A stretch of 64,000 bases of DNA from Hydrolagus colliei (taxonomy: Eukaryota), in contig CM068744.1 of assembly GCA_035084275.1 (NCBI GenBank), positions 50,902,001 through 50,966,000 of the forward strand. Reading direction: 5' to 3'. How positions within the stretch are numbered: the first letter of the stretch is position 1; every line of letters begins with the position of its first letter. The translations under genes were made by a program, and so were the position numbers. The notes beneath the pieces were generated by a model, which made no database searches, was not told the origin of the DNA, and was given only the letters and a program-made list of their open reading frames with translations. Shown here in pieces: positions 1-64,000 of the stretch.

Positions 1-345
1 CTAATATAGTGCCTTTAATATCAGGATAACGTCACTGGACAATCAGTGTTTCAGACCTGAGGTGCATAGGGCAGGGGGTAAGGCTGGTGACTAGGTACAG
101 TCAAAAAGGATGGTCTTGTGACGGGTCCTGAAGGAGACATGGGAGGGGGAGGAACTGCGGACTGGAGTTCCAGAGGGTGGGGGCAGAGTGGCTGTAGGCC
201 TGTCTGCCAATGGTGGGGCAGACAAGATGGGGGATGTGAAGAAAGCCGGAGCCCGCTGAGCAGAGGGTTGGTAGAACATTAGGACGTCACACAGACAGGT
301 GGGGAGCAAGGCAATTGAGGGCTTTGAAAGTGAGGACCAGGATCT
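1..345 (-). mobile_element. L2-clade LINE, degraded 3' fragment
   Basis: The reverse complement matches the 3' region of the L2 copies at 18229-19861 and 40159-41438 (gaggaccaggatcttgaac = FKILVL; ggagttccagagggtgggggcag; tail near base 1-40). Confidence 0.7.
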
Positions 346-3300
346 TGAACTGTATCCTCTGTGTGATGGGAAGTCAATGAAGTCGGGCAAGGGTGGGGGT
401 GATAGAGCATGCAGATCCTGTTGTAGGAGAGGACATGGGCTGCAGAATTCTGGAGAAACTTCTGCAGAGTTTTCAGAGAAAGACTGACGAAAGAGAGAAT
501 TAATCTGCCCCACTATCGTCATTTTGCCCCTGCTTTCTGAAGCTCCAATCTGACTTGCTCGCCCTCTTTCAAAGCATGTTAACACCTAATTGTTTAACCA
601 CGCTTTCGATCATCTTTTCCCCTCCCCACCCACGGCTCCAACACCCAGTTTTGGTGCCAAGCCAGCAGTGACGAGTGCCGTGAGACATCCTTTCTTGTAG
701 ATGGTATGCAATGTTTCTGGAAGGGAAACTCATAATACTGTATTGCATATGCAGCCCACAAATAGTGCATTGGCACTTCAGCCAAAAGATAGGAACACCC
801 TGATGTAGCCTTGTTTCTTCTCCATTGCTAATTAGAGCCAATGAAAAGGTTGTTTTGTGTGATGACTCCAAATCCAAAAGAATTGGGAAGGAATCTCCTC
901 ACACTTACCCTGCATTTAGAAAAAAAGCATTTAATTCTTACCCTGTTATTCACTGGACTCCAATATACTGTAGTAATAATAATAATAATCCTTACATTTG
1001 ATATAGTCGTTGAAACATTGCAAAGTGTTCACAGAATAAACTCTTGAATGGGTGATGTTTCTTAAACAATGGATAAAGATTAAACATGGGTATTGTTGTC
1101 CTATAATTTGTTTCCAGCTATACATTTAAATTTGTTTGGGTTAAAATGGCCTAGAATAGCCCAACCCAGTCTGAGCTGGCAAGATTCCAGATAAAAATGA
1201 CTTTTTATAAAATCTACAGATGATTTCTCCCCCGACTTAATGTTTTTTCAAGAAACTGTACAGTTGGCGGACAATGTGCTCACATCACAGTAATTGTTCA
1301 CATCACAGTAATCAAATGTAAAGTATGCACCTGTTTTGGTATGCATCACCATGTTGTTAGACACATCAGCATGTGATCTTATGCTGCTTTGGATGCAAAA
1401 CTGGCTCTGAGTTACTCAGAGCCATATGGTATTTGTCAGTACACTGGGTCAGCATGCAGCACCCATGCTGAATGACAATCAATCCATTTAGACATTTTAC
1501 AAGACTATTTGTCTGTTGTAGATTTTGTTTCAGGTTGTTTGCTAGACTGGACTGTAAATCTGGAGCATTGTGGCTGTGTATTTGTGCAATTATTTGTGGC
1601 TTTGTTTAGTCAATTTTGTGTGTATCTCTTTGCTGGATTTTGAAAGCTATATTAGGGGAAGGATGTTTAAAGAGAAACTGAGAGGATTAATATTGATATT
1701 CTGCCTGTTTTTATTTAAAATGCAGCTAATGACCATTTTCTTTGTAATATTACTAAAGCAAATAAGAATATCTTGTCTATAACCTATATTTTATTTTTGG
1801 ATATTGCATAGTTTATGTGCAATTTGGTGTCAGGTATTATCCATGCAGCCATTTTAGTTAATACAGTATTTAGTTTGTAATAAAAACCTAAACAGAAGAT
1901 TGTTTAGATCTGCAGTGTTCCAGGATGTTTTTGAAGCACTATCCCAAATGCTCCTATCTTGGGAAAAAAATTATACTGAGATGATGCACTATTTGTTACA
2001 GGCATTTGCCACTGGAATGGTCATTCAACCGTGATTTACACAACAGTAGCGACTGTCTGTTTATCGTGTATCTATAGCTCAGGCTACACCAGTAAATTAA
2101 TATGAACTTTGAAGATGATTAAGAGGAATGAGCTGTATCTCGATGTTACTCTGGTTGAACTTAATTAGAAGATGACTTTTACTTGGCATGTTACGTGGCA
2201 TTCTTTGGGATGGAGTGGGGTGGGTGGGGTGTGGGCAGGCGGTGGACAGATTTAGATTGTAGCGTGAATTGCAGCTTTAAATCAGGATTTTAAAAATGTT
2301 GGTGTTCTGCACAGGTGACAAGTATTCTTTGCTACTCAGAGCCACTGCACACATATACGGCAAAATGTTGCTATATGAAAGGTCAATATTCCATCTATTG
2401 GTATAATAAATCAAACCTATTTTATTTGAGAGGTCCATTCTGCCACTTTACTGAGGGAAGCACTTTATGTTCAGAGTTAGAAAAGTAGGAAATTCATTTC
2501 TTACATGTAGAATAAAAAATGTTTTCCCAATGAAATACATCAATATAGGCAATCAATCAACAAAGACTGGACAGGTCTGACAAAAGGCTTCACCAGACTT
2601 TAATCAAACTTCGCAGGATTTCTTCCCTCTTCACATGTTTCTTTAGAATGTTAAGTTCAGTATTTTCACAGGTAAGTGCAACACGATAACTTGAAAACAT
2701 GATGATTGATTTTGTATCGACATCTTTTCAGAGCTGTCAGTGAATCAATCTATATAAAAACATTGTGTACTTCTATACAGTAATAACATTATTATCAAGC
2801 TCGGTTGGTGGTTGATTTCTGTATTAGTTGAATATGAAATGGTTTATTCTGCGCTCGTATTTTAGTTGGGTCACAATATGAATGCAAATGAGGTGGTGGT
2901 GTGCCTCTAGAGGTAGTTACTATTTCATTCAATTTCTGAAGGGAAAAGTACCTGAAAGATCAATATACTCTTCTGTTTGTTCAGTAGCTCCTATGTTTTT
3001 CTGGCTCTGGCTAGCCGATAATTCAGTCATCCTGACTGGGCTGCAATACAAATTTCCCCTTGCAAACCTCTTTCCAGCCAACGGTCATGGGGATTCTGCA
3101 ACCAGAATATTGAGTGAGACATATAAACAACAGCTGTGTTTCAATGTGCTTTGAATTCTGTGCTTGGATTCTGCTTCACAGAATAAATGTGCAAAATTCT
3201 AATACTGTACTAGCTTCTATAATAAAAATCATCCTTGCATTTGATATAGCGCCTTATCACATAATTGAGGCATCTCAAAGCTTCACAGAATATATTGTTT

Positions 3301-3559
3301 TTAACTTCTGAGTAAATTCTATTTTTCAGATGGCTTTTAATTATTCTGCAATAGAAGCCTGCAATTAAATAGGCTTTTACACCCATGAGCTTGGACTCCA
3401 AAACTTCAATACTATTCAATACAAGCAAACTTAGAAAATGATTTTTGATCAGTAACTTCTTTATCAACACTGTATGAGGGATATTTTCTTAATGGTGTTT
3501 GTCAGTTGTAATTTAATTTGTTTTATATGGATAAGAATCCTGAAAGATAAGATTAAAAC

Positions 3560-3735
3560 AATTATGATTGATGGGATTTGTTCAACCTGGGCAATTTAGA
3601 TATTATTTAAATGTCCATTTTTAATGCAGACTGCAGAGTTGGAGATATGGCTGAATTGAATGGATTGTTCATAAAAATGTCAACACAGACACGATGAACC
3701 AATTGGCCTTATTCTATGCCATAAATTTCTATGGA
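3560..3735 (+). mobile_element. CR1 LINE 3'-end remnant
   Basis: acacagacacgatgaaccaattggccttattctatgccataaatttctatg resembles the CR1 3' terminus seen in reverse at 27942. Confidence 0.5.
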
Positions 3736-5262
3736 TCTACCTGTTGAATATAGCCCTTTCTTTTTCACAAACACACAATAAAACTAAAAAGAACATATAA
3801 ATCAAAATGAAATAAAATTCATTACAAACATGGGAAAATAGTTAAAACCAATGGGAGAGCACATTTGATGGAGCGGCTGCATTGAATCACAGGAAACATA
3901 GTCTTAATCCATCAGCGCATGGGCAAAAGAACTTTGCGTCCTACAATTCAATGTTATTCCAATGCTAAGTGGTAAGTGCGCCTACGGCAACAGATCAAGA
4001 CGTATTTATTGCGGGGAACATACACTTGATCCATCACCGTATGCAGACTTAACGACAGCAGTGACAAACTACCCCATGCGCACTTACCAGATGCATTGAA
4101 TTACACATATGTTGTGTGACTTTTTGATTAAATTGGATTTTATATGAGTTATATAGTTTGCCTGCAACTCTGACTTTGCGTAAGTCGTCTTAAATGCTCT
4201 CGACTGGTACGACTTATGTGAATTTTATCTCATTTTCAAGCAGCCTGTCATATTTCCTAAATTTCTAAATTGATGCTGTGTAAAGCTTTAGAACTGTGAT
4301 ATTGACTAAGCTGAGTCACTGACATAGCCATTGCAACAACTATTTCCACAAGTATTGAATTCTACATTCAGAGGTAATCTTTAAGGTGCTGGGGGCATGA
4401 TGCTATCGACAACCAGCTAAACTTTGGATCCCACTATATCTGGTGACCAATTAGTGTGTTTTCACATTGCTGACCTGGAAATAATTTTCCTAGGGCTGTA
4501 GCCAGAAAACTTTTAATTTGACTTTAAAAAGTACTGTGTATACATGAGTTTATAAATATAATTTCTGTAATTTTGTTGTTGTTGTTGAGTTGCCATTGCT
4601 ATGGATTCTACCCTGCAATGTAAACAGAGTGCTGGCAACTTTGGTATTGCAGAGTTGTTGCAGAGTTGTTTCTATTTGAATTGACTGCTACATTCAGATT
4701 ATAAATGTGGAATTAGACTTCAGCAATTTTGATTTGGATTAGCAAGCAATAAACTCAAACTTTAATTTCCCTCTAAGAAATGAATATGCAATTTGGCGGG
4801 ATGTATGCTAACAAACCCCAAATTGGTACTAATGCTGATAGGAACAGGAGTACCCCATTTAGATCCTCCAGCCTATTCCGCCATTCTATAAAATCATTGC
4901 TGATCTGTACCTCAACTCCATTTGTTCCAAAGCCTTTGATACCCTTGCCTAATAAATATCTATTGATCTCAGTTTAAAGACTGATCCAGCATCCACAGCA
5001 TTTTGGGGGAGAGAGTTCCACATTTTCACTATACTTTGTGTGAAACAGTGCTTCCTGATTTCACTCCTGAATGACATACCTCTAATTTTGAGATGGAATA
5101 TTTTTCTGGAATCCCTTACCAGAGAATATAATTTATCTACATTTATCCTAAAAAATCCCTTCTTCCCTATCATTTTAAACACCTCAATTAGATCACCTGT
5201 CAACCTTCTAAACTTGAAGGGGTGCGAGCCAAGTTAATGCAACCTGTCTTCATAATTTATCT

Positions 5263-5870
5263 CATAGTGGTCCAACAGGCAACGCCTGGGCCACAACCAG
5301 CCCAGTGGATAATTGGAAATGGTCTCTCTCTGCACTGCTGTGTGTCTCATGTAACCTGCTGAGACACAGTGAGCAGTAGTAGGAGTGTTTTGCCATTCTA
5401 CAACTACAGAACTACAGGTCGCAGAAAACGCAAGATGGATATGGAAAATTGAGGATTTCAGTGTAAGTGGGAAGTGGATTACTTATTTATTGAAAGTCAT
5501 CGAAAGCCACAGTTTGCCTAGTTTGTTTGCAAATTACATCTGTGTAGAAGTTGTAGAAGTTCAGCGTTAGCTTTGCAATTATGGCTTAAACTGTTTTAGT
5601 TTTGTTGAGCATTCTTTGTAGGGGCTTCCATGTGCTGAGTTGAAATCATGTATTTTGACTTTAATACATTACAAAATTTGGTGCATATGTTTTCATTTGA
5701 GATGATCATTATTAAGTACAGTAATACAGTCACACAGTTTAAAACAAAGGATTGACATATGATTATTTTATGTTTCTGGAAGAGAAACACAAAAATATTG
5801 CTTAGGGGGCACGCAGATGTTTCTCAAATGTAGAATCCAGCCCTCGACACACAAAAGATTGGACCACCCA
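5263..5870. mobile_element. Old hAT (Charlie-like) non-autonomous element inserted in CR1
   Basis: Degenerate inverted ends (gtggtccaa ... ttggaccac), imperfect 8-bp flanks (aatttatc / gatttaac), and a clean interruption of the CR1 sequence. Confidence 0.5.
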
Positions 5871-5979
5871 GATTTAACCCTTCAAGCCTTGGTATCATTC
5901 TGGTTCAGTATCATGGGACATCCTCCTGATCTGAAAGGCACTATATAAATGTAATTTTGTTGTTGGTGCTGGTGAATCT

Positions 5980-6195
5980 AATAATAATCCCTCAAAAAAA
6001 AAACACAATAATGAAATTGGTCATTTTAATTCACAACTGTTTGTGGGACACTGCTGTGCGCAATTGGCCTCTGCGCTTGGCCCACAAATATGCAGTCAAT
6101 TCACTTTGCAGTATATTCTGTAAAGCACTTTGAGATGTCTAGAAGACGTGAAAAGTGCTACATTAAATGCAATAATTATTATTATTTTATTATAA
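5980..6195 (+). mobile_element. 5'-truncated SINE (family A)
   Basis: Carries gtttgtgggacactgctgtgcgcaattgg...cagtatattctgtaaagcactttgagatgtctagaagacgtgaaaagtgc and an (ATT)n tail, shared with the other family A copies. Confidence 0.85.
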
Positions 6196-6772
6196 TCTTC
6201 ACTGTATACCTTTCAGGCCCAATATATATTTCCTGAGGTGTGGTACCCAAAACTGAACGAGGTACTCCAGATATGATCTGACCAAGGCTCTGTACAAGTG
6301 GAACATAATTTTCTCACCTGTGTATTCCGGCACCCTTGAGATAAAACCTAACATTCATTATTTTTGCCTTTTTGATTTATTTTTGTACCTGTGAATTCAT
6401 TTTTATTGACTTGTATCATCCAAATACCTTTGCTCCTCCATAGTTCCTAGTTTCTTACTATTAAAACAATATTCTGATTTACCTTCTTGAACCCATAGTG
6501 TATGACCTTACACTTCCCCACATTGAACTCCCATCAGCCACAATTTTGCTGCTCAATAAATATGCTTATGTCACTTTGTAACTTCCTTCCCCACCTTTAC
6601 AATTTACTGTGCCTCCTAACTTTATGTTATCTGCAAATTTGGAATTACAATAAAATTGCTTCCTACAAGTCATTTCTATATTTAAATAGTGAAAAGCTGA
6701 TGACCCAATACTAGCTTTATTTAACGTTGTGTATATGTATAGCATTATTAACTATAGTAGTACTGTAGTATA

Positions 6773-6971
6773 CAGTAAAAGCCTGTTTATCCAACACCCG
6801 ATCAACCGTAATTTCCGTATAACCGGCTCCTCAAAAAAAGTCTGCATTCGATTAACCGGAGTTTATCCGGTAAAATGCATTTTTTTTGTGTGTTTCCAGC
6901 CGAATATCTGGCACACGCTTTAACCGGCATTGACCAGGTCCCGAGGGTGCCGGATAAACAGGCTTTTATCG
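6773..6971 (+). mobile_element. Tc1/mariner (pogo/Tigger-type) MITE, ~200 bp
   Basis: TIRs cagtaaaagcctgtttatcc / ggataaacaggcttttatcg with TA on the left. A second copy lies inverted at 49249-49461. Confidence 0.85.
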
Positions 6972-7004
6972 TTTATAGCAACGTATATGGTTGCTAGATG
7001 GAAC

Positions 7005-7138
7005 TCCTTTCGCCTCGCCCCCTCTCTTCCAGTTATAGGTCCCAGCTAACGACCTTTCTCTTTGACAGCGCCTTTGGTCACCTTTCTACCCCTGCCCCTG
7101 GCTCAGTCCCGGGATCCATTGTTGTGAAGTGCTCTGAG
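7005..7138 (+). mobile_element. L2 3' fragment
   Basis: tggaactccttt...gacctttctctttgacagcgcctttggtcac...ggctcagtcccgggatc matches the 3' end of the L2 at 31215-32285. Confidence 0.7.
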
Positions 7139-7424
7139 GCAGGAGAGGGAGGGAGGCAGGCAGACTGGGTTCGGCAGAAGGCAGGCAGCAGGCACAGCAC
7201 TGAAGTCCGCTGCTGCTGCCGCTGCCCGGGCGGCCGAGGCCCCATCACCCGCTCCCCCCAACCACCGTCGGACACTGACCAAACCCCGGCTGACAGCGCG
7301 CCGGCCGGCCCTCCTGCTTATTTCCGAGGCTCAAAATTTCTTGTACCTGCCTATAGGGCGCACCCCCAACTTTCGAGATCTTCCGACGTGAAAAAAAGTG
7401 CGCCTTATACGTGGGTATTTACTG
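7139..7424. mobile_element. Terminal fragment of a Tc2/pogo-like DNA transposon, GC-rich
   Basis: Ends in gtgcgccttatacgtgggtatttactg|ta, a Tc1/mariner-superfamily-type terminus with TA. I found no partner TIR. Confidence 0.55.
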
Positions 7425-7426
7425 TA

Positions 7427-7851
7427 GATGTAAACATGGTAGAGACTGTAAATCGCTCGAAGTTACTTGAAATATTTGGAAATTACTGTAATACTGACGT
7501 GGCGTGGTGTTGCTTCAAAATCAGCTGGCTTTTAAACAATAACATAGCGACTTGCTATTGGCGAGTTCAAATGCTTCGATATCAGGTGCGAGCACGATTT
7601 ACCTGCGAGTACACTACGGACTGTGTGTATGGACAAAAAGGACGCGCAAAATGCGACAGCGATATTCAAAATGTGTACTGCACACATTTGCGCAGTACAC
7701 ATTTTGTGTACTGCGCGCACAAAATGCGCAAACAAAAATTTTGTTCATTAAAACGAATCCAAGTGTCCTATATCGATCAAAAGGTGTTAAAAAATTATGT
7801 TCCTTCAATTGAAACATCCCAAATAGAAGTGTCCAAAATAGAGGCTTACTG
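7427..7851. mobile_element. Terminal fragment of a second Tc1/mariner-type element
   Basis: Ends in gtgtccaaaatagaggcttactg|ta. The interior is CpG-rich with a palindrome at about 7667-7706. Confidence 0.55.
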
Positions 7852-8759
7852 TAGGAGCTATATGGAATAACTGGCCATTCACCTCATGGCTGCCTTTTGG
7901 ATTTTGCTGAGCAAATTGGTTGCTGCGTTCCACTGCACAATGCACAGTTATTACACTTAACAGGAAATCCTGTGGAGTGATTTTACGTATTCTCCTGAAG
8001 TGAAAAGCTTATGCCCAATGTGTGGAGATTATTATTTCTGTTGGGTCAATTTTCAGCCAATTTTTAATGCAGTGTATGTTTTGAAGAATGTAAAGAAAGC
8101 TACAATAGTATGAATAGGCTGAGCTACAGTTTAATTTAAAGTGAAGCTGAAATTTTAAATATGAATAGGGAAGCAAAGAGAATGGGGATGAAAAGAAGGC
8201 TGAGAGACTAATTTGTTTGTTATTAACAAACAAACAAAATTACATTCATAGAATGCCTTTCATATCAGGAGGACGTCCTAAGGCGCTGGGAACATTTCCT
8301 TTGTTGTGTAGGGTTATGCAAAATATCAAACCACTGCTTTTTGAGAGCTTTAATATTGTAATTTGGCTGTTTCCGTGAATTTACAAGAGTTGCACAAGTT
8401 CCTTTTCCTTCCCGCACAAGTACCCTGGGGTTCTATATCAGACAGCACAGCCGAGATTGGAATTGTCTGTAGGAAAAAGGAGGGGAATATAATAACTTGC
8501 ACTTGTATAGCACCTTTGGTGCAAAACAATGTGGCAAAGTGCTTTGCAAAACTTTTTTTTTGTAAATAAATGTGATTTTTTATTTACACACAGATGGTTT
8601 TGTATGTAGTAGATCCCATTAAAAGGCAATACTTTAGTTGGAGTCCATAAAATTCAAACCAGCCAACGGGACATGAACAGAACCGTATGCCAGTCAGTGC
8701 AATACTTATGCTCTCAAAAAGTTGGCCAACTTTCTAGTTGTTGTGTCGAACTCCCATTC

Positions 8760-9155
8760 ATGGGTGCAAATTGGTAATGATCTGATGGCATTTTTTTTAG
8801 GATGCAGGAAGATGGCTGATGCTCAAGAAAGTGGTGAGTGGGTTCCTTTAATCTGTTGATATGAAAGGTCTACAGGGCTTTGCTTGTTGGGAGATCCGTA
8901 ACTAGAATACTTAACTTTTGCTAGTGTTAAGTCTAATAGGGTGTTCAGGAGAGACTTCTTCACAGAGCATGGTAAACATGTGGAAGTCGCTGCCGGTAGC
9001 TGTGATTGGAGCAAATAGCATCAATATATTTAAGAGAAAACTTTATGCATAAAGGGAGAGAGAATTGAAGGATACAGGAAAGGGGAAGAGGAGGGTTGGG
9101 CTCATCTGGAGTATAAAGACCAACATAGACCTTTTGGGCCAAATTACTATGTAAT
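8760..9155 (+). mobile_element. CR1 LINE 3' remnant
   Basis: ttcttcacagagcatggtaaacatgtggaagtcgctgcc (FTQRVV..WN.LP-like) followed by a CR1-type 3' end. Confidence 0.65.
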
Positions 9156-12100
9156 TTTCATTCATAAAGAGCACTTAGTGGAATGAAAGTTTTTTTGCAC
9201 TTTTTCTGTAGGTGTCTATTTTTAATATTTACCATTATGCCCACCAGACAGATACATCAACCAAGCTATTTAACATTCCCATCTTTGCAATAAAGATGTC
9301 ACTAAATATTGGATTTTTAATGAGAAGAGATGAATCCCAGAGTCTGTTCCTGAAGCAGTTCTGCACTTTACACCAAGAAATCAATCCTGGGAATGAAAAT
9401 TGAACTATTCAGTGATGTATAATCTAGTAACAGCTTCGAAAGACAGAAGTGAATGTCTTGTCTGCCTAATGCAGATGAGATTTAGCTCAAAGCATTTTTT
9501 TTAACTGGATTTTAACACAGCATTTTCAGCTTTGCACAATTGCTTTATACTATTACTTTTTGATGCCTGTCTTCTATTCCTCAGTAGTGTTCTATTCTCG
9601 ACGTGTTCTTGCTATATTAGCATCATTGTCTTTCCCTATGTATCTCACATTTTCTTCCTTTAATCTGTTGAGCACTTGCCCCCATTCAGATGAAAGAAGT
9701 CTGTGTTAAAGGATTAACGTGGAATAATATAGATGAAGTGATCTTGATGCATTTATCTTGTGAAATAATAGTATATTGGCTCTGATGTTCCTCAGTTTCT
9801 TTTCCATTAAACACCCGCGCTTTATCCATAAGAAACATATTTTTCTCCTGAACTGCTAGCTAATGAGTTTATAAAAAATATTACATGCTTTGGATATAGT
9901 GCCTTTCAAGTCAGGGGACTTTTGAAAGCTCTTCACGAGAATTATTGTTAAGTATAGTGACAGTATTTTGTAGGCAAACACAATACAGTACATGATACAA
10001 TGCAAACAAAAGAAGAAATCCTGATTTCTATGCAACTTTGATTTTTAAAAAAAGCTGTCACAAATCAGCATTTTCCTTTATAGTCAAGACCACACTTTAG
10101 AAACCAGCCAAAAAGAAATCTGACATAAAGACACGATGCAGAAAGGCTGGGGATTATGATGTTTTATTATGTGTTTATTCTTTCTTCAGCTGTCAAAGAG
10201 CTTTATGTCATTTTCTCTGTTGCTTTTTAAATAACATTTAATCAGCCACTGCAATTACAAAAGATCTGTTGCATCTGAAGTTGCTACAAAAGCAACATAT
10301 GTGTTTTGTTCAAATCTAAAGTAAGCCATTTCCTAACGCAGAGTCTACGAGAGGTTCTTTGTTTCTTTCAATTTCAATGAAACACAAGCGCAGACCCTTT
10401 TTGAAAGGATTCAGCCACCTTTTTCTTGATTGACAGGAGGTATTTGAACTGCCTGCCTGTTTGAAATGCACCTTGGGGACCAATCCAGTGTTGACAACAA
10501 AGGATTTGTGGAGATAAAAAAAATGATGTTTTGAACAGCCTTTAGAAAAAAAAATCACATTTATTGCTGTAGGTTTTAAAATATAGGCTTAGATCACTTA
10601 ATTTTCATCACTTTCATCATGATCTTGTGATGCAAGAAACGCACTATTATACATTGTACCATTTTTAAAGTGCAGAAACCGCTTTCAAACATCATCAATT
10701 AGAAAAATATAAACTCGTAGCCTGCTAATACCTAAATGAGCGATGAATTGATGTTTTCCTTTTGTATGATAAATGTATTACTCTGGAGGAAAGAAATATA
10801 TCCGTCTTTGATCAGCTTAAAAAAGTGCATATTTAACAACATTCACGTTCTCCTGATGTGAAGAGAGCTGTGTTAAATGCAAGAATCATTAATACCAATT
10901 GAATTCATGAGAATTTATTGTTCTGGCTCTCTTTTTGTTTTTCAGTTCCATATTGTGCATATTTAGTTTGTTGAATACTGTATGTTTATACACTATTGTG
11001 ACAATCAGGATAAGGAAAAACAATTCCTCAAAATTAAACTGCAGTAGAATATGCAGAAACCTAAAATTGCACAAGATCCTTTGACAAAATTGAACAGAGT
11101 AATTTGAGAGAAAGACAGCTGTATTGTCCTAGAAGTGACACTCCATTAATAATGCTCCCATATTTGATTCATCAAAAATGGGCTTGTCACTTGAATTTTA
11201 ATTTCAAATTGTTCTTTGTTCTGTACAACTTAATTTCACAGTAATAAAGCTGCACTTTTTTTTCAGTTTTGGTGTGTATAAGATAAAAATATAATAAGTT
11301 TGTCAGAGTCTGGCATTTGCTGCGTTTGCTGATGTGGTATGAGTTTGTGCTGTAATTTAATTAGGATTCCTAAATATTCTTTTTGCTTCTCATTTGTTTA
11401 GATTACCAACTGATGAAAATTCTCAGTCTAGTTTATCCTGCTTATTTGCCCTTCTCCTCTACTATGATTCATTTATCTTGAATATTGTACTGTGTATATG
11501 TTAATATCTGAGTTTCTATGACTGACCTGCTGGTATTGTCTCTTCTATATTAACATTCTATATTGATCATAGTGTCAAAATCACTGCCTGTTGTTTAAAC
11601 GATTTTTAAAGGCAAATGGAGCTCAAATCTCAAATATTTGCTTGCTTGTATAAATTCTCTAATTCTGACCATCTTCAGTTAAAATGTTTATCGTGGGTTG
11701 TTGCTTTTTCTGGGATTAACTTGCAATTTAAAGACATCTGTTCTATTTGCCTCAATCCCTCACCCACTCTTCTCTCCACATGAGCTGCTGTCTTCCCATC
11801 ATACAATGATTATATGTGCAGAAACATTCATGGAGACACCATGATGGAACAAGCAGAATTATTTAGTGCAAACTGAATAATATCCCCCGGTGCTATTTGT
11901 TTTGTTTTTGCATATGGGGTAGGGGGTACTGATGGGTTGTGGGTGGAAGGGGGAAGCATTACCCAAACTGACTTGATGTGAAAGGCACTATACAAATGTA
12001 ATTTTGATGTTGATCTCAGTGTTGCAAACACTTTTAGAACTATATTCTTTAGCTATATTCTTCATAATCCTTATCTATTTTTCACAGAGCCACGATGGCT

Positions 12101-13859
12101 ATTCGGGTTTATGTTGCTTTTTTGACAAATATTTGCAGTAAATTATTTTGATAAGTGACTCTTTTGACTTCTGAAATAACACATGTCCATGTCTCCAGTG
12201 ACAGCAGCCTTTAAATTATCCTCCCTTGAAGCTATGTTACCTGTCTGTTATTGCTCTATTTCTCCAACCTTTACTTCTTCAACATTTCCATCACTATATT
12301 TGTTTTACAAATCTCCTAATAACCTCAATATTATATGCGAACCAGTCCACTTTTCCTATAATGGACCTACTAACTGCTATGTAACAGTACAGTAGCTATT
12401 CAGCATGTACAATATAGTAATAAGTCCACACACAGTGCAACTGCTTTATCTTTTAAAAGAGCAACACAAGCAAATCAGTCCACAAGATGCATAATGGGAT
12501 CCAAAAATTGCAAAATGAGTGAGTTGAACCTTCATAATATCATCTTTCAAATATGAGTTACATAGAAATGTACAGGATTGGGAAAGAGTTGTGTTCTGGC
12601 TGATTCAAATCACAAAATTAAACTTTTTTAATATAGTAATTTACTAAGACTGGTTATTATGAAAAATAATTTTGAAGCAAAATGTAAAATGTCCTTGTTG
12701 CTATTGCTGTAAGGTATGCGTGCTTGTGAATATTTTTTTATTATTATTAAGCCCACTCCCCTCGGCTTGTCGTTAGGCTCAGCCACTGTTAAGTCATCTG
12801 ATACACGACCTTGTGTGAAAGGAGCTTTATAACTGCAAATTGTTGTTGTATATTGGGCTACTACTTAACCAGATAAAATCAATATATCTTGCCACTGAAA
12901 CACAATCTTGCCAGCCTCCCATTGCTTGATCAGCTTAGGCTGTGTCTCGCAAAGTTAACGGGAACCAAGTAAGACAAGTCCCATGGCACATCATCTTAGA
13001 GCTTCCTTATCTTCTACCCTCCCACTCCCACCATCAGCACGATAATCCCGTTCTAATTGACCAGTTAAAGAACAGTAACAACTTGCATTTATATAGTGCC
13101 CTCCATGAGGATAGGGTCTTGGAACACTGTCACTGGAGACATGGTCACTTTTCAGTAACCTTTCAAATAATATCTGAATCCAGGCTGTTTATCTACTATT
13201 GTTGGCCAGAAATAATATGTGCAAAATCACTTTATATAAACTGACTGAAAATCATGTCCATCCAATTTTAACATATGCCTGTCATATATATTGAGCTGAA
13301 TTGATGAGTTGACATCTATTGAGCCAGACTCTATCATCACTTTGTCACTTCAAGTACATTTTGTCTCTAGCAAAATGAAAATTGGAAATTGTTACAAACA
13401 ATTTAGATTTTTTGGAGTCTTATGAATTACTAAACTAGGCAAAGAATCTAGGCATATTATAATTGGAAAAGGGACATTTTAAATATGTGGGGTCACACTC
13501 TGGTTTAGCTATGACATTTCAGTCTGAAGTAGCACACAGATTTTGAATATTTTAATAGCCGGCTATTTTGTTTTGAAAATAGAAAACGTTGTTTGTGATT
13601 TTTTTCATCCAAAGAGTTAGTCATCCCTCAGAGGAAGGCCACATAAAAGCATAATTTTTTAATGTACTCCGAGCATTGTTATTCTGTTGCACTAGTTTCT
13701 TGCTGATTCAGGTCCTCCATTCTCTTTGTACTACATCAGTTAGCAGGTTGTTTTCCTGCTCTCCTACAGCATTGCTTTTACGTGTTTCTATGCAGAATTT
13801 ACAGCATGACATTCATCCCAACCTGTCTAAGCCACGCCATTCTACTCCACTTGACTCTC

Positions 13860-14800
13860 CACGCACCCCTTACTCCCACCTGTACATTTCGAATCCCTTC
13901 TCCCTCCAGTGTATAACTTGTTTCCCCTTAAATGCAGTTGTACTATCTTCTATTGCTTCACCACTGCTTCAAGAGGTGAGTTCCACATTCTCACTACCGT
14001 CTGCGTGAAGTAATTCTTACTAAATTCTCTTAGATCGCCTAGTCACTATCTTATACTTGGGGCCCCTGGTTATGGACACCAACAAGTGGGATCTATTTAT
14101 CAAACATTTTTAAAATGTTGAACATTTCTATTAGGTCCTCCCTTAAATGTTCTTCTGTAGTATAAAAGGGCTTTCCCTTTCTGGTAACCTGTTAACCCTG
14201 GTGTCATCTTGTTGACCCATGACTCTATTTTGTTCACTGCTTTAATCTTCTTGTAGTGAGGTAACAGAATTGGACACAGTATTCCAAACTTAGTCTGACA
14301 GGGTTCTATACAAATTCAATATTACCAGTGTTATTCTGTGGATCTAAAACCTAAGACCACATTGCCCTTTCCTTTATTGCCCCATCTACCTGTATTGCTA
14401 CTTGGTGGATCTGAATCCCCAGGTTTCTTTGCTTCTCTTCCCCTCTAATTCTTTATTTTTTCTCCTGAGGTGAATTACCTTGGTTTCTCCTATGCTAAAT
14501 TTATTTGGTATCTGTTCTGCCATTCTGCTACTCTGTCTTTCTGCTAATCTGTCTTCCTGCATTTCTCTTCGCTATTTACCATGCCCATCCACTTTTGAAA
14601 ATTTTGGCATCACATCTCCTATATCTGAATCCATATCAATGATATACTGAACGAATATATAATACAGATCCCTATGGAACATCACAAACTACCTCTTTCC
14701 ATTCTGAGAAGATGTCCTTAACTCCTATCCTTTGTTTTCAGTTTTCTAAATATTATTTAATCTATTCTGCGACGTTTCCATGACCTCATGCCCTGATTTT
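13860..14800 (-). mobile_element. Old CR1 LINE remnant
   Basis: Degenerate matches to the CR1 at 27942 (ttccacattctcactaccgtctgcgtgaag; cagaattggacacagtattcca; cagatccctatggaac). Confidence 0.6.
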
Positions 14801-16174
14801 GGTTTTAAAAATTTATGTTAATCCGAATTCTTGGGGGAAGAGGGGCACAATTACTCTCACCTTTAAATGGGAATAGATTTCGTTAATACAATAGGTTCAC
14901 ATTGTTAGTTCCACTTCATTCAATAACATTGCAAAATGTTTCACATTGATAGTTTTCCACAGAAGGGATTACTATGAACCTTTTTCCAATGAAACATCAC
15001 TAAATAACAGTACTTAGAAATATCATTCTTCATATGTTTGACAGTCTTAACTGAAATTCTCGAGGAGTGTTTTAAGAGATATTGCATCTTACACTACTCT
15101 GCTTCCTGTAAACTTAATTAGCACCGTTTTATTTCCTATTGTTGTCATCCTTTACATTAGTGCTGCTTCTTTTAATCAGAATTTCTATTTTAGATGGTAC
15201 TGAAACTGTTTTTCAGCTTGTGTAAAATTCAGGCATTATTTTCTATGATTTAAATTTTACTGCTAATTTGAAACAGTTTAAAATGTTGTCAAGTACTTGT
15301 GCTTCAATGTGTGACAACCCCAAGATAATCTCATCTGGAACATGTCATGAATTCTATATTCCCACTGATTATAAATTGAAATTCTTTTTAGTTCTACTTC
15401 GGGTTTCATGAGTAATAGGAATCGAAAGAGCAAAAGTTGGTTAAAAAGCTGAGAAAATCCATCATGATTGAAACTGCAGCTTCTTTCCATTTGGAAGGAA
15501 CTCATTTTCAATTCCAATCCTTCTGGAATTGGAGACGATTGAGAGATTTAGCCACTGAGGAATCTTCCCGGAACCTCTGTATTCTGTCTGTAAAAGGCCA
15601 TCATCTTTGCAGATATCTTCATACCAAGATTGAGCTTTTAGATGTTTGCAATGAGACAGTCACAGCAGTAGACAGCTTGCGGTTACTGAAGAACGTAGCT
15701 CAAAATATTTCACCCACTGTCATTAATCTATGTTCCTATCCTGGTTAATAACACCAGATTTAGAAGATAAAATGGTACAGAAAGGGAAAGAGTACAAGAA
15801 AAAGCATTGAAGATTCTTGTGTTTTATTCAGTACTGGCATAAGATTATGCAAAGCGTTAATGCTATTTGACAAGTTATTAAAGAGCAAGAAGAGTCCCAA
15901 GCAAACACCTACCATTCATGTTTGTAGAAAGGTGATGGCCTATCATCCTTCAGCTACACTCCCAAATATATCCTAAAGGAATTTGTTCACTGAAGCATCA
16001 GATGTTCAGACTTCTGTCTATCCTCTATCTTTGTCAGATCTCATTCCAGCAATTTGTTTTGATTTTTGTCCTTTTAAAGTTGTTTGCAACTATAAGATGA
16101 GGTATGATTCTTTGAGTCATTGTTAACAGGTGGGTACTTACTCCAGGGGTTTAGGTTGTTGAAACCAGTTTTTA

Positions 16175-16376
16175 AAACAAAAACAGAACTTGCTGGGAAC
16201 ACGCAGCTGGTCAGGCAGCATCTATGGAGAACCCACTTCTGACGAACGGACGTGAACCCGAAACGTCGACTCACTTTCCTTTCTCCATAGATGCTGCCTG
16301 ACCTGCTGAGTGTTCCCAGCAAGTTCTGTTTTTGTTTGAGATTTCCAGCATCTGCAGTATTTTGCATTTTGTTTAC
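16175..16376 (+). mobile_element. Penelope-like (PLE) terminal-repeat-derived hairpin element with hammerhead-like core
   Basis: Inverted arms at 16175-16231 and 16281-16337. The loop contains ctgacga...gaaac-gtcgac-tc. A perfect 10-bp direct repeat ccagttttta flanks it (16165-16174, 16377-16386). Confidence 0.7.
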
Positions 16377-18019
16377 CCAGTTTTTATCCTTGTAGATTGA
16401 GTGCTATTTCTTCCTTGTAATGTCTCAATTAGTGGGGTTAAAAGGAACTAACAAGTTGTCTTAACAGACTTTACAGCATAAAAGTGTTGTATACAGGACT
16501 TAATAAAGACTGCTGCAACTGGCCAAGGACATCACATGTAATGTTGATCATTTTAAATAATTGCATGTTAAATGCCAAGATGTCATTCACAACCACCATA
16601 CTGATATACTCAATTTTGTCTGTATTACATTTATACTGATTAGATTCTGTTTGGCACCAAACTGGATCACAGAACAAATATGATTTTATATTAAAACACT
16701 ATAATAGTAGGGTCCTTGATCATTCCCATTAATTACACTTGTTATTTGGGCAATTCTGTACAAGATATTACATTTTTAAAATTGGGCAGGGAATTATCTC
16801 TATAAATATCAGATAACTATCATTATTTTACTTCACCAAATCCTTTAGTTTACAGTCTCCAAATGATTTGATAATTTCCATGAAAAGTCTGCGGTTACTT
16901 CAAAAATTTCTGTTTGCATGAATACATTGCAAAGTATTACGTTTGTGTTCTTCCTTCCACCTACAGATTTTAGTGCATATTTATTTAGCTCTGTGATTTT
17001 TAAGTCTCAGAAATTTATTTTTATTTTTGCATTTACATCTCTATTTTTATTTACTTCCTATTTGTTTCTCTCCACAAGTAATCATTTTTGCACAGTGCCA
17101 GTTCTCCAGCTGGAATGTTAATAAGTAGGCTGAAGGGTCTTTTATTGCTACTGATGCCTGTTGTATAAATTAGCCAGCAATGAGCCTGGAAGCCCAAGAT
17201 GATGAAATGGATAGTGATCTTTTGTCGTGTTGGTGATGATCTCTCTTTGTTCTCCATTCTATTTAGCGTATGCCACCTTGTGGCTGCACTTTAATCAGAA
17301 AAAATATTTAATCAGAAAATATATCTCAATGTTATTTTAGGAGCCTTCATCTATATTATCTGACCATACTGATATATAAATTTATGATCTTGAACAATAC
17401 AAAAGTAAAGGGTAAATTTCTATGTGTGTATGTATATGTGACCAAATACAACAATTCTAACTGTTATAAAAGATCCAATATGCTGCCACAGGAACCGGCA
17501 CAGTAAACTTTGTTGAAACAAAAATGAAATGGATAGTGATCTTTCGTATTTGCAGTACTATTAAAAAAATACATCCTGTGCCTGTTTAACATTGAGGATG
17601 AATCTGTATATAAATGAAAAGAACAATTCACTTAAAGTATAAAGAATGAGTCACATATTTTCTTCAGGTTAGATATGCCGCAATAAATGGAAACTATAAG
17701 TAACAGTATTTACTGAAATATTGTCATGAATGAAACCATACAGTTCTTTCCAATCGTCGTGGTTTAATTGAATGTAAATACATTCAGTCATTGACTTATT
17801 GGAAATTTAATGTGGCAATCTGTAGTGTCTTTATCAACCATACCTATCAGTTTATCAGTTGCTTATTGCAATCATGTTTTCCTTCATTTAGTTGCAAATC
17901 TGAAAATTTCATGAAGCATTTTATACTGCTTGGATATATAAGAATATACACAAGAACAGTGATTGTTCTTGTACATACATTGATAAGCTAGTTGGAAAAC
18001 CATCTCAAATTTAAAAAAA

Positions 18020-20405
18020 GTGCAATATTATGATGTTATCTCCCAAAATGTAGCAAACTAAAAAAGATGATAAGCAATTTCAGGGAGATATAGACAGATT
18101 AGTTGATTGGGCAGAGTCATCAGATTAAACTTAATATAAACAAATGTGGGTTACACATTTCAGGAGGAACAATACAGGAGTGAGTATATGTTTGGTGGTA
18201 ACATTTTAAAAGCAGTGGAAGAGCAGAGGCGCTCCTCCGCACCCAGCTCCATTTGTTAGCCCCGCTCATTTCTGACACCATTAACCTTTCCCTCTCCTCA
18301 GGTACCGTCCCTACCTCCCTTAAAACAGCCACCATCACCCCTATCCTGAAGAAACCCTCCCTTGATGCGTCGCAACCATCAAGTTATCGACCCATCTCCA
18401 ACCTCCCGTTTGTATCCAAGGTCCTTGAAAGAGTGGTTGCCTCCCAGCTCCGCTCTTTCCTTTTAACTAATTCACTCTTTGAACCCCTCCAATCAGGTTT
18501 CCGCCCAATTCATAGCACAGAAACTGCCCTGGTTAAGGTCACAAATGACATCCTAACCGCCTGTGACCAGGGCTCCCTCTGCCTCCTCGTCCTCCTTGAC
18601 CTGTCTGCTGCATTCGACACAGTCGATCACACCATCCTCCTTCAACATCTTTCCTCCCACCTCAACCTTCAAGGCACAGTCCTTGACTGGTTCCATTCTT
18701 ATCCGACCCACCGTTTACACTTTGTTTCTTCCAACGGTTTTTCTTCAAACCCCCGCACAGTTTCCCACGGCGTCCCTCAGGGCTCTGTCCTCGGCCCCCT
18801 CCTTTTCACCCTTTACACGCTCCCTCTGGGCGATGTCATCCGCAAACATGGGGTAAATTTCCACATGTATGCGGACGACACCCAGTTGTACCTTTCTGCC
18901 TCATCCCTCAACCCCCAGACCATCGATGTTCTGACAGCATGTCTGTCCGACATCGAGTCCTGGACGAGGGACAACTTTTTGCAATTGAACGTGAGTAAGA
19001 CCGAGGCCCTCCTGATTGGCTCAAGCCAGCGGCTCCGCACATCGGGCGCTGCCAGCCTCAACATCCAAGGCTGTACTCTCCACCTCACAAAGCCAATCAG
19101 GAACCTCGGCATCATGTTCGATCAAAAACTTTCCTTCCTCCCCCACATCCGTGCCTTGACCGGCACCGCTTATTTCCACCTGCGCAACATTGCCAGGCTC
19201 CGCAACTATCTTACCCCCCGCGCTGCCCAAAACACTCGTGCACGCATACATCACCTCAAGGCTGGACTACGGAAACTCTCTCCTCGTCGGCCTACCCAGT
19301 TCCTCCATTCACAGGCTGCAGGTCATCCAAAACTTTGCAGCCCGTGTATTATCCCGCACCCGCCTCTGCGACCATATAACCCCCACCCTCTCCCGTCTCC
19401 ATTGGCTCCCCATTCTCCGGAGGATCGAGTTCAAGATCCTCGTCCTCACCTACAAGGCCTTACACGGCCTTGCCCCGCCCTATTTAACCAATCTACTTTC
19501 CCCCTACAAGCCCACCCGGACCCTCCGTTCAACAGGACTTGGCCTGCTCCAAGCCCCCGCCCGAACCGCCCCACCATCGGAGGCCGGGCCTTCAGTTTCT
19601 CCGCTCCCACCCTATGGAATGCCATCCCTCAATCCCTCCATCTCGTTTCTTCCCTTTCCTCTTTCAAGGCCGGTTTGAAGACTTTCCTCTTCGACCGTGC
19701 CTTTTGTTCCACCCCAAACTTTTCGACCTCCCCTTCGTGTTTCACCCCTTCCCAAACACTCCACTCTCAGCTCGGGTCACACACCTCCTGTGCAGCGCCT
19801 TGGGACGTCCTCCCGACTTGAAAGGCGCTCTATAAATGTAATTTGTTGTTGTTGTTGTTGTAGTGTATATAATTCTTAAAAATGGGAAGACAGGTCGATA
19901 AAGCTGCCAAGAAAGCAAATGCAATCCTAACTTTTATAAATGGGGAATTAAAATATAAAACTAAAGAAGTAATGTTAAACTTATATAAATCATTATACTG
20001 TAACTAGAACGTTGTGTTCTAGTTAGCCACCCCATTTAAGGAAGGATGTCAACAGCGGGTGCAGAGGAGATTTACTTGGATGATACCAGAGATGGTTTGG
20101 TCTACAGGACGTTAGGAGAAATGTTCTCACATACAGTTATTAGGTACGGAATGCCCTGTCAGGACTGGTGGTTGAGACATAATTCATATTAATTTCAAAA
20201 GGGAACGAGATAGATATTTGAGATGACTCGAAGATGTGAAAAGGACTATATCAAATGCAAGAATTAGTATTATGATAACTAAAACAGATTAAACTACAAG
20301 GTTATGGGGAAAAGAGATGAATGGAGAATTAAATCATTGCTGTTAAAAGACCCAGCATAGAGACAATGGGCCTAATGGTTTTCTGCACTATAAACATCTA
20401 TGGTT
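18020..20405 (+). mobile_element. Old CR1 LINE split by the L2 insertion at 18229-19861
   Basis: cagggagatatagacagattagttgattgggcag (Q.DIDRL..WA) lies before the L2. aatgcaatcctaacttttataaat and cagaggagatttac plus a CR1 3' end lie after it. Confidence 0.7.
18229..19861 (+). mobile_element. L2-clade LINE, 5'-truncated, young; reverse transcriptase domain with two frameshifts
   Basis: [52 protein letters not shown] and HWLPI..RIEFKIL motifs, plus a (TTG)n tail. Confidence 0.95.
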
Positions 20406-20937
20406 GTATGTTTTGAAAGATTATGAAAAATATTTTGAAATGTAATATTTTCATTTTCTCCACGCACTTTGCATGCATTTAAAAATTTTCACGGTCTGAC
20501 TTCACATCAGAGCTCTAATGCATAAGTGGCATTTGCCCACTAAAATACCGTATACAGTCCATTAATTTTATGGTATATTTTGTGAAGCTATGTTGGATTA
20601 CAGTTACAATTATAAAGCTTGTTTTATTTTTGTTACAGACTAGGTTCATAAATGCCCTTGTTTGTGGAGTCCTGTAGCTCAATGGTTAGAGTACTCACTT
20701 TACAAGTGTGAGACCTGTTGTTGTGATATTTCCAACACTGTGTTCAAATCTAGGCAGGGTCGAAACCTTGGGCAAGTTTCCTTTCTTCACATGCCCAATA
20801 ATAATCCCCCACAAAAAAATCTATAATAAATTAGTCACTTCAATCCACGACTGTTTGTGGGACACTGCTGGGCACAATAGGCTACCACTTTTCACCCACA
20901 AAAATACAGTCACTCCACTTTACAGTATACTGTACAA

Positions 20938-21906
20938 TAGGGTCCGGCGATATATCGATATATCGCTAAAACCCGATATAATTTTCATATCGATATGCCG
21001 ATATAGACATTTAAAAAATATCGATATCGAAAAATTCATAGTCCTCAAATACAATATACAGGTATGCAAGGGGTGGGGAAGAGACAGCTGGGGGGGTGGT
21101 GAAGGGGAGAGAGACGGCTGGGGGGAGGGGGAGAGAGACGGCTGGGGGGAGGGGGAGAGAGACGGCTGGGGGGAGGGGGAGAGAGATGGCTGGGGGGAGG
21201 GGGAGAGAGACGGCTGGGGGGAGGGGGAGAGAGACGGCTGGGGGGAGGGGGAGAGAGACGGCTGGGGGGAGGGGGAGAGAGACGGCTGGGGGGAGGGGGA
21301 GAGACGGCTGGGGGGAGGGGGAGAGAGACGGCTGGGGGGAAGGGGAGTGAGAAGGCTCGGGGGAGGGGGAGAGACGGCTGGGGGGAGGGGGAGAGACGGC
21401 TGTGGGGGGGGAGGAGAGGGGGAGAGAGACAGCTGGGGGGGGGTGGAGAGAGACGGCTGGGAGGAGGTGGAGAGAGACGGCTGGGGGGAGGTGGAGAGAG
21501 ACGGCTGGGGGGGTGGTGGGGGAGAGAGATGACGGGGGTGGGGCGTGTGAGAGAGGGACGGCGGGGGGGGGGGGCGGTGGAGAGACGGGGTGGATGTGAT
21601 AATATACAGATAGATGGAGGAGAATGTGAGAGAGGAGAGAGGGAGAGAGACACAGAGACACACAGACAGAAAAACACAGAGATGGAGAGAGTGAGGGACA
21701 CAGAGAGAGAAAGATATTTACCTCCTGAGGAGATAGGCCCCGAATGCGCGCGCACCCGGAACGCGCGCGCACTCCGAACGCGCGCGCACTCCGAATGTGC
21801 GCGCTATGCGCAGTACAAAAAACCCGAAAATATAGATATTTTGGTATATCTCAATATGAGCCCATCGATATATTTAATCGGAAAATTTCCATATCGACAG
21901 ACCCTA
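20938..21906 (+). mobile_element. hAT-type MITE carrying a G-rich minisatellite (copy 1)
   Basis: TIRs tagggtccggcgatat / atatcgacagacccta, subterminal atatcg repeats, and imperfect 8-bp flanks ctgtacaa / ctgtatac. Homologous to 56503-57364. Confidence 0.85.
21075..21530 (+). repeat. 24-bp G-rich minisatellite (gagagagacggctggggggagggg)n
   Basis: Tandem array visible directly; it produces the 8-aa periodic spurious ORFs (GEGERDGW). Confidence 0.95.
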
Positions 21907-22254
21907 CTGTATACTGTGAAGCACTTTGAGACGTCTAGAAGACGTGAAAAATGCTATATCAACTGCAACAATTATTATATAATTATTTTCTCTTGGACAG
22001 CCATTTTACAATTTGCCGAAGTTTCAAATGAGGTCAAGAGTCTTCAGTGTAAAGATACTGATGCAATGTCTTGACATTGGATCACCTTCTGCTTTAACTA
22101 TTTTTAAACTCTGTTATTGGCGGGTTTTTCAGTGTCTTTACCTGAACAATGTTCTTGTTGTAAGGCAATGAGTGGCAACTCGCAAACTTTTAAATGTGTG
22201 ATAAGAAGTGACATTGTAAAATAGGGTCGGTCCAACCTTTTGGCTGCATAGGAG

Positions 22255-22700
22255 ACCTCATAGCACTCGACACAATGGGCACCTGAGCAGGGTGTGGAAG
22301 CCAAGGGACATGGGATAGGGAGGGGAAAAGATGATGCAAACATAGTCAAAGAGTTAGGTCTTGATGTGCTTTGAAAGAGGGGAGGGAGAGAGTTGGAGGG
22401 ACTCCAAGAATGGAACTCTATAGCAGAGGCAAAATGGCAATGGTTGGGTAGTTGGAGTGGGGAAACATGAAGCAAGACAGTGTTTGCTGGGTAAAGGGAA
22501 CAGCCGTGTTGGGAAGTCATAGAGGTAGAAGGTGGTGGGGGAATGAAAGACAGAGAGGCTTTTCACTGAGAAGGGCTGCTGTCTGTGAGGAAACTGCATG
22601 GCACGTGGCTCAGTGGCTGACCTCTGCTCCCTTCCGCAGTGGCCAAGGGAAGCTCCAATCATCTGTCCTGGCAATGAACCACAAAACATTGCCCTCACAT
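22255..22700 (-). mobile_element. Degraded LINE (probably L2) internal fragment
   Basis: Purine-rich + strand with the composition of antisense L2 ORF2. I see only weak motif-level similarity. Confidence 0.35.
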
Positions 22701-23505
22701 CCCTATTCTCTCTACCCCTCTTCCCCCTTTCTCTTCCGCTCCTCTCTCAATCCTCCTCTCTCAATCCTTTTCTCTCACCTCTTCCATCTTTTTTTACTCT
22801 CCCCTCCCTTTCCTTCCCACTCCCCCATCCCCTCCATCTCTTTCCCCTCTCCTCCCCCCTCTTGGCACCTGTCACTGCCATGGAAGGATGTTCGCCTGGA
22901 ATGGCCAATGTGGAAGTTGGAATGTTGGAAATGGTCTTGGGCCGGATAAAATCATCGGCCGAGCTGTTTAAGGACCAAACAAAGAGTTGTGTATTAGGCC
23001 AAAATATTGAACTTCAGTAAAGTATTCCTTATTTGGTTTGTTTATTTCTAAGAACGGTCAGTCACCTTCTCTAATGAAGATTTTCATGTTTAAAGTTTTA
23101 ATGTTTAAAAGTAGGTTGCTAATTTGGCCAAATTATTTTAAGAAATGCGTAGCACATACTCAGTCCAAAAGGGGCAGCTGTCCAATGCTATTTTAAGAAA
23201 TGGTTCTGCATTATATTATCACTGTCATTTATTTTCGGTTATATTCTTGTTTTTTATAAAAAGTCTAAAAACCTTTCAAAGATAATATCAACCGTGAAGC
23301 AACTTTTTCCACTGATTACATCACCTTTAAGGATTCAATTGAGTAATCTGAGTTCATAATCATACACCTAACAATAAAATATATATTTTATTCCTTAAAT
23401 TTGGTATTTTAATAGTTTTTATTAAAAGATCTCCGTGAAAGTCTCTAAGTTTGCATAGCCACAAAGTACATATAGCTAAGTCCAATTGTTTTTAACTTCA
23501 AACAG

Positions 23506-23606
23506 AGGTACAAACCTGGTCGATGTGATGATATATTGAAGTGGAAACCGCCAAGTCACAATTCTGTTGACTTTCGTCTGAAAATAACAAAAGTAGGGGG
23601 AGAAGG
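23506..23606 (+). CDS. RNGTT: Internal coding exon of mRNA capping enzyme (RNA guanylyltransferase and 5'-phosphatase)
   Basis: cag|AGG...GAAGG|gtaagt, 101 bp, phase 0 start and phase 2 end. It translates [34 protein letters not shown], matching vertebrate RNGTT ([34 protein letters not shown] as recalled) and containing nucleotidyltransferase motif V (KWKP). Confidence 0.96.
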
Positions 23607-26600
23607 GTAAGTAATATCCATAAAGGTATGCCTTGACAACTTGTAACTCATATGGAAGAAAATGAAAATAAATATTAGTTTATAAACCAAAGAATATAGG
23701 AACATTTAGCCTATGGAGCTTGTTTTGCCATTTCACTAGATTATTGACCCTTTCTAAATTTGTAATTCATTTTATTCACTTTTTCTCCATGCCCTATAAT
23801 ATCTTTACTGTCACCTTATCTAATTTATGGTGTTCTGGAGAATTCATTGTATATTCTCAAAACTGTTTTTTGCGATGAAATATTTTCTGATTTCATTGTT
23901 AACCACCTTAGCTCTAAGTTAAATATGGTACCCTTTGTGTTGGACTGCTTTTGTTCTATTGCATGCTCAAAATCTACTTTATGAATCGTAATACAGTTAC
24001 AGTTTTCAATTTCTGAATGTTGCATTTGGGGTGAAGGCTTACTGGAGTTTCTGAATCTGGAAAGGCTGGAGTCCTATTAATCACAGTGTTCAAATGAACT
24101 AAATTGTAAGGAATATGACAATTATATTTTAATATAATTAACAAAGCTACTGCAGAATCATAATATTTTAGCTTTTTATTGAGACTCTGACCACCTTTCT
24201 GACATTATTTACTTCCTAATTTCAATCTATATGACTATCGTCTAACTTGTGCCACTAAATAAGGGCTTACAAAAGTATATTTTATTTGTAGCCCTTAGAT
24301 TAAACGTCCAACGTTATTAAATAGTTTTAGCCAAACTACGAAACGTTTGCAATCTGGTAATTTTCAGAAGGTAGATAAGAAAGACCTTATAGTCAAATCA
24401 TTGCTAGTGGCTTGAAAAATTATTTTGTATCCATTCGTTTAAAATGATTTTTTCTTCATGTCCTTAGCCTGACACATCTGTGAAGACAACAATCATTTTT
24501 TAATTTCTATATTTAGAAGTTAAGTAATGCATCAGAGGCATCTTTAATGCAGTAAAACTCCTAAACTAGATTCCTATCTCGGAGCACCTTTCAGAACATA
24601 TTATTCTTTATGATGTATAGAAGGACAGTAATATCTGGGGTGTGTGGGGGTTGCCTTTGGGTTAGGAAGGTGGATGTGATGAATGTCAGCTCCCACAATT
24701 GAATCACATGATTTGAACCAGCAGTAGTAATGTACTACATAATTCTATAAGGACAGATTTAGAATTATTTTAGTTCATTATAAATATTGTTAGCAGCAAT
24801 AAATTAAATGTAATTAATGAAAAAATGCTCAACATAAACAGCTGTTTAATCAGCATCTGAAAAGAAAGTTAGGATGGCTAACATTTTGTGATTGACTATC
24901 AATATACTGTATTACATTTTGATCACAAAATAATACATTTATTGGAAGAATAGAATAGAATTAGATTTGACAATTATTTCATAAATTGATTGAATTACGG
25001 TTAATGCTATAAGATTGATATAACTATGGAAAGAGACAGAACTGTGAACCACTATAATCCATTCAAATTTGAAATTCTCAGCCTGTATTCTCAGGTAGTT
25101 ATTTTGTTTTCATGGGGTAATTGCCCACTTTTTGTTGTTCCCTAACTCTGCAGGTAATTCTAACATCGCCAAATTTTCTATGGATCAATTGCCATATTAA
25201 AATGGCTGCCTGAAAAATAAAGCTCATAGTTATTAAATGCACAATATTTGCTATGTAGCACCGAAGCTAAATTTTATCCCAGTTATGAAATCAGACTCAG
25301 AGTTTGTGTGGGTCAACTGTAATGAGTTATTTATCACTTTACAATGTTGCTGCAAACTCCCCAGTTACATTATTTATTCTCAATATAAATTTTGATGGTG
25401 TTCTCAATAACAAGAAGCAGAATCCAGTTTAACTACGTCAAATATTTTTTTAAATTTCATATTGATTTCAGTACTTTGTTTTGCAATGCTTGTTCTTTCA
25501 GAGATCTGTGTGACCTGCATAACAATATATTTTAGGAATGTATATGCTTTATGGGGATCTGTTTTATTGAGATTTAACTGCATACAAAATGTACTGCATG
25601 CTTTTAAAACATGTCCACATATATTTCATTTAAACTGCATAAACCTGTCTTTTTTTGGGAATGAATGCACGCGAAACTACACCCATCATACAAAACCCCC
25701 CAACTAATCTTTTATCTCTGTGACCTTGATTCTGATACAAAGCAAGAAGATCTGCTTTGTCTAAATAGCTTCGGGGCTTGGTTTGCACACACGGTGCTGA
25801 TGGAATGCCTTCCATCTTAAGTCGACCTATAATGAAAAAGATGCTGCCTACTTTGAGCTGCACGTTATTGAACTATTTTGGCAGTCCAATGCTTCTTCAG
25901 TTGTTGATCCCAGTAGTTAAGTGGGGCCAGTCTCTTTTTTTCCTGCTGTGCAGGCTTCGAATCTGTGGCAGTATTTTTCACAGAGGTGACAAAGAATATG
26001 GCAGAACTGGAATTAACGAATAGTTGAGAACAACAGTGGAGGAGAAAAAATAAACACAGAACCAAATCTGAAAAATGGCAGGATTTGTTGCTTCTAATAT
26101 TGGGTGGTGCAAAAGAGCTTTGCTCAAGTGTTGCCTTCCTATTTAATCATTCCTCATTGTGAAACCAAAAATTTAATATTCTGTTCATTTATTCTGAAGC
26201 ATAAAATATAAGAGACAAGAATTGATGGATACTACAAAGGTATTCTTTTCTCACTATAATTTTTTAAAAACATTGTATAATTTGGGTGAATAAATGTTCA
26301 AAGCAGTTTAGCCATAAATTTTGCCACTTTTTTTCTATTTCTTTTGGCTGAGATCTTTTTTCTCTGCCTACGTGTCTTTTTGAGATAAAATAATTTGAAT
26401 GATTCAGTACATACCTGCTCATTTACATTGATAAATTATTTCTCTCTCACCATCAGCACCACATAAATACAGATGTAATCTAGGTATCTAAAATATTTCC
26501 ATATAAAAGGTCCAGTTTATCGACCAGAAACATGCCACCATATGGTATTATGTAATAGATAAAGCTAATCACAAATTAAGTTCAACTATATTCTTCACAC

Positions 26601-27941
26601 AAATGAAACACTGTTTCAGAACATTAAATGCACAAACACCATTATAACATATTTATATTCCTTTTTTTTAAAGTAGGTGGTGGTAGACAAGTGCAGTGAA
26701 TACATAGAACCCATTTTGTTTCAGAAAGTGGATTGTAATCACAGTTCATGATTGGTTTCCATTCCTCAACATTAATTTAATTAGTAACTTAAATTCATCA
26801 GATTAACATTCGAAGATGTGAAAAGTGCTATATCAAATACAAGAATTATTATTATTAAAGAATTATACCAAATGTCAATAACTATTCCTAAACTGAATCC
26901 TTAGTCTTTGTACAATGATTGAATATCATCCTATAAGGCATGCTAAACACATTTTTTCCAAATAACAGAAATTAAAAAAGAAAGATTGATTTCCCCTTAC
27001 TAAAGGAGAAATTAATCCTACATTCAGATCCTATCTGCTGTATATTCTACCATTCTTAGTTAAACGAAATGCAGCACACCAGGATTGTGTTCTTAAGCCT
27101 TTTTAGCTTTATGCAAAACGATTTCAACCCAAAATAATTATCCTCAGCCCAAAACCTTGCTAGAAAACAGATGAGTGTAGGAGATTAACCTCTAGTACAG
27201 TATTTTCTTTGTGTCCTTTTATTCTCAGTCAAATCCAATCTGATATCTATTTTGTGTGCTATTGCTTAGCATCCCCTTGTTTCATTCCCCCTATCTGACG
27301 ACTTTCCCCCTTCATAAAGCTATCCTTCAGAAATCAGCAGTGATCAATAGAGTACATACATTGCAGAAACCAGCAAATCTAGACATCAAAAATATTATGT
27401 TCTTACAGTAGTGCAAGTCTGTTAGTACATCAATATAGATTGAATGATACTGCAGGTTCCCTTTATCTGCTGCAAGACAATCTGGACCATTTAATCAGAT
27501 GACATAAGGAGACTGCTGCCGTGAAGACAAATTTTAATGTAGACAAAAGTAATTAATACACATTGGACAAAAAGTATAAACTTGTACTAGAGGTGTTCAT
27601 TGGAAGAAATAGTGAATGAAATGAATTTAATTATTAGTTATTTACTAAAGGTTTCTATAAATATCAAGCTGTTATCCACAGAAAGTCAAAACTCGTAAGT
27701 TGGCTTTTAAGAGAATTTGCTGTAAGCCTGGTTTTGCAACTTTACAGTTGATGGGAGTGAATCCATCTCCACGATGAGATATCATATGTTAAGCGCTATG
27801 ACACACTTCAACAATGTTATAAGATGCTATATCAAATGCAAGGATTATTATGATAAACTATATTATGAACAAACAGGCATTAATTTAGTCCCTAGCAGCT
27901 GATTAATATCAAATATTAATTGAATTCCATAATGTATTATA

Positions 27942-29510
27942 ATCATAGAATTATATGGCACAAAAGGAGGCCATTTGGCCCATCTGGTCTGTGCCGGCTC
28001 TGTGAACAGAGCAACTCAATCCCACTGCCCAGCTTTCTCCCCATACCCTAACAGACCTGCTCTTCCTAAATAAAGATTTACTTCCCTTTTAAAAGCTGTT
28101 ACGGAATCTGCCTCCACCACCTTTTCAGGCTATGCATTCCAGATTCAAACAATCCACTGAGTGAAAAAAATTCTCCTCAGCTCTCCTCTGCTTCATTTTG
28201 AAACTATTTTAAATCTGTGACCACGAGTCACTGATTCGCCCACCAGTGGAAACAGTCTTTCCCTATTCACCCTGTCGAAACCTCTCATAATCTTATAAAC
28301 CTCTATTAGGTCTCCTCTCAATTTTCTTTGTTCTAGAGAGAATAAGCCTAGTTTATCTAGCCTTTGCCCATAACTGAAGACCCTCAATCCTGGTACCACC
28401 CTGGTAAATCTCCTCTGCACCCTTTCCAATGCCTTAATATCCTTCCTAAAGTGTGATGACCAGAATTGTACACAGTACTCCAGCTGAGGCCTAACCAAAG
28501 TCTTATAGAGGTTAATCAGCACTTCCTGACTTTTGTATTCTATACCCCTATTTATAAAGCCTAGTATCCCATATGCCTTAACAGCCTTGTCTACCTGTCC
28601 TGCCACTTTCAAAGAGTCACTAACACAAATCCCTAGGTCTCTCTGTTCCTTCACACCCTTTAAAATTGTACTATCTAGCCTATATTGCCTCCTCTCATTT
28701 CTTCTCCCAAAGTGTATCATCTCACACTTCTCTGTATTAAACTTCATCTGTCATGTATCTGCCCACTTTACCATTTTATCTATATCCTTTTGCAGATGGC
28801 TTTTATCCTCCTCACTATTTACTCTTCTCTCTAACTTAGATCATCTGCAAATGTGGAAACCGTACTCCCTAAACCCAAATCATTAATGTATATTAAAAAG
28901 AACAGTGGTCCCAAAACTGATCCCTGGGGGAACGCCACTTCACACTTCCCTCCAGTCTGAAAAGCAGTTACTCACCACAACTCTCTGCTTTCTGTCTCGC
29001 AGCCAGTTGTGGATCCACGCTACCACTGTCCCTTTAACACTGTGGGCCTCTATTTTCCTAATAAGCCTCTCATGCGGCACTTTGTCAAATGCCTTTTGAA
29101 AGTTCATGTAAACTACATCAACTGCGCTGCCCTCGTCTACCCATTCTGTTACATCGTTGAAAAATTCTATCAGATTTGTAAGGCAAGATTTGCCTTTAAC
29201 AAATCCATGCTGGCTGTCCTTTATCAGCCTATATTTTTCCAAGTGAAGATCTATCTTGTCCCTGATTATAGATTATAGAAGTTTGCCCACTACTGATGTT
29301 AGACTGACTGGCCTGTAGTTCCCAGGTTTGTCCTTCTGCCCCTTTTTGTACAGGGGAGTAACATTATCAACCCTCCAGTCCTCTGGTACCACCCGTGTCC
29401 AAGGAAGATTGAAAGATTGTGGCCAGAGTCTCTGCTATTTGCTCCCATACTTCCGTTAGTAACCTAGGATGCATCCCATCCGGACCGGGCAACTTATCTA
29501 CCTTGAGTAG
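27942..29510 (-). mobile_element. CR1 LINE, 5'-truncated, RT region with frameshifts
   Basis: SQHGFVKGKSCLTNL, FQKAFDKVPH, FADD, LYKTLVRPQLEYCVQFW and RGDLIEVYKI motifs. Candidate TSD ataatgtatta (27929-27939) / ataatgtgtta (29511-29521). Confidence 0.95.
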
Positions 29511-31214
29511 ATAATGTGTTAATTCATCTCAATGTTTAATGTATTAGAATTTTTTTTAAACTTAAATTGAAGTTGTTAAATATAGGCAAAGAAACTCCAT
29601 TCACTCAGTAATGATAATAATGCTTGCATTTGTATAGCAATTTTCACATCAGGAGGGCATCCCAGCACACTTCACATGGATTTGCTGTGAAATGGAGTGA
29701 CTGTTCAAGGCAGAACCCTTGAAAAATTCCCTGATCTGAGTTGCCAGTGATTGCCCTGCACAATGGAGGACAGAAACTTCATGCAGGTAATGCCTCAGGA
29801 GCAAATCTAAACCAAGGGAGCATACCAACTCAAGTCACTTTTATACACCTACCAGAGACTTGGGAACTTGTCAACTTTCTGTTCTCATGGAATGGTGTGT
29901 ATATAACCTGGGGGAAACCTAAAGGGCACCTTTTTAGGGGGAAAAACACTAATTAAAACAACAGTAGAATACTGAGTTGCCCGGTCCTTTTGTTCTCAAC
30001 CTACAGTACTCCTTGAATAAGGATTTTGATCATTCCTTAATGAGTTTTGAATGAGAAGGACACCTAAAGCCAGTACCATGAGTATCAGATTAGTAGCACT
30101 GTACATCCTATTGAGTACATTAAGTAATATTGTCATTTAAAATAGTTACATTGGAATGTTGTGCTCAACTCAACAAATATTAATAAACAAATCGATGAAT
30201 AAAAATCCTGTATATATCCTTGATCAGAGCTGAGTTTAATTTCCACAGTCGCCTTCTTGTGCTTGGATTGATGAGTTTAGCTCCAACGTGACCACTTTGT
30301 AATGAGCCAGAGGATGGATTTTCATAACCTTCAATTCAAAGATAACAAAAGTCAAGAAAACTAATTAGTTCACCATCAAAACTGTACCAGACACCAGTGA
30401 TGTGATTCATTATTGTAGAACACTTGCACATAATGTTCATTTTGGATTTCAGTTGCTTGCTAAATGCACCTATTGCTTGAATTCTGCTGTGAATATCTAT
30501 TAAAATATGGGCTGTTTTAATGAATAAGTTAGGCAAGCATCTTTTCATTTGCTGCAAAAGGACAATGCGTTGAAAATAATTGATATTGTTACTTATACTG
30601 TGACGGTTCTCACCCCTGGATGTATGTGCAAATTTTATTAACACTTTTGTACTAAGTGGCCTCTGCTTGACTGCTAACCCTGTCGGTGTGAATCCCTATT
30701 TCAAAAGGGACTCAATCAATTCAGAGTCACACACAGACAGGTATTGTCAGTTAACCCCAATGCGCAGTAACTGGCATGTCTAATCAGAGTCTGCTTACAC
30801 TAGTAGACCTCCAATGTTGACAACTACCCTCCGAAGTTCTTACTCCTTTTCTTGTATAGAATACTACAGAGGCTCAAGAATATGTTTGGTAGAAACAACA
30901 GGACTTTTTCTAAAACCTAGCAACCCTAGGCTATGTTGTAGATACGGAACACAACAATGGAAGATGTACAATAATTGGATCAAGTATAGCAATCACACAT
31001 AACTATAACAACTGCCAGCACATTACTACATTAGGAAATAAATATTAAACCAACCTGACTGTACAATAGTTCTCAGTGCTAGGTGACGACCATCAAGTTG
31101 ACCATGAGTAGTGTCAAGCATTGCTTTATTTAGGCGTATGGCTCAACCCACCATATGAAGCAGGTTTTTTCAGTGGGTGGGGCGGGTTCCCACGTTAGCA
31201 CTCATGTATTATTT

Positions 31215-32285
31215 ATTTAACTCTGACCCAGTTACCTGTGGGGTACCCCAGGGATCCATCCTTGGCCCCCGCCTCTTCCTCATCTACATGCTCCCTCTTG
31301 GGGATGTCATCCTCACACATGGGGCACACTTCCACATGTATGCGGATGACATCCAACTCTATTTCTCCACTTCACTTTGCAACCCCCAGTCCCCTGATGT
31401 TCTGTCAGCCTGTCTGGCAGACATCAGGAGCTGGATGAGCGCAAATTTCTTGCAGCTGAATGTTGACAAGACGGAGGCCATACTCTCTGGCTGTCGTCAA
31501 CATCTCCATTTACATGGCTCTCACCTCCTCCACCTTCTCGGTCTCCCCCTGAAACTCTATGAACCTGTGCGCAACCTTGGCGTCAGGTTTGATTCCCCAA
31601 CTGTCCTTCCTCCCCCACATCCGGTCCCTCACCAGCACCGCCTTCTTCCACCTCCGACGGATCGCCCGTCTCCGGCAATACCTCACTCCAAAAGCCTCTG
31701 AAACCCTGGTCCACGCCTTCATCACCTCATGGCTGGACTATTCAAATGCCCTCCTCACCAGTCTCCCCTCCACCACAATCCATAAAATCCAACTCATCCA
31801 AAACTCTGCCGCCCGCATACTCACCCGCACCAAACTTCGCTCCCCCATTACCCCAGTCCTTGCCAGACTTCACTGGCTCCCTATCCCCGAGAGGATCGAC
31901 TTCAAGATCCTCACCCTTGTTTTCAAATACCTCCTCTGCACTCCCCCTACCTCTCTGACCTCCTCTCTCCTCAAACCAGCTCCCGTTGCCTTCACTCCAT
32001 TGGGTCTAGCTCCTGCATGTCCTCCGAATCCTCCACTGCACCCTCGCCGGCCGGGCCTTCAGCCACTATGCCCCAAGGCTCTGGAATTCCCTTCCTCACT
32101 ACCTTCGTCTTGCCCCGTCTTTTCTCAGATTCAAGTCCCAGTTAAAGACCTTTCTCTTCGACCACGCCTTTGGTCACCATTCTATCCTTGCCCCTGGCTC
32201 GGTCCCGGGATCTGTTACTGTGAAGAGCTCTAAGACGCCATCCGGCGTGGAGGGCGCTATATAAATTGAAGTTGTTGTTGTTGTT
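31215..32285 (+). mobile_element. L2 LINE (second subfamily), 5'-truncated
   Basis: GVPQGSILGP, MYADDIQLY and HWLPIPERIDFKIL motifs, plus a (TTG)n tail. Confidence 0.92.
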
Positions 32286-32289
32286 ATTT

Positions 32290-32543
32290 TACTCTGCGCT
32301 TGTTAAAATGTACTGTGAAGTGAATTGACTATATATTTGTGGGTGAAACACAGCAGCCAATTGCACACAGCAGTGTCCCAAAAACAGACTTGGATTGAAA
32401 TGACCAATTTTTTGGGGGGGGATTATTATTAGGAGTGTAGAGTAAGGAAACTTGCCTAAGGTTTCACTCTTACTGAATTCAAACACAGGTCTCACATTTG
32501 TAAGGCAAGTGCTCTAACCATTGAGCTAAGTATGGGTCTCCAC
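32290..32543 (-). mobile_element. SINE family A, antisense
   Basis: Reverse complement of 20664 onward (gtgctctaaccattgagcta; gtaaggaaacttgcctaagg; cagcagtgtccc). Confidence 0.85.
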
Positions 32544-33814
32544 GAGTCTTCCACGATTCAACTTGGAACTTTATGAAACCCATTTAAATGGACAAGCCCC
32601 ACATTTCCCTTAAATAATATTACAGTACTGTACAGAATATAGTTATAAATACAGTACATATTATTTAAAATTTACAAAAGACCGCAAGAATAGGGTAACC
32701 GTGACAGTACATCCAGTTTCAAAAATAACACATGGTTCTTCTGGCTTATTTGCTTCCCTTAAGGATGAAGATGGTACAAAATTAATTCAAGTTTGGGTAT
32801 TTTGTGAGGCAAAACCTGAAGCAGTTCTAATAGCAGAACAAGGAGCTAAGCTGCATGCAGCATAAGAGTCTTTTTATCAGAGTCAGTAATTGTTTTGTTC
32901 CCGAGACATGCCAAAGCAATGTCTGCTTTTGTGGGAGAAAGAAACTAAGCCTTTTCAATGTTGACTAATTAATTGTTGATCCCTTTCCAGTAAGCAACAT
33001 CTCTCCCATCTAGATTAATCTGGTAGATATCTACAGAATTGTCAATTTAGGGCAACTTATTATTTTTGTTAGAAGAAAGAACTTGGATTTTTATAGTACA
33101 TGAATATCATGTCAAGCTGTCTTGAAGCGCTTTACTGGTAATTACTGTCAACTATTGTGACCTTGTATGAGCAAGGTCCCACAAATAGCCATGAGGTGAA
33201 TGACCAATTAATCTGCCGCACTGTTAGCCAGACAACCAGTCAAAAATGCTCTATTTTGAAATATTATAGCATTTTAATGTTTCACAGACCAGGCAGGTTG
33301 GAACTTTGATTTAATGTCTCATTTAGTAATAATCCTTGCATTTTATATAGTGCCTTTCATGTTAGGTGAATGCCTCAAAGTGCTTCACAGGAATTACTGT
33401 AGTGTATTGACTGTATATTGTAGACATTCTCTATTGCTTTATCCTGTAAAGCCTGTGTCATCAAACACCAAGAACTCCATCCTCATCAAGCTGGTTTGGC
33501 TCTGTCTCGCTGAACAGATCGACTTAACGTATGGGGTATAGGATCAACAGATCGCTAGAACCAAACTCATTTGCTTATCCCTTATGCTCAACTAATGCAG
33601 TACCGTTGCACATCTTTTGCCCCTCTGTGCTACTGTTCCTGCCTCTTTGTCCGCTCTTTATCTATCTTTCAACCACATCCTAAAATCTGTCTCTTAAACT
33701 GTGCCTTTTGTCACCTACCTCTTCTCGCTTCCCACTTGCTTGGCGTTCAATCCCAACATCACTGTGTAGCTCTCTCAAGATATTATCTATGTGAACGGTG
33801 CAAATTGTTGTTGT

Positions 33815-33921
33815 GACCCCGCCCGCATGCTCAGGTCCAGACCCCTGCCTGTTCAGCGTTTTAGGACATCTTCCCGATGTGAAAGGCGCTCTACAAATGT
33901 AATTTTGTTGTTGTTGCTGTT
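33815..33921 (+). mobile_element. L2 3' tail fragment
   Basis: ggacatcttcccgatgtgaaaggcgctctacaaatgtaattttgttgttg is the same terminal motif as 19801-19861. Confidence 0.75.
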
Positions 33922-35136
33922 GCAAAGCAGTGTTAAAAGGCTGCATTCCAGGGCCCAAAATGTTAACTTTTAGGCCTGTTTTTAAAAAAAATACGGTATT
34001 TTCTAGACATCCAAACAACTGGGCTTAAAAATAGCAACAATCTCAGGCTGGCAAGGGCTACCCTATATGTTAAATCGAAGAATTGTTCAAGTTGTTTTTG
34101 AGTGGCAGTTGGAGTTTAGGATTGCAACCTCTCAGTACTGAATATGAAATAGTGTTCATTATTATTTTTTAGTAATAAATTATTTGTATTATTATTTTTC
34201 AGAAGGAGGAATGGTGGTGGGGGGAAAGGGAGGAGTATTTCTAAACGCATTTTAATCCTCATCCTTAATTAAGGACTAGTATAATTTGTTGTACAGTTAG
34301 AAATACAATTTGGATTTGCATTTTCTGAAAAACACAATTTTATATTTTATTGCCAAAATCTTGGACATAGTGAACATTTTAGCGAGGCTGTTGTGAGAGT
34401 GGAACTTGCTGTTTAATAGAAAATCCATTTAGTTAAGATGGTAACCTGCAATAAACACAACATTCCAGTTATTGAAGTAATGTTACTCCTCCATTGATGT
34501 CAGAGAGGAAAATTTATATCTCACATGCTTTAATGCTCATGGTCCCACCATTGTTAACTTATATAGTAAAATTATTTGTTAAAAAGTAAACACTCATTAA
34601 ACCAGGCTAATGTTATGGTTAGGATTTATTCTTACACATTTTCTTAAATGATGTCCAACAATATGCTCTGTTTTACGCGGTTTAATTTATCACCCGTTTG
34701 TCTTTCTGCCAATGTTTAGCCTGAAGCTTTAAATTTAAAAAAATAAACAGGCAATTACTCATTTGTTTCTTAGATGCTTGTAGACAAGTGACCTATTGCA
34801 AACTACATGTTGGGTTTTCAGTATTGTTTGTTTTTCAGATAAAACACCATCTTCAAGCATAGCTAAGCAATCGGGAATACTTTAGCTTTTTCATTGCGGC
34901 TTAGCAGTATTAAAACATATTGGAAAATATATCTTGTATTAACCCAAAAATGTTGTTAGTCTCAACAAACCTGCCTTTTAAGTGTGTATCAATACCACTC
35001 ATTGCCTTTTCACCATTGCCTTCTCGTTGTTTGCTGAACTTGTTATTCTGCCTTGAAGACATCTATCTTTTCCCCTTCTCCTTTGAAGACATGTTTCATT
35101 CCACCAGGGCACTGCTACATAAATGTGTCTGAGTAG

Positions 35137-35370
35137 CCATTATTCATGTGTAAGGTATTGACAGTGAGTGTCAGCAGGCGATGTGGGCTATTGGGGGTGG
35201 GGGAGTGAAGCACAGCTGAGCTCAGTTCTTTCTTTGCCCAATTTCCACACACATAGTTCAAGCAGGAGTAACTACATAGCAATCAATGCAAACTCCTGGT
35301 GTGCTAAGTACAATTGTAACACCCCTACTGTGATCTGGTAAATCTGCAAAGACAAGGGATTGATTCCAAA
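35137..35370 (-). mobile_element. Old SINE-like repeat (family C); related copy at ~43608-43760
   Basis: Shared blocks ttcatgtgt..a..gacag.gag...gctatt...cacagctgag occur at both loci. The family assignment is from memory only. Confidence 0.45.
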
Positions 35371-36588
35371 TAAAACAGGCCCAATTTTTCTCAGCATTTA
35401 CATTTCTAATTGCCTGGAATCATCACCACTATTTTGAGGACAGTAATATCTTTCTGATGACAAAATAAATAATTTGTATTTTTCTAGCATTTTCATGGCA
35501 CCTTATATTGAAATGGCTCATAATGCTTCAAAATCACTGTCAAGTATGGTGACTGCTTTTGTGAATGGCCATGAAATGAATGAACAATTACTCCAGAGAT
35601 TGTTAGGCTGGACTTAGTGACAATTGTGCACAAAACTCCTGATTGCATCTGACCAACATCCTATATTAAAAAAATGGCATTTGGACCCTCTGCCAATGCA
35701 ATCAAATAATTACTGGCTTTGCCATAGCCTACACTGGGTGGACTATAAATTTGTATACAAATCTCTCTCTTTTAGCTGATTGCTCCAATACTAATTATTT
35801 TACATTGATTTCCATTTAACTGAATATATCACCATTTTGCCATAGCTTTCAACTATCATGTCTTCAAACTCTATGCACAATCCCTCTATCCTTGCCTCTA
35901 CTTTTCCATCTTCAGATTGCTTCTGATGGCTGTCCTCTATGATATTTCCTATGGTCACCTCTCTACCTGGTTCGCTGTTAAGCACTCTGAAATGGTGCCG
36001 GCATGTAAGGTGCTATATAAATGCAAGTTGTTACTATTGAAAAATATCTAGATCACAATCCTTCTGAATTGTTTCCTTGTTCAGTTGTTCTGTCTCTGCA
36101 AATGTAGACATTATGTTACAATACCTTCATCCAAGTCATGAAAATTTATTGATACAGTATGTTGTTGAAGACAAGTGTACTAAGGCTTATCTCAGTCATT
36201 ACTTTTTTTTAAATGGGAAAAGCAGGACTCAGTTCATCTATGCTTATTGTGGCAACTTTGTAAGCTCTCAGGCCAGGGATGAATTTTATTAGATACATCT
36301 TTGACTTTTTACACTGTCAACAACAAATCATACATGTTCGCTCAAAAGTGTCCAAGTTAATAAACCAAGCTGGTAGTGGAGACTCTTTAATCCAGCACAG
36401 TACAGGGAGCATGAGTCAGCATCAGCCTTTAGGCAAATCCACATCCAGCCGATAGGAAAGATTTGACAAGAACTCTGCAGAAAGCTGTCTCTTTTAACAG
36501 TAGAGACAACGACAAAAAAGAAATCCAGTTGCTCATGCTGACTGATGTATAGCTTTACAAAAATGGTAGCAGAACGTTAAGTCAAATA

Positions 36589-37311
36589 CAGTAGAAGCCC
36601 GTTTATCCATGACTCGAGGAACCGGCACTTCCGTATAACCGGCACGCAAAACATTTTTCCCCATTTGATAAACCGGAACTTATCCAGAACAATAGCAGTA
36701 GAGCATTTGTAAATGCATAAATAATAACATAATAGCAGAATATTGTATTGGTACTTATTGTTACAACTACTCTCTTGCGCTTCTCACCTTTACTAGTAGA
36801 TGCTGCGCTTGAAGTCATGATACTGCGGTTGAGGTTTATAGTCCAGCGATTCTTTTTAAAATGGAGCATGCCAAGCGGGTGAAAAAAACGGATCGTGACT
36901 TTAAAGCCATTCTAGCGGCAAGCCGATAACGCTAACCGATAACCCACATTGTCGCGCAGGTGCAGTATTTTGGTTTGCCACTAGTAGGGCTATCGGCTTG
37001 CCGCTAGTAAAGTCACGAGATTTTAAAATCGCACTGCCATTTTTTTCACCCGCTTGGCGTCCTCCATTTAAAAAAGAATCGCTGGACTGTAAACCTCAAT
37101 CAGTAAAGGTGAGAAGCACAAGAGAGTAGTTTTAACAATAAGTACCAATACAATATTCTGTTATTATCTGTTATCATTTAGTATGGTGTGTGTTAAAAGC
37201 ACTTTACTTTTTTTGTTGTGGGTTTTCGGCCACGGGCCGCCTGAATATCCTGTGGCGCTTTAACCGGCATCGGCCAGGTCCCACGGGTGCCACATAAATG
37301 GGCTTTTACTG
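36589..37311. mobile_element. pogo/Tigger-type MITE with large internal inverted repeat
   Basis: ta|cagtagaagcccgtttat ... ataaatgggcttttactg|ta; ends are related to the 6773 MITE. It contains the SKGEKRKRVVVTI transposase N-terminus. Confidence 0.9.
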
Positions 37312-39235
37312 TATCACACAAACCAAATGTTGCTGAAATGCTATATGCTAACAGCAAGCTGCTTCTGCTACATCTCAGAAATTTCTGCCTTTCATTTCCA
37401 ATTGAGCATTTTTTTTAAAACAACATTTATAATGGAATTTTGATCCTTGCATTTGAATGCTGTCATTTCCACTGACCTTCATCAATCAGGTATCCGTAAG
37501 CATGACAATATAATACTATGCACAGTGGATTTGATTTGTTCACTGCTTTGTGGATGTCTCCCCTAAAGTGTGTAATATATCTGATGCTGATGGCTGATGT
37601 ACTGTATAGGTATTCATAATGCCATTTGTTTGGACATCCAGGTGTCTGAAACATGCAAAAACCCATCACCATGCTTAAGAATATCCAACCAAACTGGCAG
37701 GCTTTCCGCTCTATTAGGGCTTTGGCTTGCAGATTTACTGGAGCTGAGTGGAAAGAAATCCCTGCTTCCTCTGGCTGTTCCTGCCATGAGCTAGCCTGGC
37801 AGGTCTGTTACCGGCAGTGCCCTAGAGCACTGTGGACTTGCCTGGATCAGACCAAAGAGGTTCAGCCAAAGAGGGTTGGCTCGATTTTCCCGTATTCTAT
37901 TGCCAAGCATATGACCTTGGAGCCAGATCAGCTGCAAGGGGACCATGCTTAAATCCCCCCCATGGAGGATAGTCAAAATGGCACAGAGATCGAAAGCTCT
38001 CCAAAGCAGCTTATTATCTCATGTATCCTAAATTCACTTTACAGTATATTCTGTGAAGCGCTTCGAGATGTCTAGAGGACATGGAGAGCACTATATCAAA
38101 TGCAAGGATTAAAAAAAAAAATTCATATCTTGCACCGAATGATGTACAAGCCAGGAACATACCTCACTTGTTGCCCTGATCTTGCTTTTGCTGTTCCGTC
38201 AGTATTTTTCATAAGAAAAACATAAAACATGGAGGCCATGAGTGGAGGCCATAAATCCACTTCAAGCAAACCTCTCCTCAATTCATGCACAATACAAAAC
38301 CTATCTCACCATGGACCGAGAGTCTGCAGTGCTCCAGATCACTGCTGATGACAGATCAGCCAGCATGGCGTGGTTTGGAGTAGCAATTTCCCTCCTTTTC
38401 ACCATTCCCTCAGCTTTTACACAACATTCCCCCACCCACCCCACTCATTATACAGATTTGGATCATGCCCTCACCTTCTTATCACTTTTTTCTCAGGAAG
38501 CTCAACTCTTTGAGCCTCTTAGAATTTAGAGCTTGTGGTCCCAGATTTGATCTTCTTCTCCAATATCCTTGTGAAAATTGGGTGACCATAATTGTATGCA
38601 AATATTCTAAATAATGACCTCACCAGTAATCTTCACAAATATATCATAACTTATTTCAATTTGCAGTCGATGCCCTCAAGATCAAGCTCATTTGATTAGC
38701 TTTCTTGACAGCCACTTCACATTGTTTGGGAACCATCAATGAATGATCAGCAATCATACTCAAAAACTCCTTCTCTAATGAATACCTTACATTTTGTACC
38801 ATATTTAATTTGTTTCCAGTGGACATGTCCGTACATTGAAACTGGGTTTGTAGTGAAGACTGCTACAAATTATTAATGAAAAGAATAGAATGCTCTATTA
38901 AAGTGATTTGTGTTCCATCGTGAATTTATAATTGGATGGATGTGTGAAAAAAGCTTTTGCTTTGACTATGCTCTTTAATGGTCCTTCTATTCATAATCTG
39001 GCCTTTTCTTTCAACAAATCGTTTTAATGATCTCATGTTTCCTTGTGGGGATGCTGAATGAACATGACTGTGGTAATTGTTTATTGAACTTAAAGAGTAG
39101 TAGTGTTTGAGACAGCTTTATACTAGACTATAATTCACTGGATTCTTAAGATAAATGTTATTTTGATGCTTAAAATATGTTAGAGCCATCCTTATCTGAT
39201 ACCAACTGTCAAGGCCAGTGGTTAACATTAATATA

Positions 39236-39696
39236 CAAGCTGACCTCAGTGTAACGAACACCCTGAGGATTTAGAAAAAAAGTTATATTTGGGTGTTCTC
39301 TATAAACATTTCAATACTGAAATGGCTGAACATTTGACTACTGAAGAGGAAGAGGAGCATGTGTACAGGATGAGGGGAGCAGGCTGTGCTCACTCCAGCC
39401 TGACTCCAGCTCTGCGAGATCTACCTTCAAATCCCATCTCTGCCAGGAAGCGCATTAATACAAATACCGGTAAATTTGCTGCCAAGTAGCCCTGTGAATG
39501 GCAGCTGAGTGCTCCTATAATTGGTTGCTGAGCACCCCTGCCATTTTGACTTGACTGCAGTTCACTATATCGGAGGCTGTACTGAATAATCTTGTATCAG
39601 GGTAAGAAGTATAAGGGAAAAAACAGGTTTCAATGTCGAGTTTGCTATAACGGACGGATCATAATAACTAGGCGTCATTATACAAAGGTCAGCCTG
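39236..39696. mobile_element. Old Tigger-like MITE
   Basis: ta|caagctgacctcagtgtaacg ... cattatacaaaggtcagcctg|ta: degenerate TIRs with TA on both sides. Confidence 0.6.
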
Positions 39697-39739
39697 TATA
39701 ATATAATACTGTAACCAATTGCTGTTACAATTCCCTCAG

Positions 39740-40158
39740 TTTCATGCGGTGTTCCCCGGAGCTCTGTCCTTGGCACTCTCTTTTTCAACATCTATATGTT
39801 CCCTCTTAGTGACATCATCCGCAGACATGGTGTCAATTTCCACATGTATGCAGATGGCACCCACTATCTCTCTGCCTCCATCCTTGACTTCACGACTATT
39901 CCTATCCTGACAGACTGCCTGTCAGACATCAAGTTCTGGATGAAAGCTAACTTTCTATTGTTGAATGATAATTGGCTCCCATCAGCACCTCCACACCTCA
40001 GGCACTGGCAACCTCAACCTCCAAGGATGGACACTCTACCTCACTAAGCCTGTCTTGGCTGCTGAGGCCAACAGTCGGATTCAAAATTCCAGGTTCGCCA
40101 ATGGGAACTCCATACTTGTCAGCCTACCCAACTCCTCCCTCCAGAGGCTGTAGGTCAT
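39740..40158 (+). mobile_element. Older L2 RT fragment with internal deletions
   Basis: [18 protein letters not shown] and DCLSDIKFWMKANFL. Confidence 0.85.
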
Positions 40159-41438
40159 CAACAACAACAACTTAAACTTATAAACTTAAACTTATAAAGC
40201 GCCTTTCACGTCGGGAGGACGTCCAAAGGCGCTGCACAGGAGGCGTGTGACCCGAGCTGGGAGGGGAGTGTTCGAGAAGGGGTGAAACACGTAGGGAAGG
40301 TCGAAAAATTCAGGGGGGGGGAACAAAAGGCACGGTCGAAGAGGAAAGTCTTCAAACCGGCCTTGAAAGAGGAAAGGGAAGAAACAAGGCGGAGGGATTG
40401 GGGGATGGAATTCCACAGGGTGGGAGTGGAGAAGCTGAAAGCCCGGCCTCCGATGGTGGGGCGGTTCGGGCGGGGGGCTTGGAGCAGGCCAAGACCTGCT
40501 GAACAGAGGGTCCGGGTGGGCTTGTAGGGGGAAAGTAAATCGGTTAAGTAGGGCGGGGCAAGGCCGTGTAAGGCCTTGAAGGTGAGGACGAGGATCTTGA
40601 ACTTGATCCTCTGGAGGATGGGGAGCCAGTGGAGACGGGCGAGGGTGGGGGTTATATGGTCGCGGAGGCGGGTGCGGGATAGTACACGGGCTGCAGAGTT
40701 TTGGATGACCTGCAGCCTGTGAATGGAGGAACTGGGGAGGCCGACGAGGAGAGAGTTTCCATAGTCCAGCCGTGAGGTGATGTATGCGTGCACGAGTGTT
40801 TCGGCAGCGTGGGGGGTGAGGAAGTTGTGGAGCCTGGCAATGTTGCGCAGGTGGAAATAAGCGGTGCCGGTCAAGGCACGGATGTGGGGGAGGAAGGAGA
40901 GTTTACGGTCGAACGTGAAGCCGAGGTTCCTGACTGGCTTTGTGGGGTGGAGAGTACAGCCTTGGATGTTGAGGCTGGCAGCGCCCTATGTGCGGAGGCG
41001 CTGGCTTGAGCCAATCAGGAGGGCCTCGGTCTTACTCACGTTCAATTGGAGGAAGTTGTCCCTCGTCCAGGACTCAATGTCGGACAGACATGCTGTCAGA
41101 ACATCGATGGTCTGGGGGTTGAGGGATGAGGCAGAAAGGTACAGCTGGGTGTCGTCCGCATACATGTGGAAATTTACCCCATGTTTGCAGATGACATCGC
41201 CCAGTGGAGCGTGTAAATGGTGAAAAGGAGGGGGCCGAGGACGGAGCCCTGGGGGACGCCGTGAGAAACAGTGCGGCGGTTTGAGGAGAAACCGTTGGAA
41301 GATACGAAATGTAGGCGGTGGGTCAGGTAGGAATGGAACCAGTCAAGGACTGTGCCTTGAAGCTGGAGGTGGGAGGAAAGACGTTGGAGGAGGATGGTGT
41401 GATCGACTGTGTCGAACGCAGCAGACAGGTCAAGGAGT
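40159..41438 (-). mobile_element. L2 LINE, young, same subfamily as 18229-19861, antisense
   Basis: [13 protein letters not shown] through KAGLKTFLFDRAF, with nucleotide sequence almost matching the + copy and a (CAA)n tail at 40159-40171. Confidence 0.95.
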
Positions 41439-42959
41439 ATCAAGTATTCTGCAGCCTGTGTCCTCTCCCTCACCGGGCTCTGCGACCTTATCACATTCAT
41501 CCTCAACACTATCATTAAGTTGGTATTTGCTACTAATTAATACGTTATTTAACCCAATCTGATATGATAGGAAAGTTGTACATTGAATCCTAGAAATATA
41601 ACTGTAGAACTCATTCATCATACGATCTTGGGAAAGGATTCCAAGGATGATTGGCGGAGCAAGTCAGTACTATCTATCATCAAAACAATCAATCTCAATT
41701 CCCAAATGAAACTGGAATAGCAATAACTGTCCTTAAATTAACATAGCGTAGCAGTAAGACTCAATTTAAAGCTGATAGTAGTTCAGAAGTAACAGTAAAC
41801 AGTAAACTTTACACCATAGTAGCAAACTAAATTTGACAGTTTAAGTAATGCCATTATCACATTGATACAAATAATCAGTGGTTATTTGCAACATTTGAAT
41901 CCTGTACTCGAAAATAACCAGATACCTATTGAAGAGTATAAGAAAGTACGGAACAAGAAAAGGTGACTTAGCCCATGTTCCCTAATTTAGCTTCACGTTT
42001 TCATCTCTATCTGCTGCAGGTAAGTTCCTGGGCAAAGAGTACATTCAAGAAAAAAAAAATTCCACTCAAAGATGTACTCGTCAAGTTGATGTACATGTAA
42101 ACGTGGTGTTGGGACTATTTATGTGTCAAACACCTGGCTAACCTATAAAAGTTATATTGTACTTTGAAACTATCTGACACCCAATGATAACCATTCAGAA
42201 AATTAAAAATATTTATTCTTCGATTCCTAGCCAAATACTTTTCCTTTTTATAAAGAGTTAATGCAGCGTTAATTAGCAGACTGTTACTCATACTCCTAAC
42301 CTCTGGTCCTCATAGAAGCATTTTAATTTAAAATCTATGGTCTTTCTCTAATGGGCTAAGACAAAAAAAACCTGCTTCCATCTAATCCTATTTGCCTCTT
42401 GTATCCTGTTCAATTTTTTTTCCCAATGAAAGCTATTCAGCCCTATAAGCATTTAATAATAATACTACTACTAATAATAATCTTTGCAATTGATGTAGCA
42501 CGAGGCATAAGCCCCAGATTCAACCATATTCTTCTTTGAAATGAATGAAATTTTGTTTTGCAAAATTTGGAAACATTTTAAAAAGATGAAATATAAAAGA
42601 AAGTAGTTAACTAAACATTTAGAAAGTAAATGGAAAGTAGAATTCACAGGAAATGTCCAAATATGGTAAATGAGAACAAAGGTTAAAAAGAGCCATTTTT
42701 CTTTTAGAAAGCTAAAAGCACATGAAAAGAGCAAGATAGACTAATGTAAAATTAAGCAGAAAGAAATATTACATGACAAAGGAGACTGAGAAAAGGAAAT
42801 AAAGAAATTAAGTTAAGGCAACAAAGAAAATAAAGAAAAGGAAAATAATTTATTTTTCTGGTTTCTTGGTTTATGTGAAATTGCCCTGCTTCTACACTCG
42901 ATGATCTCAATCCTTTTCAGCAGAAGGTTTCTTAACAAAAGGTTTCATATTAAATTATA

Positions 42960-43108
42960 AGAATAAATTGGTCATTTGAATCCACGACTGTTTGCGGGAC
43001 ACTGCTGTGTGCAATTGATTGCCGTGTTTCACCCACAACTATACAGTCAATTCAATTTAAACTGTAGAAGGCGTGAAAAGCACTATATCAAATGCAAGGA
43101 TTATTGTT
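42960..43108 (+). mobile_element. SINE family A fragment
   Basis: aatccacgactgtttgcgggacactgctgtg...tatatcaaatgcaaggattatt. Confidence 0.8.
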
Positions 43109-46100
43109 ACAAAACTGAAGTGAAAGTACACCATGCAATTGCTGATATGATGAGGTATAAACCAACCATATTTTCAAAAAACACTGTACATTTACAATGA
43201 AGCAGCAAATTTGAACAGGTTATTGCATTCTACAAATTTTATTCATCATCCTGATACGCCTTTGATGTTATTCATCCATTGGTCATCACCCTGACAATCT
43301 TATCGGCAGTTTGTTCATTCTAGTCTGCTGCTAGCCTCAATGTAAATGAAGGGAGAAAAGACACTATATTATTATACAATGATAGCTAGCCTGGAAGTGA
43401 ATGAGTCTGAGATGGAAATCCCTAATTATTTTCATCTTGTATTGTCTGTGGAGCATATATTTGCCTAAAGCTAAATCGAACCCCATATTAAACTCCCCAT
43501 CTTGTTTATGAGGTATAGCTTTAATTTTCTCTTTAATTTTACAAAGTGCCAACTCCTGGTGAAATACAATTCCACAACCTTCAATAACTTGCTCATTTGG
43601 CAATTTTTTCATGTGTGAGCACAGACAGCGAGCATTGACGAGCTATTTGGCCATTGAGGAACAGATCCACAGCTGAGTCTTCATTTTGTTAGTGTTTGCA
43701 TTTTGTGGGCTTTTTCTTTTATTCCCGTTCCAGCAGTAGTCAATGGCAGGATTTGAAATCCTGACTGTTGATTTTTAATAAATTTATCTTCCTGTTGAGG
43801 GTCATTGAAACCAATTATACAACACCAACAACTTTATATAGCTCCCTTCACCCTGGACGGAGTCTTAGAGCACTTAAATACACTTTGCTGTTCTTGCTAA
43901 AATCAGTTAACTGAGGCCAAAGTATAGATGAAGCCTGTGGAATTCCTTGTGTATTTCCATAGCAATACAACAACAACAACTTCAATTTATATAGCGCCCT
44001 CCACGCCGGACGGCATCTCAGAGCGCTTCAAGTACTGCACTAGACCATCATTAACTTGGCAGAGACAAGTGATACATGTTATTTTTGCCATGGTGATATT
44101 TCTCATCAGTAAATTTGCCATAATTAGAAGCATTTGCCAAAAGAAAGATTTGGTCGAAATAATAATGCCAGTTTCACAGGGAAGTGAGAATGGGTGTGGT
44201 GCACTCATGCTGCTCAGTATGTTGCAGGCACCAATCTGGAACAAAAAATCTTTGTTTTTGATATAGCACCTTATCACATAGTTGAAATATCTCAAACAAG
44301 TCATCCCAATTGCTGTAAAATGTAGTGACTGTGTATTTGTATGTGGACATCACAGCCATACTAATATCTCCCAAACAGACATGATGTGAATGATCAATTT
44401 TATCTGAGAGATTGTTGGCCTTGATACCGGGAAAAACTGGCAATACATCTGGAATTTTTGACTCATCTCTGGTTTGCTTACAATCTCCATTTCTAAAGCT
44501 ATTTTGGTTGATTTTTAATTTACTGTTATGTCTGAGTTTTATACTCTTCACATGAATTTAAATGCCTTTTCCAACTGAGGCATAACCTCAGGCAATTTGC
44601 TCTCTTTCAGCATCAGAAGACCAATTAAAATTATACAAATGCATCCTAAAACTGCAGCGGTTCAACAACTTCAGCTGTGCACGAATCACCATATCTGCAC
44701 TTAATTAAATTGCAGCAAATTTTAGAAGGAGCCTATCAAACGGATTTAAGTGCCACAAGTCCTTCTCCCTCCCCACTTCTTCTAACTTTGTTCCCTGTTC
44801 AGTGAGAATTTTACCTAAAGTTAACCCTGTTGTACAGGATTGAATCACTTTTTATATTTACAATAGGTATCAATTTTTTCTTTGATTTTCTCATCCTTGT
44901 CCAAACATACACTGTTTCCGGGTGTTTAAAGTACAGTTGGCAATATCAGAACTAAAATTGCTTATCAATACTGAATTTGAATTTAGTGCTATACATGATA
45001 TTATTTGTAACATTTTAACAAGTTATTGTTGACATTTTCCACCTTCAATATATGAATCGGATTGTTTATGTTCTATTTGGCGAGATCTTGCTGTGTTCAA
45101 ACTGGCACTAGACTTGATGGGAATGAATTTAAAATGCTTTCAGATGTTTTGATTTGATAAGATTTGGGACTATTCAACTAGGATTAGAAACAATTAAGAT
45201 ACAACTCGTGTTTCGTTTGTTGGTCGTAATGCATGTCACAAAGTGAAATCATTTTTTTTAACAAAAACATAGTTTTAAGCATAGTATGATTTGATCAAGC
45301 AAGAGAGTTCGAAAGTCTTTGTTAGAATGTGCTTTTTTTTAAATTAAATCGTTGTCACCCTGGTAGCAGGATGTGTTCTTGTAGCAGGATGTGTTCCATC
45401 ACCATGCCTGTGCTGTTGTGTGACACCTGTATTGATCTGTGGCCTGCGTCTCATCATTCATGCTTCTGTGGCTTATTAGCAAGTAAACATCCCCCATCCA
45501 CTATACAGAGACCATTAAAATGACAATCCTCTCTTCAGCATGTGCTCATTATGCTCCACAGTGCCTACAGCAACAATGACAACTGGAGTCTTAGCTCCAC
45601 AGGATCAGAAAGATAACCTTTAAAATGATACGTGCATTGATATTGATTGACAGTTTTTTCCCCCAGTCCCCTTAAAATTCTTCCTTTGTGAATATAAGCT
45701 TTTGTGTAGTAGAACCATACGTTAATATATGGACTGTAAAATATAGTTCGTTGTATCAAGTGCAGCATTAGTTGTGGGACAGAATTCTGTTGTATGTTTA
45801 TTTTCTAGGTTTAAATCCCACGTTATTGGCCCTTTTTATCGAGATTGCCCTGGGATGAACTTTTCAACTGCTTCTGTGTGTACCAAATAAGCAGTGCTGC
45901 TGACATGTTCAGCATATTGCATTGTGTATTTGTTGTCTTGCTTCCAACTCTGTCACATCCTGAAAAACGTATAGCTGATGTATGTTATGCCTTTCACGGA
46001 GATGGGAGCACATTTGAGCAATGTTATAAGTTTCTATAGGCAATGGATCAGGAAAAACAGTGGGCATTCAGGATTGAAAAGATAGGGGAGGAAATAGTGC

Positions 46101-47778
46101 AAACATGACCAAACCATGGCCCCTGGGCTGCAAGTGGCCTGCATGACCATCAAGAAGTGGCCCCACGAACATTCACACTAATCCAAGTGAGTCTATTCCA
46201 AATCAATGCCTTGTTTCTGATAGCTACCGAATTATAATCCTCATGGCGTCAAGAAAAATAATTAGGTTGGCTGACAAAAACGTTTGATCATCACTGGGCT
46301 AGTGGAAACAAACATCAGTAAGAAAGGAAAGCACCTTACCTTATCCTTCATCTCACCGCTGTCCCCAAAGGGGGAAAAGAAACTGGATTGGGTTCAGCAT
46401 ATCTACTTTAATACTGCTGAGTTCAGCAGATTCCCCCTCCAATCACATACTCACAGTGGCTCCCAATCTCTGCACCTGCTCTCTAGCTTTTCCTGCATCA
46501 CCTGATGCTATAGCTCAGCTTTGCTTTGACTGGACAAGTAACACTGTAGGGGGGTGTGTTTGTTCTTACATCTGTAGCAAACGAGACATTATCCCTGCCC
46601 TGATAACACTTCTTCTCACTGAAAGCATTAATGTGTTAGGGAGCAGATGTCATGCAGATGAAAAGATTGGGAGTGTTGATGATTTGGAGTGGATAATGAG
46701 CAGAAAAACAGGGAGCAGTGGAAATGTGAGAGTTTTCAAATGGTAATAGTGAAGATTATAAGGGAGGTGGTGGCCATTGTTCAGTTCCACAGCTGTACAG
46801 GCAGATGCTTGAAAGCTGGTCAGATCCTGATTTCTTAACCGGAGTGAGGCTCATGGCCGAAGGAGAGCGAAGTGGTCACAAAAACATTGGCAGTAATAGA
46901 CATTAAAGACTTATTATTCTTCAGTTGCTATTCTTCAACTCCTTCTCCCAATTATGTCTACATCTATATCTACACATTTGCAGAAAAATTGTCAAATAGT
47001 CTCTTTCAAAGTTAATCAGCTAATTTCCTTACATGTACAGCATTCCCTTTTTAAGATATAATAAAAGTGCTTTTATTTTTATATTTTTCTTACAAATTTG
47101 TAATACATGAAGTATAATTATCAGATGAAAGTTTGAAGATACCTGATGTTTTGGCAGTTTATTTTAATTGTGTGAAAGGCATTGAATATAAATGCAAGTT
47201 GTTGTTGTATGTTAAAATGCATCTTCATGGCAATCGTAATTTGGTTGATTCTGTGAACTAATGAAGTCTACAAAAAAATAGGATCTATTTAAGTTTATGA
47301 AGTCAAAGATAGAAAAATTGTGCCTACAGGTATTTCAGAATTCAGCCCAGTTCTTTAGCCTTGGTCCACGACAAATTAATATATACTTAGCAAATTATAC
47401 AACATACATGGATGGGGATGTTATGAAGCACTATTGTATGAAAATATACGCACAACATTAATCATCAGTTGTCCTTGTCTACCCACGTCTTGTTCCTGGC
47501 ATTAAAATAAAACTGCCTTTTGCAGATGATGGATATCATCATTAAATCAAGTAATAATTACGGCTGCTTCCTTTTCAGTTCTAATTGTTAATAAAGACTT
47601 TCTTTTTCCCCAAATACTGCATGCAAATTTAGTTTTCAGAGCTTTTTGTGCATTAATAAGAGTTGGAGATGACAAGCTATTAATGCAATACATCTCAGGT
47701 GCATGGCAATTGTTTCCCAAGTCATCTAATTTTAAAGAGCTCATCCATGTAGTCTTTCTGCCATACTGCAGTGGAAAT

Positions 47779-48090
47779 AAACAACAACAAAATTACACTT
47801 GTATAGTGCCTTTCATGTCAGGAGGGCATCCCAAGGCGCTGGACAGTCATTGTTTCAGACTCGAGCTGGGGTCAGGGACAGGGAGGCTGGAGGGAAAGGG
47901 GGTGGATTTGAGGTGATGAATGGGATTATCGAAGAGGAAAGTCTTGAGGCGGGACTTGAAGGAGGTTAGGGAGGGGGTGAGGTGGAGGAACTGCAGGATG
48001 GAGTTCCAGTGGTTGGGGGCAGAGTGGCTGAAGGCTTGGCCGCCAATGGTGGGACGGGAGACGTAGAACAGACCGGAGCCTGCTGAGCTG
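47779..48090 (-). mobile_element. L2 3' fragment
   Basis: caacaacaaaattacacttgtatagtgcctttca...tcgaagaggaaagtcttga...gatggagttcca. Confidence 0.8.
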
Positions 48091-49248
48091 TGGGGAAATA
48101 AAGTAAAGATATGTAGACATTCCTGAGTACCTCAGCTTCTTTTTATGACATATGACTGATCAATCTTTTTTTAATATTATAAACACGCTATATTTGTTGA
48201 CAATTTGTGAATCAAAAATATGTACATTATGGCAAAGTGAAGTACAAAGAAAGGTGGGCAAAGAAAGGTAATTGTCTTTCTAGATTAATAAGCAGTCCAG
48301 GGTGCCCAAATGGTGTGACTGTTTCACATTTCACATCAGTTTTATATTGGGACATCCTCCTGACGCGAAAGGCGCTCTACAAGTGTAATTTTGTTGTTGT
48401 TGTTAATCGTAGTAAAAAAGTGATACAAATTGTGAATACTTGTGGTCCATTGTTCTGCATGAGCTTGCCAAAGCAGGTAATGTGGCAGGTTTAGAGAGGT
48501 CAAAGCTGATATTTCTGGAGCTCAAATAACTACAAAATTCCTTTTCAGCCATTAGCTCCCATTTAATATCCACAAAATAGAAGTGGCCACCTAACTGTGT
48601 GTGAAGTTGGGAATGTAGCAGTTGACGTCTTTTACATTTTGTTTATAAGAGTTGTTCTCCATCTCCTGGGACTTGACTGGTGCCAAGTTGACATACTTGC
48701 AATGGAATATTGGAATCAAGTCAACCCTCTGTTGTCAGATTCCTGAGTCAGGTAGATCCATAGTAATTTAATAACAGCTAATATGCTAATTCCCAAGTTA
48801 TGCTAATAACAGCCAAGCCACCTTGATTCATCGATGGGATTTGGAAAGGCAGACCAGTCATTGGTGACAGAGATTCTTTCCACACTGTTCCAGTTTCCTC
48901 ACAGTTCCAGAGGATGGGGCAGGAAAACTGAAGACCCCAACCACATTGGTGGGTCAGGCTAGGCGGGGGACATGAAGCAGGGCAGTGCCTGCCAAGTGGA
49001 GGGAGTGGATAGGTTAGTGTGGTTATACATACACTTTCATTCATTTTCTCTTTTGTTAATTTCTTCAAAATTCTGTTTGTTTGGTCCTTCTGATATCTGC
49101 CCTGTAAGCGTTTTGGGTGGAGACAACCAATACGGTGGTGTAATAATCGAAAATACGAACAGTTTAACTTATTCTTAAAACTGAGACCACACATACAGTA
49201 GAATCGATATCGATTCCACTGGGAAGTGTGCTACGACAACTCCAACTA

Positions 49249-49461
49249 CAGTAAAAGTCAGTTTATCCGGCAACCTCGGGACCTGGACAATGCCGGTTAA
49301 AGAGCCTGTCAAATATTCGGCCAAAAATGCAAAAAAAAACATGTTTTTTTTCAATGCATTTTTCTGGATAAATTCTAGTTAATCAAATGCAAATTTCTTT
49401 TGCGATGCCGGTTATACGGAAGTTATGGTTGATCGGGTGCCGAAAAAACAGATTTTTGTTG
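49249..49461 (-). mobile_element. pogo/Tigger-type MITE, inverted homolog of 6773-6971
   Basis: ta|cagtaaaagtcagtttatccgg...gatcgggtgccgaaaaaacagatttttgttg|ta. Confidence 0.85.
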
Positions 49462-51603
49462 TAGTTCAAAGTTACATCTTTTATGTGTTTCTAATCCCCT
49501 TGTCACAGAGATAGACCCCACCCTTCACAGACTGCTTTGCAGAGAGAGATATGGACAACTTCTAGGCAGCCTTCCACAGCCTACTTGTTTCTCAGCCTAG
49601 GCAGGTGTCTGAGGTTACATTCTAAACGTACATGTATAAAGATTAATTTAAAGGCTTGACAGCATTAAACATCAGAAATGTAATCTTATATTCCCCACTT
49701 TGAGAGTAAGAAAATAAGATTTTTGATCTCCCATTTTTCTATTGTTTATTAAGCTAGTTAACTGTAAATGGTCAGATTGGAACTGAATAGTCCTTAACAG
49801 GGAGCACAAATAATATAAAGACACAATCAACGTAAATAAATTAATGGTTTGCATAATCACAAAAGCATAAGACATGAATATTAAAGTTGAGTGCAATTAA
49901 TGAAGCAAATTGGTAAAGAGGCTGTGACTAGGAATTGACTTGTTAACACGGTCTGATCAATGTCGATTGTAGAATATCTCACATAAAGTCACTTTACGTG
50001 ACTAAAGTTTGACCTCTTTAGTCACGTATGCCAAGTCTTCAGTGTGATATTCAACAGCTTACCATCATCTATTTGCTATTGGGGATTCTTAAAAATAAAT
50101 CAAAATGTTCAAAGCAAACTATGTATCTAGAATATGTAATATTTATTTTCTTTTTGCATTGCCCGAAAATCTGCATTGCATTGTTTTTAATCAGACTTGA
50201 AAAGAATGTAAAATAATAATCCTTGCATTTCGTAAAGCCTCGCCTTTCATGTTGGGAGGACATCTCCAATGTACTTCACAGGATTTTTTTTTACTGTGGA
50301 ACAGTGTGATAGTGTATTTTGTAGGCAAACATGGCAGCCAATTTGCAACCAGCAAATGGCATAACAGAAATGCTCAAACGCTTTCTAGCAACCTTTGAAT
50401 TTTGTTTAAATGCAGTGTGCTTTATCACTGCAATGTTGTTAAGCAACCAGCGGTATGTGATAACATATTTTTAAATTAAGAAAGAGAGTTGAAAGGATCA
50501 CGGCCCATTGTGAAGAATTAACAAAAATAGTTAAGTTGAGGAAAGATGGGGAAGTGATGCCCAGCTTTGGCTTTAAAAGCATATAGCTTGTACTGTAGTA
50601 TGAAGGGAAGGCTGAATTTATTACATTACCATAGTTCAGTGCCAGGTCATTGAAAACTCACAGAATGTTAATTAGGTATCTAATTATTCCAATTATGTTT
50701 CACTTATTATAGTGTACTTTAAAAAACAGTAAAGTATTGTGTGGGCATTCTGAATCTTACTGTGACTAGTTTTCTTTGTGTGGGTCTTTTGTCCATTAAA
50801 TACTCTCCAAAGAGGAGTGATAAATGGCTGCCAGTCAAGACTGCTTAAGCTTTATGGTGGGAAAGGTCTGGGGTCAGAAAGGGTTCAATTGATTTTCTTT
50901 TAAAAGACAATGCATGCTGGATGAAAAGTGGGATAGATTGAAATTGGAACTGAGGAAACAATGAAAAAGAAGGAAGATAGTTTCTTAAAGTCATAATTTG
51001 TTATAATCTCACCAGTTATATAACCAAAGAGATATCCATTTATTGTTTAACATATTTTATTTCTTGTCAGATTGTAGAAAGAGCTTGCATTTTTATTGTA
51101 CATAATTATGTCAAAACATCTTCACAGGTAATCACCATCAAGCGTTGTGATCGGTTTGTAGGCACGTACAGGAGCCAACTGTCATAACAGAAATGTATGA
51201 TGAGGTATTTCAGAATTGTGCCTTGCTCTTTAACAACAACTTGCATTTATGTAATGGCTTTCACCCAAATAGAGTCTCGGAGCTCACTTAACAGTGGTAT
51301 GGTTTGGTGCCAAGCAGGAAAGAGAGGGGAGATGGATTGATGGCACTGTGGAGGAGCAAATGTTTCAGATGTGATTTGAAGAGTGGCAAAGAGGGGACAA
51401 GACAGCGATTGAAGCAGGCAGTTCTAGAGACTCTTAGCACAGTGGCCTAGTTTCATTGCAAGTACCTTGGGAGCTCCCACTACTGTCATTGCTGGCAGAC
51501 AGAAGATCAATTTTAAGATTTGCCAGCTGCTTTATTTGGCTTGTCCAAACAGTGCAGTGGCTCTTCTCTGTCTTTCTCCCCCCTCCCCCCACAGGAGTGC
51601 ACT

Positions 51604-51928
51604 ATAATATAATAATAATAATAATAATAATAATCCTTGCATTTGATATAGCACTTTTCACATCTTATCAACATCTTAAAGCGCTTCACAGAATATACTG
51701 TAAAGTGAATTTGTGGGCGAAACACGGCAGCCAATTGCGCATAGCAAAGTCCCACAAACAGTCATGGATTGAAATGAATTTTTTTTACTATTGGCGTTTT
51801 TTTTTGGACGGATTGTTATAAGGCGTGTGGAGTAAGGAAACTTGCCCAAGGTTGTGCGCTGATCTGCCTGGATTCGAACACAGTTCTCACTCGCGAGTGC
51901 TCTAGCCACTGAGCTACAGGAGCTCCAC
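51604..51928 (-). mobile_element. Full-length SINE family A, antisense, with (AAT)n tail
   Basis: A box and B box in reverse (ctctagccactgagcta; ggattcgaac), complete body, and (ata)n tail at 51604-51633. Confidence 0.9.
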
Positions 51929-52502
51929 AATGGCTAGAGATGCCTGCCTTGACACCCCTACTCTTTTTGTGTGCATTTGTAAGTGATAATTCAGGCCAGA
52001 CAGCTTTGTGTTGTAGGGCATGGGGGTGGTGGTGGGGGAGGAGATAAGTACTCAGGTGCAATTCAGAAATTAAGATATATAGATATACTGTACTTATTAT
52101 TTATCATCACAGGCCTTGAAATATCTATTTTTCACATGATTGCAACAGTCTTGCCATACATATTACCAAAAAATATAGGCAAACCGAGATTATAATGAAA
52201 TGAGTTACAGTGAGTTTGAATGTGCCTTGGGACATCCTCCCATTGTGAAAGGTGCTACACAAATGTAATTTTGTTTGTTGTTGTTGAATAGTTTTTCATA
52301 CATGGTAGCGTCTTGGAGCACTTAAACAAAATTGCTACAGCATATGCTGCACCTATGGAAAATCTGGAGCTTGACTGTTCATATTCCATTACAATTTGTT
52401 CAAGTGTTTCTGTGATCTTAGCAAACCCCTGTGTTCAATATTTTCAGAAACAAATTTCTCTCCTCTGTGCCCTTTTGTATTGTTTAATAAAAAATAATTG
52501 AA

Positions 52503-52855
52503 ACAATAAAAACAACAAAATGACATTTGCATAACTCCTTTCATGACAGCGCCTTGAGAGACATCCAAGGGCGCTGGACAATCAGTGTTTCCGACCTGAG
52601 TTGGGGGTCGGAATCGAGGGGTGTGTTGGGCAGTAAGGGAAGGAGGGTGATCAATGCAGGTCGAGGAGGAGGGTCTTGAGACGGGTCTTGATGGAGGAAT
52701 GGGAGGGGGCTGAGGCAGAGGGACTGCGGAATGGAGTTCTAGAGGGTGGAAGGCTCACCCGAGAATTGTGTGATGCCAAGGTGTGGGATGTGAAGTAATC
52801 TGGAACCCTCTGAACGGAGGGAGCCGCCGAGTTTTTAGGGGGTTAGGAGGTCACA
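52503..52855 (-). mobile_element. L2 3' fragment
   Basis: Same antisense L2 3' motifs as 47779-48090. Confidence 0.7.
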
Positions 52856-53707
52856 AATACACTAATGTAAGTCATACTTGCAAATTGCCTGTTCTGTACA
52901 TTAATTAGCAAACTTAGAATACTATAGATTATTGGACAATTATTGTATCATAAATTGGTGGGGGGATCAACAATAGGCTTCTGTTCTAATAGTACTCAAG
53001 AATTCTCCCAAGAATTATTGCAACCATGGAATAAGCACAAGTTATTATGTCCTGGGTGTCTGGATAGTATCAACATCTGTGTTTCTTTCTCTGTAACATA
53101 TTGATTACGCAAATGTAAATTTTGAGACGTCATCAGTTAAAAATAATTGGAACAGAAAGAACCTCAGAAGCATCTGGTTCATCTGTATCGACTCCAAAAC
53201 CACACAGATTACAAAATGAATTATTATGCATAATTTGGAACAAAATAATAGTTGAAAATCTGCAGAGACATTGGGAAGTATTTAAGTAGTTATTGGTGAG
53301 GCTATAATTAAAATTAATTCTAGCTAAATTAAGACAGATTATGGAGCAATAGAGGCCAACATGGTTAGTGAGAATACCAAATATAATATGAGGGATAAAC
53401 AAAACTTTTTTAAAAAATCTGTTAAGCAGAAGTGTTGGATAAATTATTAAAATAAAGAAAGACCATTTTCCTGCATCCAAACCAATTTAGCCATCTACAC
53501 CCCCTTTTTCACTCCCAACATTCACAAATCAAATGTCCTCTTTTTTCAACCTTCCCACCTCAAGCATTTACAAGCTTCAAATCATACAATACTCTTGTCA
53601 CTTGCACAAACCTTTTCGGGTCTTTTAGACACATCCTTGCTCTCTCAGCTGTTTGGTTTGTAGATCTGCACCCTTCATGTAATCTTGTTTAACACACATA
53701 CACACAT

Positions 53708-54010
53708 ACAAAATTACATTTACAGAGCGCCTTTCAAGTTGGGAGGGTGTCCCAAGGCGCTGAACAGTTAGGTTGGGACTCGAGCAGGGGGGAAGGGTCG
53801 GGGTAGGGGCAGGGGGAAGGAGAGTAGGAAGGGGGGAGAGTTAGGAGGGCAGCAGAAGGCATTGTCGAAGAGGAATGTCTTCAATGAGGAAAGGGAGGAA
53901 GTGATTGCAGGATGGAGTTCCAGAGTGTGGGGGCAGAGAGGCTGAATGCCCGGCCACCGATGGTAGGGCAATTCGGGCGGGGGACATAGAGCAGGCCAGA
54001 GCCCACTGAA
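53708..54010 (-). mobile_element. L2 3' fragment
   Basis: The reverse frame gives SSLSSLKTFLFDNAF, and the tail motif cagagcgcctttcaagttgggagg is present. Confidence 0.8.
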
Positions 54011-55804
54011 CCTCATTATCAAGGATCAAGAATTAGTATTGTGCATTTTGGGAAAAGGTTGTACAGAGTGATTATGCATAGATCGAAGCCTCGTGCTTTG
54101 TGCTAGTTAAAAAAAAGTACTGGATTGCATTAGCAGAGAGATACGAGTACAAATCAAAATACATTATCATTGATGTTGTATAATGTGTTGGTCAGACCTT
54201 TGCTAACTAATTGCAGCAAGGATATCGTTGACCTTGAGCAAGTGCAGAGGTAAGCGTGAAAGTAGTTACTACTGACTGCCTGACAACCTAATTTACTGAA
54301 GTCAGCACCATCTGACGACCCAGAAGCACTAAGCATTGGCCATTTATACAATGTGCCAGTAAAGTGCAGTGTAATTTTATGACCCAAACTGAGTTCCAAC
54401 TATAGCAAGAAAGGACTGAATCATTGTACCAAAGAGTTCTGTGGAGATGGTGACCCAGAGAAATCTACTGAGAAATGATCTTAGTTGTGTTGAATAAATG
54501 CCTTTCTCCTCTGCTGCAAGGATCACAATCTTTACCAGTTGAATCTGACGTTCTAGATGTGGTAGCTGCTTATTTGATTTCTCTTTTCTTTGTTAGAATG
54601 AGTGTTATCACTAACAATTTCAGTCTTTGGGGATTTTGTTTAGATGAGGGACTGTCATATAAAGAAATAAACTAATAGAAAATACTGTGATGTGAGGAGT
54701 TGCCATGGAAAATGCATGTATTAGTGCTACACTATAAAGATATATGATAGATATATTTAGAATAACCAGCGCCTGGGTAATATCCTGCAAAAAACATTAA
54801 AACACAATCAATGGTCTTGTTTAGACTGGATAGTGAAACTCAGATGATTTATAAGTAACTCTGAACCGTAAGAGAGGTAGACTGGATAGAAATTGTAGAA
54901 GTAAATACAGTTGTAGTATTTTACAGTTACGATATGAAGCACTTTAAGACATCCTCATGGCGTGAAAGGTGCTGTAGCAAATTTAAGGATTATTTTTTAA
55001 TTTATTTGCATGACTACGGTTACCAACGGCTTCAGACGTCCTCCTGACGTGAAAGACAAGTATAATTTTGTTGTTGTTGTCGTGTCTTTCTTTAACTTTA
55101 TTTTTGTGGAGGCATTCTTTCTCTTAATTTAGCATTTGTCTCATTTCTCCTTCAAGGCATTCAATATCAGTTTAATACTAGTTTCATGTCTCAAGGCAAG
55201 AAAAAGAGGATATTCCATTTAGTAAAATTTAAATAATTATTCTCCACAAACTAGTGAACTTAGTCATTGGAAGACATACATAGCAAGGATCCTCTTAACG
55301 TTTTCCATGTTGTATGATTGTGTGATTTCTGTTTCCTAGCAACTAAAAATATTTACAGTTTTCTTAGCTACTCTTTTTTATTTTCTTCATTCCTCCATCG
55401 TCAAGTTGGCGGTGCCTATTTGCTACCTATTAGAAAAGTATTATTTGAATAAACATGTATGATTGAATTAGGTAATTTTTTCAGCTTAAACTCCTTAGAG
55501 CGCTGAATATTTAAGGCTAGTTGATCTGTTATGACCAAGTTAATTGAGGTTTCATGTGTCAGAACGTTGACATTTATGCCATTTGAAGCGCTCTGAGATG
55601 TGGAGGGCTCTATATAAATCTAAGTTGTTGATGTTGGATGGTATGTCTGTGTTGACTCTTTAAAAGAACAATCTACTCGGTACCATTTCACTTACTTTCT
55701 CTTCATACCCTTGCAAATTACTCTTCTTAAAATAGATAATATCCACATAATTACCTCTTGAAAGCATCCTCTCTCTCAACCACTGCACCCAGCAGGGCAT
55801 TGCA

Positions 55805-56195
55805 CCTGACTCAGGACTTAGTTCGTAGCATGCTCACCTCTTAGTCAGAAGGTTGTGAATTCAAGCCCTATGTGGGACTTTGAGCTCAAACTCTAGGCTG
55901 ACACACCAATGCAGTTTTGGGGGAGCACTGCATTGTTAAAGGTCCCAATCCTTTGGACGAGGTCCTATGTGCATTATCAGAAGGATATTGAATATTCTAT
56001 TGCACTGCTCGAAAAAAAATGAAATTTCTCCTGGGATTCTGGCCAACAGTCCCCCAGATAAAGTTGATCATTAATTTCTTGGCTCTTTGCCGGACATTGC
56101 TATGCATAAATTGGCTGCTACATTTGACTATAATTACACAGTCACTACATCGCACAGTAAAATCCTGTGAAGCTTTTTGAGATGTCTTGTTGTTG
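55805..56195 (+). mobile_element. DeuSINE (SacSINE1/AmnSINE1-like, family B), degraded
   Basis: tRNA-like head ctcacctcttagtcagaaggttgtgaattcaagccc, then ggagcactgcattgt..., tggccaaca, aaattggctgc, and tail gtgaagctttttgagatgtc. Confidence 0.7.
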
Positions 56196-56502
56196 GGATA
56201 AGAGAATTTCAAATATTATAATCTTAACAACTCTGTTTTTCAATGTTAAGTGTTCTGTACAACATGCTTGATCCAGTATTGCATAAAAGCACGATGAGAA
56301 AGATAACAGATAAAGAAAAAGCACTGATTACTTTTATTACTGTTTTCCAATTCAGCAAATTACATTATATAGAAAAGGTTAGCCATTTTACCTGAATGCT
56401 TGAAAAAGCTGAAAAGCATAGATAGCCATAAAATCGATTCTTTCAGTGCACATAATGTACAATTGCTTTTTCTAAGTAGGTAATGCTAGGACTGGTAGGA
56501 AC

Positions 56503-57364
56503 TAGGGAACGGCGATATGGGAATTTCCCGATATGGATATATCGGTTGGCTCATATCGACATATACCGATCTATTGATATTTTGGGGGTTTTCGTACTGC
56601 GCATGCACGCGCGCACCCGGAATGCGGGGCCTATCTTCTCAGGAGGTAAATATCTTTCTCTCTCTGTGTCTCTCACTCTCTCCATCTCTGTGTTTTTCTG
56701 TCTGTGTGTCTCTCTCCTTCTCTCCTCTCTCACATCCCCCCCATCTCTATCTATCTGTATATTATCACATCCACCCTGGTCGTCTCTTTCTCCCCCCCCC
56801 CCCCCCCCCCACCCCTCTCTCGCACCCCCCACCCTGGTCGTCTCTCTCCCCCTCCCCCCAGCCGTCTCTCTCCCCCTCCCCCCAGCCGTCTCTCTCCCCC
56901 TCAACCCCCCCCCCCCAGCCGTCTCTCTCCCCCTCACCCCCCCCCCCCAGCCGTCTCTCTCCCCCTCACCCACCCCCCAGCAGTCTGTCTCCCCCTCACC
57001 CCCCCCCCCAGCCGTCTCTCTCCCCCTCACCCCCCCACCCCAGCAGTCTCTCTCCCCCTCTCCTCCCCCCAGCCGTCTCTCTCCCCCCCCACCCCCAGTC
57101 ATCTCTCTCACCCCCAGCCCTTGCATACCTGTATATTGTATTCGAGGACTGTGAATACAATATGGCGGCTTTGCACCTAGGTCTGTGCATTGTGTAAAGA
57201 GATGAGCATTCTGGGTCTTGTAGTTCAGTGTGCTCGCATCCCGATTTTTTACCTCGATATATTGTTTTTTCGATATATCGATATTTTTAAAATGTCAATA
57301 TCGGCATATCGATGCGAAAATTATATCGGGTTTTAACGAGATATCGATATATCGCCGTTCCCTA
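56503..57364 (-). mobile_element. hAT-type MITE with C/G-rich minisatellite (copy 2)
   Basis: Perfect 16-bp TIR tagggaacggcgatat / atatcgccgttcccta and perfect 8-bp TSD gtaggaac (56495-56502, 57365-57372). Confidence 0.95.
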
Positions 57365-59034
57365 GTAGGAACAATAAAAATAATCAAAATTAAAGATAAT
57401 GCATATTGCGTTCATATGCTTGAGTTCTTCAACCGATTGGTTTTATACATTGTATATTATGTAAGCATTGACTTCACTATTCCATCACCGACTTGCTATG
57501 TAGAAATTTGTTTTAATAATTTTTTTCAAACTGAAATAAATTCTGTTATTAGTATGCAGCAGATCCCATGAGAAATACTTGCCCATTCATTATCAGTGCA
57601 TTATAGGCCAAGAAAACATGACCATTTACATATTTTAAAAAGTAAACTGGTGTTTTAAACTAGACAGAAACTATTTATGGGTTAAGTTGCCGTTCAACTG
57701 GATTTTCTTGGGACACTTAAACTGGCTATGCTAAGTGTATTCCGATTCTCTAGTTGATGGGATCTTTTATATTAGGCTGGTAATGCCTGCTGGACATTTG
57801 AAGGAAAATCAATTTGTCTTTATTAGATGTTAAGAATCCATAATTTGTGGCATATTAACAGCGTTAGTATGAAGCATTACCATTAAAAGCCAGGGAATCA
57901 AAATATAAAATCAATGCTCCCCTTAGTAGAGCATTTTTTTAAATTAAGTGTGCTTTTTAAATTTAACCCTTACCTGGTTGCTTTTATATGTTTGGATATA
58001 TCTTGAAAAGCTTTATTATGGGTTTTTTTACATTAAAAAAACTCTACTTCATGTTAATAAGGATAAAAGTTAGTAACATGCTATTCAGTCATAAGTGACA
58101 TGAATATTGTTAGGACTTGAAGAATATCATTTTTTTTTCTAGTTGACTCTTTGCTTATTGTCAGCACCTTAAAATAACAGTGTGACTTGAAACACAAATT
58201 TGAATTCAGCTCTAGATTCTGCTGGCTAGAAATCAACTGTGAATTAAGTTCAGTTTTGTGTCCACCTTAATGCAATAATACTCATCTCTGGGGACCCAAT
58301 ACATTGTATTTGTCTAAAGCAGATTAGATAGTCATTTGCATGCTGCAAGGAATTGATTCAGTTTACAGCAAAGACATAAAATGTCAGCTTTCCTGGAAAC
58401 TGAAATGCTTGTTGTCATTTTCATGTAATCCTCCAGACAATTCAAATACAGGTTAGCCAGAATGTTTACCTACATTGTTAGCATCCAGATTCTCATATTA
58501 AACGGATTCTTCATGTTAATAATTGCTGTACAGTTTCACCATTAATACTTTACCAGCAGCTGTGAAGTTTACAGCAAATGTGACTAGGTTAGCAGCCCTC
58601 AACAATATGATGTTCAAAGTGTTTTAAGTAAACACTAGAATATTTTTAGTGGTCATTTGTTGTCCATTTAATTACCTTCTACATATCATCAGTAAGGCTA
58701 GTGCGCTAATGGGACAGATTATAAATTTCTGGGGTGCAATGATAGTGTTCAATTTCTTTCATTGGATCATCTTTGGAGCAGGAACAAAACTGATTTGGGC
58801 TTAAACAAATGACAATGAAAACCAAATTTAAACATAGCAAATTTTTAATCATGGTTTAACAACCTAAATTAATCCAAAAATATTGATCAGCCATCACCTC
58901 GGCAACCAGTAAAGTAATAAAAGTAATGATTGTTCAATTTGATATAGCACTCTGCAGGTCAGGAGGACATCTCTGAAATCTTCTGGGAATGTATTGACTG
59001 TAAATATAGTGATTATAGCACTTGCCTCACTAGC

Positions 59035-59570
59035 TAGAGGATCTAGTGATTAGAGTATTTGCCTCATGAATTAAGGGACCTAGGTTCGATTCACAGAGAG
59101 GGCAAAACATTGGCAAGTTTCCTTACTCCATATGCCTCTGTTCATCTAGCAGTAAGTTGGAATATGGTTGTTAGTCAATTGCTGAATCGCTTTTCTGGGG
59201 GTAATAATAAATCAATCAATAATAATTTGGTCACTCAATCGAAGACTGTTTGTGGAACACTGTTATGTGCTGTCACGTTTCTCCCATAAAATATACGGTC
59301 TTTCACTTTACAGAACACTTAGTCCTCACTTAACATCGCAGTTGTGTTTGCAAAAGTGACTTTAAGCAAAACAACGTTAAGCGAACCCAAAGTAGTTAGT
59401 TTCCACCCGTGCAAGCGACGTAATAGCGAACATTATGACATTAAATGGATATTACTATGTATCAGCCACATAATAACAAAACAACGTTGACTGAAGCAAT
59501 ATTAAGCGAGGTCTACCTGTATATTCTGTGAAGCTCATTGAGATGACGAAGATGTGATAAGGTTTAAAAT
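59035..59570 (+). mobile_element. SINE family A (long variant) split by a Tigger-like MITE
   Basis: ggttcgattc B box, ggcaagtttccttactcca and gactgtttgtggaacactg. The tail resumes at 59520 with tatattctgtgaagc. Confidence 0.8.
59316..59519. mobile_element. Tigger-like MITE, ~200 bp
   Basis: Inverted ends cacttagtcctcacttaa / ttaagcgaggtctacctg|ta, with internal aacaacgtt repeats. Confidence 0.75.
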
Positions 59571-60534
59571 TATAACAGTGACAAGGTTAGCATAAATAGC
59601 CTATTTTCAACAATTTCAACAACAATAACAATAAAATTACACATGTATACCACCTTTCACATCAGGAGGATGTCCCAAGGCGCTGGAGAGTCATTGTTTC
59701 AGATCTGAGCTGGGGTTGGGGATGAGAAGGGTGAAGGTAAAGGGGGTGGAGGTAAAGGGGGATCTGGGGTGACCCCCCCAAATGTATGCAGTAGTATTAT
59801 TATTATATATGAACCAGTTTACACATGGCATTGTTCCACAAGCAGCCACAAAATGGATAACCAGTCATGCTATAATAATCTGATTCAATTAAATTTTTTA
59901 AATAAACATAAAAAAAATTAATGCAAATATTGGTCCAAATACCTGAACTGTAGCTATTGCTCTTACCATTTATACGAATGCCAGCTTATCTGGAAATGTC
60001 AGGTTAATAAATTAAAGTCTTAGCTTTTATTCTGAAGATAACCTGCACTTCTTAGGATAAAAACATCTTTAAAAAATTGCATCAGATCTTTGTGGAATGG
60101 AACTGACTGACTCAGGAAACCATAGATTCTGAGTTGATTAAAACATTTAAGAGAATGATAGATGAATACTTGTTAAGTAAAGCTATTGAGAAGCCTGGGA
60201 AATTGGAATTGTTGTAGAGTTAATGGAGGAACAGAATCAATTTGCTACAAGGCCTTTTGGAAAGCAGAAAGATTTACAAAGAATTTAGAGCACAGAAAGA
60301 TGCCGCTAGGTCCAACGAGTCCATGTCAGTATACGTACTCCACACAAGTCTTAACCCACTCACTCCCACACACTTTTTTTTCTCTCTCCAGCTTTCTGTT
60401 GATTGCATTTATACTATCTGATTCCATCACCACTTCAGGCAACAACAACAAAATTACATTTGTATAGCACCTTTCACGTCAGGAGGACATCTCAAGGCAC
60501 AGGACAGCAAGTTTCACACTCTCACTACCCTCTG

Positions 60535-60871
60535 TGTGAGCAGCTGTAGCTTAGTGATTAGAGCACTCTCCTCAGAAGCGATTTTCGGTAGGACAAAATA
60601 TTGAAGCAAGTTTCCTTACTTTGCACGTCTCTGTTTTGTCAACAGTAAGTAGGAACCAGGTTGTTAGTCGATTGCCGATTGCTTTTCTGGGAGGAATAAT
60701 TTCTTTAAAAAAATAATAATTAATTGGTCACTCAAACCACGACTGTTTGTGAGACACTGCTGTGTGTAATTGACTATACCGTCAATTCACTTTACAATAT
60801 ATTCTGTGAAGCATTTTGAGAAGTCTTGAGGACTTGTTAAGGCGTAATATCAAATGCAAGGATTATTATTA
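60535..60871 (+). mobile_element. SINE family A (long variant), nested in an old antisense CR1 remnant (~60270-61200)
   Basis: ctgtagcttagtgattagagcactc head, family A body and (ATT)n tail. The flanks read as CR1 (MERVQRRFTRMI in ORF 61004-61258). Confidence 0.8.
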
Positions 60872-61552
60872 TGTAGTTCCTTCTCAATTTTAGATCCCCT
60901 TGTTACTATCTTATACATGTGTTTGCTGCTCACAGATTTTCCTGTCTGTGAAAATAGGCTATTTATGCTAACCTTGTCACTGTTATAATTTTAAACACCT
61001 CTATTAGGCCCCCTCTTTAACATCTCTTCTCAGCAAAAAAAATGGCATAACCTGTCCAGTCTGTCCTGACATCTCTAGAATCATCCTCGTAAATCTGCGC
61101 TGTACTCTTTCCATCACTGCTATAAAGAGAATAAAATCAAGATATGTGGCATATTCACATGGGAGAGCTGAGAGTGGTTTATCCAAAGTTTGATTATGTT
61201 CCACTTCTGATTTAAAATCAATTAACCTTTGATGGTTGCTGTACTGTAGTGAGCACATATAAAAATAGTTCTCCAGTCTATGGTCTCTCTCCTAAGTACT
61301 TATATTTTCTGCAATGATTTTTCCGATAGAGAAAATTTACTGTCACTGTCCTCTTCCAAAACACTTTGGCAACTCTCTAGACAACATACTGATGCACTAG
61401 TTATTAAAGTAAGCCCAAGGCTTTCCACCTAAAATAATCAATACAAAGGGTTATCAAGGAAACAATAACCAATGCAATGTTCTGTGCTAGTGCCTTGAAC
61501 TGAAAGATATAAATGGAGCGTCACAAATATTAACGTACATCCAAACCTGTGT

Positions 61553-61815
61553 GTCAGCCTGGCTCAGTTGGTGGCACACTCACCTCTGAGTCAGAAAGTT
61601 CAAGCTCCATGTCAAGACTTTGAACTTATATATCATCTGCAGTGCGATGCTAATGGTGTTACATTGTTGGATATGCAGCTCTTCGGATGAAACATTAAAC
61701 TGAGGTCCCATCTGCTTGTTCAGGTGGACGCTAAGATCCCATGGCATTACTCAGAAAGAGAAGGGAGTTTATCAGTGTTCTGGCCAACAATCCCCCAGAT
61801 AAAACTGATAATTCA
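61553..61815 (+). mobile_element. DeuSINE (family B) with recognisable Deu domain
   Basis: tggctcagttggtggcacactcacctctgagtcagaa head; ttcggatgaaacattaaactgaggtcccatctgc...caggtggacgctaagatcccatggca matches the Deu-domain consensus as recalled. Confidence 0.8.
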
Positions 61816-63379
61816 CTGTTTTTGTTAGTGTTGCATCTCATCTCAATAAATACACTCACAAAACCTCGGTTCAAGGCCTCGACTTCCACCTTTGAATTTG
61901 AATTAATCTTGAGTTTATACAATTGAATATTACCTACCTTTTGCATGCAGTAACATGCAAAAGGCACATGAATTTAGAATTTCCCACTCATATTCAGGTG
62001 TTTTTTTTAAAAAAAACTGTATGCTAAAAGCAGTCTGTACAGAATTAATGCTGTTAAATTCAGTCGTATCATTGACTAATAAATTTGAAAAGAATTACTT
62101 TGCAGTTCTCAAGCTGTCCTGCAAGCTTCAAAGTGACCAAAGAGGAGCAGAATCAAATGTATACTGCAGTGAAGTAAATCAAACTGCTTAAACCATCTCT
62201 GCAGTCTTTATCAATATCAGTGGCTTCAACGTGATTCATTCTGTTACAACACATTTTATACAATACTGGTGATTGTATTATTGCAAAATTGCACCATATC
62301 AGCAAGAAGCCTGCAGCATAAAATCACCAGTGGTGACCTGACTCCAGATCATTTTAAAGAGCAGAACGGATACCAGTTTAGATTTTTCCTTCCACTTAGA
62401 AGAACAAAGTTTGTGTAATGTGAAAAGGAAACATAATTCAAACCTGCTTCTGAATTCGTAGGACCTTGTTGCCCAGGAGATGTCAGTGATGATTATATTC
62501 ATTGACGTAAGAAATACAAAAACCAAAGAAATATTTGTTCATTTTACTTAATTGGAATAAGTGACATTCACCGTAATTGTGTTCTATTTTGGGGGGATAA
62601 AACACATATTCAATACATAAAGTTAAACTTTTTTATAGAGAGGTATATAAGTGCTATTTATAAAGTAAGGCAAAACAACAAAATCAAATTACAGTGTTAT
62701 TGTTGCTTCATAAAAGTCAATGGTCTAACAATATCAATGGAAATTATATTATTAGAATTACAGATTTTAGCTGTGTTGGTGTCTAAGGCAATAAAACACA
62801 AAGCCTTGAAAACAATTTCAATTAGAAATAAGATGCCGTATTGGTTAGATAAACCAGGCAGCATCAATATCAATCAGATTTTAGATATATGCCATTAACA
62901 ACCAATGTTATCATTACTCAAAGTAGGTTTGTATATTAGGTGTACGATTGGTCCTTCCCAGAACATTTCTGTACCTTTTGCACAATGTTGTATGTCTGTT
63001 TTGCAATACTTGAAAGACATGGAAAGAAAGACATGCAAACCTATTCATGTAACCTATACGGCCTCTTATTTCTAATTGAATCTGCATAATCCACCCATCT
63101 CCTCTCCCTATGGCCCCTGTCCTGTCCCCCGTGGGAAGCGGCTGCAGGGACGGCTGGGCTCCGACCTACATTGACCTGTCACTGAGCACCCTAGAGGGGG
63201 AAGCGGTTTCACATCGGGCATCTATTTGATAAGGGAATCTCACATGAGACCTAGATTAACCAGCTGGTGCTGAGTAAGCCTGCCCCATGGCATTGGACTT
63301 GGACCTTAAGAACATCAAGGTGGCTGGCACATCACAAGCTGTCTTGTAAAGGTCCTCCCAGCACTTTAAACGCAGATGT

Positions 63380-63704
63380 CCATCTTAATTGAATATGCCG
63401 GATGTTCGGGCGGCAAGTGGCCGAAAACCCAACACTAACATTTTTTACTTATTTTAAAACATACCATATTAATAATAGACTAAATAGTAACAGAATATTG
63501 TATGGATACTTACCAATAAAGCATTCCAGCACACTCGGTCAAATGATCGGTAAAAAAGCATTCCAGCGTTTGTAAGTTTAATAAGTGCGCATGCGCAAAG
63601 TGAGCATACACACGATTGCTGGAATGGTGAATTGTATCGGGAGGCAACCTGTTGGGGGTTGATCGTGCCGGTTGGTTGGGTGACGGATAAACAGGCTTTT
63701 ACTG
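63380..63704. mobile_element. pogo/Tigger-type element, one-ended, same TIR family as 6773 and 36589
   Basis: Ends in ggataaacaggcttttactg. 63395-63510 is the reverse complement of about 37140-37250. Confidence 0.75.
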
Positions 63705-63839
63705 TTTTCTGTGAAACATTTAAGACATCTAGAAGACGTAAAAAGTGAGATATCAAATGCAAGGATTATTATTATTATCTCAGTTTGGTTTGAATACTCT
63801 TAAGGATGGTGATGGGTTTTAGCATGTGTCTGACCCCCA

Positions 63840-64000
63840 CAAAAATCCCCCTCTATTTCTTTCTCCTGCATGTACACATCCAGTTTCCTCTTTATCGGAT
63901 TGATGCTTTCCGCTTCAACCACAGCTTCTGCTATTGACTTCTACATTCTCACCACCCTCTGTGTAAAAAGGTTCCTGTTAAACTCTCCTTTAGTTTTGCT
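63840..64000 (-). mobile_element. CR1 3' remnant
   Basis: ttctacattctcaccaccctctgtgtaaaaaggttcc (antisense F.TQRVV..W). Confidence 0.6.

What the first reader, a model, noticed from the sequence alone, without database searches (positions are those of the whole stretch)
16175..16376. Hammerhead-ribozyme-like core inside a ~57-bp hairpin, on the RNGTT pre-mRNA strand
Seen: near-perfect inverted arms (16175-16231 / 16281-16337). The loop contains CUGACGA (16239-16245), a short stem II region, GAAAC (16260-16264), the palindrome GUCGAC and a UC site (16271-16272). The ~200-bp unit is flanked by a perfect 10-bp duplication ccagttttta, so it inserted as a unit. Known: Penelope-like elements carry minimal type I hammerheads with a palindromic stem III that act as dimers, and they form inverted terminal-repeat structures. 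Inference: this is a small non-autonomous ribozyme-bearing retroelement. In sense orientation it could cleave the intron, or yield a dsRNA or miRNA-like hairpin. Caveat: stem II and stem I pairing look degenerate here, so this copy may be inactive.
Basis: partly seen in the sequence, partly recalled or inferred. Interest (0 to 1): 0.7.

Follow-up and report, generated by a model that had tools for sequence, protein, structure and literature searches.

The report
Head-to-head Penelope stub, broken hammerhead
This hairpin in an intron of the mRNA-capping gene RNGTT is two short end pieces of a very common Penelope-type jumping gene joined head to head, a layout already described for that class, and its small self-cutting RNA motif is damaged and predicted to be inactive, so it is ordinary.

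Summary
The hairpin, the hammerhead core and the 10-bp duplication are real. The unit lies on the sense strand of an RNGTT intron. It is not a separate hairpin retroelement. It is the 3' end of an abundant Penelope-like element: longer copies carry RT, a CxxxxCxxC linker and a GIY-YIG endonuclease directly upstream. A 21-mer from the arm has 7,656 exact genomic matches. Of 86 position-sampled insertions, 36 are head-to-head with varying junctions, and 35 of these have the tail on one arm only, the published PLE layout. This copy keeps 2 of 5 stem II pairs and has lost G10.1-C11.1, so it is predicted dead. One family-level point stands out: copy 5' ends pile up about tenfold at the start of stem I (359) and not at the cut site (25; controls 30-52). 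The scan noted this kind of stub, and this pile-up, before on other DNA. Ordinary; interest low.

The parts
16165..16174 (.). Left copy of 10-bp target-site duplication
   Evidence: a TSD scoring >=8 was found at 45 of 97 sampled arms
16175..16231 (-). Inverted, 5'-truncated pLTR arm (element positions about +43..+99, C3=+1); ends at the short 3' end, no tail, no hammerhead
16232..16376 (+). Direct pLTR arm from about -6 (the family's common 5' boundary zone) to the long 3' end
   Evidence: 84-86% identical to the 3' ends of RT+EN copies L079, L081, L088
16235..16271 (+). Minimal type I hammerhead, degenerate: stem I 16235-38/16268-71 (3 of 4 pairs), core 16239-45, bulged A 16246, stem II 16247-51/16255-59 (2 of 5 pairs, G10.1-C11.1 lost), GAA 16260-62, palindromic helix III 16263-66, predicted cut after 16267
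   Evidence: layout from PMC4209133
16281..16337 (+). Part of the direct arm that pairs with the inverted arm (57-bp stem in the pre-mRNA, predicted)
16338..16376 (+). One-sided PLE 'tail' (about 39 bp) between the family's two 3' end points
   Evidence: 3' ends bimodal, about +94..+105 and +125..+135; PMC8557442, PMC11167929
16377..16386 (.). Right copy of the target-site duplication
23506..23606 (+). Host context: next RNGTT exon downstream (start approximate)

Best explanation
The unit is a TSD-flanked, head-to-head pair of short 3'-end (pLTR) pieces of an abundant RT- and GIY-YIG-coding Penelope-like element, likely built during its own insertion, and its hammerhead is predicted to be dead. 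Shown: family membership, abundance, the two fixed 3' ends, the one-sided tail, variable junctions, and the substitutions that break stems I and II. Inferred mechanism: the element's endonuclease nicked both target strands 10 bp apart. [quoted passage not shown] The two cDNAs were then joined at their truncated ends. The copy has since decayed. In RNGTT pre-mRNA it would form a 57-bp dsRNA stem but would not self-cleave.
For: L079, L081 and L088 carry RT motifs, a CQRRRCNTC linker, GIY-YIG motifs, a 3' UTR, the hammerhead and the tail in one run. L079 is bounded by its own 16-bp TSD. Pfam RVT_1 E 1e-4, below the curated cut-off; ESM Atlas GIY-YIG clusters score 0.96. There are 2,215 exact hammerhead-pattern matches against 1 control and 7,656 matches of the arm 21-mer against 0. 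36 of 86 sampled insertions are inverted pairs; 35 of 36 have one long and one short arm, while the other 50 split 26 long / 24 short. Either arm can reach the 5' boundary: long only 11, short only 8, both 6, neither 10. Arms of one insertion share rare alleles more often than arms of different insertions, 16 of 189 against 102 of 6,347. Cleavage and extension of both strands and two internal RT start sites were shown in vitro for an anole PLE (PMC11167929). None of 40 sampled hammerheads has as few stem II pairs as this copy.
Against: No full-length element with a 5' pLTR joined to the ORF was found among the loci in hand, so the template RNA is inferred. All coding copies seen are broken, and the RT hit is below Pfam's cut-off. 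Published work explains the same structures by self-priming on an antisense template (PMC3846280) or by endonuclease resolution of the intermediate (PMC8557442); my data favour dual priming but do not exclude these. Shared rare alleles could also come from later gene conversion. The sample comes from the first 8 Mb of one contig and was chosen by an exact 21-mer, which favours younger copies.
Confidence: 0.9

Rival explanations
1. A separately amplified non-autonomous hairpin retroelement (SINE- or retrozyme-like) whose master is the whole 200-bp fold-back.
For: The unit has its own TSD, and short copies far outnumber long ones: only 20 of 122 arm ends lie upstream of -7. Non-LTR retrozymes derive from PLE pLTRs (bioRxiv 10.64898/2026.07.22.740005). 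A short pLTR-only transcript as template is not excluded.
Against: Junctions differ among the 36 inverted insertions and among the 30 best genomic matches. Retrozymes are defined as tandem repeats with two hammerheads; this unit has one hammerhead and no tandem partner.
Confidence: 0.06
2. Same identity, different route: the inverted arm arose by fold-back or self-priming of one cDNA (or on an antisense RNA), and the tail by endonuclease resolution.
For: Proposed in PMC3846280 and PMC8557442. It explains the strict one-sided tail and the rare allele shared by both arms here (16323, 0 of 50 sampled copies).
Against: Simple fold-back predicts that the long arm always reaches the template end, but in 8 of 35 pairs only the short arm does. 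Non-inverted copies end at the short site as often as at the long one, 24 against 26.
Confidence: 0.25
3. The copy has been co-opted to regulate RNGTT: self-cleavage, A-to-I editing, or a small RNA from the stem.
For: Sense orientation in an intron, very stable predicted stem, and the core nucleotides are intact.
Against: Five of the copy's seven private or near-private changes in the direct arm fall in the 37-nt hammerhead, and stem II is destroyed. Such hairpins are common in this genome. Nothing marks this one as selected.
Confidence: 0.03

Closest known systems
Insertions of canonical EN+ Penelope-like elements: pLTR, adjacent inverted 5'-truncated copy, one-sided 30-40-bp tail, TSD (PMC8557442 passages and Fig. 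2 legend; A. vaga Pen2a, PMC3846280 passages)
   Same: Head-to-head arms, a tail of about 39 bp at one end, a 10-bp TSD, and a hammerhead in the pLTR.
   Different: This copy has no ORF at all; it is only two pLTR stubs. Such ORF-less pairs are about 4 in 10 sampled insertions here.
Neptune/Nematis-type PLEs (CX2-5CxxC linker plus CCHH GIY-YIG; PMC8557442 passages)
   Same: [quoted passage not shown]
   Different: Clade placement rests on motifs, not on a tree. Neptune is preferred because the bioRxiv paper lists Neptune and Poseidon as the vertebrate groups. Repbase and Dfam were not available.
Minimal hammerheads (min-HHR) of metazoan PLEs (PMC4209133, parts 1-2 of 4 read)
   Same: Type I, extra base between 9 and 10.1, G10.1-C11.1, palindromic 15.2-16.2, 4-bp stem I in the family.
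   Different: The family triplet is mostly GUU (28 of 30). This copy has lost G10.1-C11.1 and three of five stem II pairs.
Anolis Poseidon PAc (PMC11167929, parts 1-2 of 4 read)
   Same: Two internal RT start sites that define the tail; both target strands cut and extended; uncut RNA used as template.
   Different: PAc is a different clade, and its ORF starts inside the hammerhead. The paper found no difference in start site between strands, whereas single insertions here almost always pair one long with one short arm.
Animal non-LTR retrozymes (bioRxiv 10.64898/2026.07.22.740005, part 1 of 5 and passages)
   Same: Non-coding, PLE-pLTR-derived, type I hammerhead.
   Different: Retrozymes are head-to-tail tandem repeats with at least two hammerheads; this is a head-to-head pair with one.

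Membership tests
EN+ Penelope-like element (family) | RT followed by C-terminal GIY-YIG endonuclease in one ORF | tested here: met
   In related copies L079, L081, L088; frames broken; absent from this truncated copy
EN+ Penelope-like element (family) | Hammerhead in the terminal repeat | tested here: met
   About 350 nt after the EN C-terminal motif; 2,215 pattern matches against 1 control
EN+ Penelope-like element (family) | Inverted 5'-truncated copy and one-sided 30-40-bp tail | tested here: met
   35 of 36 inverted insertions; this copy
EN+ Penelope-like element (family) | Partial tandem pLTR-ORF-pLTR in full-length copies | tested here: inconclusive
   No 5' pLTR joined to an ORF among 145 tail-bearing arms in hand; the search was not exhaustive
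Neptune/Nematis clade | CX2-5CxxC linker before GIY-YIG | tested here: met
   CQRRRCNTC in L010, L079, L081
Neptune/Nematis clade | RT phylogeny with reference elements | not testable with these tools
   No Repbase or Dfam references available
Minimal type I hammerhead (family majority) | CUGANGA, bulged base, G10.1-C11.1, GAAA, palindromic helix III, NUH, stem I | tested here: met
   13 of 40 sampled copies keep all features; triplet GUU 28, GUC 1, GUG 1 of 30
Minimal type I hammerhead (this copy) | Intact stem II with G10.1-C11.1 | tested here: not met
   C-C, G-C, G-C, A-A, C-A; +6.5 kcal/mol against -6.6 and -8.2 for two intact copies
Minimal type I hammerhead | Covariation in stems across families | tested here: inconclusive
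   Two subfamilies differ only by a one-sided change at the closing pair (U-G / C-G) and in the loop. No second family with other stem II pairs was found: 20 matches against 32 control.
Minimal type I hammerhead | Self-cleavage | not testable with these tools
   Needs an in vitro assay
Non-LTR retrozyme | Head-to-tail tandem units with at least two hammerheads | tested here: not met
   One hammerhead, one insertion in the window
Non-autonomous hairpin SINE/MITE family | Copies share the same ends and the same internal junction | tested here: not met
   Junctions vary

The most novel reading that the evidence does not exclude
The thousands of stubs are a fossil record of the PLE reaction in vivo. 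Each head-to-head stub is made by two RT events on opposite target strands, one from each internal start site, on an uncut leader RNA that begins at the first bases of hammerhead stem I (likely the transcription start). Ribozyme-cut RNA is not used as a template. The hammerhead would then sit at the very 5' end of the transcript and act as an off-switch or passenger rather than as the step that makes the template.
Probability: 0.4. Interest if true: 0.5.

Novelty: new member of a known kind. Interest (0 to 1): 0.15.

Why it matters
The copy itself matters little: it is a dead transposon scar in an intron, and the layout is published. The family statistics bear on two open points: the role of the hammerhead in EN+ PLEs, called unclear in PMC8557442, and how inverted pLTRs form. 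They give genomic support to the in vitro result that uncut RNA is the template (PMC11167929), and they name a testable transcript start. Very many sense and antisense intronic hairpins could also be a large dsRNA source in this animal, but that was not tested.

Tried and rejected
Rfam scan: 7 weak matches, none a hammerhead, none at gathering score. Pfam on three short PLE fragments: 0 of 3; on five more: only RVT_1 below cut-off and weak incidental hits. PDB sequence search with the RT frame: two unrelated hits at E about 0.03, dismissed. Search for a second hammerhead family with other stem II pairs: no excess over control. Hypothesis that copy ends pile up at the ribozyme cut site: rejected (5 of 122 ends at +29..+32, P=0.43; genome-wide 25 against controls 30, 35, 52). 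A post-hoc subset (short arms only, about 5 of 19 at +30..+33, read by hand) was not borne out by the genome-wide counts. Hypothesis that the 5' boundary is a splice acceptor joined to a shared upstream exon: no shared upstream sequence in 30 copies, and a TSD abuts the boundary directly in 4. Search for a full-length element with a 5' pLTR: none in the loci in hand. Sequencing runs: no RNA holder listed. The one run laid (contigs, possibly the assembly's own source) showed no joint skipping the insertion, which proves nothing about an empty allele. Lunse et al. on dimeric PLE hammerheads was not held and is known here only from a review's passages (PMC6765202). No paper on this family turned up in searches; Repbase and Dfam could not be searched, and supplements of the cited papers were not read and may list it. 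The look-up by sequence in earlier findings returned only an unrelated bacterial note.

Full report
Observation. The stem is far beyond chance (z -16.2), and so is the 10-bp duplication (0.4% of 20,000 random trials). A capping-enzyme exon lies at about 23506-23606 on +. Pfam PF01331 matches lie upstream on the same strand, the nearest about 4.6 kb before the window start. The unit is therefore in an RNGTT intron in sense orientation. Rfam has no hammerhead match here. The host is a vertebrate with a 1.0-Gb assembly; earlier scan notes call it a cartilaginous fish, which I did not test.

Family. The unit has 1,870 first-look candidates in its genome. The hammerhead core pattern has 2,215 exact matches against 1 control, and a 21-mer from the arm has 7,656 against 0. 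Walking upstream from longer copies gave the C-terminus of an endonuclease ORF. A search with the neighbouring RT-thumb frame gave copies in which RT motifs, a C-x4-C-x2-C linker, GIY-YIG motifs, a 3' UTR, the hammerhead and the tail are contiguous. Of 15 stretches fetched, 8 had the hammerhead end downstream of the ORF, and L079, L081 and L088 match the finding's direct part at 84-86%. L079 is one 2.7-kb insertion with a 16-bp TSD. RT is supported by Pfam RVT_1 at E 1e-4, below its cut-off. The endonuclease is supported by ESM Atlas clusters at 0.96, where 12-22% of members carry PF01541. The linker marks Neptune/Nematis-type elements (PMC8557442 passages). Two subfamilies differ by about 25-30% in the ORF and in loop II and its closing pair.

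Ribozyme. Family copies fit the minimal type I hammerhead of PMC4209133 (parts 1-2 of 4 read): 4-bp stem I, core, bulged A, 5-bp stem II opening with G10.1-C11.1, GAAA, a 4-nt palindrome as helix III, and H17. The triplet is GUU in 28 of 30 copies. In window terms the cut falls after 16267, not 16272. Against 53 sampled copies, this one has changes at 16236, 16247, 16250, 16255 and 16267 inside the ribozyme and at 16323 and 16338 outside it. It keeps 3 of 4 stem I pairs and 2 of 5 stem II pairs; none of 40 sampled copies is as low in stem II. The ribozyme helices evaluate at +6.5 kcal/mol against -6.6 and -8.2 for two intact copies, with pair probabilities of 0.001 or less in 350 nt of pre-mRNA. 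A cross-family covariation test was not possible.

Structure of insertions. I examined 97 of the first 100 listed matches of the 21-mer, all from the first 8 Mb of contig C1; the last 3 were not fetched. 3' ends fall in two groups, about +94..+105 and +125..+135 (C3=+1; the references end at +135). 52 of 97 arms have an inverted partner beside them, and 45 of 97 show a TSD scoring 8 or more. After merging arms there are 86 insertions (L149/L150, probably one pair, stayed apart). 36 are inverted pairs whose partner arm is at least 25 bp and reaches +85; 35 of them have one long and one short arm (P 5e-10 against an even draw), while the other 50 split 26 long and 24 short. Junctions vary throughout. 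The finding is a typical member: long arm from -6, short arm from about +44. This is the published PLE layout (PMC8557442; PMC3846280; PMC8969392; passages only). The hairpin is thus a by-product of each insertion, not a master element.

5' ends. Of 122 arm ends, 46 lie at -7..+2, 54 are spread over +3..+52, 20 lie further upstream, and 5 lie at +29..+32, around the cut site (P=0.43). Genome-wide counts of patterns that force two mismatches just before a given position gave 359 for -2, 30 for +9, 35 for +26, 25 for the cut site +30 and 52 for +33 (7 of these could be one-base deletions). At least 3 of the 25 at +30 still have ribozyme sequence upstream. These counts are not normalised for pattern length or mutability, and microhomology can shift ends by a few bases. 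Among 30 of the 359, 12 abut an inverted arm, 1 is a longer copy, none shares an upstream exon, and in 4 a TSD touches the boundary directly. So the template has a defined 5' end at the start of stem I and was uncut. A transcription start is the simplest reading: the site resembles an initiator (consensus recalled, not from a call), and pLTR promoters are reported (PMC2377424 and PMC6765202 passages). An RT stop at a structure or bound protein is not excluded.

Mechanism. PMC11167929 (parts 1-2 of 4 read) showed for an anole PLE that both target strands are cut and extended, that RT starts at two internal sites bounding the tail, and that ribozyme cleavage is not needed. Applied here (inference), one nick was extended from the distal site and one from the proximal site, and the cDNAs were joined. 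Either arm can reach the 5' boundary (long only 11, short only 8, both 6, neither 10 of 35), which suits two cDNAs better than a simple fold-back. Arms of one insertion differ at 260 of 2,536 sites against 11,274 of 79,054 between insertions, and share rare alleles at 16 of 189 against 102 of 6,347 (36 pairs including the window's). That points to one source per insertion or to later gene conversion. Against this reading: no full-length template was found, and self-priming models are in print.

Novelty. The layout and the ribozyme class are published. I found no paper on this family in searches, but repeat databases were not available. The scan has filed such stubs many times in this genome and in others, and three notes on this genome already mention the start at the ribozyme's edge. 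I had recorded these patterns before reading the notes. The notes concern the same family, so they are not independent support. One note on another genome suggests in vivo cutting; my counts show no trace of that here. Verdict: a real but ordinary, decayed Penelope-like insertion, interest 0.15, with a modest family-level lead.

Noticed in passing
window 16236 and 16338: Two private changes in this sense-strand copy remove or weaken AG acceptor-like sites (the AG before the core; CAG to GAG after a pyrimidine run). This could be chance or selection against cryptic splicing in RNGTT.
   Followed up: no
window 16232-16280: Five changes fall in the 49-nt loop against about four in the other 150 nt of the unit. 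A mild excess; not tested further.
   Followed up: partly
window 18202-19860 (+) and 40159-41536 (-), also 31159-32233: Truncated LINE copies with RT-like frames; the first two are 92% identical over 1.28 kb.
   Followed up: no
window 20900-21900 and 56500-57360: Two related low-complexity repeat insertions in opposite orientation, with purine-rich tandem units and a shared flank (74-90% identity).
   Followed up: no
window 28193-28750: CR1-like 3' ORF fragment (label recalled from the translation).
   Followed up: no
L010:1650-2400: A LINE fragment lies between the endonuclease ORF and the hammerhead end of a PLE copy, in opposite orientation.
   Followed up: no
L092-L120 (G000 C1), base before the core: A minority of copies have C in place of U just before the core, turning the first stem I pair from U-G to C-G (5 of 46), a one-sided change that keeps pairing.
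   Followed up: no
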